Positions 1 through 53,024 of a stretch of 53,024 nt of DNA are shown here, piece after piece; the first letter of the stretch is position 1; each line of letters opens with the position of its first letter. Both the position numbers and the translations under genes were made by a program. The notes beneath the pieces were generated by a model. That model searched no databases. It was not told where the DNA came from and saw only the letters and a program-made list of their open reading frames with translations. This DNA is from a phage, in sequence record PZ386956.1. The stretch is one strand, 5' to 3'.

Positions 1-1449
1 ATGAATCTTGACTTTCACCTGCATGACAGACAAGGTGCCGCTCTGCGGTCTCAGGCAACTGAGATACTGTACGGAGGTGCCGCTGGTGGTGGTAAGTCTC
101 ACCTTATGCGTGTAATGTCAATTATCATGTGCTGCATGATACCTGACTTGCAGATTTACCTTTTCCGCCGAAACTATAACGACCTTACGGCTAACCACAT
201 GGTTGGTCCCACAAGTTATCCTGCCTTGCTGGATGGTATGTGCAAAGCTGGCAAGTGCAAGATTAACTACTCGAGCAACACTATCAAATTCTGGAATGGT
301 GCGAACATCAAGCTCTGTCACCTCCAGTATGAAAAAGATATTTATACCTACCAGGGTGCTGAGATTCACGTTCTGCTGATGGATGAGCTTACTCACTTCA
401 CAGAAACGATGTACCGCTTCTTGCGTAACCGTGTCCGACTCGGTGCTCTCAAAGTCCCTGAGAACTTTTTCCGGCCACTGCCCCTTATCTTTTGTGGGTC
501 AAACCCCGGCGGTGTTGGTCACAACTGGGTTAAGCGTACTTTCGTAACTGCTGCTCCTCCGATGAAAATCGTTAAGCAGGAAAAACGCGAAGGTGGTATG
601 GCGCGTCAGTACATACCAGCTAAGATGACTGATAACCCTACGTTGATGGAAAACGACCCTGACTACGGCGACCGTCTTGAAGGTCTTGGTGACCCGGCAC
701 TTGTTGCCGCGATGAAAGAAGGTGACTGGGATATTGTTGCAGGTGGTGCACTCGATGATGTGTGGTCAACCAAGTGCATTCTGCCTCGTATGCGTATTCC
801 GAAAGGCTGGACTATCGAACGTTCTCTCGACTGGGGTTCTACTCACCCGTTCTCTGTTGGTATCTGGGCTATTGCAAATGGCGCTTCGCTTACAGACGAC
901 GAAGGCAATGAGTACTTTATTCCGCGTGGTTCCATTATACGTATAGCTGAATGGTATGGGTGCTCTGAAAAAGAAGCTAACAGGGGTATTAAACTTTCTG
1001 CTGCCGAAGTTGCTCAAGGCGTTATCCGCTTACAGGAAAATCTGCAAGCTGGTGGCTGGATTCAAAGCAACGTTAATCCTGGTCCGGCTGATAGTCAAAT
1101 TTATGCGTGCAAGGAAAAAGACGTTGAGACTATCGCGAAGAAAATGGAAGACGAAGGCGTAACCTGGGTCAAGGCCGACAAGTCACAAGGTTCGAGAATA
1201 AATGGCTTAGAGCTATTCCGTCAGCTTCTGAAAAATGTTAAGATGGACGAAACGGAAAAGCCGGGCATTTATTTCATGGAAAACTGTCCAGCAGCCATAA
1301 ACACGTTGCCGGTTCTGCCGCGTGACAAGAACAACACGGAAGATGTCGACACGAACTCTGAAGACCACGTATACGATGATTGTCGTTACATGGTGTTGCG
1401 TGGCATCAACCGTTATACTACCAAGCTCAAAATAAATATGGGACGGTAA
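1..1449 (+). CDS. terL: terminase large subunit
   Basis: 482 aa; N-terminal Walker A GGAAGGGKS; ATPase then nuclease-like layout; portal gene starts 2 nt after its stop. Confidence 0.92.
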   Translation: MNLDFHLHDRQGAALRSQATEILYGGAAGGGKSHLMRVMSIIMCCMIPDLQIYLFRRNYNDLTANHMVGPTSYPALLDGMCKAGKCKINYSSNTIKFWNGANIKLCHLQYEKDIYTYQGAEIHVLLMDELTHFTETMYRFLRNRVRLGALKVPENFFRPLPLIFCGSNPGGVGHNWVKRTFVTAAPPMKIVKQEKREGGMARQYIPAKMTDNPTLMENDPDYGDRLEGLGDPALVAAMKEGDWDIVAGGALDDVWSTKCILPRMRIPKGWTIERSLDWGSTHPFSVGIWAIANGASLTDDEGNEYFIPRGSIIRIAEWYGCSEKEANRGIKLSAAEVAQGVIRLQENLQAGGWIQSNVNPGPADSQIYACKEKDVETIAKKMEDEGVTWVKADKSQGSRINGLELFRQLLKNVKMDETEKPGIYFMENCPAAINTLPVLPRDKNNTEDVDTNSEDHVYDDCRYMVLRGINRYTTKLKINMGR

Positions 1450-1450
1450 A

Positions 1451-3013
1451 ATGTCGATAACCCCAAGCAGCACGCCTAATGTCGGATACCAGCGTCCTGA
1501 GCTGACTAAGAACGCTGGTAAGTACCGAATGATTAAGGACTGCATCGAGGGGCAGGAAGCTGTTAAAGCACGCGGTGATTTTTATCTGCCTCGTCCTGAC
1601 CCTACGAACTGCACAGAAGAAAACCTGATGCGGTACAATTCGTACCTGCGTCGCGCTGTGTTCTATAACGTACTACAGCGAACTCTTTCGGGTATGACTG
1701 GCCTGGTATTCCAGCAGCAACCTGAGATGCTGATGCCTGATGATATGGAAGTGCTGAAAGTAAATATCGACGGTGCAGGTATCGGTGCTATTCAGCAAAT
1801 GCGTAAGTGCTTTAAATCAGTGCTTGCGTTTGGACGGGCAGGATTGCTGACTGACTTTCCAAAAGCACGTATCGGTGAGTTTGGTGAATCCATTGGTTTT
1901 ACCCGTAAAGAACTAATGGACGGAGAAGTGCAGCCGACAGTAACGCTGTACATGCCATGGCAGATTATAAACTGGCGAGAAGAGTATCGCAACGGCAAAG
2001 TGATGCTCACTCAAGTTGTCATTTGCGAGCAAATACCGGGGGTTACTGATGGCTTTCAGCAAGACTACACACCCGTGTGGCGTCACCTTTACCTGGATGA
2101 AGAAGGCAATTGCAACCAGTCTTTGTGGGTCAATAAGGGCGACAAGAACGCGCAGAACGTCTCCGGCGGCGCGGTGTATGTCACGCAAGAGAATGTTGTC
2201 CTACGCGACTCCAATGGCTTACCGCTGAAGTTTATTCCGTTCCAGTTTATTGGTTCTGAAACAAACAGCGCTGAGATTGACCCTCCGCCGATGTACGACT
2301 TAGCTGTGCTTAATATTGCACACTACCGTAACTCTGCTGACTACGAAGAATCATGCTTCGTAACAGGTCAACCCACAGTATGGGCTTCTGGACTTACTGA
2401 GGCCTGGGTTGAGGATGTGCTTAAAGGTGAACTGCGACTCGGTTCGTTTGGTGGTATTCCGCTGCCGGCTAACGCCGCTGTAGGTATCATTCAGACCAGT
2501 CCTAACACTCAGCCGTTTGAAGCGATGAAGCAAAAAGAAGCACAGATGATTGCAATCGGTGCTCGACTCATTCGTGAGAATGGTAAGGTAGAACGACGCG
2601 AAGTTGAGATTAAGAATGAAGCTGCATCTGAGGCTTCGCTTATCGTAACTGTTGCGCAGAACGTTGAAGCTGCTTATCGGAAAGCAATCGAATGGTGTGG
2701 CCTGTTCTACGGACACCCTAAAGAAGAAATTACGATTAACCTCAGCTACAACTTCATCTATAGCCAGTTGACTTATCAAGAACGTCAGCAGCTGGTTAAC
2801 GAATGGATTGCTGGTGCTATCACGTTCAGTGAGATGCGTAGTAATCTCAAACAGGCTGGCATTGCTAAACTCACTGACGAAGAAGCTAAGAAGCTCATTG
2901 ATGAAGAGCTGGCTGAACGTGATGCACGTGAGGTAGCAAAAGAAGCAGAAAAGAACGCTCAAGCAGCTAAGAACAGCGATGGGCAGGAAAATAATCCAGA
3001 AAAAACTGAATAA
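1451..3013 (+). CDS. portal protein
   Basis: 520-aa ORF immediately downstream of terL (conserved head-gene order); acidic C-terminus; ATG at 1451 after TAA. Confidence 0.8.
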   Translation: MSITPSSTPNVGYQRPELTKNAGKYRMIKDCIEGQEAVKARGDFYLPRPDPTNCTEENLMRYNSYLRRAVFYNVLQRTLSGMTGLVFQQQPEMLMPDDMEVLKVNIDGAGIGAIQQMRKCFKSVLAFGRAGLLTDFPKARIGEFGESIGFTRKELMDGEVQPTVTLYMPWQIINWREEYRNGKVMLTQVVICEQIPGVTDGFQQDYTPVWRHLYLDEEGNCNQSLWVNKGDKNAQNVSGGAVYVTQENVVLRDSNGLPLKFIPFQFIGSETNSAEIDPPPMYDLAVLNIAHYRNSADYEESCFVTGQPTVWASGLTEAWVEDVLKGELRLGSFGGIPLPANAAVGIIQTSPNTQPFEAMKQKEAQMIAIGARLIRENGKVERREVEIKNEAASEASLIVTVAQNVEAAYRKAIEWCGLFYGHPKEEITINLSYNFIYSQLTYQERQQLVNEWIAGAITFSEMRSNLKQAGIAKLTDEEAKKLIDEELAERDAREVAKEAEKNAQAAKNSDGQENNPEKTE

Positions 3014-3018
3014 AGCTA

Positions 3019-3047
3019 TTTACTTTCGGTTTACCTGGCTATATAAT
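3019..3047 (+). promoter_or_regulatory. sigma70-type promoter TTTACT-N17-TATAAT
   Basis: Exact TTTACT (3019-3024), 17-nt spacer, TATAAT (3042-3047) upstream of the scaffold-capsid operon; same consensus recurs at several module boundaries. Confidence 0.45.
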
Positions 3048-3190
3048 CCTTCATGTCAACCGCGCAACAGCCGGCCACGAGAGTCTGCAGGGCTCAGTGG
3101 ATTTCGGATGGCTGGCTGCGCGGTTTGACCCAAACCTGTTCAGAGCCCACTTGAGTGGATTGAGCCCCTCTCATATAGGATTGTAAAATT

Positions 3191-3904
3191 ATGGCACTTA
3201 AAACAGTTGTAACTGACCTTACCGAAGTTGATGAAGGCTTCCGTGGCCTGTATATCAAAGACGAAGCATCTGGCGCATTCCGTTTGGACGTTGAACCAGA
3301 CGAAAAAACGCTGAAAGAATTAGAAGACCTGCGCAAAGAAAAACAGCGTATGGAACAGCACACCAAAAAGCTTCTCGAAGAAAAGAAAAAAGAAGCTGAA
3401 CGTGCTCGCCTGGCTGAAGAAGAACGCGCACGTCGTGAGCGTGATGTTGAATCTCTTGAGCGCTCTATCAAAGAGAAACATCAGGCTGAACTGGAACAGT
3501 ATACTAATCGTCAGGCACAGCTGCAAGCTCAGCTGGAAGCGCAAATGGTTGATAACCTGGCGCTGAACCTGGCTAACCAACTCTCTGACACCCCGGCACT
3601 TATTATGCCACACATCAAGGCCCGACTGCGCGCTCAGGAAATTGATGGTAAGTGGCGTACTACTGTCGTGGATGTTATGGGTAACCCGACTGCTACAACG
3701 CCAGATGAACTAGTGGAACATATGCGCGCTGATAAGCAGTTTGCACCTCTTGTGCGTGGAACCAAGGCTGGCGGTGGCGGTGCCAACGGCGGCGGAGCTA
3801 ATCCTGGTGGGAACGGCGGTGGCGAACAGCACACTTTCGGAGGCGGGGACGACCGCATAGCACGTGCTCGTGCTAAAATCCAAAACACACAATGGGGCAA
3901 ATAA
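3191..3904 (+). CDS. head scaffolding protein
   Basis: 237 aa; charged E/K/R-rich helical centre (EEKKKEAERARLAEEERARRERD), Gly-rich C-terminal tail; directly precedes the capsid gene. Confidence 0.6.
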   Translation: MALKTVVTDLTEVDEGFRGLYIKDEASGAFRLDVEPDEKTLKELEDLRKEKQRMEQHTKKLLEEKKKEAERARLAEEERARRERDVESLERSIKEKHQAELEQYTNRQAQLQAQLEAQMVDNLALNLANQLSDTPALIMPHIKARLRAQEIDGKWRTTVVDVMGNPTATTPDELVEHMRADKQFAPLVRGTKAGGGGANGGGANPGGNGGGEQHTFGGGDDRIARARAKIQNTQWGK

Positions 3905-3907
3905 TTT

Positions 3908-4885
3908 ATGTCACTGTATATTTTTAACGAACAAGTACGTTCTACCGCCACCGAACTGGTCGACCAGGACGTACAGAAGTTTAACGAAGCTTCTGCTGGT
4001 ACCCTTATCCTGGGTAACCAGTACGTAATCGGTGATTACGTTGAGCAGGCAATGTGGCAGCTGGTTGACGGTATCGCTACTCGTCGTAACGCTTACGCAG
4101 GCACCAACAAAGTTGATGCGCAGACTCTGGGCCAGATTCTGGACCGTTCTGTTAAGATCGACGGCCGTGTTGGTCCTCTGAACATTACCGGTACTATGAT
4201 GCGTCGCATCGGTGCAGGTGATACTGAACCAGCAGCTGTTGTTGCTGCACAGGCTTCTGCTGCGATGTTCCAGGATTACCTGAACACCACTGCTGCATGT
4301 CTGGTAGCTGCTATCGGCGCAAACGCTGATGTTGTTCTGGACGTAACTGCAGGCTCTGGTGCTGCTGCAAACATCACTATGCAGAACCTGAACAAAGTCA
4401 ACGCGAAGATGGGTGACCGTTCTCAGCAGATTCGTGCATACATCATGCATTCTACTGCGTTCCACTCTCTCATCGACCAGGCCATCAACAACACGGAACA
4501 CCTGTTCCAGATTGGTGACCTGAACGTGTACAAAGACTTCCTGGGTCGTCGTTATGTCGTTTCCGACATCCCGGCTCTGGTTGATGGCGCCGGTGCTTCC
4601 GCTAAGTACCGCACTCTGGGTCTGACCCCGTCTGCTGCAATCGTTCAGGTCGGCGGCCTGTACGACATGGTTACCTCCGAGCAAACCGGTGGTGAAAACA
4701 TCCTGCGTCAGATGCAGGGTGAATACGACTTCAACGTGTCGCTGAAAGGCTACAGCTGGGTCGGTCACAAAGCTGGTCAGTCTCCGACTGATGAAGACCT
4801 GGCTGCTCAGGCGTCCTGGTCTAAAGTTGCGACTTCCAACAAAGACACCGCTGGTGTTATGTTGCTGGCTAAGTCTGCAATCTAA
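3908..4885 (+). CDS. major capsid protein
   Basis: 325-aa ORF 4 nt after the scaffold gene; Ala/Gly/Val-rich composition; followed by a strong intrinsic terminator. Confidence 0.8.
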   Translation: MSLYIFNEQVRSTATELVDQDVQKFNEASAGTLILGNQYVIGDYVEQAMWQLVDGIATRRNAYAGTNKVDAQTLGQILDRSVKIDGRVGPLNITGTMMRRIGAGDTEPAAVVAAQASAAMFQDYLNTTAACLVAAIGANADVVLDVTAGSGAAANITMQNLNKVNAKMGDRSQQIRAYIMHSTAFHSLIDQAINNTEHLFQIGDLNVYKDFLGRRYVVSDIPALVDGAGASAKYRTLGLTPSAAIVQVGGLYDMVTSEQTGGENILRQMQGEYDFNVSLKGYSWVGHKAGQSPTDEDLAAQASWSKVATSNKDTAGVMLLAKSAI

Positions 4886-4907
4886 CCCACAAACGGGACT
4901 AACAAAC

Positions 4908-4937
4908 GGCGAGCTGACTAGCTCGCCTTTTTTATTT
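4908..4937 (+). terminator. rho-independent terminator after capsid gene
   Basis: GGCGAGCT-gact-AGCTCGCC hairpin followed by TTTTTTATTT. Confidence 0.7.
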
Positions 4938-4963
4938 ACACGTATAAAGTTCTGGTATATAAT
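4935..4963 (+). promoter_or_regulatory. sigma70-type promoter TTTACA-N17-TATAAT
   Basis: TTTACA 4935-4940, 17-nt spacer, TATAAT 4958-4963, immediately after the capsid terminator and before the neck genes. Confidence 0.45.
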
Positions 4964-4989
4964 CGGACTAAACTTGCTGGAGGCTTTCT

Positions 4990-5490
4990 ATGGCATACAC
5001 ACTTGTTGTGGAAGACGGTTCAATTGTTCCGGGTGCTAACTCGTATGTTAGTGCTGCAGAAGTGGATGAGTTTATCACTAACGAAGGTATTCTCATTCAA
5101 CCAGGAACTGACCCGTACTACCAGGCTGCCAAAGCAGCTATTCGACTGGACAACCAATTTAACTGGTTAGGTCGTAAGGTCAGCAAAGCGCAGAACATGG
5201 CTTGGCCACGTACTGGCCTCGGCGCATGTAATGTTGATATAGCGGAATCTGTAATTCCGCGAGAAGTTAAGCTGGCACAGCTTTATATGCTGGCTAGCGT
5301 ATTGAGCTACGACGGCGAGGAAGGTGTACGCGGTGACCAGGCTTTGCGCCGTAAGAAAGTTGGTAACCTGGAGATTGAATACTTCGACTCCAAGTCAGGT
5401 GTTACCGGTGCAACTGACCTTTGGACTTCAGACGTCAAGGTCATGCTCAAGCACCTTGTGGGTGCATCACTGAGAACGCGGAGAGTATAA
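4990..5490 (+). CDS. head-tail connector/adaptor protein (putative)
   Basis: 166-aa ORF, first gene after capsid, RBS GGAGG upstream; assignment from position in head module only. Confidence 0.5.
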   Translation: MAYTLVVEDGSIVPGANSYVSAAEVDEFITNEGILIQPGTDPYYQAAKAAIRLDNQFNWLGRKVSKAQNMAWPRTGLGACNVDIAESVIPREVKLAQLYMLASVLSYDGEEGVRGDQALRRKKVGNLEIEYFDSKSGVTGATDLWTSDVKVMLKHLVGASLRTRRV

Positions 5491-5978
5491 TGATTCGCAT
5501 ACGCCTTTACCGTCGTGACAAACAAAAGTTCGAGTACACCTACCGTGCCTTTAAGTCATTCGAAGGTCAAGGCGTATCAGTAGGTGTTCACCCAGAACAT
5601 AACAGACGTGTAAACCCCAGGGACCGTATAACAAACGCAGAGCTAGCAATGGTGCATGAATACGGTCTCAACGGTCTGCCAGAACGAAGCTTTCTTCGTA
5701 GTGCTGTTGGTGGCAGGGGTAAAGGCCGACAGGCAATAAACAAAGCTTTCCGTGATAATGTGCCTGCTGTTCTCAGAGGAAGCATGACTGTGCATGAGCT
5801 CAACGACAAAATAGGTCGTATGCTTGTTGACGCTGTTCACGACAGAATGGACAGTGACGTGCCACCTCCTAACACCGAGCTGACAGAAGAACGCAAACGC
5901 GGACCTGGTACGCTTAGAGAATCTATGCAGTTGTACGATTCGATAGGGTACAAGGTCGGCAGAAACTGGAGGCTATAA
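5490..5978 (+). CDS. head completion / neck protein (putative)
   Basis: Start moved to ATG at 5490 (TAATG overlap with upstream stop, RBS GGAGAG); track ORF begins earlier at 5421. Function from position. Confidence 0.45.
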   Translation: MIRIRLYRRDKQKFEYTYRAFKSFEGQGVSVGVHPEHNRRVNPRDRITNAELAMVHEYGLNGLPERSFLRSAVGGRGKGRQAINKAFRDNVPAVLRGSMTVHELNDKIGRMLVDAVHDRMDSDVPPPNTELTEERKRGPGTLRESMQLYDSIGYKVGRNWRL

Positions 5979-6355
5979 TGCTCAAGATAACTTCGCTAAT
6001 GAAGGATAAAACCTTTGTAGCATTAACGGATGTTCTTCTCCGAAACGATTCGCGCTTACCAAATGGCGACTTCGAAGACGAATATACAGCTGCAAAGTAT
6101 CTGTGTAACATTCAACCTGGTGCAGCTACCAACCAGCCTAACCTGTTGACTAAAGACGATGGCGAGCATGAGTTCCCACGTATTGCGATATACAGTGGAC
6201 AAGAGCTGAAGCTCGGAGACTTCGTTATATACGAAGACCAACCCTACCGTGTATTCCGTATCGACCCATGGAGTCGTCATGGCCACTACTACGTTACAGC
6301 AATTCTCCATAAAGGACCTCAGGGAGCTCGTTCAGAAGCTTTTACCATTACCTGA
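5978..6355 (+). CDS. neck/tail completion protein (hypothetical)
   Basis: 125-aa ORF coupled to the upstream stop; 3' end overlaps the next ORF. Confidence 0.4.
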   Translation: MLKITSLMKDKTFVALTDVLLRNDSRLPNGDFEDEYTAAKYLCNIQPGAATNQPNLLTKDDGEHEFPRIAIYSGQELKLGDFVIYEDQPYRVFRIDPWSRHGHYYVTAILHKGPQGARSEAFTIT

Positions 6356-6806
6356 CGGGACATGTATTATTGGTGAAGAGTCTGGTACAGTTGACGGTAG
6401 TCCGTATGTTTACTTGCGCCCTGGCGACGCATATGACTTCGGACCTCCTCGAACCAGACAAGGCGCTGACGGCTTTGAGTACGTCAGTAAGCCTATGATG
6501 ACATCTGTACGTATTACAGCTGTCGGTAAGAATGCTGCTGAGCTAATGCGTAAGCTACACATAGCACTGGGTAGTTCACCAGCTAAGCAGTTTAACCGTT
6601 TACGACATTATGCAATAACCAAAATATCGAAGATTGATAATGTCGGTGGTGCTATCGGTGCAGGCTATGCCCAGAAGTCAATGATGACTGTCGACATTAG
6701 CTATGTACATAAAGTTAAAATTGAGCAACCGTACATCTACAAGGTTGACATCACTTGTATGGATGATAACGGTAACAAAGCGACTGGTACAGTAGAGGAA
6801 CCGTAA
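6279..6806 (+). CDS. hypothetical virion protein
   Basis: Start chosen at ATG 6279 (MATTTLQQF) with GGAG 5 nt upstream; track ORF starts 6249; overlaps previous gene by 77 nt in another frame. Confidence 0.4.
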   Translation: MATTTLQQFSIKDLRELVQKLLPLPDGTCIIGEESGTVDGSPYVYLRPGDAYDFGPPRTRQGADGFEYVSKPMMTSVRITAVGKNAAELMRKLHIALGSSPAKQFNRLRHYAITKISKIDNVGGAIGAGYAQKSMMTVDISYVHKVKIEQPYIYKVDITCMDDNGNKATGTVEEP

Positions 6807-7429
6807 TGGCAACTGAAGTAGACCCGGAACTGCAAGCGCAGCTGGATAAGCTAACAACTGCTGTCCAGCTCATTCATGACTTCGGTATGTCAGACAACCC
6901 AAACATCCCTAACCCAGAAGGTGGTGTCATACGCACACTCGAAGGCATTAACGCTGCAATCAATGAAGCTATACCAAACTTTGAAAATGCTAACGAAGCT
7001 GCTATCCAGGCGCGCGCTGCTCGTGATGCAGCTATTGCAGCCAAAGAAGCTGCAGAAGCCGCAGCTGAACAGGCTACAGTATCTTCGACGTCAGCAATCT
7101 ATGAGTATGGCAACGTTGCAAGTGCAGCTACCGTAACTATACCTGCTGCATCTAAAACAATTGTCAGCCTTACTCTTAACCAGCCAAACACCGTAATTAA
7201 TATCGGTGGTGTATCTGACCCGTCTACTGTTGCACGTCAGATTACTATTGCTATTAAGCAAGGCACTGGTTCTAACAAGGTGACTTCTTGGGATCCAAGA
7301 ATAAAATGGGCCAACAACAGGAAGCCCGTTCTGTCATTCCTTGTGGGTTACACAGATGTTGTTACGTTGCTGACCTTTGACTCAGGCGCAACTTGGATGG
7401 GTTTCTTTAACGGTGGATGGATTAAATAA
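6806..7429 (+). CDS. hypothetical virion protein
   Basis: 207 aa; Ala/Glu-rich helical segment then beta-rich C-terminus; ATG overlaps upstream stop. Confidence 0.45.
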   Translation: MATEVDPELQAQLDKLTTAVQLIHDFGMSDNPNIPNPEGGVIRTLEGINAAINEAIPNFENANEAAIQARAARDAAIAAKEAAEAAAEQATVSSTSAIYEYGNVASAATVTIPAASKTIVSLTLNQPNTVINIGGVSDPSTVARQITIAIKQGTGSNKVTSWDPRIKWANNRKPVLSFLVGYTDVVTLLTFDSGATWMGFFNGGWIK

Positions 7430-10386
7430 TGCACACGATGTTGCTTAAAGACGGATCAGACCATCGAGCTAATGTCGAAAGCCTTATCGAAGGTCACCAC
7501 CACTTTCTTGAGCGCAATACTGGTAGAACTGACGACGCTACGCGTCAGCACTATATCTTCAACCCAGAAGGAGTAGTGTCGAACAACCGCCATTTTATTG
7601 CGCACACTATGATGGAGTACCAACCTAACGGTGATGCTCCGTCTGAAAGTCAGTCGCTGCTGATACTCGGCGAAATTCACGCGTATCTTGCTACTAAGGA
7701 ACAGCGGTATCTGGACAAAGCAATTGAGTACTTCAATGCTTACGTCAAATACTATTACGAGGGTGACCCAATCCCTGATACTCCTCGTCGCTGGATCGCT
7801 AACTGGCTTTGTAATGGCAAAGAGCCTGTGCTAGCCAGCTTCCCGATCAACCCTGATTCACCAACACAGGGTGGATATAAAAATGTGCCAGTTAAATTTG
7901 TTAACGGCAAAGCACAAATCCCTCATGGTTCTCCTTTCTGGGGCGAGTACCTGGATGTTGCTACTTGGGCCCACAGGGGGCACATGGCGTGGCCTGCTAT
8001 TAACGGTGGTGTCCGTGTTATTAAAAATAAAGTTGACTGGGACGATATTTACAACAATTATCGCATCACTACCATGCCAGCTGACCCGTGGAATCAGTTA
8101 GCCTGGATTGACTGGCCGAGGTATCTGGGCGAACCAAGCTACACTGTGGACTGGTCAGCTGCTGAACCTCCTGTACATCTCATCGAGTATATTGTTGCAT
8201 GGACCAATAACAAGATTGGTGTTCTGCCTGGCAAAAACGATGAGCTATGGGGAGGCGAGATTCTTGAGACTGGACTACCTGACTCTCGTAGAGGTGAGAT
8301 TCAACTCCGTGACCACACTGTTAACGGTGTGTATCTGCTTAACTATGCCGTTAAGCTTCCTGTTGAACACGGTGGTTATTTACTTAAGCGAAATGAAGTA
8401 TGGCACAACAGACCGGTAAACGTTCCATTGTACGGTGAGCTTCAACGCGGTAATGCTGCTGATGCTGAGTTGTGGTTCTGTGACTGCTGCTATATGCTGT
8501 GGCGAATTACTAACGAGCAAAAGTATTACAATGCTTGGCGAGCTGTCCTGTTTACACTGGAGGAGTATATTGATATTGATAAACAAGACCAGTTCTTCAG
8601 ACAAGACCCTCACGCGTCGTCTCCGTTTACTGATGGCATCTCTTATGATTGGACTTATCCTGAACTGGCACAAGCTATATATTCACGTGATGAAAATGGT
8701 TATATAGTTCTACGTCAGAACCAAAAAGCTCAATCATCTCTGGAGCAACAGGCTGTATGGTTTAAGTGTAAGCCAACAGCTAAGATACGTACCGCTGTTG
8801 GTGGTAAAGATGACGCTGGTCAGAATATCAGTGTCAAGGTGGAAATGTACATGAACCGTGAAAAGGTTGACGTCGAGCAAAACATCTATCGTTTTGTCAC
8901 ACAGCTACCTGCTCTTGGTGCTTCTCCTGCTAACTACGACATTCCGTTAAGCGATTTTGTCGCAGGTACTAAGCCAGACGGTTCTGAGTATATCTTAGCT
9001 GATATTCGTTCATCCACTGATTATGGTAATGCCACTATTGCAGTGTCCTATCGTACTGACATACTCGACAACAGACGTGGCAACACTGTTCGTATGACTA
9101 TACCTGATAGTTCGTCAGGTGCCATTATAGGCTTTTGGTTACTGGAATCTTCCCAGGCACCTTTAAACTCGCTGACGTATACTTCTACAGGTCCGTTGTA
9201 CATCAAAGTAACTGACGCGCAAGGCTGGAGCTGGGTACGTGATTTACCTGCCGCGTCAGGCTGGGTAACTCAGCAGATTCGTACATGGGAGTTCAGGCTG
9301 GCGTCATACCAGGAAAACCCAGGTACACCACCTACCAGCCCACAATTCGGCGAGATTAAGCAGTTCTCGTTTGTACTGCCTGACGGCGTTAATACGTCGA
9401 CAAGTATTAGCTGGTACTGTGTGAATGATGTTCCGCCTCGCTATAACTGGCCAATTGGTTACACGATTAAGTATCGTCTTACTTTCTCGGCAGATAACCC
9501 GTACACAGCTAGGCTTGGCGACTGTACTGTGCTGGACTATGAGAATGATAACCTTGCTTACACGCCAGGTGTTATTCCGTTCTCCAACATTTATAACCCT
9601 GATTCTAAGCAGTTCGATGGTTGGCACGGTATACCTTACCCTGGCTATCAGTATCCGTTTGTCTTTACGCATGACGATACTGCAGCAGGTACAATCAGGC
9701 TGAACAACATGGTTAACTTTTTGTACGATTCTCAGCAATGGTACTATAAGAAGTTTGGTCAGCTAGGTCCTGGTGCATCTGCTTTTATCTGGAACCGTTG
9801 GGATAACTTTAAATACGGTGTACCTGATACGTTTACCATGTATCACTGGGGTAATGGTAGTGCATGGTCAGGTTACCAGCCTCGTGCTTATTTCTCCGCA
9901 GCACGTGGATGGTATGAGCTAGTAAACCGTGGTAAGCCAGTTCCGAGTAAGCTTATTGCTTATGTGGATAACTGGTCAAAATGGTTGCTTGACTTCATGG
10001 AAAGGTCAGGAGGTGTGTCGCCTTCTAACTTCCCACAAGAAGGTGTTGCTCTGCCAGTCCCTTCAGACTTCACAGGTCACATGTGCGGACTATGGCTCGC
10101 TGGTGCAGCTATGTCAGCCCTTTGTGGGTCAACAGTATCAGGACTGGATAAGCTGATGGACATGCTTGTCAATGAGCTGGAAGACCATTACGACATAACT
10201 GGTATTCCGGGGCATGTAATGGATGGTGGTTGGTCACCAGCGTTACGCCTTGAAACTGGTTCAGGACCTGAAAGCAACGCCATGTACTATGGTTTTTACT
10301 CTGGCGAAATATTACGAGGGTTGGGCTTATACCTGCTGTACAAAAACAAAGGGGCTAAAGCAGATATTTATGATTTAGGCCCGTAA
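7429..10386 (+). CDS. large virion-associated protein (fibre/tailspike-like, function unknown)
   Basis: 985 aa, Trp/Tyr/Asn/Gly-rich, coupled to upstream gene; sits between neck genes and Ig-like proteins. Confidence 0.55.
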   Translation: MHTMLLKDGSDHRANVESLIEGHHHFLERNTGRTDDATRQHYIFNPEGVVSNNRHFIAHTMMEYQPNGDAPSESQSLLILGEIHAYLATKEQRYLDKAIEYFNAYVKYYYEGDPIPDTPRRWIANWLCNGKEPVLASFPINPDSPTQGGYKNVPVKFVNGKAQIPHGSPFWGEYLDVATWAHRGHMAWPAINGGVRVIKNKVDWDDIYNNYRITTMPADPWNQLAWIDWPRYLGEPSYTVDWSAAEPPVHLIEYIVAWTNNKIGVLPGKNDELWGGEILETGLPDSRRGEIQLRDHTVNGVYLLNYAVKLPVEHGGYLLKRNEVWHNRPVNVPLYGELQRGNAADAELWFCDCCYMLWRITNEQKYYNAWRAVLFTLEEYIDIDKQDQFFRQDPHASSPFTDGISYDWTYPELAQAIYSRDENGYIVLRQNQKAQSSLEQQAVWFKCKPTAKIRTAVGGKDDAGQNISVKVEMYMNREKVDVEQNIYRFVTQLPALGASPANYDIPLSDFVAGTKPDGSEYILADIRSSTDYGNATIAVSYRTDILDNRRGNTVRMTIPDSSSGAIIGFWLLESSQAPLNSLTYTSTGPLYIKVTDAQGWSWVRDLPAASGWVTQQIRTWEFRLASYQENPGTPPTSPQFGEIKQFSFVLPDGVNTSTSISWYCVNDVPPRYNWPIGYTIKYRLTFSADNPYTARLGDCTVLDYENDNLAYTPGVIPFSNIYNPDSKQFDGWHGIPYPGYQYPFVFTHDDTAAGTIRLNNMVNFLYDSQQWYYKKFGQLGPGASAFIWNRWDNFKYGVPDTFTMYHWGNGSAWSGYQPRAYFSAARGWYELVNRGKPVPSKLIAYVDNWSKWLLDFMERSGGVSPSNFPQEGVALPVPSDFTGHMCGLWLAGAAMSALCGSTVSGLDKLMDMLVNELEDHYDITGIPGHVMDGGWSPALRLETGSGPESNAMYYGFYSGEILRGLGLYLLYKNKGAKADIYDLGP

Positions 10387-10392
10387 CCACTA

Positions 10393-10431
10393 TTTACTTA
10401 ACCGAGGCGCCAGCCTATAATAAGCTGGCGC
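10393..10431 (+). promoter_or_regulatory. promoter TTTACT-N17-TATAAT embedded in an 8-bp inverted repeat
   Basis: TTTACT 10393-10398, TATAAT 10416-10421; arms GCGCCAGC / GCTGGCGC (10407-10414, 10424-10431) flank the -10 element. Confidence 0.4.
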
Positions 10432-10453
10432 ACCCAATAAGAGGATTCTCCAG

Positions 10454-11092
10454 ATGGCAAATCGTACTACAGCCAACCGTCCTGTTAAAGACGCAGACCT
10501 GCGTCAAGAGTCGGTTACTCAGTTCCCGTTATCCAAGCCAACCAAGCTTGACGAGAACGGAAAATTCATTCCAACCCCAGTTACCGGTGTAACTGCTACA
10601 CCTAAGGCTAAGTCAATTGCTGTTGGTGAGTTTACAACTCTGTCAGCAGCAGTAGCCCCGGTAGACGCGGACGACGTTACTGTATTGTGGGAAAGCAATG
10701 CGCCTGACAAAGCCACTGTTGATGGTTCAGGTCGTGTTCAGGGTATTAAAGTTGGTTCAGCAACTATTACTGCTAAATCCAAGCTTGACCTTTCCAAAAC
10801 CGATACTGTAGCAATTACGGTAACTGCTCCGCCTGTAGCCGTCACTGGTGTTACGTTAGCGCCTAAGTCGCCAAGTGTTGTAGTAGGCTCTACTGTACAG
10901 CTGACTGCAACTGTACTGCCTGCTGGCGCTACTAACAAAGCTGTTACCTACGAATCAAACGACCAGGCTAAAGCTACCGTTAGTGCAACTGGTCTGGTTA
11001 CCGGTAAAGCAGCTGGTGTCGTCACCATCACTGTCAAAACAGCTGATGGCAGCTTCACTGACACCGCGTCAGTAACTGTTACTGCTGAGTAA
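10454..11092 (+). CDS. Ig-like (Big_2) domain protein
   Basis: 212 aa with two Big_2-type repeats (VTGVT...VGSTVQLTATVLP...TYESN...ATVSATGLVTG...TITVKTADGS). Confidence 0.6.
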   Translation: MANRTTANRPVKDADLRQESVTQFPLSKPTKLDENGKFIPTPVTGVTATPKAKSIAVGEFTTLSAAVAPVDADDVTVLWESNAPDKATVDGSGRVQGIKVGSATITAKSKLDLSKTDTVAITVTAPPVAVTGVTLAPKSPSVVVGSTVQLTATVLPAGATNKAVTYESNDQAKATVSATGLVTGKAAGVVTITVKTADGSFTDTASVTVTAE

Positions 11093-11103
11093 GGAGCTGA
11101 TTG

Positions 11104-13233
11104 ATGTCGCTTCCACTTAATGAGGTTGTCGACGTCCAGTTCAGTAAGAGCAACGGGGGTAAAGGTTTTACCCCCAATGTTCCGCTGGAAGGTATAATGC
11201 TTTCCAACTACGAGTACTCAATCGTCGCGGGTGATGACCCTGTTCAGCTAGTTGTGCGTTACATTCCAACCAACGCTACTGAGCGTGGTATGGCATGGAA
11301 ATCTAGCGACCCGGACGTTATCACTGTTGATGAGCTCGGATTTGTGAAGCCACTGGCGGAAGGTGTTGCATACGTGACTGGTACGTCTGTTGACGGCGGT
11401 TATACAGTACGGGCAAAGTTTAACATTGCTCGGGCACCTATCCTTGTTGAATCTGTTACAGTGTCTCCCACAAGTGTGACACTTGAAGAGGGCAAGACTC
11501 AACGCCTGACATACACCTATTTACCTGCTAACGCAGATAATCCTGATTTCTACTGGATTTCAGATGATGAGTCTGTTGCTGTCGTTAGCGACAACGGGCT
11601 TGTCACTGCCATTGGAGATGGCGAAACAACTGTAAACGTACAGTACGGTGTTGACAGCTCTATATTCGATAGCTGTACAGTAACTGTTATTCCTCCTGTT
11701 GTGCACGTTACAGGAGTCGAGTTTCTTACTCAGTCACCTCTTAACGTTAATATCGGAAGCACAGCTGGGACTAGTATTCTTATATCGCCAGAAGACGCCA
11801 CTGACAAAACAGTGACGTATGAAAGCAGTGCGCCTGATGTAGCAACTGTGGATACTGACGGAAATGTTACTGGTGTTATAGCTGGTAATGCCACTGTGAC
11901 TGTTAAGACGAATGACGGTGATAAGACTGACACTCTTGATATTATAGTCAGAGTGCCTGCTGTAAATGTTACCGGTGTAAGTATTGACGAAGGCGATACA
12001 GCTTCCATGGAAGTTGGTGACACTCTTCAGCTACATGCCACTGTGACTCCTGAAAATGCTACTGACCCATCTGTTGTATGGAGTGCTCCTGTATCAGAAG
12101 TTGCGTCTGTGACTGAAGCTGGTTTGGTAACCGCTAACGCTGCAGGCTTAATCGATGTTACTGTTATCACTAATGACGGGAACTTTACTGACAGAATCGA
12201 GGTTAAAGTTACAGACCCCAGAATCGCAGTTACGGATGTTGCATGGGCTCCTGACTCTCCGACTAAAGTAAGCGCCGGCCATCAGGTGCAGACTAAAATT
12301 GTTATAACACCTGACAACGCAACCAACAAAAAAGTTAGCTACAATAGCTCAAACCCAGACGCTATTACTGTTGACACTAACGGAGTTATATACGGTCAAT
12401 CGCCTGGAACTTCGACTATTACAGTTACAACAGACGACGGTGGACTTGTTGCCTCATTTGTAGCGACTTGCACAGAGGTGGCTGTTATTACACCAGATGG
12501 TCTTGGGGGTATTCCAATTGGTGGTACTCAGCAGTTCACTTATACTGTTAGTCCGTCTGACGCTGAGCTGACTAATATTCGTTATGAGTCTGCTGACCCA
12601 GCTATTGCAACTGTTGATTCGTCTGGCGTTGTAACTGGTGTTGCTAGCGGCGGATGTAACATCTGGATTTACGCAACTAGCAATGGTGCTGACATTAGCG
12701 CAGCTACTTGGGCACAAATTTCTGAGAAGGTACAGGTCTACCCTCAGTATACCGAATGGCTTGTGGGTAACACCAAACAGCTTGATGTTAAGATTTATCC
12801 GTCTGACTCTAAGAGCGTTACCGTTACTTATGAATCGTCAGATGACACTATCATTAGTGTAGATGCAAATGGCTTGATGACTGCTAAGTCTGAAGGTTCA
12901 GCAACTATTACTGCTAACGTTGTGATGAACGGTGTTGCTGCTTCTGGCACAACATCTCCTTACGTGTCTGAGCTTTCTGTTACTACTGACTCGTTGCCTG
13001 CACTCACTGTTGGTAACACGCAACAGCTGGTTGTAACTGTTAGACCTGAATACGCTAAGACAGACCCAGGATATAACATTCAGTATACAACTACAGACGA
13101 TACTGTCGCTACTGTAAGTAATACCGGTGTTATTACTGGCGTTGGTAACGGTGGATGTCGTATTGGTGCCACAGTAACTGTGAGAAACGCTACAGCGTCG
13201 GACAGCTCTTATCAGTCCGTCGATGCAGCATAA
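11104..13233 (+). CDS. Ig-like (Big_2) repeat protein
   Basis: About seven tandem Big_2-like repeats (recurring VTGV..., TVTPENATD, YESS.PDVATVD motifs); AAGGAG RBS 7 nt before ATG 11104 (track start 11101 is TTG). Confidence 0.65.
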   Translation: MSLPLNEVVDVQFSKSNGGKGFTPNVPLEGIMLSNYEYSIVAGDDPVQLVVRYIPTNATERGMAWKSSDPDVITVDELGFVKPLAEGVAYVTGTSVDGGYTVRAKFNIARAPILVESVTVSPTSVTLEEGKTQRLTYTYLPANADNPDFYWISDDESVAVVSDNGLVTAIGDGETTVNVQYGVDSSIFDSCTVTVIPPVVHVTGVEFLTQSPLNVNIGSTAGTSILISPEDATDKTVTYESSAPDVATVDTDGNVTGVIAGNATVTVKTNDGDKTDTLDIIVRVPAVNVTGVSIDEGDTASMEVGDTLQLHATVTPENATDPSVVWSAPVSEVASVTEAGLVTANAAGLIDVTVITNDGNFTDRIEVKVTDPRIAVTDVAWAPDSPTKVSAGHQVQTKIVITPDNATNKKVSYNSSNPDAITVDTNGVIYGQSPGTSTITVTTDDGGLVASFVATCTEVAVITPDGLGGIPIGGTQQFTYTVSPSDAELTNIRYESADPAIATVDSSGVVTGVASGGCNIWIYATSNGADISAATWAQISEKVQVYPQYTEWLVGNTKQLDVKIYPSDSKSVTVTYESSDDTIISVDANGLMTAKSEGSATITANVVMNGVAASGTTSPYVSELSVTTDSLPALTVGNTQQLVVTVRPEYAKTDPGYNIQYTTTDDTVATVSNTGVITGVGNGGCRIGATVTVRNATASDSSYQSVDAA

Positions 13234-13258
13234 AAATTAATTAACTTTGCACTGGCCA

Positions 13259-13287
13259 TTTACTTGGTTAAACTTACTGGGTATAAT
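13259..13287 (+). promoter_or_regulatory. sigma70-type promoter TTTACT-N17-TATAAT
   Basis: TTTACT 13259-13264, 17-nt spacer, TATAAT 13282-13287 (TGGGTATAAT extended -10) upstream of the tail module. Confidence 0.45.
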
Positions 13288-13319
13288 GGCCGGAAAGTCC
13301 ACCCAAGAGGTAAACAAAA

Positions 13320-14459
13320 ATGCCGTTGAATGTAAACCAGATTGTAAACGTTCAACTGAACAACACTCCAACTGGTATCAGCAAAGGTGACTTCGGTAAG
13401 CTGGCTCTTTTAACTCAGGATCCTGGCACTGCTTTTCCTGACAGCGACAACGGGCACTATGTTGAAATCGGCAGCTACTCTGAAGCCGAGTCTTATTGGG
13501 GTACTGGTTCAGTTGTACTTGGCGCGCTGAAGATTTTCTTTGCACAATCTCCGCGTCCTCGTTCAGTAGTTATCGCCTCATGGAGCAACACCGCTACTCT
13601 GGATGCGGCTATTAAAGCATTCAACGATGTGTATCCTGACTGGTATGTTCTGCGTCCGCTTCCGCCTACTGGCGAGCTGTCTGACGATGACATCAGTTTG
13701 CTGGCGTCAACTGTTGCTGCTTACGATAAAAAACGTTGCAGCTACACTACCACTAAAGCAACTCATATTGAAAACAGCGACTCCAACCCGATTAAAGTTC
13801 TGGCTGGTAAAGGCTACAACAATATGTGGCTTCAGTACGATAAGAACAACCAACACTATGCAGACATTTCTGCTATGGCGCGTGCTCTGTCTGTTAACTT
13901 CTCTGGTAACCGCACTACGATTACCATGAAGTTCAAACAAGAGCCTGGTATTACACCGAACAACACTTTAACGCTCACTGAAGCTAACAAGTGTAAAGCG
14001 CTGGGTATTAACTGGTACACCTACTACAGCACCTTTGCTATGCTTGCAGAAGGTACTGTCCTCGGTACGTCCAAGCCGCCGCGCTTCTGGGATGAAGTAC
14101 ATGGTCTCGACTGGTTCTGTAACGCTGTCCAGACTTATGTCTTCAACTCAATCGCTACGTCACCCACGAAGGTGCCGCAGACGAACAAAGGTCACGAGCG
14201 CCTTACCGGTGCTGCAGCTGTTGCTTGTCAGCAGGCTGTCGACAACGGCTTGGTTGCACCTGGTATCTGGTACGGTGATGAGTTTGGTACACTGTCTTAT
14301 GGTGACCGACTCGAGACAGGTTTCTACATCTACATCCCTGACGTAGATGACCAGCCTCTGGATGAGCGTGAAGCTCGTCAGGCCGTTGTAATGCAAATCG
14401 CGATTAAGCTGGCTGGTGCAATCCACTCCAGTGACATCCTGATTAACTTCACTCGCTAA
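13320..14459 (+). CDS. tail sheath protein (putative)
   Basis: 379-aa first gene of tail operon, followed by a 143-aa tube-sized gene, chaperone with frameshift site and tape measure (Mu/P2-like order). Confidence 0.6.
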   Translation: MPLNVNQIVNVQLNNTPTGISKGDFGKLALLTQDPGTAFPDSDNGHYVEIGSYSEAESYWGTGSVVLGALKIFFAQSPRPRSVVIASWSNTATLDAAIKAFNDVYPDWYVLRPLPPTGELSDDDISLLASTVAAYDKKRCSYTTTKATHIENSDSNPIKVLAGKGYNNMWLQYDKNNQHYADISAMARALSVNFSGNRTTITMKFKQEPGITPNNTLTLTEANKCKALGINWYTYYSTFAMLAEGTVLGTSKPPRFWDEVHGLDWFCNAVQTYVFNSIATSPTKVPQTNKGHERLTGAAAVACQQAVDNGLVAPGIWYGDEFGTLSYGDRLETGFYIYIPDVDDQPLDEREARQAVVMQIAIKLAGAIHSSDILINFTR

Positions 14460-14470
14460 GGAGCAGATCA

Positions 14471-14902
14471 ATGATCATCGATTCTTCTGAATGCGTGTTG
14501 AGCCTGAATGGTGTTCAGCTGTCCGACTGGGCAGACGGTGCCGATGTCATTGACGTGCAATGGGTGGACCCAGCTTCCACCTATCTTGCAGGTGCAGATG
14601 GCAATGGCATTCAGATTATGAACCCGTCCAAAGCCATTAAGCTAACTATCAAGGTTAAGCAAAATGGCCCGGATGCCAAATGGCTTAACGACCAGTACAA
14701 CCTGCAGCGTAACAACATTCGTGGATTTGTCCCGTTTGTGCTGCAAGCCAAAGACCTGCTAAACCAGGATTTGGCATGGGGTAAAAAAGGTTACTTTACC
14801 GATGGTTCCCCGTGGACTCGCGGTAACGGCCATAACCCGACTACCTTCGCTATTGTGTTCCACCAAGGTGGTATGCAGTTGACTGAAGGCTTTGACCAGT
14901 AA
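14471..14902 (+). CDS. tail tube protein (putative)
   Basis: 143-aa ORF between sheath and chaperone genes; RBS GGAG upstream. Confidence 0.6.
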   Translation: MIIDSSECVLSLNGVQLSDWADGADVIDVQWVDPASTYLAGADGNGIQIMNPSKAIKLTIKVKQNGPDAKWLNDQYNLQRNNIRGFVPFVLQAKDLLNQDLAWGKKGYFTDGSPWTRGNGHNPTTFAIVFHQGGMQLTEGFDQ

Positions 14903-14920
14903 CAATAGAGGAAAGCACAA

Positions 14921-15349
14921 ATGACTGAGCCCAAATCATTTGACATCGACGACGTAACGTACAACATGACACTCGCAAACGCGCTGCAAGCCTGGACAGT
15001 CCTGAAAAAAGCAGGTAAGCTGTTCAAAGGCATTGGCAACGCGGACATTGTGGGTAAAGACGGCAAAGTGGACGGTAAGAAAGCAATGCTGGTCCTGTTG
15101 GACGCTGTTCTGGAGAACGCAGGTTCTGACGAGATGACAGCTATTGAGGAACTAATCTTCCGCAATACTGTTGTTGTAGTTGATGGCAAACCGCGTAAGC
15201 TATCTGACTGTAAAGACCAACACTTCAACGCACATCGTAGCCATATCTTCGGTGTGCTCAAGGAGGGATTGGTATATCAGTTCGCGGATTTTTTCAAAGG
15301 GAATGGCCTGTCAGGTCTAGCGGGTCTAGCCACGCCCTTGACGAAATAA
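14921..15349 (+). CDS. tail assembly chaperone
   Basis: 142-aa ORF directly upstream of tape measure gene; contains slippery heptamer T_TTT_TTC near its 3' end. Confidence 0.6.
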   Translation: MTEPKSFDIDDVTYNMTLANALQAWTVLKKAGKLFKGIGNADIVGKDGKVDGKKAMLVLLDAVLENAGSDEMTAIEELIFRNTVVVVDGKPRKLSDCKDQHFNAHRSHIFGVLKEGLVYQFADFFKGNGLSGLAGLATPLTK

Positions 15350-15531
15350 AACGCAAGCAACAGTCAGGGACGCAAGAAACTGACTGGTTCGTTTGGCTTC
15401 CTATTCTCAAGGGTCATGTGACCCTTGCAGAATTAAAGTCGTCTTACAGCTTGTGTGATTTGTGCGACCTGCATATTGCTATTCTGGACTATGCCGAGTT
15501 AGAGGAAATCCATGGCGACCATAATCGATAG
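14921..15531 (+). CDS. tail assembly chaperone, -1 frameshift-extended isoform (predicted)
   Basis: From the slippery site T_TTT_TTC (15289-15295) the -1 frame is open for 81 codons, ending at TAG 15529-15531 just inside the tape measure gene. Confidence 0.4.
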
Positions 15532-17194
15532 CTTTCTGGTAACGCTTGAGAGTAAAGCTGATAGTTCTGGCTTTGACCTCTTCGACCAGCTGTCCCGCCG
15601 TTTTGTGATTACCCTCGGCGATGTAATCAATCTTGCTGAGCGTGCCGCTGGTGCGCTCGGTAGGATGTTTGCGCCTGCGTTAGAGGCTGACGTACTCGCC
15701 GCCAAGATTAAAGGCTTCGGCTACGACGTCGAATCGACGTGGAAAACGCTGATGGATATGTCTTTACAAATGGGCACACCATTTCAAGAGGCACTCGACG
15801 GCTTTACTAAACTTAAATCGTATGGCGTTGACCCGTTAAACGGTTCGCTACAAATGCTCAAAACAATCACTGCTGCAACAGGCGGTGATTTGGCACGTAC
15901 CATTGTTGCGTATGGCCAGGCGTCTGCTATGGGTTCATTGCAGGGCCAGGAAAAGAACCAGTTCATTAACGCCGGTGTTGACATCTGGGGCGCATTGTCC
16001 CGCTACACTGGTAAGAAGCTTGGCGAGCTTCAGGATATGATGCGGCAGAAGCAAATCACTGCCGACATACTGACTAGCGCGCTCAAACAAGAAGCCGAAC
16101 GTTTAAAACCAATTGCCCACGAAGTGTCACAGACACTCAAAGCGCAGTTAACTAACCTGGGCACAATTTGGTATGCTGCTCGTTCTAAGATTGCCCAGAC
16201 CAGAATATGGGATGAGGTAACTAAAGGCGCGATAGGTATGGTTAAGTCACTCACAGCAGTGCTTAACGATACCACACTTACTGCGGCGTTTAAAAAGTTC
16301 GACGAAGTTGTATTCAATACAATTGAAAACGTAAAACGACTTATCTATGTTATCGGGGATAACTTCCCGTTAATGGTTGCGATAACATCATACGCACTGC
16401 TGTCACTTATTCCCGTGCTGGCGGCACTTATTCCCTGGCTAGCCAAGGTCGGCAACGCCTTTGTGGGTTTAGCTACCAAAATGCTTATGAATCCGCTCAC
16501 GTGGTTTGCACTGGCTATCGGCACAGTTGTTGCTGTACTCACTGACCTCGACGACGCTCTGGCAGGACGTGAGACAGTTGTTAAGTGGTCAAAAGATGTT
16601 GTAGCCGCATGGGGAATTGTCAAGCAGTATATCGTAGTTATTGCAGACTTTATTCTGTCAATATTTGACGGTCGCTTATGGAACAAACTCGGTAACTGGT
16701 GGCAAGGTTTCCTTGTTGAAGTTAAGCAAGGCATAGAGCAAATAAAGCTGTGGTTGTCTGAAGCGCTTTACCAGCTGCCTGGTGGTAAGTTCCTGATGGC
16801 GTTGTTTGGTAAGCTCGATTCTACACTGGGCTTTGCTGGCAACAAACTTGTGGCAGGCGCTGAAGCTACTGCTAATGCTGTATCACCTACAACTGAACGG
16901 GGCGGAAGCTTCTGGAGTAGGGCACTCAACTGGTCTATGCGTAACTTCAACCCTATTACAGGGGAGATGACAGCTGGAGGCCAGGCTATGCAGTCAGCTA
17001 TAAATACAGCTAAGCAAAACCAACAACAGAACGCAACTGTTATCCATCAGGATAATAGCGTTAAAGTTGATGCTACTATTACCGGTGTACAGAACCCACA
17101 AGAAGTAGGTCGTGAGGTCAATGACCAGGTCAAACAGGCGCAGAAAGAGAATGCTACTGTAAGGGCCAACAACAAAACGGCGGTAACACAATGA
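15512..17194 (+). CDS. tail tape measure protein
   Basis: 560 aa, helical with central hydrophobic segments (LMVAITSYALLSLIPVLAALIPWLAKVG..., LTWFALAIGTVVAVL), canonical position after the chaperone. Confidence 0.8.
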   Translation: MATIIDSFLVTLESKADSSGFDLFDQLSRRFVITLGDVINLAERAAGALGRMFAPALEADVLAAKIKGFGYDVESTWKTLMDMSLQMGTPFQEALDGFTKLKSYGVDPLNGSLQMLKTITAATGGDLARTIVAYGQASAMGSLQGQEKNQFINAGVDIWGALSRYTGKKLGELQDMMRQKQITADILTSALKQEAERLKPIAHEVSQTLKAQLTNLGTIWYAARSKIAQTRIWDEVTKGAIGMVKSLTAVLNDTTLTAAFKKFDEVVFNTIENVKRLIYVIGDNFPLMVAITSYALLSLIPVLAALIPWLAKVGNAFVGLATKMLMNPLTWFALAIGTVVAVLTDLDDALAGRETVVKWSKDVVAAWGIVKQYIVVIADFILSIFDGRLWNKLGNWWQGFLVEVKQGIEQIKLWLSEALYQLPGGKFLMALFGKLDSTLGFAGNKLVAGAEATANAVSPTTERGGSFWSRALNWSMRNFNPITGEMTAGGQAMQSAINTAKQNQQQNATVIHQDNSVKVDATITGVQNPQEVGREVNDQVKQAQKENATVRANNKTAVTQ

Positions 17195-18087
17195 GTGACA
17201 TCTTTGCTGGAATTACTGATGCTGCCAACGACTTGTACCAAGATGCCCGTGACAGACTCATGGGCGACGGTACAACCACCTTACGCTTCCGCAACTGCGG
17301 AGGCATTAAGATGGATGCTGTCACTAACGAAGAACATCAGTCTGACCTTGACATCGCTGACAACGAACTTGAGTCCGGGGCTAAGGCTTCGGACCATGCT
17401 GCAGTACAACCAAAAGTTATTACTGTAACTGGTGTTGTAGTTGGCTATATCGACGAGTCGATTCAAGAGTCAACAATTAACGACGTAACCGGCTTACGGT
17501 CTATGGATTTCTTGGATGATATTCAGCTTCCACAGGTAGTGTCTACTGTCCTCGAAGGAACAAGGGACTTTGCCGTTAACAAGCTAGTCTCATTCATAGA
17601 CTGGGGCGGTTTAGACGCCACCATTTCACGCTCTTTAGTTCCATGGCTTCCTGACTTTAGTATAGCTGAACAACTTAAGTCTTCGGACAACATGAGGATT
17701 GAACAGGTATACCGTACACTGCTGGATTTACAGAAAAACGTTATTTACTGTGACGTTGATACTGGTATCTTCAAGTATACGAATATGCTTTTGAAGTCTG
17801 TTCGTGTTGTGCAGGAGAAAGATGGTTCAGCTACGTTTACCCTTACGTTCCGTGAAGTCATTGAAGTACCGATTGTAGTTACAAACGCTGTAGCCGCTAA
17901 GTCGACAGGCCGCCCTGCTAATAACGGCACTAAGAAAAGCGGACGTGCACAAGGTCAGGGTGATGCCACCAGTAAGAAGGACATAAACACAACTACACCG
18001 ATTAGCGAGAAACGTGTAAACGATAACCGCGGTTTTGGTGTAACGCTCGGTGACATGTTTGGCTTTAACTTACGAGGCATATTCTGA
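17191..18087 (+). CDS. tail/baseplate protein (Mu gpN-like position)
   Basis: 298-aa ORF overlapping the tape measure stop (ATGA); function from synteny only. Confidence 0.45.
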   Translation: MSDIFAGITDAANDLYQDARDRLMGDGTTTLRFRNCGGIKMDAVTNEEHQSDLDIADNELESGAKASDHAAVQPKVITVTGVVVGYIDESIQESTINDVTGLRSMDFLDDIQLPQVVSTVLEGTRDFAVNKLVSFIDWGGLDATISRSLVPWLPDFSIAEQLKSSDNMRIEQVYRTLLDLQKNVIYCDVDTGIFKYTNMLLKSVRVVQEKDGSATFTLTFREVIEVPIVVTNAVAAKSTGRPANNGTKKSGRAQGQGDATSKKDINTTTPISEKRVNDNRGFGVTLGDMFGFNLRGIF

Positions 18088-18479
18088 TGATATTTACCAC
18101 AACTGCTTTCCTTGACATTATAGGTAATGATGGTTCTGGTATTTACGACTTGGAACCTACCTCCGAAGGTAAGCAATCAATATCAATTTCTATCGCTGGA
18201 TATACGTATAACATTGAGTTGTACTATAACACGGTAGGTCAGCTCTGGCAGGCTACAGTGACTGACATATCAAGTAATGCTGTACTTTGTTCCAGTTATG
18301 CTTTACAATATGGGCGTATTGCTTTTGGTAACTGGGACACGCGTATAGCGTTGCTGGTAAGTGACAAATCCTCCAGCCGCATCGGTCCTATGACTACAGA
18401 TGACATGGGAGGACGTTGCAGTGTCTACATCGTCGACAAAACAGCCTACCCGTCAGTTTGGCCGCGCGTTAAAGCTTGA
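18087..18479 (+). CDS. baseplate-associated hypothetical protein
   Basis: 130-aa ORF coupled to upstream gene. Confidence 0.4.
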   Translation: MIFTTTAFLDIIGNDGSGIYDLEPTSEGKQSISISIAGYTYNIELYYNTVGQLWQATVTDISSNAVLCSSYALQYGRIAFGNWDTRIALLVSDKSSSRIGPMTTDDMGGRCSVYIVDKTAYPSVWPRVKA

Positions 18480-19380
18480 GGTCAGCAACGGTAAAGATGA
18501 AGGCATAATCATCTCAAATCTTCGTGTTACCTTTGACATTCAAAAGGGTAACACGAAGCATCCGAATAAAGCGACAATCACAGTGTTTAACTTGACTGAA
18601 TCCAACCGTTATAAGTTGGCGTCAGGTATCTGGGATTACGTCCGTCTCTCTGTGGGTTACGGTCTTGACAACATAGTTTATCGTTTGATATTCGAAGGCG
18701 ATATTACTCGTGCTAACGACCAACGAAACGGCCTTGACATTCAGACTGTTCTCGAATGTGGCGATGCCCGTAAATCTTACAACGATGGCTTTGTTAATAC
18801 GACGCTGGCTGCTGGTTCTACGTATGACAGTGTTGTTGACGTTTGCCTGGCTAGCATGCCAAACGTTGAAGAAGGGTACGTCTGCCTTAACAGCAACAAA
18901 CCAGCTTTCCTGAGAGCACGTACTCTGTTCGGACAAACGCACAGCATACTCGACCAGGTTGCTGCTGCCAACAAGGCTACCTGGTCTATACAAGACAATA
19001 AACTCAATATCATTCCTAACGACTCTGTTACTGACTACGACGTTGTTGTGCTGTCAGAATCGTCTGGTATGATTGGTGCTCCTCGCGGCACAGACAAAGG
19101 TCTTGAGGTTACTTGCAACCTGAATCCTTCTCTGGCCATCGGTGGTCTTGTACAAGTAAATTCTATGTTTACACAGTACAACGGACAGTATAAAATCGAC
19201 ACTATAAGATTTCGGGGTGACAATAAACCGAAAGGACCGTGGCGTGCTGACTTGACGGTTCTCGGTGGACAATTTGCGAAGAAAGTTCGTCGACTCAAGA
19301 AGCCACGCAAACTGTCGAAGATTGAGTACGACTATGTTACTGAACCCGGTGTTGACCATACAGTAGGCGGAGGTAGCTGA
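18421..19380 (+). CDS. baseplate hub-like protein (Mu gpP / P2 gpD-like position)
   Basis: Start set at GTG 18421 with GGGAGG 8 nt upstream (track start ATG 18400 lacks an RBS); 319 aa. Confidence 0.5.
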   Translation: MSTSSTKQPTRQFGRALKLEVSNGKDEGIIISNLRVTFDIQKGNTKHPNKATITVFNLTESNRYKLASGIWDYVRLSVGYGLDNIVYRLIFEGDITRANDQRNGLDIQTVLECGDARKSYNDGFVNTTLAAGSTYDSVVDVCLASMPNVEEGYVCLNSNKPAFLRARTLFGQTHSILDQVAAANKATWSIQDNKLNIIPNDSVTDYDVVVLSESSGMIGAPRGTDKGLEVTCNLNPSLAIGGLVQVNSMFTQYNGQYKIDTIRFRGDNKPKGPWRADLTVLGGQFAKKVRRLKKPRKLSKIEYDYVTEPGVDHTVGGGS

Positions 19381-20027
19381 TGTCAGCTATTGACTATAAT
19401 ACAGCAACACTTGATGAGGCCATTGAGGCTGCACTGTTTGCTGCAATGATTGGTAAGCGCCACTGTTTACCTGGCCGCATAGTATCGTTTAACAGCAACC
19501 TACAGACTGTTGTTGTTGAACCTATGGTTAGTGCCGAAAACGAAGATGGTTCAATGAGACCACTACCACCAGCAGCTGATGTTCCTTTATTCCAGCTAGG
19601 CGGTGGTGATTTTGTTATAACGCTTGAACCAAAGAAAGGCGACCCGTGCTTACTTCTTGTTGCCGACAGATGTATTGACGTATGGTATGAGCTGGCTGAA
19701 AACGCTATACCAGGTGACTTCCGACAGAATGACCTGTCAGACTGCTTCTGTCTTGTGGGCTTCAGACCTAAGCCTCTGAAGATAACAAACTGGATGGAAG
19801 GCGTAACTATACGTAAGGTTGACGGAAGTCACTATATCAATATTAATAATGCTGGCAAGGTATCGATAAAGGCTACAGCAGTGGACTTGCTTGATACACC
19901 AACACTTAATGCACCAAACACAGAAGCCAAGTTTAAAGAAGTTGACATTGGCGGCGTTAAGATGTCCAAACACAGACACCAAGAAAATGGTGACGGTGGC
20001 GGTATTACTAATGGCCCGCAAAACTAG
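19380..20027 (+). CDS. baseplate assembly/spike protein (gpV-like)
   Basis: 215 aa, coupled start, size and position match gpV/Mu gp45 class. Confidence 0.5.
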   Translation: MSAIDYNTATLDEAIEAALFAAMIGKRHCLPGRIVSFNSNLQTVVVEPMVSAENEDGSMRPLPPAADVPLFQLGGGDFVITLEPKKGDPCLLLVADRCIDVWYELAENAIPGDFRQNDLSDCFCLVGFRPKPLKITNWMEGVTIRKVDGSHYININNAGKVSIKATAVDLLDTPTLNAPNTEAKFKEVDIGGVKMSKHRHQENGDGGGITNGPQN

Positions 20028-20037
20028 GTAACCCACA

Positions 20038-20409
20038 ATGCGAACAAGACGACTCGATTCAAACTGGGACTGGAATTTTGGGCGTGGCCGACTTGACTAC
20101 GCCGATACGTCTGAGTCCATTGAACAACGCATCGTGCAGATACTCCGCTGCTATACTATGGACTGGGTACATGACCTGGACTATGGCATTGACTGGTTCG
20201 GACTAATGGAGAAGCCTGTTCGATGGGCTGACCTTGAGGCTGCAATCAAGACAGCAATACTTGCGGAGTATGGAGTTAGTTCTATCGAGAGCTTTACCCT
20301 AAGCTTCGACCCTGACTCACGTCACGCTGTTTATTCGGTTGAGGTTAATGATATTTATCACAACACAACCTCTATTAACAGAAGTATTAATTTAACCGGA
20401 GAAAACTGA
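20038..20409 (+). CDS. baseplate wedge protein (GPW/gp25-like)
   Basis: 123 aa, size and position typical of GPW/gp25 family between spike and J-like genes. Confidence 0.5.
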   Translation: MRTRRLDSNWDWNFGRGRLDYADTSESIEQRIVQILRCYTMDWVHDLDYGIDWFGLMEKPVRWADLEAAIKTAILAEYGVSSIESFTLSFDPDSRHAVYSVEVNDIYHNTTSINRSINLTGEN

Positions 20410-21581
20410 TGGGCTCTGTAACTAGCACAGGCTATGTTCCCGTCAAGCTCGACGACTGGATCAGCAGATTCGAAACGCTCTTCCGTCGTGTGTATGGCGC
20501 GGATATTGATTTGTCAGCTAAGTCTGCTGACGGACAAATGGTTGGTATTCTGGCGCAGATGTTTGCAGACCAGGACGAGCAAGTTGCAATTCTGTTTTCT
20601 ATGCTTGACCCTAACCAGGCATCTGGTGTATACGTAGACCAGTTCCTTGCCTACGTAGCGCTTCAGCGTAAAGGCGAGATGTCAACGCTGTTGACCAGGG
20701 TTAAGATCGAAGGTGACCGTAACACTATTATACGTACTCCTTACTATGTAACTGATAGCTCGAATAACGTGTACCAGCTTAACTCCACTGTTGCGCTGGA
20801 TGATAACGGTGTAGTCGAAACAAGCTTCAGTTCTGTTAAGACTGGCCGCTTTGTCGTACTCGCAAACGATGAGCTTAAACCACAGACCATCGTTTCTGGT
20901 GTGCGTAAAGTTACCAACATGCAAGTGTCGTCTGGCGGTGCGTCCACTGAGCTCGACTCTGAGGCAATAGACCGTGCGTATAGCTCTTACGGCAAACCTG
21001 GCACGAACAGCTTAGACGGTATTGTTGCTGAGATTCGTCAGATGACTGATGTTATCGCGTGTAACGGTTACGAGAACGAAGAAGATACTCGGGACCCATT
21101 AACTGGCTTACCTCCTCACAGTATGCAGATTGTTGTGGATGGTGGTTCGCCTGCGGCTATTGCTGACTGTATCTTCCGTCGTAAGACTAATGGCTGTAAG
21201 CAGATTGGCACTGTGTCTTATCAGATTACGGATAAGTCAGGTACACAGCGCACAATGAAATGGAGTCAGCCTACTTATGTTGAGGCTTATGCTTCACTTG
21301 TTGTAGCCCGTAAGGAACTGTTTACCGACGTTTCCGAGGAACTTATTAAGAATGCTATTCTGTCCAAGGTATACAATATCGGTGAAGAGGTATCAACCTA
21401 TGAACTGGGCCAGCTGATTCAAGAAGCGAATGGCGTAAGCCCTAACTTCTACATCAAGACTTTCTTTGTGGGTAAATCAGCTAATCCGTCGACAGATACG
21501 ATTCTGCGTATCACTGCTCTTGAGCGTGCAATATTCACTGCAGACCGTATCACTATTGCAGTGGTGAATGCTGATGGCTGA
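20409..21581 (+). CDS. baseplate J-like protein
   Basis: 390 aa, ATGA overlap with upstream gene, position before gpI-like and fibre genes. Confidence 0.55.
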   Translation: MGSVTSTGYVPVKLDDWISRFETLFRRVYGADIDLSAKSADGQMVGILAQMFADQDEQVAILFSMLDPNQASGVYVDQFLAYVALQRKGEMSTLLTRVKIEGDRNTIIRTPYYVTDSSNNVYQLNSTVALDDNGVVETSFSSVKTGRFVVLANDELKPQTIVSGVRKVTNMQVSSGGASTELDSEAIDRAYSSYGKPGTNSLDGIVAEIRQMTDVIACNGYENEEDTRDPLTGLPPHSMQIVVDGGSPAAIADCIFRRKTNGCKQIGTVSYQITDKSGTQRTMKWSQPTYVEAYASLVVARKELFTDVSEELIKNAILSKVYNIGEEVSTYELGQLIQEANGVSPNFYIKTFFVGKSANPSTDTILRITALERAIFTADRITIAVVNADG

Positions 21582-22227
21582 ATATCATAAACTACTTATT
21601 CAACAGTACGCTGATAAGCCAAAAGCTGTTGCAACTATTAAGGGCTTCGATGATGCAATTCAGGGTATCTGGGACGGAGCCCAACAAGTTGTTGATAGCC
21701 TTAATATCGATAAAGCTTTTGGTAAAGGTCTTGATAATGTTGCAGCCCGCGTTGGTGCATCTCGTGTTCTTAAAAAAGGCGTAGACCGTAAGTTCTTCGG
21801 CTTTACCAACAAAGTACCAGACGTGCTTGGTTTCGGCGGTTCGTCTGGTAATAAAGGTGGCCCGTTCTATCGCTACGGTGCATCAGTATGGGACCCGGTA
21901 ATTCTTGACGACATTGACCTGCGTACTTACATCAAGATGAAAATCTGGAAGAACATGCAAGACGGTACTATGCCGTATCTAATTGACTTCCTGATTGAAT
22001 TCTTCGGAATGAATAACTTCGTTATAACTGACAACGAAGATATGACAATGACTCTGGAGATATACAGTACTCTGACACCACTTAAGCAAGTGCTGATTCA
22101 GAACTACGATATACTTCCGCGCCCCACAGGGGTGAAGATTGAACTTAACACGAGCGTTGACGTCACGGATAGTCTGTACCGTTACGCTACTGTAAACTTA
22201 CCAGCACAGGTGAATGTATATGGCTGA
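21568..22227 (+). CDS. baseplate/tail protein (P2 gpI-like)
   Basis: 219 aa, overlaps J-like gene end, precedes tail fibre gene. Confidence 0.5.
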   Translation: MLMAEYHKLLIQQYADKPKAVATIKGFDDAIQGIWDGAQQVVDSLNIDKAFGKGLDNVAARVGASRVLKKGVDRKFFGFTNKVPDVLGFGGSSGNKGGPFYRYGASVWDPVILDDIDLRTYIKMKIWKNMQDGTMPYLIDFLIEFFGMNNFVITDNEDMTMTLEIYSTLTPLKQVLIQNYDILPRPTGVKIELNTSVDVTDSLYRYATVNLPAQVNVYG

Positions 22228-23554
22228 TGTACAAACAAGACCCGATAACGACATCTTCGCCAGCTCCGCGGGTACTGGTGAACTGCTGCCGTTCGGTGAC
22301 CTTGCTCGTGGCTGGGGTGCAACCCTTGGCTACTCTGAAGGTATTCCTCCGATGGAGTGGTTTAACTTTATCGGTAACCGTACTGACAAAGGTATCCACT
22401 ACATCCTTCAGCAGGGTGTTGATATATGGGTAGAAACTGAGACCTACCCGGTTGGTGCACTGGTTAAAGTTAACGCCGACAATATGCTGTACCGTTGTCT
22501 GGTGCAGAACATTAATATGCCACCGTCTGCTAACCCTACGCAGTGGCGCCCTGTACTCGACCTGACTGCGGCAACTGCGGCAGCACGACAGGTTGGTAAG
22601 GCCTCTGGTAACGTAATCCAGGTCGGTGCATTTGGGTTAGGTGGCAACGCTGAGGTAGTTACTAATGCTAACAGCATTGTAAACGACGGTATCTACCAGC
22701 TTCCAGCGTCAGGTACGGGCGGACCTACTAACGGCGTTGAGACTGAGATTCTGCATATCAACTGGGATGAGAAAAACGCTTCACAGTGGGGACGCACCAA
22801 GGGTAAGCGCGTAATAGCCATGCGTGAGAAGGTTAACAATACCTGGGGCGGATGGTCATACTCTTACGGGCCGGATAATAAACCTACGGCGTCTGAGCTG
22901 GGCATTAACCAGGACTTCATCCCTATGGATGGTTCTGACTCAATCCGCGGCAACTTAGGTACTGTAGGCTGGTTACATATTGCACGTACTACTTCCGACT
23001 TGCTACGTGCTGCTAACTCCGCCGGTGTAGGTACTGTTGAGTATTCTGGTAACATCGCAGGCGGTACTGCTGTTCAGGAGTTGCTGACTTCAGTTTCTGT
23101 CGCGGCTAACAGTAATGTTGTCACTGCTGCTCGCTGGGGATCTGTGCCTATGTCGCACATCCAGCACATCCTTGTGGCTGGTGGTGCTACACAGATTAAC
23201 ATGGCAGTATGTCGCCCTGGTGGTATTGCCGACCGCCGTACAGTAGCTTTGCAGGTGGATGGTCTTAATAACCGAGTAACTACCACAAATAGCTTTATTT
23301 TATGCGAGAATGGTGTTAGAGTATATTCACCTAACAACCCGCAGCCTATCGATACTTCAGCCGGTAACGTTCGGGGTATTCGACTCGGCGCTCGTATTGC
23401 TGCTGGTGTATCCGAGTCAACGTTCTACCCTGGGCATGTAATGACTGGCTGGCGCTTCGGCAATAAGAAAGAGCTGCGCGGTGGTTCATACTGGTCAGCG
23501 CCGTTACAGTATTACATCAACGGCACTTGGATTAACGTAAGCAACGTATCGTAA
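22214..23554 (+). CDS. tail fibre protein
   Basis: 446 aa, Gly/Asn/Thr/Ser-rich with beta-rich C-terminus, directly followed by two Tfa-type chaperone genes. Confidence 0.6.
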   Translation: MYMADVQTRPDNDIFASSAGTGELLPFGDLARGWGATLGYSEGIPPMEWFNFIGNRTDKGIHYILQQGVDIWVETETYPVGALVKVNADNMLYRCLVQNINMPPSANPTQWRPVLDLTAATAAARQVGKASGNVIQVGAFGLGGNAEVVTNANSIVNDGIYQLPASGTGGPTNGVETEILHINWDEKNASQWGRTKGKRVIAMREKVNNTWGGWSYSYGPDNKPTASELGINQDFIPMDGSDSIRGNLGTVGWLHIARTTSDLLRAANSAGVGTVEYSGNIAGGTAVQELLTSVSVAANSNVVTAARWGSVPMSHIQHILVAGGATQINMAVCRPGGIADRRTVALQVDGLNNRVTTTNSFILCENGVRVYSPNNPQPIDTSAGNVRGIRLGARIAAGVSESTFYPGHVMTGWRFGNKKELRGGSYWSAPLQYYINGTWINVSNVS

Positions 23555-23563
23555 AGGTTTATT

Positions 23564-24106
23564 ATGACTAAGCATAAGGTGTTCCGTAACTTTACCATGT
23601 ACCATCCTGAGGTAACAGAAGAGAACGAGAACATTGTAAATGCTGGTGCAATCTTCCTCAAGGACGAGGAAGGTCGCGACTGGTACAATCTCGCAAAAGA
23701 GTTCGCTGTCAAATACGAAGGCGCAACGTTCTTGCAGGTAGATAAGAACGGAGTTGTAATTGCTGCACATACCGACCCAACTATGTTCCATCCTGTGGGT
23801 TGCGATATGGTTGTAACGTACGACCCGCCCTTCAACATCTTCGAGACGGTTGGCGAATGGCTGTTTGACGGTAAAGAGTTTACGCTTAACGCACCAATGA
23901 TGAAGGAGATTGCTCGTGAGCGTAAAGAACAAGCTCTGTCCATCGCTTCGACCAAGGTCAGTGTTTTACGCGACACAGTTGATAGTGGCAATGCTACCGA
24001 TGAAGAAAAAGAGCTATTTGCTAAATGGCGTGATTACAGGATTGCTGTCAATCGTCTTGACATTAACCTTGGTTCCGCTATGGTTGTTCCACCTATGCCG
24101 GAGTAA
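23564..24106 (+). CDS. tail fibre assembly chaperone (Tfa)
   Basis: 180 aa; C-terminal region typical of Tfa proteins (W.DYRIAVNRLDIN...PPMPE); paralogous to next gene. Confidence 0.6.
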   Translation: MTKHKVFRNFTMYHPEVTEENENIVNAGAIFLKDEEGRDWYNLAKEFAVKYEGATFLQVDKNGVVIAAHTDPTMFHPVGCDMVVTYDPPFNIFETVGEWLFDGKEFTLNAPMMKEIARERKEQALSIASTKVSVLRDTVDSGNATDEEKELFAKWRDYRIAVNRLDINLGSAMVVPPMPE

Positions 24107-24109
24107 ACC

Positions 24110-24613
24110 ATGCAACTGTCATTTTTCAACTTTACAGAATACAACCCACAAAGGACAGCGGAGACACTTCCGCTGATTAAGCAAGGCGTTGTATTCATCA
24201 AGGATAACAATGGTAATGACTGGCGCAAGCTGGCTAAAGAGCTGGCTAAGAATAAAGAGCTGGTTCATTACATTGTTGTGGACAAGTACAATGCTGTTGC
24301 CGCGTATGCTAACGATCCTACGCTACTGTTTCCTGTTAATTGCGATTTGCATATTGTTGAGTCTGCCCCTGTTGCTAAGTTTGCGGATTGCTATTACGAA
24401 TGGTCGTACGTTAATGGCAAGTTTGTTAAGCACTCTGAACTGCAGAAGGTGATTGCAGAAGAACGCCTGCAGGAAGAACAGGCTTGGGTTGAAGGACAAC
24501 TCGACACTGAAGAAGATGAGGAACGTATTATCGCTCTCCATAAATTCCGTGCCGATTTGTTGCTGCTTGTTATGTCAGATGCGCCGCATATCGACTGGCC
24601 TGTACGACCGTAA
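24110..24613 (+). CDS. tail fibre assembly chaperone (Tfa) paralogue
   Basis: 167 aa; shares block G.(I/V)F(L/I)KD..G.DW..LAKE...V...ND.T..FPV.CD with upstream gene; ends ...DWPVRP. Confidence 0.6.
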   Translation: MQLSFFNFTEYNPQRTAETLPLIKQGVVFIKDNNGNDWRKLAKELAKNKELVHYIVVDKYNAVAAYANDPTLLFPVNCDLHIVESAPVAKFADCYYEWSYVNGKFVKHSELQKVIAEERLQEEQAWVEGQLDTEEDEERIIALHKFRADLLLLVMSDAPHIDWPVRP

Positions 24614-24715
24614 CTAATTGCTACCAGCAAGCTTGTGCAGTTGCTGGTAGTGTTTCTTTTACGCTTGAGTCGTGCTATAATCCACTCTGGGTATACAATA
24701 AACCGGAGATATGGG

Positions 24716-24976
24716 ATGTTTGACTACAACGACAAGTCTTCCCTTATTGGACAGTTTGTGGCTTGGGTAACAATAACAGTAAGTACTTTATCACTAAGTG
24801 ATTGGGGTACTCTTATCGGTATACTCAGTTCCTTGGTGATGCTGATTGTTGTTACGTATAACCAAACACGGCGAACCAAAATTATGTCGGATTATTACAA
24901 TCGTAAGAAGCCGATAGAGGATGAAGTCGCATCGAAAGAAGAGGTGTTGCGTGAGTCTGAAATCAGCAGCGACTAA
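24716..24976 (+). CDS. holin (putative)
   Basis: Start at ATG 24716 (GGAGA RBS); ~86 aa with two hydrophobic helices and charged C-terminus; immediately upstream of endolysin. Confidence 0.5.
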   Translation: MFDYNDKSSLIGQFVAWVTITVSTLSLSDWGTLIGILSSLVMLIVVTYNQTRRTKIMSDYYNRKKPIEDEVASKEEVLRESEISSD

Positions 24977-25496
24977 AGGAGGTTGCAGCGTGCTGGCTAT
25001 CATCGGGCTTGTATTGTCGATGACGAGTACACATGTCCGTACTAATAAAGAAGGTCTTGAAATAATCGGTAATGCAGAAGGTTGTATGCGCAACCCGTAT
25101 GTATGTCCTACTGGTTACTTAACAGTTGGCATTGGTAGCCGCATCTACAGCGATGAGCCCGCTGTACGGCGCGAAGGCCTGACAGACCAGGAGATTGCTG
25201 ACCGCTGGGTCAAGAATATTCAAGAGGCCGAAAAGTGTGTTAACGACTGGTTTCACGGTAAAGACATGAACACCAACCAGTTCAGCGCCATGACCTCTAT
25301 GGTATTTAACCATGGTTGCACTAGACTCCGTAAGAACAAGGATGGTTCACCTACCAAAATATATACTGCTGCTCGTAAACAAAACTGGACTGAAATGTGT
25401 AACCGCATAACGGACTGGGATATGGGTGGTAAGTACAGGGGCTTGACAATACGTAAGCAAAAGGAAAAAGCGCTATGTCTAAAACCGGTGCAATAA
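24951..25496 (+). CDS. SAR endolysin (GH24 lysozyme)
   Basis: Strong match by eye to P1 Lyz-type SAR endolysins: Gly/Ala-rich Cys-containing signal-anchor (GGCSVLAIIGLVLS), then VRTNKEGLEIIGNAEGC, GKDM..NQFSAMTSMVFN.GC, RGLTIRKQKEKALC. Start GTG 24951 preferred; 24921 or 24990 possible. Confidence 0.85.
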   Translation: MSLKSAATKGGCSVLAIIGLVLSMTSTHVRTNKEGLEIIGNAEGCMRNPYVCPTGYLTVGIGSRIYSDEPAVRREGLTDQEIADRWVKNIQEAEKCVNDWFHGKDMNTNQFSAMTSMVFNHGCTRLRKNKDGSPTKIYTAARKQNWTEMCNRITDWDMGGKYRGLTIRKQKEKALCLKPVQ

Positions 25497-25804
25497 TTGC
25501 AGTTATTCTCGGCCTCGCCATTGTGTTCCTGTCTTTGTGGGTACGTGAGCTGAAAGGCGATATTACCGACCGCGACGGTATAATCAAACAGCTTAACAAG
25601 ACTAATGGCGAGTTGTCTGCTGCTAATCAAACGCTGATTAATTCTGTAAAGGATGAACGTGAGGCCTCAGCCAAACGCGCCAGTAAGATAGCTGAACTTG
25701 AACAACAACTGCGTGATAAGAAGGGTAAATATGACGAAGCGACAAAATATGATTCGTGCGCTAATACCGTTGCTCCTTCTGCCGTTCTTGAACTCATGCG
25801 CTGA
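25475..25804 (+). CDS. i-spanin (Rz-like)
   Basis: 109 aa; N-terminal TM helix (GAIIAVILGLAIVFLSLWV) then charged coiled-coil periplasmic domain; overlaps endolysin stop. Confidence 0.6.
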   Translation: MSKTGAIIAVILGLAIVFLSLWVRELKGDITDRDGIIKQLNKTNGELSAANQTLINSVKDEREASAKRASKIAELEQQLRDKKGKYDEATKYDSCANTVAPSAVLELMR

Positions 25805-26006
25805 TAAGCCTGAAGTTGTTTATGTTGATAGGGTAGTCAAGGTTTATCCGCCTGGTGCGTACCTGGTTAAATGCCATAAGCCTGAATTAACAGGTAATAC
25901 CTGGAAGGCAATAGGTCAGTTAGCTATTGAACGTGGAACAGCTCTTGATGATTGTGCAGACAAGATGGACAGCATAATTAACTGGAGTAACAAAGGGGCC
26001 GAGTGA
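25731..26006 (+). CDS. o-spanin lipoprotein (Rz1-like)
   Basis: Starts inside the i-spanin gene in another frame and extends 200 nt past it; signal with lipobox-like LNSC (MTKRQNMIRALIPLLLLPFLNSC), Pro-containing mature part. Confidence 0.55.
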   Translation: MTKRQNMIRALIPLLLLPFLNSCADKPEVVYVDRVVKVYPPGAYLVKCHKPELTGNTWKAIGQLAIERGTALDDCADKMDSIINWSNKGAE

Positions 26007-26021
26007 TGGCCCCTTTATCTA

Positions 26022-26246
26022 TTAGCGTTTTCCTTTCAGCTCGTTATACTGCGCACATGCAGCACACAGCACTGTACCGGGTAAAAGCTGACGTCGTTTT
26101 TCTTCAATGTCTTCCCCACACTGGTAGCACGTCAGCGGGCTTACTCCGGTGTATCTTACTCGGTTCGATAGTGCTGCGTCCCGGGCAACTTGTTCAGCTT
26201 CAGAAGCCATATCAGTAATGTCCGATGTGCGCATAGTCTCAATCAT
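26022..26246 (-). CDS. TraR/DksA-family C4 zinc-finger protein
   Basis: 74 aa with CxxC...(17)...CxxC (CYQCGEDIEEKRRQLLPGTVLCAAC). Confidence 0.65.
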   Translation of the reverse strand: MIETMRTSDITDMASEAEQVARDAALSNRVRYTGVSPLTCYQCGEDIEEKRRQLLPGTVLCAACAQYNELKGKR

Positions 26247-26521
26247 TATTTTCCCTCTTCTTCACAATACAGGGTTTCTAATTCATCGCATAGCTGTTGC
26301 GTCCAGTAATCATCCTCGCCACGTATCTGGAAGCACAGCACAGGAATATCCTGTCGTAAAATATCGCTCTTGTAAATCTTTTTGGCAACAGCTTCTGGTT
26401 CTTCCTGGAATATCTTCATAAACCAGTCCAGGCCTGACGTGCAGCCTGAGGCGTCTAGTATCTCCTTTGCCCTTAACTTAAGCGTTTCATCTGCCTCATA
26501 CTCTAAACCTATCTTAGACAT
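26246..26521 (-). CDS. hypothetical protein
   Basis: 91-aa ORF coupled between polymerase and TraR-like genes. Confidence 0.5.
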   Translation of the reverse strand: MSKIGLEYEADETLKLRAKEILDASGCTSGLDWFMKIFQEEPEAVAKKIYKSDILRQDIPVLCFQIRGEDDYWTQQLCDELETLYCEEEGK

Positions 26522-26536
26522 ATTATAGACCTTTAA

Positions 26537-28504
26537 TTAGTGCGCCTCTGCCCAGTTACTTTCTATCTTAGCATCAGTAAGAACAGGCACACGAAGCGGT
26601 AGCACAGTTTCCATGACCCGTACGAAATCGTAGAATCCATCTTCTGCTTGCTTACCAGTTGGTAGAGAGAAGTTAAGCTCATCGTGTACCGTCAGGCGAG
26701 GCACGCCAATCACGTCGAAGTAACCGTCTTCATACCCTTTCAGCATTGCAGACTTCATCTGGTCTGCTGACGACCCTTGCAGCACTCGGTTGATTGCTTT
26801 GTGGGTGTCTGCCAGTTTAATGTTAGGACCGTACTCCTGACGTGCTTCTTCAAATGGCAAAGGCATCTTACCGAATCCACCACGTTTTGGGACCCATTTG
26901 TTGAACCACGTTTTCCGGCCCATAAAGGTTTCTACATACCCCTGGCTATAACATAAATCTTCATAATGCTTCATGGTAGCACCAATGAATGGTGCACCCT
27001 GATGGTACGCCTTCAGAACAGGTTCTGCTTCTTCAGGCGTCATTGCTAACTTACGGGCAAGAGCATTAAGCATCATGCCGTACAACAAACCAAAGTTGAT
27101 GGTCTTAGCCGGTTTACGCTCTATAACGTGACCTGAGGCTTCCTTGATAATATCGACCATAACATTGTGGTAATCTGCTTCCGGGTTAGCCGCGAAAATT
27201 GCTCGTAACTCATCAGCGCCCGGGCCGACTGCAAAATGCGCCATGAATCGATATTCAATTTGGGCGTAGTCTGCTGATCCCCATCGGTGTCCGACATCCG
27301 GTACGAAACAAGCACGAAGGAGTGGTCCCAGTATTTTGTGTCGAGACGGTATATTCTGCAGATTAGGGTCAGATGAGCTAAACCGACCACTAACGGTTCC
27401 ACCGTCATCACCGCGCATTTGATGGAATTGACCGTGAAGGAAGCCATTTGTATTCATCCCCAATATATAGCCACGAATAAACGTGGACTGGATTTTCTCA
27501 TAAGACTTAATCTCAGACACCAGTTCCGCAAACGGATGGTGCAAGCCTGCTAAGAAGTCCGCTGTAAACGACGGATTACCCGCCGCTGTTTTGAAGTACT
27601 CCAGACCTAAATGGTCAAATGCAAGTGCTAAATCAGGACCGGAGTTAACGTTAATGTTAAAGCCAATCTGGTCTTTAATCTGCTGGTGCATTTTCCTTAT
27701 TTCAGCGCTAAGCGTATCATCCGCCTCTTTGGCCTTGTCAAGGTCAACACGCACACCTGCAAAACGCATCTTAAGCATTAATGGAATGAGCTTGCACTCC
27801 ATATAGAATACGTCTGTTAAACACCAGCGACTTAACAATGGCCACTGGGCTTTGATAATGTGTATTGGTAAGTCGGCGTCAGATTCAGCATAGTAACCCA
27901 CAAGACGAGGAGGTGTTTTGTAGATGTACTTTCTGGCTTCACCTGTTGGCTTACAGCCATAAGCGTCTGAAATCCATTGGTACATCTCGGCTGAGTCTTT
28001 ACCTTCGCCTACATACTTTCGTCCAAGTCCTTCAAGTGCAACACGCGCGCCTGGGTCAAGTAATGCTTCCGCGAATTGTACATCCATGCACAATCCTTTA
28101 ACTTCCACACCTTCTGCTGCAAGCCAGCCCAAGTCATATGTGATGTTAGCACCGACTTTAACTTGGTTAGGTCGCGAGAGTTCGAGCCGAAGCCAACCAA
28201 GTACTTCCTCAGCTGGAAGGTTATCCTCTTCGCCGAGCTCGTGTCTGATTGGGTAGTAAGCTTTGAAGCCGTTGTCCGTAGCGATACTAACTCCAACTAT
28301 ATGACCCTCCCTCCTGGCCCAACCACTACCATTTGTATCCATCCCTGGGTCGTATGTTTCACAGTCAAGACCGATAATCTTTGCAGAAGACAAGTCCGGG
28401 TAATGCGCGCGCGGCCGCCATCCAGTATCCCTGACGTATGGTATAGGACGGTTGATAGGTTTAACATTCTTTGCACCTTCGAAGCTATCGAATAAAAAGC
28501 TCAT
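26537..28504 (-). CDS. DNA polymerase, family A (with 3'-5' exonuclease domain)
   Basis: 655 aa; exo motif GLDCETYD; Pol A motif A DYAQIEYRF, motif B RKPAKTINFGLLYGM, motif C VHDEL. Confidence 0.9.
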   Translation of the reverse strand: MSFLFDSFEGAKNVKPINRPIPYVRDTGWRPRAHYPDLSSAKIIGLDCETYDPGMDTNGSGWARREGHIVGVSIATDNGFKAYYPIRHELGEEDNLPAEEVLGWLRLELSRPNQVKVGANITYDLGWLAAEGVEVKGLCMDVQFAEALLDPGARVALEGLGRKYVGEGKDSAEMYQWISDAYGCKPTGEARKYIYKTPPRLVGYYAESDADLPIHIIKAQWPLLSRWCLTDVFYMECKLIPLMLKMRFAGVRVDLDKAKEADDTLSAEIRKMHQQIKDQIGFNINVNSGPDLALAFDHLGLEYFKTAAGNPSFTADFLAGLHHPFAELVSEIKSYEKIQSTFIRGYILGMNTNGFLHGQFHQMRGDDGGTVSGRFSSSDPNLQNIPSRHKILGPLLRACFVPDVGHRWGSADYAQIEYRFMAHFAVGPGADELRAIFAANPEADYHNVMVDIIKEASGHVIERKPAKTINFGLLYGMMLNALARKLAMTPEEAEPVLKAYHQGAPFIGATMKHYEDLCYSQGYVETFMGRKTWFNKWVPKRGGFGKMPLPFEEARQEYGPNIKLADTHKAINRVLQGSSADQMKSAMLKGYEDGYFDVIGVPRLTVHDELNFSLPTGKQAEDGFYDFVRVMETVLPLRVPVLTDAKIESNWAEAH

Positions 28505-29499
28505 CAGTCCCCTCTCACATACGCAATTACAACTGTACGAGTTGAGTTTTCCATTTTGAGCGCCTGACTACCCAGTCCTATTCTTTCCATGCCTTTAGCC
28601 AGTTTACTCATCTGACTAATAACACAGTTGAACGGTTTACTAAACTTAGTCGACTGGAACTTAATGTCGACGGACATCTTTGGAATAATCTTATCTGGTA
28701 AGTCTGCCTTTGCAGTTGACTCGCCTGTTATCTCCAGAATAGCCTGACCTTCGTCGTACCCAGTAAGCTGGTCCATGACTTCCAGGAACTCAGGAGTGAT
28801 GGCCTGCATATCCATTTCCATATTGAAGAACTTCGATACGTCTGGCCATTTGGCTGCTAGTACCGGAGCATCCATCTGTACACCATCCGCAAAGCCGAAG
28901 AACATCTGGCCGCGGGCGTAACCTACACTTGTGGGTTCCATCTTCAGCTTAACCAGAGCCTCAAGCATTGGTTTGGCTATGGCACATTCAAATTCAAAAT
29001 CTACATTCAACTTCTCGCGTATCATATACTTACCGTTAGTTGCGTAAGCATAACCATCGCGCAGAAGTAAAGATGTTGCCCATATCTGCGGTGCTTCGTT
29101 AGGTACCCATTTGGCTAAGGCAGTTAATACCGGGAGTAATTCGCCATGCGCTGAATACCAGTTGTTAACTGTAGCAAGTGGTGGTATTGGTTCATTAAGC
29201 GCTTGCATTCTTGTTTTAAGTACACCTGCTGTGACTGTGAGGTTTCCAGCGGCTGTAATGTTAAAAGTAATCTGTTCAGTTCTTGCCGCATTAACGGCCT
29301 TACGAAATGATTCAGCATCCACTTGCAGGTCTGGGAATCCTTTACATGGCGCTCGTAGTAATACGTTCTTGTAGTACGAATGGATTGTTCCGTCTGCAAT
29401 CCATATTTTGCCCATAAGACCACTATCAGTATACTTGATGGGACGAGCTTGTTGAACGGCAATCTGTATTTGTTTGGTGTCATAGTTAAACTTGCTCAT
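28504..29499 (-). CDS. hypothetical protein (replication-operon)
   Basis: 331-aa ORF whose stop overlaps the polymerase start; no motif recognised. Confidence 0.5.
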   Translation of the reverse strand: MSKFNYDTKQIQIAVQQARPIKYTDSGLMGKIWIADGTIHSYYKNVLLRAPCKGFPDLQVDAESFRKAVNAARTEQITFNITAAGNLTVTAGVLKTRMQALNEPIPPLATVNNWYSAHGELLPVLTALAKWVPNEAPQIWATSLLLRDGYAYATNGKYMIREKLNVDFEFECAIAKPMLEALVKLKMEPTSVGYARGQMFFGFADGVQMDAPVLAAKWPDVSKFFNMEMDMQAITPEFLEVMDQLTGYDEGQAILEITGESTAKADLPDKIIPKMSVDIKFQSTKFSKPFNCVISQMSKLAKGMERIGLGSQALKMENSTRTVVIAYVRGD

Positions 29500-29529
29500 A
29501 GTATAACGGGGCCGAAGCCCCGCTCCATC

Positions 29530-30414
29530 TTATACGGCCATTTGGAGTTTGATGTTTGGCATTGGCTTGTACTTCTCAACCATTGGCGCAACATCGGCAG
29601 GAGTGAAGTCAAATACTGACACATCGTAAATCGCGTTGATGTCAGGACGACCTTCAAAGTTAGTGTCCAGCGTGGTGTCTGTATTGCTCACGATGCGCTG
29701 TAAGAAAATCTTGGCAGCATCGATATGGTTCTTATAGATATGGTAGTCGCCCAAGGTAACAGTCATATCCCCTACACCAACACCCAGTTCTGCAGCGATG
29801 GTAATCTGCAACATCTGGTGCAGCAGAATATCGTGAGGCAGACCCAGAATAACATCCGCGCTACGCATATGGAACATCAGCTCTAATTCATTACGGTTGT
29901 TAATGAACAGCTGAAAACCATGGTAACAAGGCGGAAGGGCCATGGCGTCCATCTCTTGTGGGTTCCATGCCGTAACGTAAGCCCGGCGGTCGGTAGGTTT
30001 AACCTTCAGCGTTTCAATAACATCTTTAAGCTGGTTAGTGAGAACACCATTCTTATAGAAAGGCTTAATCCACTGCACGCCGTACACAGGACCTAAGTCA
30101 CGGTTGTCTGGCGTACCCCAACGTTTGTTTGCGTCCTGCAGGTTACCTTCCCACCAGTTGCAGCCAAAGCCTTTGAGCGTGTCGACGTTTGAAATGCCGT
30201 TGATAAAGCAGTAAAGCTCAGCAGCAACAGCTTTGATGTTAACAGGTTTAAACACCGGCACCATCAGTTTGTTGTCGTTGAAAGCCAGTTTAAACGCCGT
30301 ACCAAAACAACGGCGGGTACCAACACCTGTACGGTCTACAACATCCTCGCCTTTACGTAAGATAAAAGAAATGATGTCGCTGTAAAGAGAATCGACAGTG
30401 CTGTATGTTTTCAT
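29530..30414 (-). CDS. ThyA-family pyrimidine C5-modifying enzyme with Asp at the specificity site (predicted dCMP methylase/hydroxymethylase)
   Basis: 294 aa; thymidylate-synthase landmarks DRTGVGT, GPVYGVQW, DRRAYVTAWNP, LPPCY (catalytic Cys), RSADVILGLPHDI, GDYHIYKNH; the conserved PFNI Asn is Asp. Confidence 0.85.
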   Translation of the reverse strand: MKTYSTVDSLYSDIISFILRKGEDVVDRTGVGTRRCFGTAFKLAFNDNKLMVPVFKPVNIKAVAAELYCFINGISNVDTLKGFGCNWWEGNLQDANKRWGTPDNRDLGPVYGVQWIKPFYKNGVLTNQLKDVIETLKVKPTDRRAYVTAWNPQEMDAMALPPCYHGFQLFINNRNELELMFHMRSADVILGLPHDILLHQMLQITIAAELGVGVGDMTVTLGDYHIYKNHIDAAKIFLQRIVSNTDTTLDTNFEGRPDINAIYDVSVFDFTPADVAPMVEKYKPMPNIKLQMAV

Positions 30415-31007
30415 TAAAACAGTTCCTTTTGAGCCGGGTTAACGTGTGCGTCGATAATGGCCTGAATGTCAGGTGCTTTCCATCCTTCAGGCTTAACAAT
30501 ATCCTGACCAGACTTATGCTTACTATTGCTTGCATCAGGCTTAGCGCGTTCTTTCGCCATGTTAGCAGCCTGTACCGCATCCCATGCGGCGTCAAGTGGC
30601 CAGTTGTTGTTTGCACACCAGGTAATCAGGTGGATAATTAACTGGGCCAGACGGTCGCAATGAGTGTCTTCAGTATCCTTAACGTATACGATAAGACCTT
30701 CAGCATCAAAGCGGTCCATAAATCCGCATGGCGTAGTCAACAGAATCGGATACTCAAATTCGTTGGTGAACCATGCTGTCTGGTCATACAGGTATAACGT
30801 ACCTGCAGCAATATAGATTAAGTCTACAATACCATCTAAGAATCCAGCTTTATCGCCTTCCTTCTTAGCTTGTTTAATTTCATCCATCTCCTCAATAAGA
30901 CGGTCATAGCGAAGCTTGAACTCTGGCTTACCGCCCTGGCTAATGGGCTTGAGGTCAAACTTCTCGTGGAAAGCTGTAACACCTGCAGCAATTTTACTGA
31001 ATCGCAT
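30414..31007 (-). CDS. MazG-like nucleotide pyrophosphohydrolase (putative)
   Basis: 197 aa, all-alpha with acidic EExxE-type cluster (RLIEEMDEIKQAKKEGD); start overlaps ThyA-like gene; assignment tentative. Confidence 0.4.
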   Translation of the reverse strand: MRFSKIAAGVTAFHEKFDLKPISQGGKPEFKLRYDRLIEEMDEIKQAKKEGDKAGFLDGIVDLIYIAAGTLYLYDQTAWFTNEFEYPILLTTPCGFMDRFDAEGLIVYVKDTEDTHCDRLAQLIIHLITWCANNNWPLDAAWDAVQAANMAKERAKPDASNSKHKSGQDIVKPEGWKAPDIQAIIDAHVNPAQKELF

Positions 31008-31392
31008 TTCTTAACTCCTTACAAACAGTTTCGATAAACTTACGTTTTGTTTCAGTAGACCAGATTATATGTCGGGCCTTCTCTAATACGTCCCAACGGT
31101 CTTTACCCACAGGAAAGGGGACAATGAAGAGGCCGGTGCGAGATATACGCTTGATAAACGGGAACTTGCAACGCATGGTTGTTTCAAATTTGATAAAGTT
31201 ATTTTGCGCTTCGCGTGTAAATTTAACCTTATCAAATTCATGCTCGAGTGTTTGAGCAAGGTTGCATACCTCATGGAAAGAGGATGCAGGCAGGTAGTCT
31301 TCACGACCGACAGTGTTTACGTAGTCAATTTGGCCTTCAAGACGAAGTATCCAAATTCTATAATAAGCTTCAGCGACACGTTGTAGATTCAT
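30994..31392 (-). CDS. hypothetical protein
   Basis: 132-aa ORF, first gene downstream of a promoter/terminator pair. Confidence 0.5.
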   Translation of the reverse strand: MNLQRVAEAYYRIWILRLEGQIDYVNTVGREDYLPASSFHEVCNLAQTLEHEFDKVKFTREAQNNFIKFETTMRCKFPFIKRISRTGLFIVPFPVGKDRWDVLEKARHIIWSTETKRKFIETVCKELRNAIQ

Positions 31393-31418
31393 TGTATCTC
31401 TCCTCTAAAAGATAACTT

Positions 31419-31447
31419 ATTATACCACATCACTCTCTAGTGGTAAA
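31419..31447 (-). promoter_or_regulatory. promoter TTTACC-N17-TATAAT with extended -10 and internal palindrome
   Basis: On minus strand: TTTACCACtagagagtgatgTGGTATAAT; ACCAC/GTGGT arms span the spacer. Confidence 0.45.
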
Positions 31448-31472
31448 GCACTTTTTATGCTTCGGGTAAAAT

Positions 31473-31502
31473 AAAAAGGACCAGCGTTAACTGGTCCTTT
31501 TG
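31473..31502. terminator. bidirectional rho-independent terminator
   Basis: AAAAA-GGACCAG-cgttaa-CTGGTCC-TTTT: 7-bp GC stem flanked by A-run and T-run, so it terminates in either orientation. Confidence 0.6.
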
Positions 31503-31552
31503 GCAGGGTGGCGTAAGGAGATACAAGGAATCGCAGTTATGCAACCAGGCAG

Positions 31553-31641
31553 CGCATATGAGATTGGCTAAAGGACTTACCGACTTAGTCCCCGCGACGA
31601 GTCAGAAAGGAGGTACCGTCAAGTAGCCAATCGCATATGCG
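31553..31641. repeat. long stem-loop element 1 (18-bp inverted repeat, 1 mismatch, ~53-nt loop)
   Basis: cGCATATGaGATTGGCTA ... TAGCCAATCgCATATGCg; loop contains nested hairpin GGACT-taccgact-tAGTCC. Confidence 0.6.
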
Positions 31642-31642
31642 T

Positions 31643-31727
31643 TACTTGCTGTGTGCTCTTACCACATGAAAAGTATATAGCGTTACACTTATCACACAGT
31701 TGTAGTGGCAAAAGCACACAGCGAGTA
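31643..31727. repeat. long stem-loop element 2 (15-bp inverted repeat with one G-T pair, 55-nt loop)
   Basis: TACTTGCTGTGTGCT ... AGCACACAGCGAGTA; inner 10 bp perfect. Confidence 0.6.
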
Positions 31728-31732
31728 CAACC

Positions 31733-31819
31733 TTAGTTGTGGTGTCTTAGCACCTGAGTTACTGTGGATAACCTGCACCCGACGGGTGTCAAAAAGATAC
31801 GCCAAAACACCACAACTAA
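31733..31819. repeat. long stem-loop element 3 (13-bp perfect inverted repeat, 61-nt loop)
   Basis: TTAGTTGTGGTGT ... ACACCACAACTAA; loop contains hairpin CACCCG-a-CGGGTG; followed by 12-bp palindrome CCAGGCGCCTGG (31840-31851). Confidence 0.6.
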
Positions 31820-32070
31820 AATTGTGACCGCCGTCTACACCAGGCGCCTGGGGTCAAGGTAGCGAGCCAATACCCTTTTCAGCGTTGGAGGAATCGAACC
31901 TCACACATCACGGCTTTTACCAAATCTCGGTCAGCGAGCAGAATTGAACTGCATTCACTGGACACCCTCACTGTTTCAACACACCAGGCTTAATTGATTG
32001 TTGATAAGAAGAGAGATGTAAGGATGTCCATTGAATGCACCTCCGTAGAGGTGCGTTCAGATCAGCGCTA

Positions 32071-32538
32071 TTATTCAGCGACTTCTTCGTTGTCGCCTTC
32101 GATCGCGCCAGCCAGTTTAGCAGCTTCAGCTTTAGCAGCTTCTGCTTTCTGGCGAGCTTTTTCAGCTTTCTCTTCAGCTTTGCGGATCTGCTCAGCAGCT
32201 TTCGCTTCGGCTTTTTCAGCTTTGATGCGAGCACGCTCTTCAGCTTTACGCTGTTTTTCAGCGGCTTTAGCAGCATCGCGTTCTGCTTTAGCGGTATCAA
32301 CACGCTTAGCCAGAACTTTACCAGTGGCTTTACGCCAGTAGGTCAGCTGGGAAGAAACAGTACCACGGGACATTTCGGTAGTGGCAACAACTTCGTCCAT
32401 AACGTCAGAGCTGGACTTGCCTTCTTCGTGGGCTTTGTCAGCCAGGTCCCATACATAACGTGCGCCAGTACCAGCTGCCGGATACAGTACGCCGTTAACT
32501 TCTTCTTTACCAGTTACAAAAGTCAGTTTCTCGCTCAT
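32071..32538 (-). CDS. Lys/Ala-rich histone-H1-like DNA-binding protein (putative)
   Basis: Start ATG 32538 (GAGG RBS); C-terminal 70 aa is an AKAE/KAEE low-complexity basic tract. Confidence 0.5.
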   Translation of the reverse strand: MSEKLTFVTGKEEVNGVLYPAAGTGARYVWDLADKAHEEGKSSSDVMDEVVATTEMSRGTVSSQLTYWRKATGKVLAKRVDTAKAERDAAKAAEKQRKAEERARIKAEKAEAKAAEQIRKAEEKAEKARQKAEAAKAEAAKLAGAIEGDNEEVAE

Positions 32539-32586
32539 AATTTTTTCCTCGTCTACAGGGCTTAATGTTTGTTCGTTACGTGAGTT

Positions 32587-32615
32587 AATATACGTCATTT
32601 AAAAGAGTGTGTAAA
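32587..32615 (-). promoter_or_regulatory. promoter TTTACA-N17-TATATT
   Basis: Minus strand TTTACAcactcttttaaatgacgTATATT about 45 nt upstream of the KA-rich gene start. Confidence 0.4.
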
Positions 32616-32644
32616 CACCTTTTTTAAACTTTTTTCATTAGTGT

Positions 32645-32866
32645 CTAGAAAGGCACATCATAGTCAAAAAGTTTACATCCGGAAGACAGGACTGCCGGCG
32701 GTGGTGTTTTGCCTCCGGATAATAGACAGCCTCCTGCCTGGAAGCTACGGCAGTTCGCACAGCTCATATCCTGCAGGTATATAATAAGCTGCCGGCGAAC
32801 GTGCCGCGGTAAAGCTTTAGCCTGGGTTGCTACCCGTTCAAATAGTTCTCTGTCATCGAGCGCCAT
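32645..32866 (-). CDS. small Cys-containing hypothetical protein
   Basis: 73-aa ORF overlapping helicase stop by 14 nt; CANC...GGC...GC motif; weak. Confidence 0.3.
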   Translation of the reverse strand: MALDDRELFERVATQAKALPRHVRRQLIIYLQDMSCANCRSFQAGGCLLSGGKTPPPAVLSSGCKLFDYDVPF

Positions 32867-34523
32867 ATCCGTTTCCCCAGTCGTAGTTCATGATTTGTGG
32901 GTAGGGTCGTTTAATCCATACCTTGATACGCTTAGGAATGGCCAGCTCACCCTTACGGCGAATAAACTCATCGCATGTTTCAGGCGGTTCTGTTCCTGCA
33001 GCATTACGCCACCAGGCATCTGCCATTTGTTTAGCATTGCCATGGGCCTCTATATTTACCCATGTTGTATACACTTCCAGGTTTGAGTAGTACACAACCT
33101 TTATACTGTCAGGTCGTCCCTGCTTCTGGAATAAAGAATAGTTTACCAGCGTAACATCTTTATCCACAACACGAAGCTGACCATTAGTCATTACCTCTTC
33201 TTCTGACGAAGTGAATGCAATAGCAGGTCCGTTAACTGTAAATTCAAATTCATGTCCGCACATCGGATATACACCATTCTCGTCTGGCGTACTTCCTTTA
33301 GCCGGATGTTTACACGTACGAGCAGCATAGCCACTTACCTGGTGACAGATAGGGCACTCTTTACCACCAGGCGTTTTCTCTGACCGTTTCTTTTTCTTCT
33401 TACCAAGACGTGGCGGAACAGCCGGGTCGTCAATAGGTCCAAGGTCAATGGTATTAGATGTAAAGTCCATGACAAGACAGTCATGCTTGCCAGGCGCTGT
33501 ACGTAATCCTCGACCGAGTATCTGCACCCACAAAGCAACGGACGTGGACGGGCGCAAGATGCCGAGCATATCAATCTCAGGATAGTCAAATCCTGTCGTC
33601 AATACGTTTACGTTTACACAGACTCGCGCTCGTCCGCTTGTAAACTCTTCCAGTGCGGCTTCACGTTCTTTCTTTGTAAGACCGCCATGCACAACTACAG
33701 TCTGCCACCCTCGCAGATTAAATTCGTCTGCTATGTTGTGGGCGTGCTCAACACTTGTGGCAAATACAAGAACGTGGTTCCTGTCTTTACCGTAGTGCAT
33801 CATCTCACGAATAGCCGCGACTGTTATACTATGCTGGTTGGCTACCTTCTCAAGCTCTGACGGAATGTAGTCACCCATCCTTTCGCCAACATTACTGGTG
33901 TCAATCTTGGTTAACACTTTCTTGTTGACCAGGCGCGACAGGAAGCCTTCATTTACCAGTCTGGTGAATGCGTCAGGTGTTGTAAGGTCGTAGCAGATGT
34001 CGGTAAATATACCACAGTCCAGCAAGTGACCACCTGCCAGGCGGTACGGAGTTGCTGTGAGTCCTGTTACCTTTACCTTAGGATTAAGCTCTTTGAAGTG
34101 AGCAATAACCTTACGGTATGTTGTTTCAGACTTCTCAGGAACAAGATGGGCTTCGTCAATGAATATAAGATTGAACTTACCTGCTTCTTCCAGGTTCTTA
34201 ATAATCGACTGTACTGACGCTACAACGATACGACCTGAAAAGTCTTTGTGTCCTGCGCCTGAAGAGTAGATAGATACGGGTGCTTGTGGCCAGTGGCGTA
34301 CAATCGCTTTGGCGTCTTGTTCTACCAGCTCCTTGACGTGTGTCAATATAAGAATGCGCTGACGGGGATAGCTGGTAAGAATATCCTTCATCAACATACC
34401 AAGCACAGGTGATTTACCTGAACCTGTCGGCATGACAATAAGTGGATTACCACTATAAGAATTGAAGTACGACCACCAAGCTGTGACCGCTTCTTGTTGA
34501 TACCAGCGAGCTTCAAAAGCCAT
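32853..34523 (-). CDS. SF2 DEAH-box DNA helicase with C-terminal zinc ribbon
   Basis: 556 aa; motif I MPTGSGKS, motif II FIDEAHLV, TAT/ARG motifs; Lys-rich linker then CPICH...C..C. Confidence 0.85.
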   Translation of the reverse strand: MAFEARWYQQEAVTAWWSYFNSYSGNPLIVMPTGSGKSPVLGMLMKDILTSYPRQRILILTHVKELVEQDAKAIVRHWPQAPVSIYSSGAGHKDFSGRIVVASVQSIIKNLEEAGKFNLIFIDEAHLVPEKSETTYRKVIAHFKELNPKVKVTGLTATPYRLAGGHLLDCGIFTDICYDLTTPDAFTRLVNEGFLSRLVNKKVLTKIDTSNVGERMGDYIPSELEKVANQHSITVAAIREMMHYGKDRNHVLVFATSVEHAHNIADEFNLRGWQTVVVHGGLTKKEREAALEEFTSGRARVCVNVNVLTTGFDYPEIDMLGILRPSTSVALWVQILGRGLRTAPGKHDCLVMDFTSNTIDLGPIDDPAVPPRLGKKKKKRSEKTPGGKECPICHQVSGYAARTCKHPAKGSTPDENGVYPMCGHEFEFTVNGPAIAFTSSEEEVMTNGQLRVVDKDVTLVNYSLFQKQGRPDSIKVVYYSNLEVYTTWVNIEAHGNAKQMADAWWRNAAGTEPPETCDEFIRRKGELAIPKRIKVWIKRPYPQIMNYDWGNGYGAR

Positions 34524-34581
34524 TTATCATCTCCTCATTAACTTTATATATTATACCACTTCCTTGTGGTAAAGTATACTT

Positions 34582-35460
34582 TTATTTTAAGGAAAGTTTA
34601 ACGGGCTTCTCATCCTGCGGGAAGACATCAGCGGCGTGATAATCATCGCAAGCCGCTAATTGCTCTTCGGTTGTTTCGAGCTCTTTCTGGTGTTTGTTAC
34701 AATACCACACTTTGCCCTGGAGCGGTTTACTGTAGTGGCAGGTTCTGCAGTTCCTGTCGGGCATTGCTCCTTTGTGGCACAAGTGGTGGTACGTGCACAT
34801 TCCTGGCTTGCACTCCCACCAAATAGGCGATTCAGAAATCTTCGGCATATCCAAACCAGATTCCGCATATACGACAGCCTCTGCTTTGCTCAGTTGTATA
34901 TCACTTTCAAGTAAGTCAATCTCGACCACTTCAAAATACATCTCGTCGGTGTTCTTGTTAATTGCAATATACACAGCTTGATTCAGCTTAAGCTTCCGCA
35001 TGTATACCTGCATCTGTGCATAGTGTACCGGCTTACTGGCTTTAACAGACTTGAGCTTGATTAGCTCTTTAAATGACTTATCACCATGCGTTTTGAATTC
35101 AGCAAGTGCCCATACGCCTTTGTATTTGACTACACAGTCACAAGACCCAGAGAAGATGTCATTGAAATCGTGTATGCGCCACTGCTTACCCGTTTTAGGG
35201 TTGACGTCCAGCACTTCATCACACACGGAACGAAGCCACTTCACAATTCTGCTTTCTTCAAGGTTACCACGTTCAAACAGACGAAGTTGCTTCGCGGTAA
35301 ACTTCTCCTTGTACGACCAGTGCAGAACGTGCCAAAGATAGCGATAGCAGTTGTGTCCTATCTGCGATGCTCCAAGATGCCCGCGTCGTTCTTCTCTTTC
35401 GTGGGCTTCGACTATCTTGATGTCAATACGTTTCTGCAGGTCGTCAAACGGACTGGGCAT
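34582..35460 (-). CDS. Cas4/RecB-like PD-(D/E)xK exonuclease (Fe-S type)
   Basis: Start ATG 35460 (GGAG RBS; track first Met at 35577 is internal to upstream gene); N-terminal Cys plus C-terminal C-x4-C-x5-C cluster, D...EFK nuclease motif. Confidence 0.6.
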   Translation of the reverse strand: MPSPFDDLQKRIDIKIVEAHEREERRGHLGASQIGHNCYRYLWHVLHWSYKEKFTAKQLRLFERGNLEESRIVKWLRSVCDEVLDVNPKTGKQWRIHDFNDIFSGSCDCVVKYKGVWALAEFKTHGDKSFKELIKLKSVKASKPVHYAQMQVYMRKLKLNQAVYIAINKNTDEMYFEVVEIDLLESDIQLSKAEAVVYAESGLDMPKISESPIWWECKPGMCTYHHLCHKGAMPDRNCRTCHYSKPLQGKVWYCNKHQKELETTEEQLAACDDYHAADVFPQDEKPVKLSLK

Positions 35461-35929
35461 TATTAAACTCCTCAATGCTGAATTCGTCGTACACAATGTT
35501 ATGTGCCCACAAATGAGCGACGGCATTTGCCATGCTCTCTTTCCACTTGGATTGTGAAGCTGTATGTGCCAATGCAACTACACGTACCAGGTTAAGGTTG
35601 GCTATCAGCATGTCAGCACAATGTTCGCACGGCGGGTAGGTTATGTAGATGGTAACCGGGCCTAAAGAAGGAGTGTCTAACTCACTCCTTATATTAGCTA
35701 AGGTGTTTATCTCGCTATGAATAGTTAGAGCGTTCTTGAGGCTATTAGGCACTATTCTTATAGAGTCTAACTGCGTAGGCAGACCGTTATATCCAGTGGA
35801 AATAATACGCTTGTTCTGGTCCACAAGAACGCTACCGACTTGACGTTTCGGGTCCTTAGACCAGCTTGCAACTTCACAAGCTATGCGCATAAACCGCCTG
35901 TCCCACTTGTCCATCTTCTTCTTTTGCAT
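35444..35929 (-). CDS. dCMP deaminase
   Basis: 161 aa; zinc-binding HSE (HSEINTLANI) and PCEHC motifs of deoxycytidylate deaminases. Confidence 0.85.
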   Translation of the reverse strand: MQKKKMDKWDRRFMRIACEVASWSKDPKRQVGSVLVDQNKRIISTGYNGLPTQLDSIRIVPNSLKNALTIHSEINTLANIRSELDTPSLGPVTIYITYPPCEHCADMLIANLNLVRVVALAHTASQSKWKESMANAVAHLWAHNIVYDEFSIEEFNNAQSV

Positions 35930-35990
35930 GGTAGTCTCCGTATACGAAAATAGGGGCCGAAGCCCCTATTGAATATCTACTCGGCAGGGA

Positions 35991-36536
35991 TTATTCTTCC
36001 CAAGGAGCTGCTGCACCGTCGTCAGCACCAGGGGCCGTTGCAGTAGCACTCGCCTTCGTTGAAGTACCCGCACCTGCACCTACTTTCTTCGTCGTCGATG
36101 CAGTTGCTTGAGACTGACCGCCTACTGCAGTAGTTGCTTCAGTTGACGCTTTGTATTCGCGAATATCGTTCTGTGGGTCGTACTCACCGGTCTTGTCAAC
36201 GCGAATGCCTACTTTACCAGCTACGATACGGTTTTCCAGCAGGCCAGTAGAAGTCAGTTCAACAATACCCAGAGCACGGCACAATGCAGACAGTTTGCGA
36301 TGACCGATTTCAACAGCTTGTGCGTTAGGGTTGGAGTAAGTAATCATGTCAAATACAACACGGTTAGCAAACTCACCTTCCTGCACTTTCAGACGCAGGG
36401 ACAGGTAAGAACCGGTGCCTGCTTTAGTCGGCTTCAGCTCAACCTCTTCAATCATGAAGTTGTACCAGCCTTTCGGGATTGGGTCAAAAGACTGTTGCGG
36501 TTCGACGGTAGAGCTGTTGAAGTTTAATTCAGCCAT
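35991..36536 (-). CDS. ssDNA-binding protein (putative)
   Basis: 181 aa; globular N-domain, Gly/Ala/Thr/Ser-rich linker, acidic C-terminal tip (DDGAAAPWEE); adjacent to Sak4-like and exonuclease genes. Confidence 0.45.
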   Translation of the reverse strand: MAELNFNSSTVEPQQSFDPIPKGWYNFMIEEVELKPTKAGTGSYLSLRLKVQEGEFANRVVFDMITYSNPNAQAVEIGHRKLSALCRALGIVELTSTGLLENRIVAGKVGIRVDKTGEYDPQNDIREYKASTEATTAVGGQSQATASTTKKVGAGAGTSTKASATATAPGADDGAAAPWEE

Positions 36537-36608
36537 TGTTTGGTATCCTGTTTAAGTTTAGTTTAATTTCGTTTAACGCTTTACCGGCAGCGTTCGGCCG
36601 TGATGCTT

Positions 36609-36638
36609 ATTATACGCCACTTTTTATCATGGCGTAAA
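36609..36638 (-). promoter_or_regulatory. promoter TTTACG-N18-TATAAT with internal palindrome
   Basis: Minus strand TTTACGCCAtgataaaaagTGGCGTATAAT; arms CGCCA/TGGCG. Confidence 0.4.
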
Positions 36639-36643
36639 CACTT

Positions 36644-37528
36644 TTATTCGCCGGATTCTTTTTCAGCTTGAGCGGCTTTCTTCGCCATCCAGGCTTGGTG
36701 CTTCTCTTTCGATTCGTCCGAACCGATTTTAGTGAGCTGCACGTTCGGGTCGTCGTTCTGCATCTGTTCTGCAGCTCGACCTGTCAGAAGCAGGTAGCTG
36801 TCTGACTCCGGATGATAGTACCACAGCTGGTAAGGATGATAGCCTTGCAGCTTGTCATAAATCCAGCCCAGGTCAGCAGGTTCACGTGCATCCAGTTCAC
36901 GGCCTGGTGCGTTACGGCACTTAGCTTCCCATTGGTAGTCTGGCTGTGTCTGGATGTATCGCTCGCTGTTACCGTTGGCGTCGGGTGCAGTCATACGTAA
37001 AGCAAGCACCGCATCCATAAGGTACGGTAACTGTTTAGGCAACTGCTGACCAGGCATAAGAGGTGAGTACAACATTGCACCAGTAACTTCGTCCTTGTTC
37101 TTCTCAAGCTTGCACAGGTATGCAACGCTGAAAGGCAAGTCACGGAACTGACGCATGATATACATCATCTTGTCGTTAGTATTACCATAGGCCTGTCGTT
37201 TGTCGTTGACCTGCGACTTCTCATAGTCCAGACAAACTTCAGCCACGTCTGATAACGAGTCGAAAATCAGATGCTCATACTTCTGCGCATCCTTACTTTC
37301 GGTAAGCCATTTGTACAGCGCCAGAATGTCGTTGAACGTATTGATTGGCGTAGAGTCAATGTCAGCGTCTGCAATTGACATCAAACCGCCTTCGGCGTTA
37401 ATGACAAGAACCTTGTCGTGAGGCAAGGTCTTAGCCAGGGTGGTTTTACCAACACCTGATGCGCCGTAAATAGCGACCTTAGGTCGCTTATTTTCTACGG
37501 CTTGTTTAGTAGATACAATCTGAACCAT
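36644..37528 (-). CDS. Sak4-like RecA-family recombination ATPase
   Basis: 294 aa; N-terminal Walker A GASGVGKTT then Walker B-like hydrophobic-D; acidic C-terminus. Confidence 0.7.
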   Translation of the reverse strand: MVQIVSTKQAVENKRPKVAIYGASGVGKTTLAKTLPHDKVLVINAEGGLMSIADADIDSTPINTFNDILALYKWLTESKDAQKYEHLIFDSLSDVAEVCLDYEKSQVNDKRQAYGNTNDKMMYIMRQFRDLPFSVAYLCKLEKNKDEVTGAMLYSPLMPGQQLPKQLPYLMDAVLALRMTAPDANGNSERYIQTQPDYQWEAKCRNAPGRELDAREPADLGWIYDKLQGYHPYQLWYYHPESDSYLLLTGRAAEQMQNDDPNVQLTKIGSDESKEKHQAWMAKKAAQAEKESGE

Positions 37529-37758
37529 TAATGATAGTCCTCGTAAAGTGATTCTTCATCGCAATACATACGGTAAAGAGCTTCTTCGGCTTCTTCCAGA
37601 GTGTCGAACTCCTCGCCACAGACGGAGTACGTTGTGGGTTCATCAAATGACTCGACGATGTGCCAGTCATGATGAACGCCATATGTCCATAAATCGCAGT
37701 TATCTTTTGCTACAAGCTTACGTGTGGAACGAAATTGTGCTAGAGTATTGATGCTCAT
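37528..37758 (-). CDS. hypothetical protein
   Basis: Start ATG 37758 with GAGGAG 8 nt upstream; acidic C-terminus; track ORF starts at 37797 inside the promoter. Confidence 0.45.
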   Translation of the reverse strand: MSINTLAQFRSTRKLVAKDNCDLWTYGVHHDWHIVESFDEPTTYSVCGEEFDTLEEAEEALYRMYCDEESLYEDYH

Positions 37759-37818
37759 ATTCTCTCTCCTCATGTGTATAGAGGTATTATACACCACTTA
37801 CATGGGGTAAGTACACTA

Positions 37819-38265
37819 CTATTTTACACGAACAGCTTGACACGATAAACGCGACAAACCGAGATTAGCTATAACGCCATCAAGCAATACGCCTGCATGC
37901 TCTTCATTGTATGCTTCTACCCACAAGGGGATTGTCACGCCCTTCATATGGTCGCTGTATACGTTGAACGTAAATAGTTGTTTGTGTGCTTTGTCAACAC
38001 GCACAACAGTAAGATTACCATCCTCGCGTGACGGAAGCTCAACGCCGTTATTACTCCAGAAGTTACGGAACTCGTCGCTGTTAACAATACCGTGCACGAC
38101 ACGTTCTGTAAGCTCTGTTTTGAGGTCAGCACGTGCCTTTGTACTGATAAAGAAACGACAAGAGAAGAAGGCATTGACGTTTAGCACATCAACAGCATAC
38201 ACAACGTTATGCTCTTCAGTAGTTGGCGCTTTATAAACAATATATTTAGTCTTGAACAGGTCCAT
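37819..38265 (-). CDS. hypothetical protein
   Basis: 148-aa ORF in replication operon. Confidence 0.5.
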   Translation of the reverse strand: MDLFKTKYIVYKAPTTEEHNVVYAVDVLNVNAFFSCRFFISTKARADLKTELTERVVHGIVNSDEFRNFWSNNGVELPSREDGNLTVVRVDKAHKQLFTFNVYSDHMKGVTIPLWVEAYNEEHAGVLLDGVIANLGLSRLSCQAVRVK

Positions 38266-38313
38266 AGTACTCTCCAGGGAGGAAGACTGGCGGGCTTGTA
38301 CCCGCCAAAGTTA

Positions 38314-39219
38314 TTACAGCAGTTCTGCTTTCAGTGCAGCGATACCATCAAGCAACGCTTTGATGTCCGGGTTAGATGCCGCCAGGTCAGCAACAACTGA
38401 CTGACGACGACGTTCCAGCTCTTTCTCAACTTCCAGATCGAGGCGTGCTGACGCTTCACGCAGTAAGTCTTCAACCTGCTGACGACGCTGATACTTGTTA
38501 AAGTCAGGCACATCAACCAGCCATTTGAGAGTTGCAGTGTTGTAGCCAGAAGTATTGGCTGCACTTACAGACACAACATCAACGAGTTTGGTACCATTCA
38601 GCTCCGGATAGTTAACATTGCGAACGTCAACAACCGCTTTATCACCTACACTTACTTTGCCGATGTACTTGTAAGTGTACACACGACCATTCGGTTCAAA
38701 CTTAACACCAACAAACTTCAGTTTGTCGTCTGCAATAACTTCTTCCTCAACTTTGAAGTTGATTGCAGTGTTCTTGACAGGTGCAGCCGCTTTGAGCTTA
38801 GCAACCATGTACTGTTCTGAATGAGACGGACGGTACAGACGGAAGACGTCTTCATTGTACGTCAGCCAGTTACCGGTTTCGTCCATGCATGCAATCTGAT
38901 TAGTGCCATCCAGCGAACGAACGCCAGGGCGATTCTTCTCAACACGATACAGCTTACCTTCTTTCAGGTTAGCATAAGAACGGCGGGCGATACCCCAGTT
39001 GTGTTTTTCAGATTCATACTTAGCGAAACGGTCAACACTGAAGTTCTGCTTCAGACCGCGGTCGTCAATTACCCATAAGTTATCGTAAGCACCGCCGAAA
39101 GAACCCAGGTTGGCATACACTTTGCCCTGCGTCAACAGGGAAGTATTTCCCTCGTCAACACAGATAACAAAACCCAGAGCTTCGTGTGCTTTACCGCTGC
39201 GGTCAAATACTGTAGTCAT
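38314..39219 (-). CDS. hypothetical protein
   Basis: 301-aa ORF with coiled C-terminus. Confidence 0.5.
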   Translation of the reverse strand: MTTVFDRSGKAHEALGFVICVDEGNTSLLTQGKVYANLGSFGGAYDNLWVIDDRGLKQNFSVDRFAKYESEKHNWGIARRSYANLKEGKLYRVEKNRPGVRSLDGTNQIACMDETGNWLTYNEDVFRLYRPSHSEQYMVAKLKAAAPVKNTAINFKVEEEVIADDKLKFVGVKFEPNGRVYTYKYIGKVSVGDKAVVDVRNVNYPELNGTKLVDVVSVSAANTSGYNTATLKWLVDVPDFNKYQRRQQVEDLLREASARLDLEVEKELERRRQSVVADLAASNPDIKALLDGIAALKAELL

Positions 39220-39333
39220 TTCTTGTTTCCTTGTATACCAGTTTGATTGTACGCCAGAGATATTCCCTGCGCATGTGCTTTATTGCTTAACCGTTAAAGA
39301 CATTATATCATTAGTGAGTGGTGACGTACACAT

Positions 39334-39624
39334 TTATTTTAAGGCAGAAGTGCAAATAGCATCGCACAAACAATAATGAGCACGGTCGTAGTCCTCAAAC
39401 AAGAACACTTCGCCATTGGCGACTACTTCTGTATCATTAACCTGCAGGTTGATACCCGCATGGATGAGCACATCCATAGCCTGGTCCTTGTTCTTATACG
39501 GATCCCAGATAAGCTGGAAGCCTGACCCACAAAGGAGACAACCTTTGAGCTCCGGAAGAGATGACTCCTTCACAGTCACATTACAAATCTTAGCCAGCTT
39601 AGCGCGAGAATCGAGAGTGCTCAT
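39334..39624 (-). CDS. hypothetical protein
   Basis: 96-aa ORF, 4-nt overlap with upstream gene. Confidence 0.45.
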   Translation of the reverse strand: MSTLDSRAKLAKICNVTVKESSLPELKGCLLCGSGFQLIWDPYKNKDQAMDVLIHAGINLQVNDTEVVANGEVFLFEDYDRAHYCLCDAICTSALK

Positions 39625-39923
39625 TTACATTTACCTTTACGTTTGTGTGGAGGTGTATATGTTTTCTTCGGTACGCCGAACATGGCGGCATAGGTACCGA
39701 CTTCTTTCTTTGTTGGCTTATCCACAATCTCGTCGGCCACGATAAAGTCTGGTCTGAGGTCACGACCTGTACCGCCAAATACTTCAGCCGCTCTTTTCTC
39801 AACAGGAGTAAAGTCAATAACCAGCTCTTTGCCTATCAGGCTTTCTTTGAACTTGTCAAATAGCCATTTGTCACGCGGACCAGGATTGCCCATAAACATA
39901 ACATGCATCTGCTTATTGCCCAT
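39621..39923 (-). CDS. hypothetical protein
   Basis: 100-aa ORF, basic C-terminus; start uncertain (first Met used). Confidence 0.4.
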   Translation of the reverse strand: MGNKQMHVMFMGNPGPRDKWLFDKFKESLIGKELVIDFTPVEKRAAEVFGGTGRDLRPDFIVADEIVDKPTKKEVGTYAAMFGVPKKTYTPPHKRKGKCK

Positions 39924-40013
39924 GGATGATATACCCCGTTATTTGTGTTGCCAGGTACAAACCGTATACCACACACCCAACTAGTATGGCATCAAGAATC
40001 AGATGAGCTATCT

Positions 40014-40304
40014 TCACGTTTGATTTCCAGCCTTGACTACCACGTTACGGCTGTTAACCACTTCCAGGCTGGCGCCATCCTTTTTGTGGGTTACACGAAT
40101 AAATGCAACACCCTCAGCCTGTGCCTGCGCAATAGCTTTATTCAACACAACATTATCCTGTACCATATGACGTACGCGAGGAAGGATATTGCAAAGAGGT
40201 TCCATCTCATCCATTCCTGCAGTACGCATGACTGACTTGAGAATGCCAAGATGATGCTTATAACGGTCTTCAAGATTATACTTCTTGCTGTTATCTGATG
40301 CCAT
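40014..40304 (-). CDS. hypothetical protein
   Basis: Start ATG 40304 (GGAGA RBS); 96 aa. Confidence 0.45.
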   Translation of the reverse strand: MASDNSKKYNLEDRYKHHLGILKSVMRTAGMDEMEPLCNILPRVRHMVQDNVVLNKAIAQAQAEGVAFIRVTHKKDGASLEVVNSRNVVVKAGNQT

Positions 40305-40348
40305 GTAAGTCTCCAAAAGTTAAGGGGCTTGTGCTAAGCCCCGTCTAA

Positions 40349-40798
40349 TTACTCGGCTTCTTCCGTAGCTGCCGGGGTGAATGTTACAGTCGGAATACCA
40401 GGCGAGGTCTTCACAACAGGGTCGACGATAGCCAGCTGTTCTGGTGTCAGGTTACGGTATGCAGTAACTGACATTTCATACTTGGTTTTAAACAGCTTGG
40501 CAACAACAGTCTTCGGTAACTTCTTCATTACGTCAGGCACAAGCTTCTGGTCTAGCGAGCGGTTAACCTTCTGCTCAACCTTGAGTTTACCAGGTACGCC
40601 ATGCATACTGAACTCAACCGTTTGTGTACCTTCTTTACCGCGGTTGATAATCATGTCACGTTCAAGACGAGCCTTAATGGTCCGGCGCAATGTCTCCTGG
40701 TCAGCTTTCGCTTGTGCCATCCAGCGGTTCAGATTCGCCAGCTTGTCGTACAGCTGTTCCGTGTCCATCGATTCCAGTTCTTGTGGGGTCAGTGCCAT
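40349..40798 (-). CDS. hypothetical protein
   Basis: Start ATG 40798 (GAGG RBS, MALTPQELESMD...); 149 aa. Confidence 0.5.
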   Translation of the reverse strand: MALTPQELESMDTEQLYDKLANLNRWMAQAKADQETLRRTIKARLERDMIINRGKEGTQTVEFSMHGVPGKLKVEQKVNRSLDQKLVPDVMKKLPKTVVAKLFKTKYEMSVTAYRNLTPEQLAIVDPVVKTSPGIPTVTFTPAATEEAE

Positions 40799-41069
40799 CA
40801 GTTGTTTCCTCAGGTTGCATGTGCATAGTTGCACCGATCAGTAAGCAATAGTTATTGAACATTGTACGTAGCGCTTGGCCCGCAGCAATATCCGTTACGT
40901 CTATTATACCACTTTTAGTGGTGACGCGTAAAGCTTTTTCTTTCTTTGTTTTTTCCACGAATGCAATGCTGATGATTTCTTCCGCGTGGATTACGTGAAT
41001 GGTACCAGCAAACTCACCAGTCTTAGCTGGCGCCTGATACACTAACGACATAGCTGGTTGACTACTCAT
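40701..41069 (-). CDS. hypothetical protein (3' part overlaps next gene and an internal promoter-like site)
   Basis: Strong AGGAG RBS before ATG 41069; protein-like first ~90 codons; last ~30 codons overlap 40349..40798 in another frame. Confidence 0.4.
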   Translation of the reverse strand: MSSQPAMSLVYQAPAKTGEFAGTIHVIHAEEIISIAFVEKTKKEKALRVTTKSGIIDVTDIAAGQALRTMFNNYCLLIGATMHMQPEETTDGTDPTRTGIDGHGTAVRQAGESEPLDGTSES

Positions 41070-41079
41070 TTAACTACTC

Positions 41080-41517
41080 CTATTTATATAAGTCCATCCA
41101 GTTACGATACTCGTCATAAAACCGGTCAAACTCGTTTTTGGTGAGTGCAATAGCAACACCATTTACCAGATGCATGGTTCGTGTTTTGATGTTGACATAC
41201 ATGACATTGCTGTACGGGAATAAGCTACCGTCATTGTCAGTGAAATAAGTAGGCGTAATATGAAGCGCATCACGCAATGCAACCAGTGATTCAACAGCTT
41301 CAGCGTGCCATTCACGTTTGAAGGTCATGCAAGGCGGTGCACCGTCTTCGTCCTGGGTACCGCGCAAAGTAAGGTATACAACTTCGGCAGTATCATTGTG
41401 TACAATTACGCTAATGTCGACGATGTCGCTGGTACGGAAGGTAACAAAGTGCTCTTCAATTACTTGTTCGTCGGTATTAGGGCTGACGCCCTGAAAGGTC
41501 TTGAGTGTGTGAAACAT
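41080..41517 (-). CDS. hypothetical protein (first gene of leftward operon)
   Basis: Start ATG 41517 with AAGGAG 8 nt upstream; 145 aa. Confidence 0.5.
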   Translation of the reverse strand: MFHTLKTFQGVSPNTDEQVIEEHFVTFRTSDIVDISVIVHNDTAEVVYLTLRGTQDEDGAPPCMTFKREWHAEAVESLVALRDALHITPTYFTDNDGSLFPYSNVMYVNIKTRTMHLVNGVAIALTKNEFDRFYDEYRNWMDLYK

Positions 41518-41610
41518 TGGTTGTATCTCCTTAGCAGAATGTACGTTTATTATGTATATAAAGGAGGGGAAAGTAAATAGATATAAATGTATAAAATACA
41601 TAAAAGTCTA

Positions 41611-41640
41611 TTTACTCTGGTTTAATAACGTGTATATAAT
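41611..41640 (+). promoter_or_regulatory. promoter TTTACT-N18-TATAAT
   Basis: TTTACT 41611-41616 and TATAAT 41635-41640 in the divergent AT-rich region, upstream of the 41671 gene. Confidence 0.4.
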
Positions 41641-41670
41641 GAGAGCCCCACAAACAAGAGGAGAGACTCA

Positions 41671-42003
41671 ATGATAAAGCCAAAACTGTTGCGGCATATT
41701 CGCAACGGTATTAAGCTACTCGCTGAAGGCAATGAGTATGCCTGCAAGCAACGCGGTATTACAAAAGTCGGCCTGTTCAATAAAGAGTTACCAACTCGCT
41801 ACTTTACCAAATCACCACTAACACTCGTACCTGCAGCGGAGTATTATAAAGACCCCGAAGCAGCCAGGGCTAAAATCAAGGAAGGTCTTGACCGACTTGT
41901 AGAGGAAGGCTATTTGACAGTACGTCAACACACTGAATCATCTTATTACTACAAGCCAACTTCTAAGGTAACCAGCAATGACAATGACGAGTCAGCCGAG
42001 TGA
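41671..42003 (+). CDS. hypothetical protein
   Basis: 110-aa ORF with AAGAGGAG RBS; overlaps primase-helicase start. Confidence 0.5.
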   Translation: MIKPKLLRHIRNGIKLLAEGNEYACKQRGITKVGLFNKELPTRYFTKSPLTLVPAAEYYKDPEAARAKIKEGLDRLVEEGYLTVRQHTESSYYYKPTSKVTSNDNDESAE

Positions 42004-44512
42004 TATTCTCGGTCTGAAATACTTTAAGCCAGAAGGGATTCCCCAAGTCTTCAAAGATATGAAGCGCTGGGCTATCTTTGAGCTGACGTACGAAGACGAG
42101 ACCCTCGAAGTTCAATCCAAACCTAAGAAACCTGCAAGAGCGCCATCAGGCCGTTCCTTCAGCACAACAGTGCCTGAAGAGTGGATGACTTTCGACGACG
42201 CCCTGACACGTTGTATCCGCAATCGTGAAATGAAGATTAAAGCTGTACAGGGTAACATCACCTTTGTGCCGGCTTTGATTGTTCCTCGCCAGTGGTACTT
42301 TGTTGACCTGGACAACCATGATGATAATCCAGACATTGAAGCTACCCACAAAGCGATAATTGAGGGGACTCGTGGCGCTTATGCTGAGACGTCAATCTCC
42401 GGCAAAGGGCAACACATTGCAATCCCTTTACCCTGGACTGCAGCAACATCCAAAGAGAAAGACGAACAGCTGGACATCAAAATCCAGAAGGCTGAGATGT
42501 TCCTGGTAATGACAGGCAATGTATTGAGCGAGTTCAATGCTAATCCTGTTTCAGCCCGTGAATGGCATGCAGCAATTGAGAAGTTCTTTCTTGAATCAAG
42601 CGCACCTGACATTGATGTTGAGTTTGAGCAAGACGAAGACCGTGGCGAAGAGTATGACAAAGAGCTATACGAACAGTTAGCCGACAATACTCGCTGGGCG
42701 CTTGAACATTATCTTAGCGACTATGCACCAGACGGTGTTGGTGTGAGTAATGACGGTTCCGAACGTTTAAGCCGCATACTCAAAGACTTGCTTCGTGTAA
42801 CCCGTAACTATGAAGTTACACAACGCATCTTCATGGCCAGCAAAGCTGCAGCATATGAAGGCCGCAGACCAAGTCGACATAACCTGTCTGTTGATAAGTA
42901 TCATCAGTGGTTCAGTCGTGTCGGTAAGACTGTGCTGAAAGAGATGCAACGTGACGGCTTATTCGTTAAGACCAAGTTTGCTCTTGACATCAACAAAGAG
43001 TTAGCCAAGAATTCAGGTGTCTCCCTGGCTGAGAACGTTGAGTTCAAGGTCAACGACGACATTCTGCCTTCTGATGTATTCGTCAGGACGGCCCCGTCCG
43101 GGTTTAAACGGCTTATTGCTGAGATACAGGATAACATATCTCCTGCTAACAGGGTTAACGACTATGCCATCGGCACAGCTCTTAACATCCTGAGCAACTG
43201 CGCCGGTCGCAAGTATGTTTGTCCAGTAGGTGGTCATGCTAACTTCCTGGTAACCAACATCATTCTTGTGGGTGGTTCATCAATCGGTAAATCCCTGTAT
43301 ACCGAAATGTTCCCACAAATCCAGGCAAGTTTACCTGACACATCACCTATCAGCCTTAACCGTATCCCAAGGGAACAGACTTTTGCAACCAGGACGTTTG
43401 CTGAACTGATGTCCAACCCGTCATACCATTCAGTTCAGTTGTTCTATCCTGAATTTGGTCTGGCTTTAGGTTCAGGCTTACGCATGAATCCTAACAACCC
43501 GGACAACTTTCAGAAAGCTCTGATGGACGCTTCAACCAAGCGTAAGGTTGGCGGTATACTGACAGGTATCAAACGTGCTAATGCTGACAATGATGTTAAG
43601 ACTGTAAGCGAACCGTGCTACTCTATCCTGGGTGACTCAACTCAAGAGCTTATCCTTGACAACACCCGGAAGCAAGACTTCTCAAGTGGCTTTTTGCCCC
43701 GCTTCCTGTTCATCCCGAACTATGAGCGAGCGGAGTTTGCCAAACCTGAGAAAGTAGGACGTCGCCAGCAGATTCGCCGTACATCCTTTTCAAAGGAGCT
43801 GATTGAGAAGCTGGAAGCAATCGCTTATGTGAATGCTATCCCGCCTAACGGTAAACTAAGGCATGACCCGATTCCTATTTACGACGAATCGGATGATGAC
43901 GACTTCCTGTACGAGTACCAGTGCAATATTAATGACATGCGCCAGTATTACAGGGACAACGAAGTAGCATCCGCCTTTGTGGGCCGAATGGGTGAGTATG
44001 TATTCAACATAGCAGCACTGATTGGTTTACTCGACAACTGGGATGCTCCTGTAATGACCAGGGACAACATTGAATGGGCTTACAAATACGTTCTTCGCTG
44101 TATAACCGCCTGGGTCAATAACACAAGCAGAATAGTCGCACCTCCGACTACCAACGCCGAAGTAGTGGACGGCTTCCTCAAAGTCTACAGGGACATTTTG
44201 GCCCTTTACACCAAAAGAGGCTGGAACGGTATTGTTAAGCATTATCCTGAAGGTGTTGTAAGAAGCTTACGGGAAGACCATCTGAAAATGAACGGGCTTA
44301 GCATATATGCTATCCGGCAATCATTAAGTTGGTTCAAGTCCAATTATGGCTTTAACATAACCGCTAATAACAAGGTTATTGACGGTATGTTGCAGGATAT
44401 GATTGACCAGGACTATTTAGCAGTCCAAATATACAAACCCACAAGAGGTAAATCGGCAAATATCTACTGTTTAACTGAACGGGGATACGACGAAGCCAAG
44501 AAACTTAAGTAA
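41978..44512 (+). CDS. DNA primase-helicase (AEP prim-pol domain fused to SF3/D5-type helicase)
   Basis: 844 aa; N-terminal AEP motifs (FVDLDNHD with DxD; SGKGQHIAI with His), C-terminal P-loop VGGSSIGKS. Confidence 0.8.
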   Translation: MTMTSQPSDILGLKYFKPEGIPQVFKDMKRWAIFELTYEDETLEVQSKPKKPARAPSGRSFSTTVPEEWMTFDDALTRCIRNREMKIKAVQGNITFVPALIVPRQWYFVDLDNHDDNPDIEATHKAIIEGTRGAYAETSISGKGQHIAIPLPWTAATSKEKDEQLDIKIQKAEMFLVMTGNVLSEFNANPVSAREWHAAIEKFFLESSAPDIDVEFEQDEDRGEEYDKELYEQLADNTRWALEHYLSDYAPDGVGVSNDGSERLSRILKDLLRVTRNYEVTQRIFMASKAAAYEGRRPSRHNLSVDKYHQWFSRVGKTVLKEMQRDGLFVKTKFALDINKELAKNSGVSLAENVEFKVNDDILPSDVFVRTAPSGFKRLIAEIQDNISPANRVNDYAIGTALNILSNCAGRKYVCPVGGHANFLVTNIILVGGSSIGKSLYTEMFPQIQASLPDTSPISLNRIPREQTFATRTFAELMSNPSYHSVQLFYPEFGLALGSGLRMNPNNPDNFQKALMDASTKRKVGGILTGIKRANADNDVKTVSEPCYSILGDSTQELILDNTRKQDFSSGFLPRFLFIPNYERAEFAKPEKVGRRQQIRRTSFSKELIEKLEAIAYVNAIPPNGKLRHDPIPIYDESDDDDFLYEYQCNINDMRQYYRDNEVASAFVGRMGEYVFNIAALIGLLDNWDAPVMTRDNIEWAYKYVLRCITAWVNNTSRIVAPPTTNAEVVDGFLKVYRDILALYTKRGWNGIVKHYPEGVVRSLREDHLKMNGLSIYAIRQSLSWFKSNYGFNITANNKVIDGMLQDMIDQDYLAVQIYKPTRGKSANIYCLTERGYDEAKKLK

Positions 44513-44516
44513 AATC

Positions 44517-44566
44517 AAGGGCTTATGTAGTAAAATACGTAAGCCCTTATTTTATATACTCTTTTT
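44517..44566 (+). terminator. terminator-like hairpin after primase-helicase gene
   Basis: AAGGGCTTA-(14 nt)-TAAGCCCTT followed by T-rich ATTTTATATACTCTTTTT. Confidence 0.45.
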
Positions 44567-44568
44567 GC

Positions 44569-44902
44569 TCCGGTAGACTAGTTATGGAATAAATAAACCG
44601 TGTTTTTCGAATTAAGTGCACTTAAGCTACTGTTTTATATACTCTTTTCTTTTTACATGAATTAGTAAATATATGGAGCCCTTTATAAAGAAAAAGGGGG
44701 GTAATAAGGGGATACAAGTACCGGATAAAAGGGGTATATATTTATTTATTATTATTATTATTATTATATATTATTAATTATATTAGAAGTAATAAAAACA
44801 GCTACTTAGAGGCGTCTATATGTATGATCCGGTTTATCTCTTTATTAATATCAGAACCGGATGAAAAAAAATTACGCCGGCGAAAAAAAATAAAAAACCG
44901 GA
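44569..44902. promoter_or_regulatory. putative replication-origin region: ACCGGA iteron-like repeats, AT tract, A-tracts
   Basis: Five ACCGGA/TCCGGT copies (44569, 44720, 44828, 44856, 44897), 8-bp IR ATCCGGTT/AACCGGAT, palindrome CGCCGGCG, two A8 runs; no ORF. Confidence 0.35.
44735..44786. repeat. pure A/T tract with (ATT)n microsatellite
   Basis: About 52 nt of only A/T including TTATT(ATT)6-like run. Confidence 0.7.
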
Positions 44903-45026
44903 CTGATAAATAATTCGTAGGCATGTCTAAAGCCAGGCGTGGCAAGCTTCGGTGATATTTACTATGTTATTGTATGTTAGTGTGCGTTATAATATATTTA
45001 TTATTCAACAGATGAGTTGTGCAACT

Positions 45027-45533
45027 ATGGATCCAATTGTAAAAGTATTTGAAGGTAAAAATATCACATTTTCATCAATTAAGAGGGGTACCAAAATGGC
45101 ATCCCTCATTGTTGTTAAAGGAAGCGATTTAGCTAAAGCGCTGGGCTACAGCTACGCGGAAAAACTTTATAAAAGGTTAGACAGCGATTATAAAATTACT
45201 GATGACAAAGGAGCAGTATGGGTAACTGAACCTGGTATTTATCAGGCTATATTCGGTTCGCAGCTTGAATCAGCTAAAGCATTTCAGCGCTGGGCATACG
45301 AAGAAGTATTTCCCACCATTCGTGGGAATGGTTATTACGTTACACCAGAGCTTCAACCAGTGCTGGATCTACTGTCTGATGAAATAGACTTACTACGTGC
45401 ATATGCTACAGCTGACTGCCACGGAAGAGCAAGGCTTAAGTCAAGAATTATGACGATATGGAAAAAACAAGTAGAAAATGGTAACTCTTTGGACCGCGTA
45501 GTCCAGATTTTAAAAGGAAACAGTGCATGGTAA
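45027..45533 (+). CDS. Bro-N domain protein
   Basis: Bro-N signature (VFEGKNITF...SLIVVKGSDLAKALGY...GIYQAIFGSQLESAKAFQRWAYEEVFPTIRGNGYY); start could also be 44952 or 45012. Confidence 0.65.
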   Translation: MDPIVKVFEGKNITFSSIKRGTKMASLIVVKGSDLAKALGYSYAEKLYKRLDSDYKITDDKGAVWVTEPGIYQAIFGSQLESAKAFQRWAYEEVFPTIRGNGYYVTPELQPVLDLLSDEIDLLRAYATADCHGRARLKSRIMTIWKKQVENGNSLDRVVQILKGNSAW

Positions 45534-45958
45534 ATATTCGTGTTATTGGCCAGAACTTTGAGAGAAAGATGGCTAAAAAATTCAACGAATCTTTTGGACT
45601 TGACTGCCAGCGTAACCTGCAGCAATCAATAAATGGCGGGGATGACTTGCTTGGTATACCGTTTTTCAGCGTTGAACTGAAGAAGCACAAGACCAAGTCT
45701 ATCGGAACATGGTGGAGACAGTGTGCGGCATCGGCAAAGGCTCAGAACAAGATGCCGGTACTGATATACGAACTACCAAGAAAACAGCCTACCGTGGTGA
45801 TGAATAAGGCTGATGTGATTGACTGCTTTCCAAGTGGCACGACTTTTAACGAGGCATCGAACCGCCTCTTTGTGGGTCTAGTAGAATTAACATGGGAACA
45901 ATTTTGCCGGGTCTACAACTATTACGTTGCGCCCGGCACTCAATATCACGTCAATTAA
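45527..45958 (+). CDS. VRR-NUC-like PD-(D/E)xK nuclease (putative)
   Basis: 143 aa; D...E-x-K arrangement (GDDLLGIPFFSVELKK) typical of small phage nucleases/resolvases; overlaps Bro-N stop. Confidence 0.45.
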   Translation: MVNIRVIGQNFERKMAKKFNESFGLDCQRNLQQSINGGDDLLGIPFFSVELKKHKTKSIGTWWRQCAASAKAQNKMPVLIYELPRKQPTVVMNKADVIDCFPSGTTFNEASNRLFVGLVELTWEQFCRVYNYYVAPGTQYHVN

Positions 45959-46140
45959 TCTTGTTTCAGCTCGTCACAAATAACACGCTGATTTTTGGCA
46001 GGGATAATACCAAGATTCAGTAAGGTGTATGGACTATCGGCGGCACATTGTTCAACGGTAGTCCATTCAGGTTTGGATTCAACAATTTTGTAACTACAAT
46101 CATGAGTAGCCACACATGTTGCCAGGATTAAGCCAATCAC
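45955..46140 (-). CDS. small hypothetical protein (hydrophobic N-terminus, possible lipoprotein)
   Basis: 61-aa ORF, GTG start overlapping upstream stop (GTGA); N-terminus MIGLILATC. Confidence 0.4.
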   Translation of the reverse strand: MIGLILATCVATHDCSYKIVESKPEWTTVEQCAADSPYTLLNLGIIPAKNQRVICDELKQD

Positions 46141-46316
46141 AAGTAATCGCCTTCAACCAGGAACTCAAACAATTGGTTGTAGACGTTGCAACCTTTAGCG
46201 AAAGAGCTTTCAGCAGGTTTACCATCGCGGACGATCATCATATACTCACCGCCATGGATGTCCACCCAGTATTGCATGCCACCTTTGACCGGGTTACGTT
46301 GTAAGAATTTAAACAT
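46137..46316 (-). CDS. small hypothetical protein (59 aa, not in ORF track)
   Basis: ATG with AAGGAG RBS 6 nt upstream, TAATG-coupled to upstream gene and GTGA-coupled to downstream gene; reads MFKFLQRNPVKGGMQYWVDIHGGEYMMIVRDGKPAESSFAKGCNVYNQLFEFLVEGDYL. Confidence 0.45.
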   Translation of the reverse strand: MFKFLQRNPVKGGMQYWVDIHGGEYMMIVRDGKPAESSFAKGCNVYNQLFEFLVEGDYL

Positions 46317-46561
46317 TATTTGCTCCTTATTCCAAGTTTATTCAATAGCCAAATTGTCATGTCAACCCAGGTTAACGGTACAGTTTTCGGGGGTTGATAA
46401 TTCCAGCAGCTTGCAGTTCTTTGTATTTCTGCTTGGCGCCGCTCCGCTTCGCGTAATACCGCATCGTCAGAAGTGCCGGCAGAAAAAAGATCGGTAACAC
46501 CAGATAAATCGCGTTGATTAACACGTCGAGCAATGTCATATAAATCATCCTTAGAAAACAT
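46316..46561 (-). CDS. hypothetical protein
   Basis: 81-aa ORF in early leftward cluster. Confidence 0.45.
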   Translation of the reverse strand: MFSKDDLYDIARRVNQRDLSGVTDLFSAGTSDDAVLREAERRQAEIQRTASCWNYQPPKTVPLTWVDMTIWLLNKLGIRSK

Positions 46562-46700
46562 AAGCCAATACCATAAGAATTATCAGAAAGATCCCAACCA
46601 GCTTCCTCATGGCCCGACCTTCAGCATATGCAGGATTCACAACAGAATACTCAACAACATGTTTACAGCGGACCATAAGGCCTCCACTTGTGGGTTAATT

Positions 46701-46737
46701 CAATCATGAGGACTTTTGGCAAATCCTCATTGTTGAA
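46701..46737 (-). repeat. conserved intergenic hairpin, copy 1
   Basis: Plus strand CAATCATGAGGACTTTTGGCAAATCCTCATTGTTGAA, immediately 3' of the stop of gene 46738..46941. Confidence 0.55.
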
Positions 46738-46941
46738 TCACTCCATCATTACCTGAACTATTATTATACACTCTTTATTGAAGCGGGTAAATACCTTTCC
46801 TCCATTGGTGCGTTTAGCCCCAGATTTTAGAGCTGACTGGCACCAGACATGCCACTCCTCAACTGTCAAGAATTTTTGCTCAGCTTTGGGTGGTAGTCCA
46901 TTGGCAAGGTCTACCGTAGTAAATTTGACCAGCGGCATCAC
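46738..46941 (-). CDS. hypothetical protein
   Basis: 67-aa ORF, ATGA-coupled to upstream gene. Confidence 0.4.
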   Translation of the reverse strand: MMPLVKFTTVDLANGLPPKAEQKFLTVEEWHVWCQSALKSGAKRTNGGKVFTRFNKECIIIVQVMME

Positions 46942-47327
46942 TTAACCTCAAATTTTGACTCGTCATATTCCGGATCAGTCACGTCCCGGGTAGCACAATT
47001 TTTGATTGCCTCCCAGTAACGTTGGGCGTCATCGCCATCGACATAAACTGTCCAGTGGCCGTAACCACCTTCAAATCTGTCCCAGGCTTGTTCCCAGACT
47101 TTGCCATCTTCCAGCTTGTACCAAGTTGGACGACTGTCAAACTCGCGGATTGGATGGTACCCCATCAAAGGATTCATCAGGTCAATAATGTCTTCCCGAC
47201 TAATCTCCTGGTTCTCCCACAACACCGTCATGAATTGCTCAAACTTGAAGGCGTTTGGCAGAACTTTGATGACTTCACCATCACGATATACGGTATAGGT
47301 ACCATCTTCGCATTTTGCACTGTACAT
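46938..47327 (-). CDS. hypothetical protein
   Basis: Start ATG 47327 (AGGAG RBS, MYSAKCEDG...); track first Met at 47360 lies inside hairpin copy 2. Confidence 0.5.
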   Translation of the reverse strand: MYSAKCEDGTYTVYRDGEVIKVLPNAFKFEQFMTVLWENQEISREDIIDLMNPLMGYHPIREFDSRPTWYKLEDGKVWEQAWDRFEGGYGHWTVYVDGDDAQRYWEAIKNCATRDVTDPEYDESKFEVK

Positions 47328-47353
47328 GTTTCTCTCTCCTATTGATATAATTT

Positions 47354-47394
47354 CAATCATGAACTATCACAACTTTGGATAGTTCATTGTTGAA
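47354..47394 (-). repeat. conserved intergenic hairpin, copy 2 (compensatory stem)
   Basis: CAATCATGA-ACTATC-acaacttt-GGATAGTT-CATTGTTGAA: same flanks as copies 1 and 3 but a different, still complementary, stem. Confidence 0.55.
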
Positions 47395-47395
47395 A

Positions 47396-47569
47396 CTATA
47401 CTAACTTTGTTGCGATCTGAATTGTCAGCCGGAAATCTTCCATCAAGTTATCAAACTCTTTGGAACCGCCAACCGCATCAGATATTTGATCTTTCACGAT
47501 TTGGGCATTTGATTCCAGTAATTCAATCAGGTGCGCCAATTCGTCTTCAGTCAATTTCAGATCTTTCAT
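47396..47569 (-). CDS. hypothetical protein
   Basis: Start ATG 47569 overlapping upstream stop (ATGA); 57 aa. Confidence 0.4.
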   Translation of the reverse strand: MKDLKLTEDELAHLIELLESNAQIVKDQISDAVGGSKEFDNLMEDFRLTIQIATKLV

Positions 47570-47823
47570 AATGCATCCACCCAAGCCATAACTTTTGCCA
47601 GTCTTACAACGTCTTCATGGTCCCGATCGCCATCAGAAAATTCGCTGGCGATGATACCCATAATTGACGCCAGATTCATGTTGATGATGTACGAGTGTTC
47701 CCGCACTTCATCAATTCCTGAATCTATCACCAATTCCGCAAATTCCTGCGAACCTTCATCCCATTCAGCCCAATACTGCTCAGCATAAAAGTCCAGTTCT
47801 TTTTTCATCTCAATATCAGTCAT
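47566..47823 (-). CDS. hypothetical acidic protein
   Basis: 85-aa ORF, acidic. Confidence 0.45.
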   Translation of the reverse strand: MTDIEMKKELDFYAEQYWAEWDEGSQEFAELVIDSGIDEVREHSYIINMNLASIMGIIASEFSDGDRDHEDVVRLAKVMAWVDAL

Positions 47824-47828
47824 TTTGA

Positions 47829-47987
47829 TTACTCCTCAGAACCTGAAAATTTGTCGTCAATGGTTTCAACGATATAATCAAGAGTTGAAGTGTGAGAACT
47901 ATCAGAAAAAGTGCCCATCTTCTCTAACTCAATCATCATATCCCGCAAAGCCATCGCCTGGTCTTTGGTCAGTTTGATTTTAAGCAT
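47829..47987 (-). CDS. hypothetical protein
   Basis: Start ATG 47987 (GGAG RBS, MLKIKLTKDQ...); 52 aa; track start 48029 lies inside hairpin GATGGCACT-acttg-AGTGCCATC. Confidence 0.35.
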   Translation of the reverse strand: MLKIKLTKDQAMALRDMMIELEKMGTFSDSSHTSTLDYIVETIDDKFSGSEE

Positions 47988-48051
47988 GTTTCTCTCCTGT
48001 TGATTGTGAATAATTTCAATTGATGGCACTACTTGAGTGCCATCTCAAAAA

Positions 48052-48621
48052 TTACTCTTCAGTTTCTTGTGCTTCAGTTTCAGGTTTTTCTTCAGTCTCA
48101 GGTTTTTCGCCTGTTACTGATTTGCCCTCAGTCACTTTACCAGATTTTACATCATTACGGTAATATGACATATAGGATTGGACAACACGTTTTGCCCTAA
48201 TATCATCCGCTTCCATCCCACAGGCTTTCATGGCATCAGCCAGCGCCAATTTGGAATCTTCTTTGTCCATCAAGTTGTAATCCTTGAATACTGCATAGCA
48301 TGTATCCTTGGTTGACGGACCGGATGAAGTTTTGCGGGTGCCACCTGCAGATGCACGTGATGCCGCAACTTTGACCTCTTCAACTTCCAGTTGGTTAAGC
48401 TCATCAAACAAGGCTTTCACCAGCACTTCTTTGGAGTCTTTGACAGTTACAGAACTTTCATCATTAAGGGACTTAATCATCTTAATGATCTGGTTATTGG
48501 CAAAGTACTGAAGACTATCCATCTGCACTACAATAGTCCCAAGACTTTCAGTAGTCAGACCAGATTTTACAGACTCAACAGAAAAGGCGGAAGTCAGGTA
48601 AACATAGTTGATAGTAGTCAT
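48052..48621 (-). CDS. hypothetical protein with acidic PETEE-repeat tail
   Basis: Start ATG 48621 (MTTINYVYL...); 189 aa; C-terminus EKPETEEKPETEAQETEE. Confidence 0.5.
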   Translation of the reverse strand: MTTINYVYLTSAFSVESVKSGLTTESLGTIVVQMDSLQYFANNQIIKMIKSLNDESSVTVKDSKEVLVKALFDELNQLEVEEVKVAASRASAGGTRKTSSGPSTKDTCYAVFKDYNLMDKEDSKLALADAMKACGMEADDIRAKRVVQSYMSYYRNDVKSGKVTEGKSVTGEKPETEEKPETEAQETEE

Positions 48622-48677
48622 TGATGTATCCTCATTGATAGAATTTTTGATAAGTGTCAATCCTTGACAAGTAAGTC

Positions 48678-48715
48678 CAATCATGAGGACTTTTACCAAG
48701 TCCCCATTGTTGGAA
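48678..48715 (-). repeat. conserved intergenic hairpin, copy 3
   Basis: CAATCATGAGGACTTTTACCAAGTCCCCATTGTTGGAA immediately 3' of the stop of gene 48717..48890. Confidence 0.55.
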
Positions 48716-48716
48716 A

Positions 48717-48890
48717 TTACTTCAATTTATCCAGAATTGATTGGAGTAACTTGACCCTCACTTCCTGGTCTTTGACATCCCTTCCACTTTCCCTGTCATA
48801 TTCCAACAGGTCACTTTCCATAAATAAGGTTGTGTCCAGTTGGTCAACCAATAATTCCAGTTCTTCTTGGGACAATTCTAAAACTTTCAT
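48717..48890 (-). CDS. hypothetical protein
   Basis: Start ATG 48890 (AGGAG RBS, MKVLELSQEE...); 57 aa, acidic helical. Confidence 0.4.
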   Translation of the reverse strand: MKVLELSQEELELLVDQLDTTLFMESDLLEYDRESGRDVKDQEVRVKLLQSILDKLK

Positions 48891-48894
48891 CTTA

Positions 48895-49044
48895 TTACTC
48901 CTGATATTTAACAACTTGGGATTGGATAAAGTCAACACAATCTTCCACATCCATTGACTCAAAGTCTGGAACTGGACCAGTATTTATATTGACACACCAA
49001 AGCCCTTCATTGGTATCATACCAAAGTGTGTAGTTGTCCTTCAT
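48895..49044 (-). CDS. hypothetical protein
   Basis: Start ATG 49044 (AGAGGTG RBS, MKDNYTLWYD...); 49 aa; track GTG start 49098 is an alternative. Confidence 0.35.
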   Translation of the reverse strand: MKDNYTLWYDTNEGLWCVNINTGPVPDFESMDVEDCVDFIQSQVVKYQE

Positions 49045-49428
49045 AATAGTCACCTCTTGTATTAGTTTCCAGTTGTGACTACTGTTACCAATAGTCACTG
49101 GTTGAAACTATTACTAGTGTTACTATCAACAAGAAACATGTTACCAAATTGTTAAAGAGCAAAAGGTACCATTGACATCTACCAGATGTACCTGTTGACT
49201 GGTTAAGTACTACCTACCCAAATTAAACCATACCAATACCCTCCAGACCAGTTGACTGGTCACTCAGTCATCACATTCAATAAATATATAATAGTCCAAT
49301 CCCTCTTGATTGTACACCTTATATTTGTAAGTTTATGCAAGTTTTTAGAAATGATAATCACTTGCGGTTGAGAGTGGTTCTCATATACAATTGATATAGT
49401 TTCACATGTAATTACTCAACTCAAAATG

Positions 49429-49483
49429 GTCGGCAGGGGTTATAATAACATAGGGGTGCCACTCGAAGGAGCCGGCGAAATTA
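49429..49483. repeat. 55-nt imperfect direct repeat, copy A
   Basis: GGTCGGCAGGGGTTATAATAACATAGGGGTGCCACTCGAAGGAGCCGGCGAAATT; about 65-70% identical to copy B. Confidence 0.45.
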
Positions 49484-49604
49484 TTTCTAAAAATATAATT
49501 TCAATCTGAATTATAGACGCTTTGTACTATAACGGCCGAAGTAGTTCACCCGGTAATTGTATCAATCACAATAGTTACCAGAGTAATCATTTCAATTGAA
49601 ATAG

Positions 49605-49659
49605 GTGCGGCGGGGGGTAATTTCGCAAGGGTGCTACCTGCCAGGAGCCAGCAAAATTT
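49605..49659. repeat. 55-nt imperfect direct repeat, copy B
   Basis: GGTGCGGCGGGGGGTAATTTCGCAAGGGTGCTACCTGCCAGGAGCCAGCAAAATT followed by T-rich run; shares GGGTGC.AC...AGGAGCC.GC.AAATT core with copy A. Confidence 0.45.
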
Positions 49660-49879
49660 TTTATTTTTTCTCTATTTTCTCCTTATCAGGACCAATCATC
49701 ATCAGATTGATACAACAGGAGCTAACCTTTTGCCTAACACAATAATAAGTGAAGCCCCTCTAAAATTTTTTTATATTTTTCGGAAATTGTGTAGACACTC
49801 ACTAAAAAGTGGTGTACTTTCTCTCCTCCACGCGCTATCATTAATGTGAATCATCAAACGGCCTCACGGTCTCCTACTT

Positions 49880-50377
49880 GTGGGTAACATTATGAAAATT
49901 GTTCAATTAGAGCCATATCCACCTCAATTGGCTATCGTTTGTAGTGAAAAAGAGCACGAAGAGCTCCAAAAACTGATGGATTTGCCTGATTTTGGCAACT
50001 GGAATGACCGGGAAACGCGTAATGCATCTACCTTTACGTTCACTCGCGTTAACTATCCGTACCTGTTAATCGTCGTCGAACTGTATCACCCGGACGACCT
50101 GAAGTACAACACCATTTCCCACGAAGGCATTCACGTAATGTCGTCGCTGATGAACTATGTAGGGCTTAAATACGACCCAGAAAACGATGAATGGTACGCA
50201 TATCAGCACGATTTCATCGTAAATGCCATTTGTAAGGCCCATGACGAGTACCTGGAGCGCAAAAAAGCGCCAAAACATAAGCCAAAAATCGAAACAGGTA
50301 ACCATCCTGCAATACTGCCACAAGACGTAATGAACTCGCTTTTGACTGACACTACTGGGGACTTTTTAGGTGATTAA
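49880..50377 (+). CDS. HExxH-motif protein (putative Zn-metallopeptidase-like)
   Basis: 165-aa ORF (GTG start; ATG 4 codons later); contains HEGIH in a helix-like context (TISHEGIHVMSSLMNYVG). Confidence 0.5.
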   Translation: MGNIMKIVQLEPYPPQLAIVCSEKEHEELQKLMDLPDFGNWNDRETRNASTFTFTRVNYPYLLIVVELYHPDDLKYNTISHEGIHVMSSLMNYVGLKYDPENDEWYAYQHDFIVNAICKAHDEYLERKKAPKHKPKIETGNHPAILPQDVMNSLLTDTTGDFLGD

Positions 50378-51044
50378 TATTATCTTCGCAATGGGCCAAA
50401 ATGGGGAATTCGGGTTATCTCCGGAGTTTATGAAGCATCAGGTTGACTCGTGCAAGACCATGGAAGAGGTTCGTGCGCTTCCTAAATCTGGTCTACCCTG
50501 GAAATGTCCGTCAGACATGCTATTTTTCAGGACTATGACTAATTCAATTGCGACAGAACCAGGCTATAATGCATATCAGCAACTACGTGGACAGTTCCCA
50601 CAAGACCAGTTGCGAAACATGATAGCAGATGTAACGGTAAAAATGGTAGGACATAGCGTATTGTTAGCCGGTCGTAACACGTATATGACTATGAGTCTGC
50701 CTATGTCAGCCCACAGAATACTGCTGCCGGTATCACGTCAGATTATGGCTTCAGAAGGCTACAATAATTTGGGTGAGATGGCAGCAGACCTTGAATCCAG
50801 AGGTACTGACGTCTGGATTGTAGGTGGTGCCGAGTTGATACTTTCGGCCCTTGAAGAACACGCAAAAGACTTACTCCGTATCGACAACATGTTTATCAGT
50901 ACGATCAAGCAATCAGGTCCAAGTGATATTTTAATGGATCGTAGCAAATTAATGATGTACATTGATAGCGACTTCACTTATAATGATGAATATGTTGATA
51001 ACAAACAAGTTCTGATACAACGGTACAGGAGTTTACACGAATGA
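50370..51044 (+). CDS. dihydrofolate reductase-like protein
   Basis: 224 aa; DHFR-like N-terminus (MINIIFAMGQNGEFG...LPWKCPSDMLFFRTMT), (V)LLAGRNTY and WIVGGAEL blocks; has an insertion relative to bacterial DHFR. Confidence 0.55.
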   Translation: MINIIFAMGQNGEFGLSPEFMKHQVDSCKTMEEVRALPKSGLPWKCPSDMLFFRTMTNSIATEPGYNAYQQLRGQFPQDQLRNMIADVTVKMVGHSVLLAGRNTYMTMSLPMSAHRILLPVSRQIMASEGYNNLGEMAADLESRGTDVWIVGGAELILSALEEHAKDLLRIDNMFISTIKQSGPSDILMDRSKLMMYIDSDFTYNDEYVDNKQVLIQRYRSLHE

Positions 51045-51547
51045 ACATCATAATCGAGGGTCCCGATAATGCTGGTAAAAGTACACTTATTGAGTTCCTT
51101 AAATCTCATACTGGCCGCAGTGTTACTCATAATACTGTTGACAAAGATCCCGAATCGGTCATGGCTAAACAGACCAAAGAAAACGCGCTGGAAGGCGATT
51201 GCATTTATGACCGTAGCGCTGTTATATCTGAGTATATCTATTGCCTGGTTCTTCAACGTACGCCTGTCATCAATATTAATGTATCACATGTAGCAGATAT
51301 GTGTGACAACGCCATCGTTATCTTTTGTATGCCGCCTGTTGAAAAGGTACTGGCAACTACAAAAGACGAGATGCCTGGCGTTGTGGAAAATCTTGAGGCG
51401 TTATACAATCAGTATGACAACCTCATTGACGAGCTGGTTATGATGAGTAAGCAGTTCTTCATTTACGACTGGACTGTTGAAGAAGACGGTCCTGAAGCAG
51501 TTCTAGAATATATCAACGAACGTATTAATAAGGAGTGGAACAAATGA
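51041..51547 (+). CDS. thymidylate-kinase-like P-loop (d)NMP kinase
   Basis: 168 aa; P-loop IIIEGPDNAGKST resembles Tmk IEG.EG.GK(S/T)T; ATGA-coupled to DHFR-like gene. Confidence 0.6.
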   Translation: MNIIIEGPDNAGKSTLIEFLKSHTGRSVTHNTVDKDPESVMAKQTKENALEGDCIYDRSAVISEYIYCLVLQRTPVININVSHVADMCDNAIVIFCMPPVEKVLATTKDEMPGVVENLEALYNQYDNLIDELVMMSKQFFIYDWTVEEDGPEAVLEYINERINKEWNK

Positions 51548-52263
51548 GCCCAGTATACAATAGCACAATCACACTGTCAGCAACCGTAGGCGACGTCAAC
51601 AAGACCGTTACTGTGGGTTCAACTAACCCAAACCTGTCAGGTGAAGACCTGCTGCGCCTGGCCAAACGTGCTCTTGAAGATAACGAAGTGACTGGTACTG
51701 AAGGTGTCAGCATCGAAATTAACGTCGAAGGATGTCCACACAGCATCAGTATTGCGACCTCTTCATTGCCGGATGATGAAACTCGTGAACAGCTGGAAAC
51801 CAAAAAGTTCAACGACGAGCTGGAATATCGTACTGGTGAGATGTTTAGCAGTGCGCTAAACTGGTACTTGTGCAAGGCCTCGGGTTATACTGGTGCTCCT
51901 ATGTCAGACCGCATGTTAGCTGATATGTCAGCACGTGAAATAGCTAAAGGCTGGGCGCATGTACAGATGTTACAGGAGCATATCTGCAAGCTGGAAAGCT
52001 GCAATAAAGATGCGTCTGAGCTTATCACTGCCTATAAACGGCAGATTACCGACCTGCAGCAACTGATGAGCAAGCGTGCTGAAGAATATGAGGCTGAGAT
52101 TCGTAGCCTTAATGGTACAGCTGTTGCTAACAACCGTGCTTTCAGCGAAGAGCGTAAAGCGCTTATTGCCCAGCGTGACGCTGAAAAACGTCGTGCAGAC
52201 GACCTGGCTGACCGTCTCAACTTTATCCGTAAGCATATGGATGCTATGGAAGGGGTAATCTGA
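51544..52263 (+). CDS. hypothetical coiled-coil protein
   Basis: Start ATG 51544 (AGGAG RBS; ATGA overlap with kinase stop); 239 aa, C-terminal half helical/charged. Confidence 0.5.
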   Translation: MSPVYNSTITLSATVGDVNKTVTVGSTNPNLSGEDLLRLAKRALEDNEVTGTEGVSIEINVEGCPHSISIATSSLPDDETREQLETKKFNDELEYRTGEMFSSALNWYLCKASGYTGAPMSDRMLADMSAREIAKGWAHVQMLQEHICKLESCNKDASELITAYKRQITDLQQLMSKRAEEYEAEIRSLNGTAVANNRAFSEERKALIAQRDAEKRRADDLADRLNFIRKHMDAMEGVI

Positions 52264-52553
52264 TGGACCTGTTCGATATGGTCGAACATCCTGAAGTAAA
52301 CGGCTTGGCGGAAGCTAAGCCTTTTAACTGGGATGAATTCGTAGCAGGCAAACCTGCTGTAACCCACAACGGGCAGATTGCATATTACGGAGGCCATAGC
52401 GAACATCCGATGTGCACTCACCTGTACAACGCTATAACAACCATAACCGACGAAAACGTTATTAAATACGGAAAAGAGGTAATGCCTTTTCTTGTAGATG
52501 AGCGCGGTTACTTCGAAGGTAAATGGTTCCCATTTCTGGTAGAAATGGCCTAA
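52263..52553 (+). CDS. hypothetical protein
   Basis: 96-aa ORF, TGATG-coupled to upstream gene. Confidence 0.5.
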   Translation: MDLFDMVEHPEVNGLAEAKPFNWDEFVAGKPAVTHNGQIAYYGGHSEHPMCTHLYNAITTITDENVIKYGKEVMPFLVDERGYFEGKWFPFLVEMA

Positions 52554-52669
52554 AAACCGGATAAATATAAAGGCGTCTAAGCTAGTTCTTCATCTATATA
52601 AGCTACTTATTCGCCTTTCTACTGTAGACTTTCTCATCATCTCTCTAGACACTTCATTTTTATATTCTG

Positions 52670-52698
52670 TTTACTTACTTCGCGTAACTCGTTATAAT
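52670..52698 (+). promoter_or_regulatory. sigma70-type promoter TTTACT-N17-TATAAT
   Basis: TTTACT 52670-52675, 17-nt spacer, TATAAT 52693-52698, upstream of the putative small terminase gene. Confidence 0.45.
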
Positions 52699-52730
52699 CC
52701 CGACTATCCGGATTAACGAGGACGACACCC

Positions 52731-53021
52731 ATGGCAAAACCGAAAAAAACCCGTGAGGCAACAGAAGAATTGTTGGCCACGATGCGACGTATCCAGCTGG
52801 ACCCGTTGGAAGTTATGCAACGGGCTATCATACTTGCTGAACGTGAAGACGACTACAAAGCAATGATGGATGGTGCACTGGGCGTTATGCCGTACATGTA
52901 TCCTAAGCTGAAAGAATCCGTTGTCAAAGCAGACATCGACCAAAACCTGTCCGGTAATGGCGTCAACCTGAACATTACAATAGGCGACCAGAAAGTGGTA
53001 GATACTACTGGGGAAGAGTAA
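52731..53021 (+). CDS. terminase small subunit (putative)
   Basis: 96-aa basic/helical protein whose stop is 3 nt from the window end; terL begins at nt 1, so it sits directly upstream of terL if the genome is circular or permuted. Confidence 0.4.
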   Translation: MAKPKKTREATEELLATMRRIQLDPLEVMQRAIILAEREDDYKAMMDGALGVMPYMYPKLKESVVKADIDQNLSGNGVNLNITIGDQKVVDTTGEE

Positions 53022-53024
53022 TAA

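What the first reader, a model, noticed from the sequence alone, without database searches (positions are those of the whole stretch)
49429..49659. Two ~55-nt G-tract-containing direct repeats in the 780-bp divergent early region
Copies at 49429..49483 and 49605..49659 share the core GGGTGC.AC...AGGAGCC.GC.AAATT with GGGG runs, about 65-70% identity, about 120 nt apart. They sit in a long ORF-free gap between the leftward early cluster and the rightward HExxH/DHFR/kinase block. Copy B is followed by a T-rich run, and a TTTCAATTGA motif precedes it and recurs at 48014 and 49391. They could be paired regulatory RNA genes, binding sites for a phage regulator, or G-quadruplex-forming elements.
Basis: seen in the sequence. 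Interest (0 to 1): 0.45.

Follow-up and report, generated by a model that had tools for sequence, protein, structure and literature searches.

The report
Phage genome-end cutting sites, duplicated
The two repeats are most likely tandem copies of the DNA signal where this Salmonella/E. coli phage cuts its replicated DNA to make the ends of the packaged chromosome, not RNA genes or G-quadruplexes; this is inferred from close relatives whose DNA ends were mapped by sequencing, and no end data exist for this phage itself.

Summary
The repeat is real. It is about 92 nt long, 69.5% identical with gaps, and far above chance. Its 175-177 bp period holds in all 13 related genomes examined.

The window is a complete Rosemountvirus-like myophage genome. 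Three relatives have sequence-mapped ends (fHy-Eco03, vB_SalM_Sz, AEV23). In each, the right boundary of a 3.7-4.3 kb direct terminal repeat (DTR) falls inside copy B, between CC and RRC. The left end falls in the same short core, GCC|GGCG.

The window equivalents are:
- L: 44878|44879
- copy A: 49473|49474
- copy B: 49649|49650

The published PhageTerm table for fHy-Eco03 also shows the second-strongest read-start peaks on both strands. They sit on the two bases flanking the centre of copy A's palindrome, a position I had predicted from the motif alignment. So in that phage copy A is cut blunt and used as both a left and a right end. L is a left end only and B a right end only.

No Rfam hit, no conserved RNA fold, no canonical G4 motif and no conserved ORF were found.

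Best reading: both copies are end-cleavage modules, probably for terminase. This is inferred by homology for this phage. The authors of the source papers did not discuss the three-site layout.

The parts
49396..49486 (+). Repeat copy A, extended unit: ATAGT box, G-box, GGGGTGC, GGAGCC|GGCGAAATT
   Evidence: Gapped alignment with copy B is 69.5% identical over 95 columns, 0/300 shuffles reach its score. Conserved in 13 genomes.
49571..49662 (+). Repeat copy B, extended unit: ATAGT box, G-box GGGGGGTAAT, GGGTGC, GGAGCC|AGCAAAATT
   Evidence: Same alignment. It lies 176 bp from copy A, and the period is 175-177 in all relatives.
49468..49482 (.). Copy-A core GGAGCC|GGCGAAATT, a palindrome GCC|GGC with predicted blunt cut at 49473|49474. 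Predicted to serve as both a left and a right end.
   Evidence: |GGCG is present in all 10 genomes found without requiring it. In fHy-Eco03 the homologous position carries plus-strand (T 0.40, p 2e-26) and minus-strand (T 0.59, p 4e-149) read-start peaks on adjacent bases.
49644..49658 (.). Copy-B core GGAGCC|AGCAAAATT, predicted cut at 49649|49650. This is the predicted right boundary of the long terminal repeat (right end only).
   Evidence: The deposited or published DTR right boundary falls at the homologous CC|RRC in vB_SalM_Sz and fHy-Eco03 and AEV23. fHy-Eco03 has a minus-strand peak here with T 0.68, p 1e-195.
44872..44892 (.). Left-terminus core TTACGCC|GGCGAAAAAAAAT, predicted cut at 44878|44879 (left end only).
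   Evidence: The records of Sz and fHy-Eco03 start at the homologous |GGCG. In AEV23 the phage sequence starts there, next to foreign DNA. |GGCG is invariant in 9 of 9 relatives although the flanks vary. fHy-Eco03 has a plus-strand peak here with T 0.66, p 1.5e-114.
44879..49649 (.). Predicted long direct terminal repeat, 4,771 bp. It holds the PDDEXK/RusA-like gene, a Bro-N/Ant gene and the leftward cluster of small early genes. GC is 0.41 against 0.46 for the genome.
   Evidence: Defined by homology of both boundaries with the relatives. The same rule gives 4263 (Sz), 3699 (fHy) and 3915 (S144 and AEV23), matching the reported values.
49474..49649 (.). 176-bp segment between the copy-A and copy-B cuts. 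It would be a short nested terminal repeat for molecules that start at A and end at B.
   Evidence: Length is fixed at 175-177 bp in 13 genomes. Ends at both A and B are seen in fHy-Eco03. The S144 gel fits a left end here.
49433..49459 (+). G-boxes of copy A (CAGGGGTTATAAT ... AGGGGTGC), about 37 and 20 nt left of the cut.
   Evidence: Conserved blocks in the multi-phage alignment. GGGGKTAWW occurs 6 times in the window, 3 of them at L, A and B.
49610..49636 (+). G-boxes of copy B (GCGGGGGGTAAT ... AGGGTGC), about 38 and 18 nt left of the cut.
44693..44790 (+). G-boxes (GGGGGGTAAT, GGGGATAC, GGGGTATAT) followed by a roughly 60-nt A/T-only (TTA)n tract, 90-185 nt left of the left terminus.
   Evidence: Partly conserved in relatives. 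Annotated as repeat_region in phages brunost and birk. Its role was not tested.
49395..49403 (+). WATAGTYWC box of copy A (TATAGTTTC).
   Evidence: 5 of the 9 matches in the whole window lie within 49045-49578.
49570..49578 (+). WATAGTYWC box of copy B (AATAGTTAC).
   Evidence: It sits at the equivalent position, 175 bp from the copy-A box.
1..1449 (+). Large terminase subunit gene, the candidate nuclease.
   Evidence: PHROG 979 'terminase large subunit' at E 1e-38. Pfam Terminase_6N is weak, 19.7 bits against a cutoff of 22.
52731..53021 (+). 96-aa ORF directly upstream of the large terminase gene, a candidate small terminase by position only.
   Evidence: No Pfam or PDB match. It matches PHROG 38712, of unknown function. 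Annotated as putative TerS in phage S144.

Best explanation
The two repeats are tandem copies, 176 bp apart, of a non-coding module at whose 3' end the phage's packaging nuclease cuts concatemeric DNA to make virion chromosome ends. The nuclease is most likely terminase (TerL, 1-1449).

Three sites share the core (G/C)CC|GGC followed by an A/T tract:
- L at 44878|44879, a left end.
- Copy B at 49649|49650, a right end. L to B defines a direct terminal repeat of about 4.8 kb that holds the small leftward early genes.
- Copy A at 49473|49474, a complete palindrome GCC|GGCG. It is cut blunt and can serve as both a right and a left end, so some molecules would have shorter or 176-bp repeats.

What is shown and what is inferred:
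- Shown in relatives: positions and strands of the ends.
- Inferred for this phage: the same positions, by homology.
- Inferred: which enzyme cuts, and the roles assigned to the boxes.
For: 1. The window is a whole genome 98% identical to Salmonella phage brunost, genus Rosemountvirus.

2. Records deposited with terminal repeats end inside copy B and start in the same core. Sz reads ...CAGGAGCC|AGCGG and ACGCT|GGCGAAAA. fHy-Eco03 reads ...AAGCCCC|GGCAAAT and TTGCC|GGCGCAAA. The fHy-Eco03 ends came from PhageTerm plus a restriction digest.

3. AEV23 has a published PhageTerm DTR of 3,915 bp. That equals the distance from |GGCGG to GCGCC| in the AEV23 record itself and in S144. In the AEV23 record the phage sequence begins at that |GGCGG, next to foreign DNA.

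4. The fHy-Eco03 PhageTerm table lists these peaks:
- plus strand: L (T 0.66) and the first base right of the copy-A cut (T 0.40, p 2e-26)
- minus strand: copy B (T 0.68) and the last base left of the copy-A cut (T 0.59, p 4e-149)
- every other peak has T <= 0.10
I had derived the copy-A cut position from the motif alignment before reading this table.

5. S144 restriction mapping puts a physical end in this same gap and excludes cohesive ends. The reported bands match fragments computed from A and B.

6. Conservation: |GGCG is invariant at L (9/9) and at A (10/10 found without requiring it), and never present at B (0/13). (G/C)CC| is present at B in 13/13.

7. The A-B spacing is 175-177 bp in 13 genomes, while the rest of the gap has indels.

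8. In relatives whose flanks have diverged, the A/B stretch is better conserved than the rest of the gap. PA13076 is 97.1% identical over 341 nt against 87.8% over 851 nt.
Against: - There are no read-level or end-mapping data for this phage. Everything is transferred by homology, from relatives 69-98% identical in this region.
- The short core is not unique. Position-weight scans built from other phages' sites give similar scores to several unrelated positions, and the window's own copy B is not in the top six. Other determinants must exist.
- Local alignment between the L region and the A/B units is not above chance beyond 10-mers.
- In fHy-Eco03, L has GCC| but no minus-strand peak, and B has |GGCA but no plus-strand peak. 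The three-base half-site rule is therefore incomplete.
- vB_SenM-1, a Rosemountvirus, was reported as 'COS' by PhageTerm. The S144 authors proposed short repeats. The end structure is described inconsistently across papers.
- PhageTerm peaks cannot tell alternative packaging ends from cleavage at A after packaging or during DNA preparation.
- The nuclease has not been identified. A virion-associated PDDEXK nuclease gene lies just inside the left end.
Confidence: 0.7

Rival explanations
1. The units are duplicated early-promoter cassettes. Each would hold an A/T-rich UP-like tract and TAGAC/-35-like and -10-like boxes, like the tandem A1-A3 promoters near the T7 left end. The genome ends would lie next to them only incidentally.
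For: L, A and a third degenerate site at about 49752-49781 are each followed by an A/T tract, then roughly 10 nt, then TAGAC(A/G). A conserved TAGACA-N17-TACTTT lies upstream of the first rightward gene. Copy A of the window and copy B of S144 contain a perfect TATAAT inside the G-box. The S144 record annotates predicted promoters there.
Against: The consensus scan finds no plus-strand sigma-70-like site in 48800-50000. The G-box '-10' is not conserved; it reads TAAACG, TAATCG or TAATTG in other lineages. No -35 lies at the right spacing. This reading does not explain ends mapping to the nucleotide at the cores in three phages, or the both-strand peaks at A. It is not exclusive of the main explanation.
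Confidence: 0.15
2. The units are iterons of the phage replication origin, with the adjacent A/T tracts as the unwinding element.
For: Short boxes (WATAGTYWC and GTAAT-like) cluster here, with 5 of 9 genome matches in 530 bp. A/T tracts are adjacent. The cumulative GC-skew minimum falls at 49-50 kb. The site lies between divergent transcription units.
Against: The skew switch coincides with the switch in gene orientation, so it is not independent evidence. There are only two large units. No initiator gene is adjacent. This reading does not explain the mapped ends.
Confidence: 0.06
3. Each copy is a small regulatory RNA gene.
For: The copies lie in a long non-coding gap. Copy B is followed by a T-run. 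The sequence is conserved.
Against: No Rfam match at E<=1. Fold z-scores range from +0.5 to -0.5. There are zero consensus pairs on either strand. No hairpin abuts the T-run, and no conserved promoter was found.
Confidence: 0.04
4. The G-runs form G-quadruplexes that act on replication or transcription.
For: G4-G6 runs occur in an AT-rich context, on the same strand at all three sites.
Against: No four-tract G3+ motif with loops up to 12 exists anywhere in the window. There is only one G2 motif, in copy B. The number and spacing of G-runs vary between lineages.
Confidence: 0.02
5. The units are a T5-like injection-stop or first-step-transfer signal at the inner edge of the terminal repeat.
For: As in T5 (my own knowledge of that phage), the repeat holds a block of small low-GC early genes, and repeated sequences sit at its inner edge.
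Against: There is no evidence of two-step DNA entry in this group, no similarity to T5 was tested, and the mapped ends are not explained.
Confidence: 0.03

Closest known systems
T7/T3-type exact-end packaging with direct terminal repeats (concatemer-junction processing by terminase). Basis: my own knowledge.
   Same: Ends are non-permuted, sequence-defined and blunt-type, with a direct terminal repeat. Short repeated sequences sit beside the repeat boundary. Host RNA polymerase promoters lie next to the end. The A-B interval of 176 bp is the size of a T7-group repeat (160-230 bp).
   Different: The main repeat here is 3.6-4.8 kb. Both boundaries and an internal site share one short palindromic core, which is not the case for the T3 ends quoted in PMC3896407. 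One site is used in both directions. The phage is a myovirus, and its TerL's nearest relatives outside the clade (below 60% identity) are siphoviruses.
T5-type long direct terminal repeat (the PhageTerm class 'DTR (long), T5')
   Same: PhageTerm placed fHy-Eco03 in this class. The repeat is several kilobases long and carries many small early genes with low GC.
   Different: No T5 homology was tested. The repeat here is 4-5 kb rather than about 10 kb. Strong secondary ends lie 176 bp inside the right boundary.
Phage N4-like genomes with one left end and several discrete right ends
   Same: There is more than one discrete right end close together. PMC3896407 reports two reverse peaks for the N4-like phage IME11.
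   Different: In IME11 the peaks are 2 bp apart. Here they are 176 bp apart, at duplicated recognition modules, and the inner site is also a left end.
Lambda cos (cosN flanked by cosB repeats). Basis: my own knowledge.
   Same: A partly two-fold-symmetric cleavage core is flanked on one side by repeated boxes that could position terminase. A single cut at copy A would create both a right and a left end.
   Different: Cohesive ends were excluded for S144 by heat and cool tests. The plus and minus peaks at A are on adjacent bases, meaning a blunt cut. No IHF consensus occurs in the units.

Membership tests
Terminal-repeat boundary / packaging cleavage site of a DTR phage | Virion DNA has fixed, non-permuted ends with a direct terminal repeat | not testable with these tools
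   Shown for the relatives fHy-Eco03 (PhageTerm plus ScaI digest), Sz (record) and AEV23. There are no reads for this phage.
Terminal-repeat boundary / packaging cleavage site of a DTR phage | The mapped ends coincide with the element | tested here: met
   The right boundary lies inside copy B in Sz, fHy-Eco03 and AEV23. Both-strand peaks sit at the centre of copy A in fHy-Eco03. The mapping to the window is by alignment.
Terminal-repeat boundary / packaging cleavage site of a DTR phage | The sites are conserved at both boundaries in related genomes | tested here: met
   |GGCG at L in 9/9. (G/C)CC| at B in 13/13. Period of 175-177 bp in 13/13.
Terminal-repeat boundary / packaging cleavage site of a DTR phage | The core motif alone specifies the sites in the genome | tested here: not met
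   Weight-matrix scans give comparable scores at unrelated positions. Extra determinants are needed.
Terminal-repeat boundary / packaging cleavage site of a DTR phage | Cleavage is carried out by the phage terminase | not testable with these tools
   A TerL gene is present. The candidate TerS is assigned by position only. No biochemistry is available.
Small RNA gene | Conserved secondary structure, covariation, or membership of a described RNA family | tested here: not met
Small RNA gene | Promoter and intrinsic terminator bracketing the unit | tested here: not met
   No plus-strand promoter-like or terminator-like site in the units. No hairpin next to the T-run.
G-quadruplex-forming element | Four G-tracts of at least 3 G with short loops | tested here: not met
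   None in the region or in the window.
Lambda-like cos site | Staggered nicks giving cohesive ends | tested here: not met
   The plus and minus peaks at copy A are on adjacent bases. The S144 heat and cool test excluded cohesive ends. One relative was called 'COS' by PhageTerm. That is the output I would expect if the adjacent copy-A peaks were its top peaks, but this is my inference and was not checked.
Iteron-type replication origin | Three or more regularly spaced iterons next to an A/T-rich unwinding element and an initiator gene | tested here: inconclusive
   Short boxes cluster here and A/T tracts are present. There are only two large units and no adjacent initiator. GC skew is confounded with gene orientation.
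Tandem sigma-70 early promoters | -35 and -10 hexamers at 16-18 bp spacing, conserved across relatives | tested here: inconclusive
   The scan finds none on the plus strand within the units. TATAAT in the G-box is not conserved. The promoters annotated in S144 are software predictions.

The most novel reading that the evidence does not exclude
The region is a three-site end-generating system with a directional code. |GGCG plus an A-rich tract specifies a left end (L and A). A G-box module plus (G/C)CC| specifies a right end (A and B). The only complete palindrome, copy A, is cut blunt and used in both directions.

One phage stock would then contain chromosomes with nested terminal repeats of about 4.8 kb, 4.6 kb, 176 bp or zero. 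Packaging series might restart at A after a cut there.

This reading would reconcile three conflicting published descriptions of this phage group: 'long DTR', 'short DTR' and 'COS'.
Probability: 0.35. Interest if true: 0.7.

Novelty: new variant of a known kind. Interest (0 to 1): 0.55.

Why it matters
How phages with long exact terminal repeats choose and duplicate their ends is poorly understood outside T7. This case offers a compact 176-bp tandem module with a simple palindromic core, three sites with different directionality, and single-base differences between a site used as a left end (GGCG) and one that is not (GGCA). Mutagenesis, in-vitro cleavage assays and long-read end mapping can test all of this directly.

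It also has practical value. About 60 deposited genomes of this group of candidate therapy and biocontrol phages are mostly recorded without their terminal repeats and with arbitrary start points. The motif lets their true ends be predicted. It may also explain why different laboratories reported different packaging types.

Tried and rejected
- RNA: Rfam at gathering and E-value thresholds, tRNA/tmRNA scan, single-sequence RNA and DNA folds, and RNAalifold on 14 copies. All were negative.
- G4 regular expressions: negative.
- TTTCAATTGA motif: not above chance.
- IHF consensus: none in the units.
- Local alignment of the left-junction region against the units: only 10-mers, not significant.
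- Weight matrices of the core: not specific enough to single out the sites.
- Search for a third full unit upstream or downstream: only the A/T tract recurs, at 49762-49781.
- ORF conservation across the gap: none over the units.
- Distant TerL relatives in IMG/VR (35-56% identity): no comparable motif seen.
- Metagenome pattern scan: three more relatives with the same 176-bp period, but none of the contigs ends at a cut site.
- PDB sequence searches for TerS and TerL: uninformative.
- Minor PhageTerm peaks in fHy-Eco03 (41280 plus, 51453 minus; T <= 0.10): no motif at those positions.
- Supplements of the AEV23 and vB_SenM-1 papers: no PhageTerm tables are held.
- Record start points of LPSEYT, PEA2-3 and AEV23 lie 7-12 nt from predicted cuts. 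That is suggestive only.

Full report
**What is in the sequence**

At the stated coordinates ungapped identity is 29/55. No other 55-nt pair in the same gap exceeds 29, and the background is 14.6 +/- 3.3.

With a few gaps the repeat is longer than reported. About 49396-49486 aligns with 49571-49662 at 69.5% identity over 95 columns. The local-alignment score is 34 against 15.9 +/- 2.3 for shuffles, and 0 of 300 shuffles reach it. The offset is 176 bp.

The gap between the last leftward ORF and the first rightward gene (ATG at 49892) is 793 bp. No ORF over the repeats is conserved among relatives.

**What the window is**

The window is a complete phage genome that starts at the large terminase gene. 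It is 98% identical in this region to Salmonella phage brunost, genus Rosemountvirus. About 60 related records exist, including Loughboroughvirus, Erwinia phage SOI901 and Escherichia phage fHy-Eco03.

**The RNA and G4 readings fail**

- There is no Rfam match at gathering threshold or at E<=1, and no tRNA.
- Folds of either strand are no better than shuffles.
- RNAalifold on 14 copies from 7 phages predicts zero pairs on either strand.
- No four-tract G3+ motif exists anywhere in the window.

**The lead: terminal repeats**

Two relatives are deposited with direct terminal repeats. In both, the right boundary of the repeat lies inside copy B and the left end lies in a similar short core:

| Phage | Right boundary | Left end |
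|---|---|---|
| Sz | ...CAGGAGCC\|AGCGGAATTTT | ...ACGCT\|GGCGAAAAAAA |
| fHy-Eco03 | ...AAGCCCC\|GGCAAATTTT | ...TTGCC\|GGCGCAAAAAG |

The fHy-Eco03 ends came from PhageTerm and were checked with a ScaI digest.

A third phage, AEV23 (Loughboroughvirus), has a published PhageTerm repeat of 3,915 bp. The distance from |GGCGG to GCGCC| is exactly 3,915 bp in the near-identical S144 and in the AEV23 record itself. There the phage sequence begins at that |GGCGG, right next to foreign IS5-containing DNA.

[quoted passage not shown] That is this intergenic region. The same work excluded cohesive ends.

In the window the homologous positions are:
- L: 44878|44879 (TTACGCC|GGCGAAAAAAAAT)
- copy A: 49473|49474 (GGAGCC|GGCGAAATT)
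- copy B: 49649|49650 (GGAGCC|AGCAAAATT)

The predicted long repeat, 44879-49649, is 4,771 bp. It has GC 0.41 against 0.46 for the genome. Compared with Sz it carries an extra Bro-N/Ant gene.

**Comparative anatomy**

I aligned the whole gap and the left junction from nine or more genomes. These included an IMG/VR contig with 83% TerL identity and three metagenome contigs.

The A-to-B distance is 175-177 bp in all 13 genomes, although other parts of the gap carry indels.

| Site | Left of cut | Right of cut |
|---|---|---|
| L | GCC, GCT, CCC or CTC (varies) | GGCG in 9/9 |
| A | GCC in 11, CCC in 1, CTC in 1 | GGCG in 10/10 found without requiring it |
| B | (G/C)CC in 13/13 | never GGCG; GGCA, AGCA, AGCG or GACG in 13/13 |

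A G-box (GGGG(G)TAAT-like) and a GGTG box lie about 37 and 18 nt left of the cut at A and B. At L the G-boxes lie about 135-185 nt to the left, before an A/T-only tract. An ATAGT-type box sits at the same place in both units, and 5 of its 9 matches in the genome lie in this gap.

From this I predicted the following:
- A is a complete palindromic site.
- L carries only the left-end half.
- B carries only the right-end half.

**The test**

The supplement of the fHy-Eco03 paper prints the PhageTerm peak table. Subtracting 47,594 from the assembly coordinates gives record coordinates.

| Strand | Assembly position | Record position | T | p | Site |
|---|---|---|---|---|---|
| + | 47595 | 1 | 0.66 | 1.5e-114 | L |
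| + | 51118 | 3524 | 0.40 | 2.1e-26 | first base right of the copy-A cut |
| - | 51293 | 3699 | 0.68 | 1e-195 | copy B |
| - | 51117 | 3523 | 0.59 | 3.9e-149 | last base left of the copy-A cut |

All other peaks have T <= 0.10 and no motif at their positions. So in fHy-Eco03 there is a blunt double-strand end at the centre of copy A's palindrome, used in both directions. L gives only left ends and B gives only right ends. The authors reported only the top pair, as a 3,699-bp repeat.

This also fits the S144 gel. The missing 12,604-bp SspI fragment was replaced by two bands between 5 and 7 kb. I computed these fragments:
- 40,302 to B: 5,661 bp (to A: 5,486 bp)
- A to 52,905: 7,117 bp
- L to 52,905: 10,857 bp
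- PacI to B: 8,052 bp, matching their '7-10 kb' band
- PacI to SspI: 476 bp, matching their '500 bp' band

One Rosemountvirus was reported as 'COS' by PhageTerm. That is the output I would expect if the adjacent copy-A peaks were its top pair. This is my inference and I could not check it.

**Interpretation**

The part they share (G-boxes, GGTG, (G/C)CC|) lies on the packaged side of the two right-end cuts and is missing at L. I therefore read it as the signal for the right-end (termination) cut. |GGCG followed by an A-rich tract (L and A) correlates with left-end use, and B is followed by T-tracts instead.

The enzyme is most likely terminase. TerL is at 1-1449, and a 96-aa ORF upstream is a small-subunit candidate by position only. 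A virion-associated PDDEXK nuclease encoded just inside the left end cannot be excluded.

**Limits**

- Nothing was measured on this phage.
- The short core is not unique in the genome.
- The L region and the units share only 10-mers.
- The three-base half-site rule is incomplete. fHy-Eco03's L has GCC| without a minus-strand peak, and its B has |GGCA without a plus-strand peak.
- The peak table cannot say whether the copy-A ends are alternative packaging starts and stops or arise by cleavage after packaging. Rough algebra on the T values fits both.

**Rival readings**

Promoter cassettes and origin iterons explain some local features. These include the A/T tracts followed by TAGAC, clustered short boxes and the GC-skew minimum. 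Neither explains the mapped ends. The two are not mutually exclusive with the main reading.

**Comparison with known systems and novelty**

The kind of element is known: sequence-specific end formation in phages with exact direct terminal repeats. T7/T3 have short repeats and T5 has long ones. N4-like phages have several right ends.

What differs here:
- One short palindromic core is shared by both boundaries and by an internal site.
- The right-end module is duplicated in tandem at a fixed 176-bp distance.
- The internal site is used in both directions.

I searched the library for papers on these genera combined with terminal repeats or PhageTerm and read the matching passages only. None of those passages mentions the motif, the tandem module or the secondary ends. 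I therefore rate this a new variant of a known kind, of moderate to good interest.

Noticed in passing
window 44693-44790: Three G-boxes (GGGGGGTAAT, GGGGATAC, GGGGTATAT) are followed by a roughly 60-nt tract of A and T only, with (TTA)n-like repeats. The tract lies just left of the predicted left end. Part of it is annotated as repeat_region in phages brunost and birk. Its role is unknown.
   Followed up: partly
window 44952-45533: A Bro-N/anti-repressor-like gene sits immediately inside the predicted left end. It is absent at this place in Sz and fHy-Eco03. It replaces the TTTACA-N17-TACAAT promoter those phages have there, and makes this phage's predicted repeat about 500 bp longer.
   Followed up: partly
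window 45527-45958: The first conserved gene inside the left end encodes a PDDEXK nuclease (Pfam PF24608; PHROG 'RusA-like resolvase'). Its fHy-Eco03 homologue was found in virions by mass spectrometry. It is an alternative candidate for the end-cutting enzyme.
   Followed up: no
window 49040-49135: Imperfect inverted repeats (49056-49084 against 49089-49117) and three WATAGTYWC boxes overlap the start of the first leftward gene. This could be an operator for an early regulator.
   Followed up: no
window 49752-49830: A third, degenerate copy of the core plus A/T tract (AAGCCCC TCTAAAATTTTTTTATATTTTTC) precedes a strongly conserved TAGACA-N17-TACTTT promoter-like block upstream of the first rightward gene. 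A minus-strand mini-ORF (49734-49841, MIA..KVHHFL) looks conserved, but probably only because it overlaps that block.
   Followed up: partly
window 46470-46490: GTGCC|GGCAGAAAAAA, a core-like sequence, is present inside a leftward early gene in every relative examined. I could not tell whether this reflects coding constraint or an extra site.
   Followed up: no
relatives S144 and fHy-Eco03 (literature): Virion DNA of both phages resists every restriction enzyme whose site contains G or C, and is cut only by AT-only cutters or ScaI (PMC7432712, PMC8145870). An unidentified base modification is likely. The window carries DHFR and kinase genes next to the end, and S144 annotates a thymidylate synthase and a dCMP deaminase.
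   Followed up: no
L010 1-1744 (AEV23 record OR810919, reverse complement of its 3' end): The AEV23 GenBank record is chimeric. About 1.7 kb of foreign DNA (an IS5 transposase, a methyltransferase and REP-like repeats) is joined exactly at the phage's left physical end.
   Followed up: partly
L013/L014 (LPSEYT record MH181876): The record is opened 7 nt to the right of the predicted copy-B cut (…GGAGCCAGCAAAA | TTTTTT…). It also carries a homing-endonuclease gene near the left junction.
   Followed up: partly
window 49892-50377: The first rightward gene (161 aa, with a HEGIH motif) has no Pfam hit. S144 annotates its homologue as a putative Ku/Gam-like end-binding protein, and fHy-Eco03 found its homologue in virions. 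I did not test whether it binds DNA ends.
   Followed up: no
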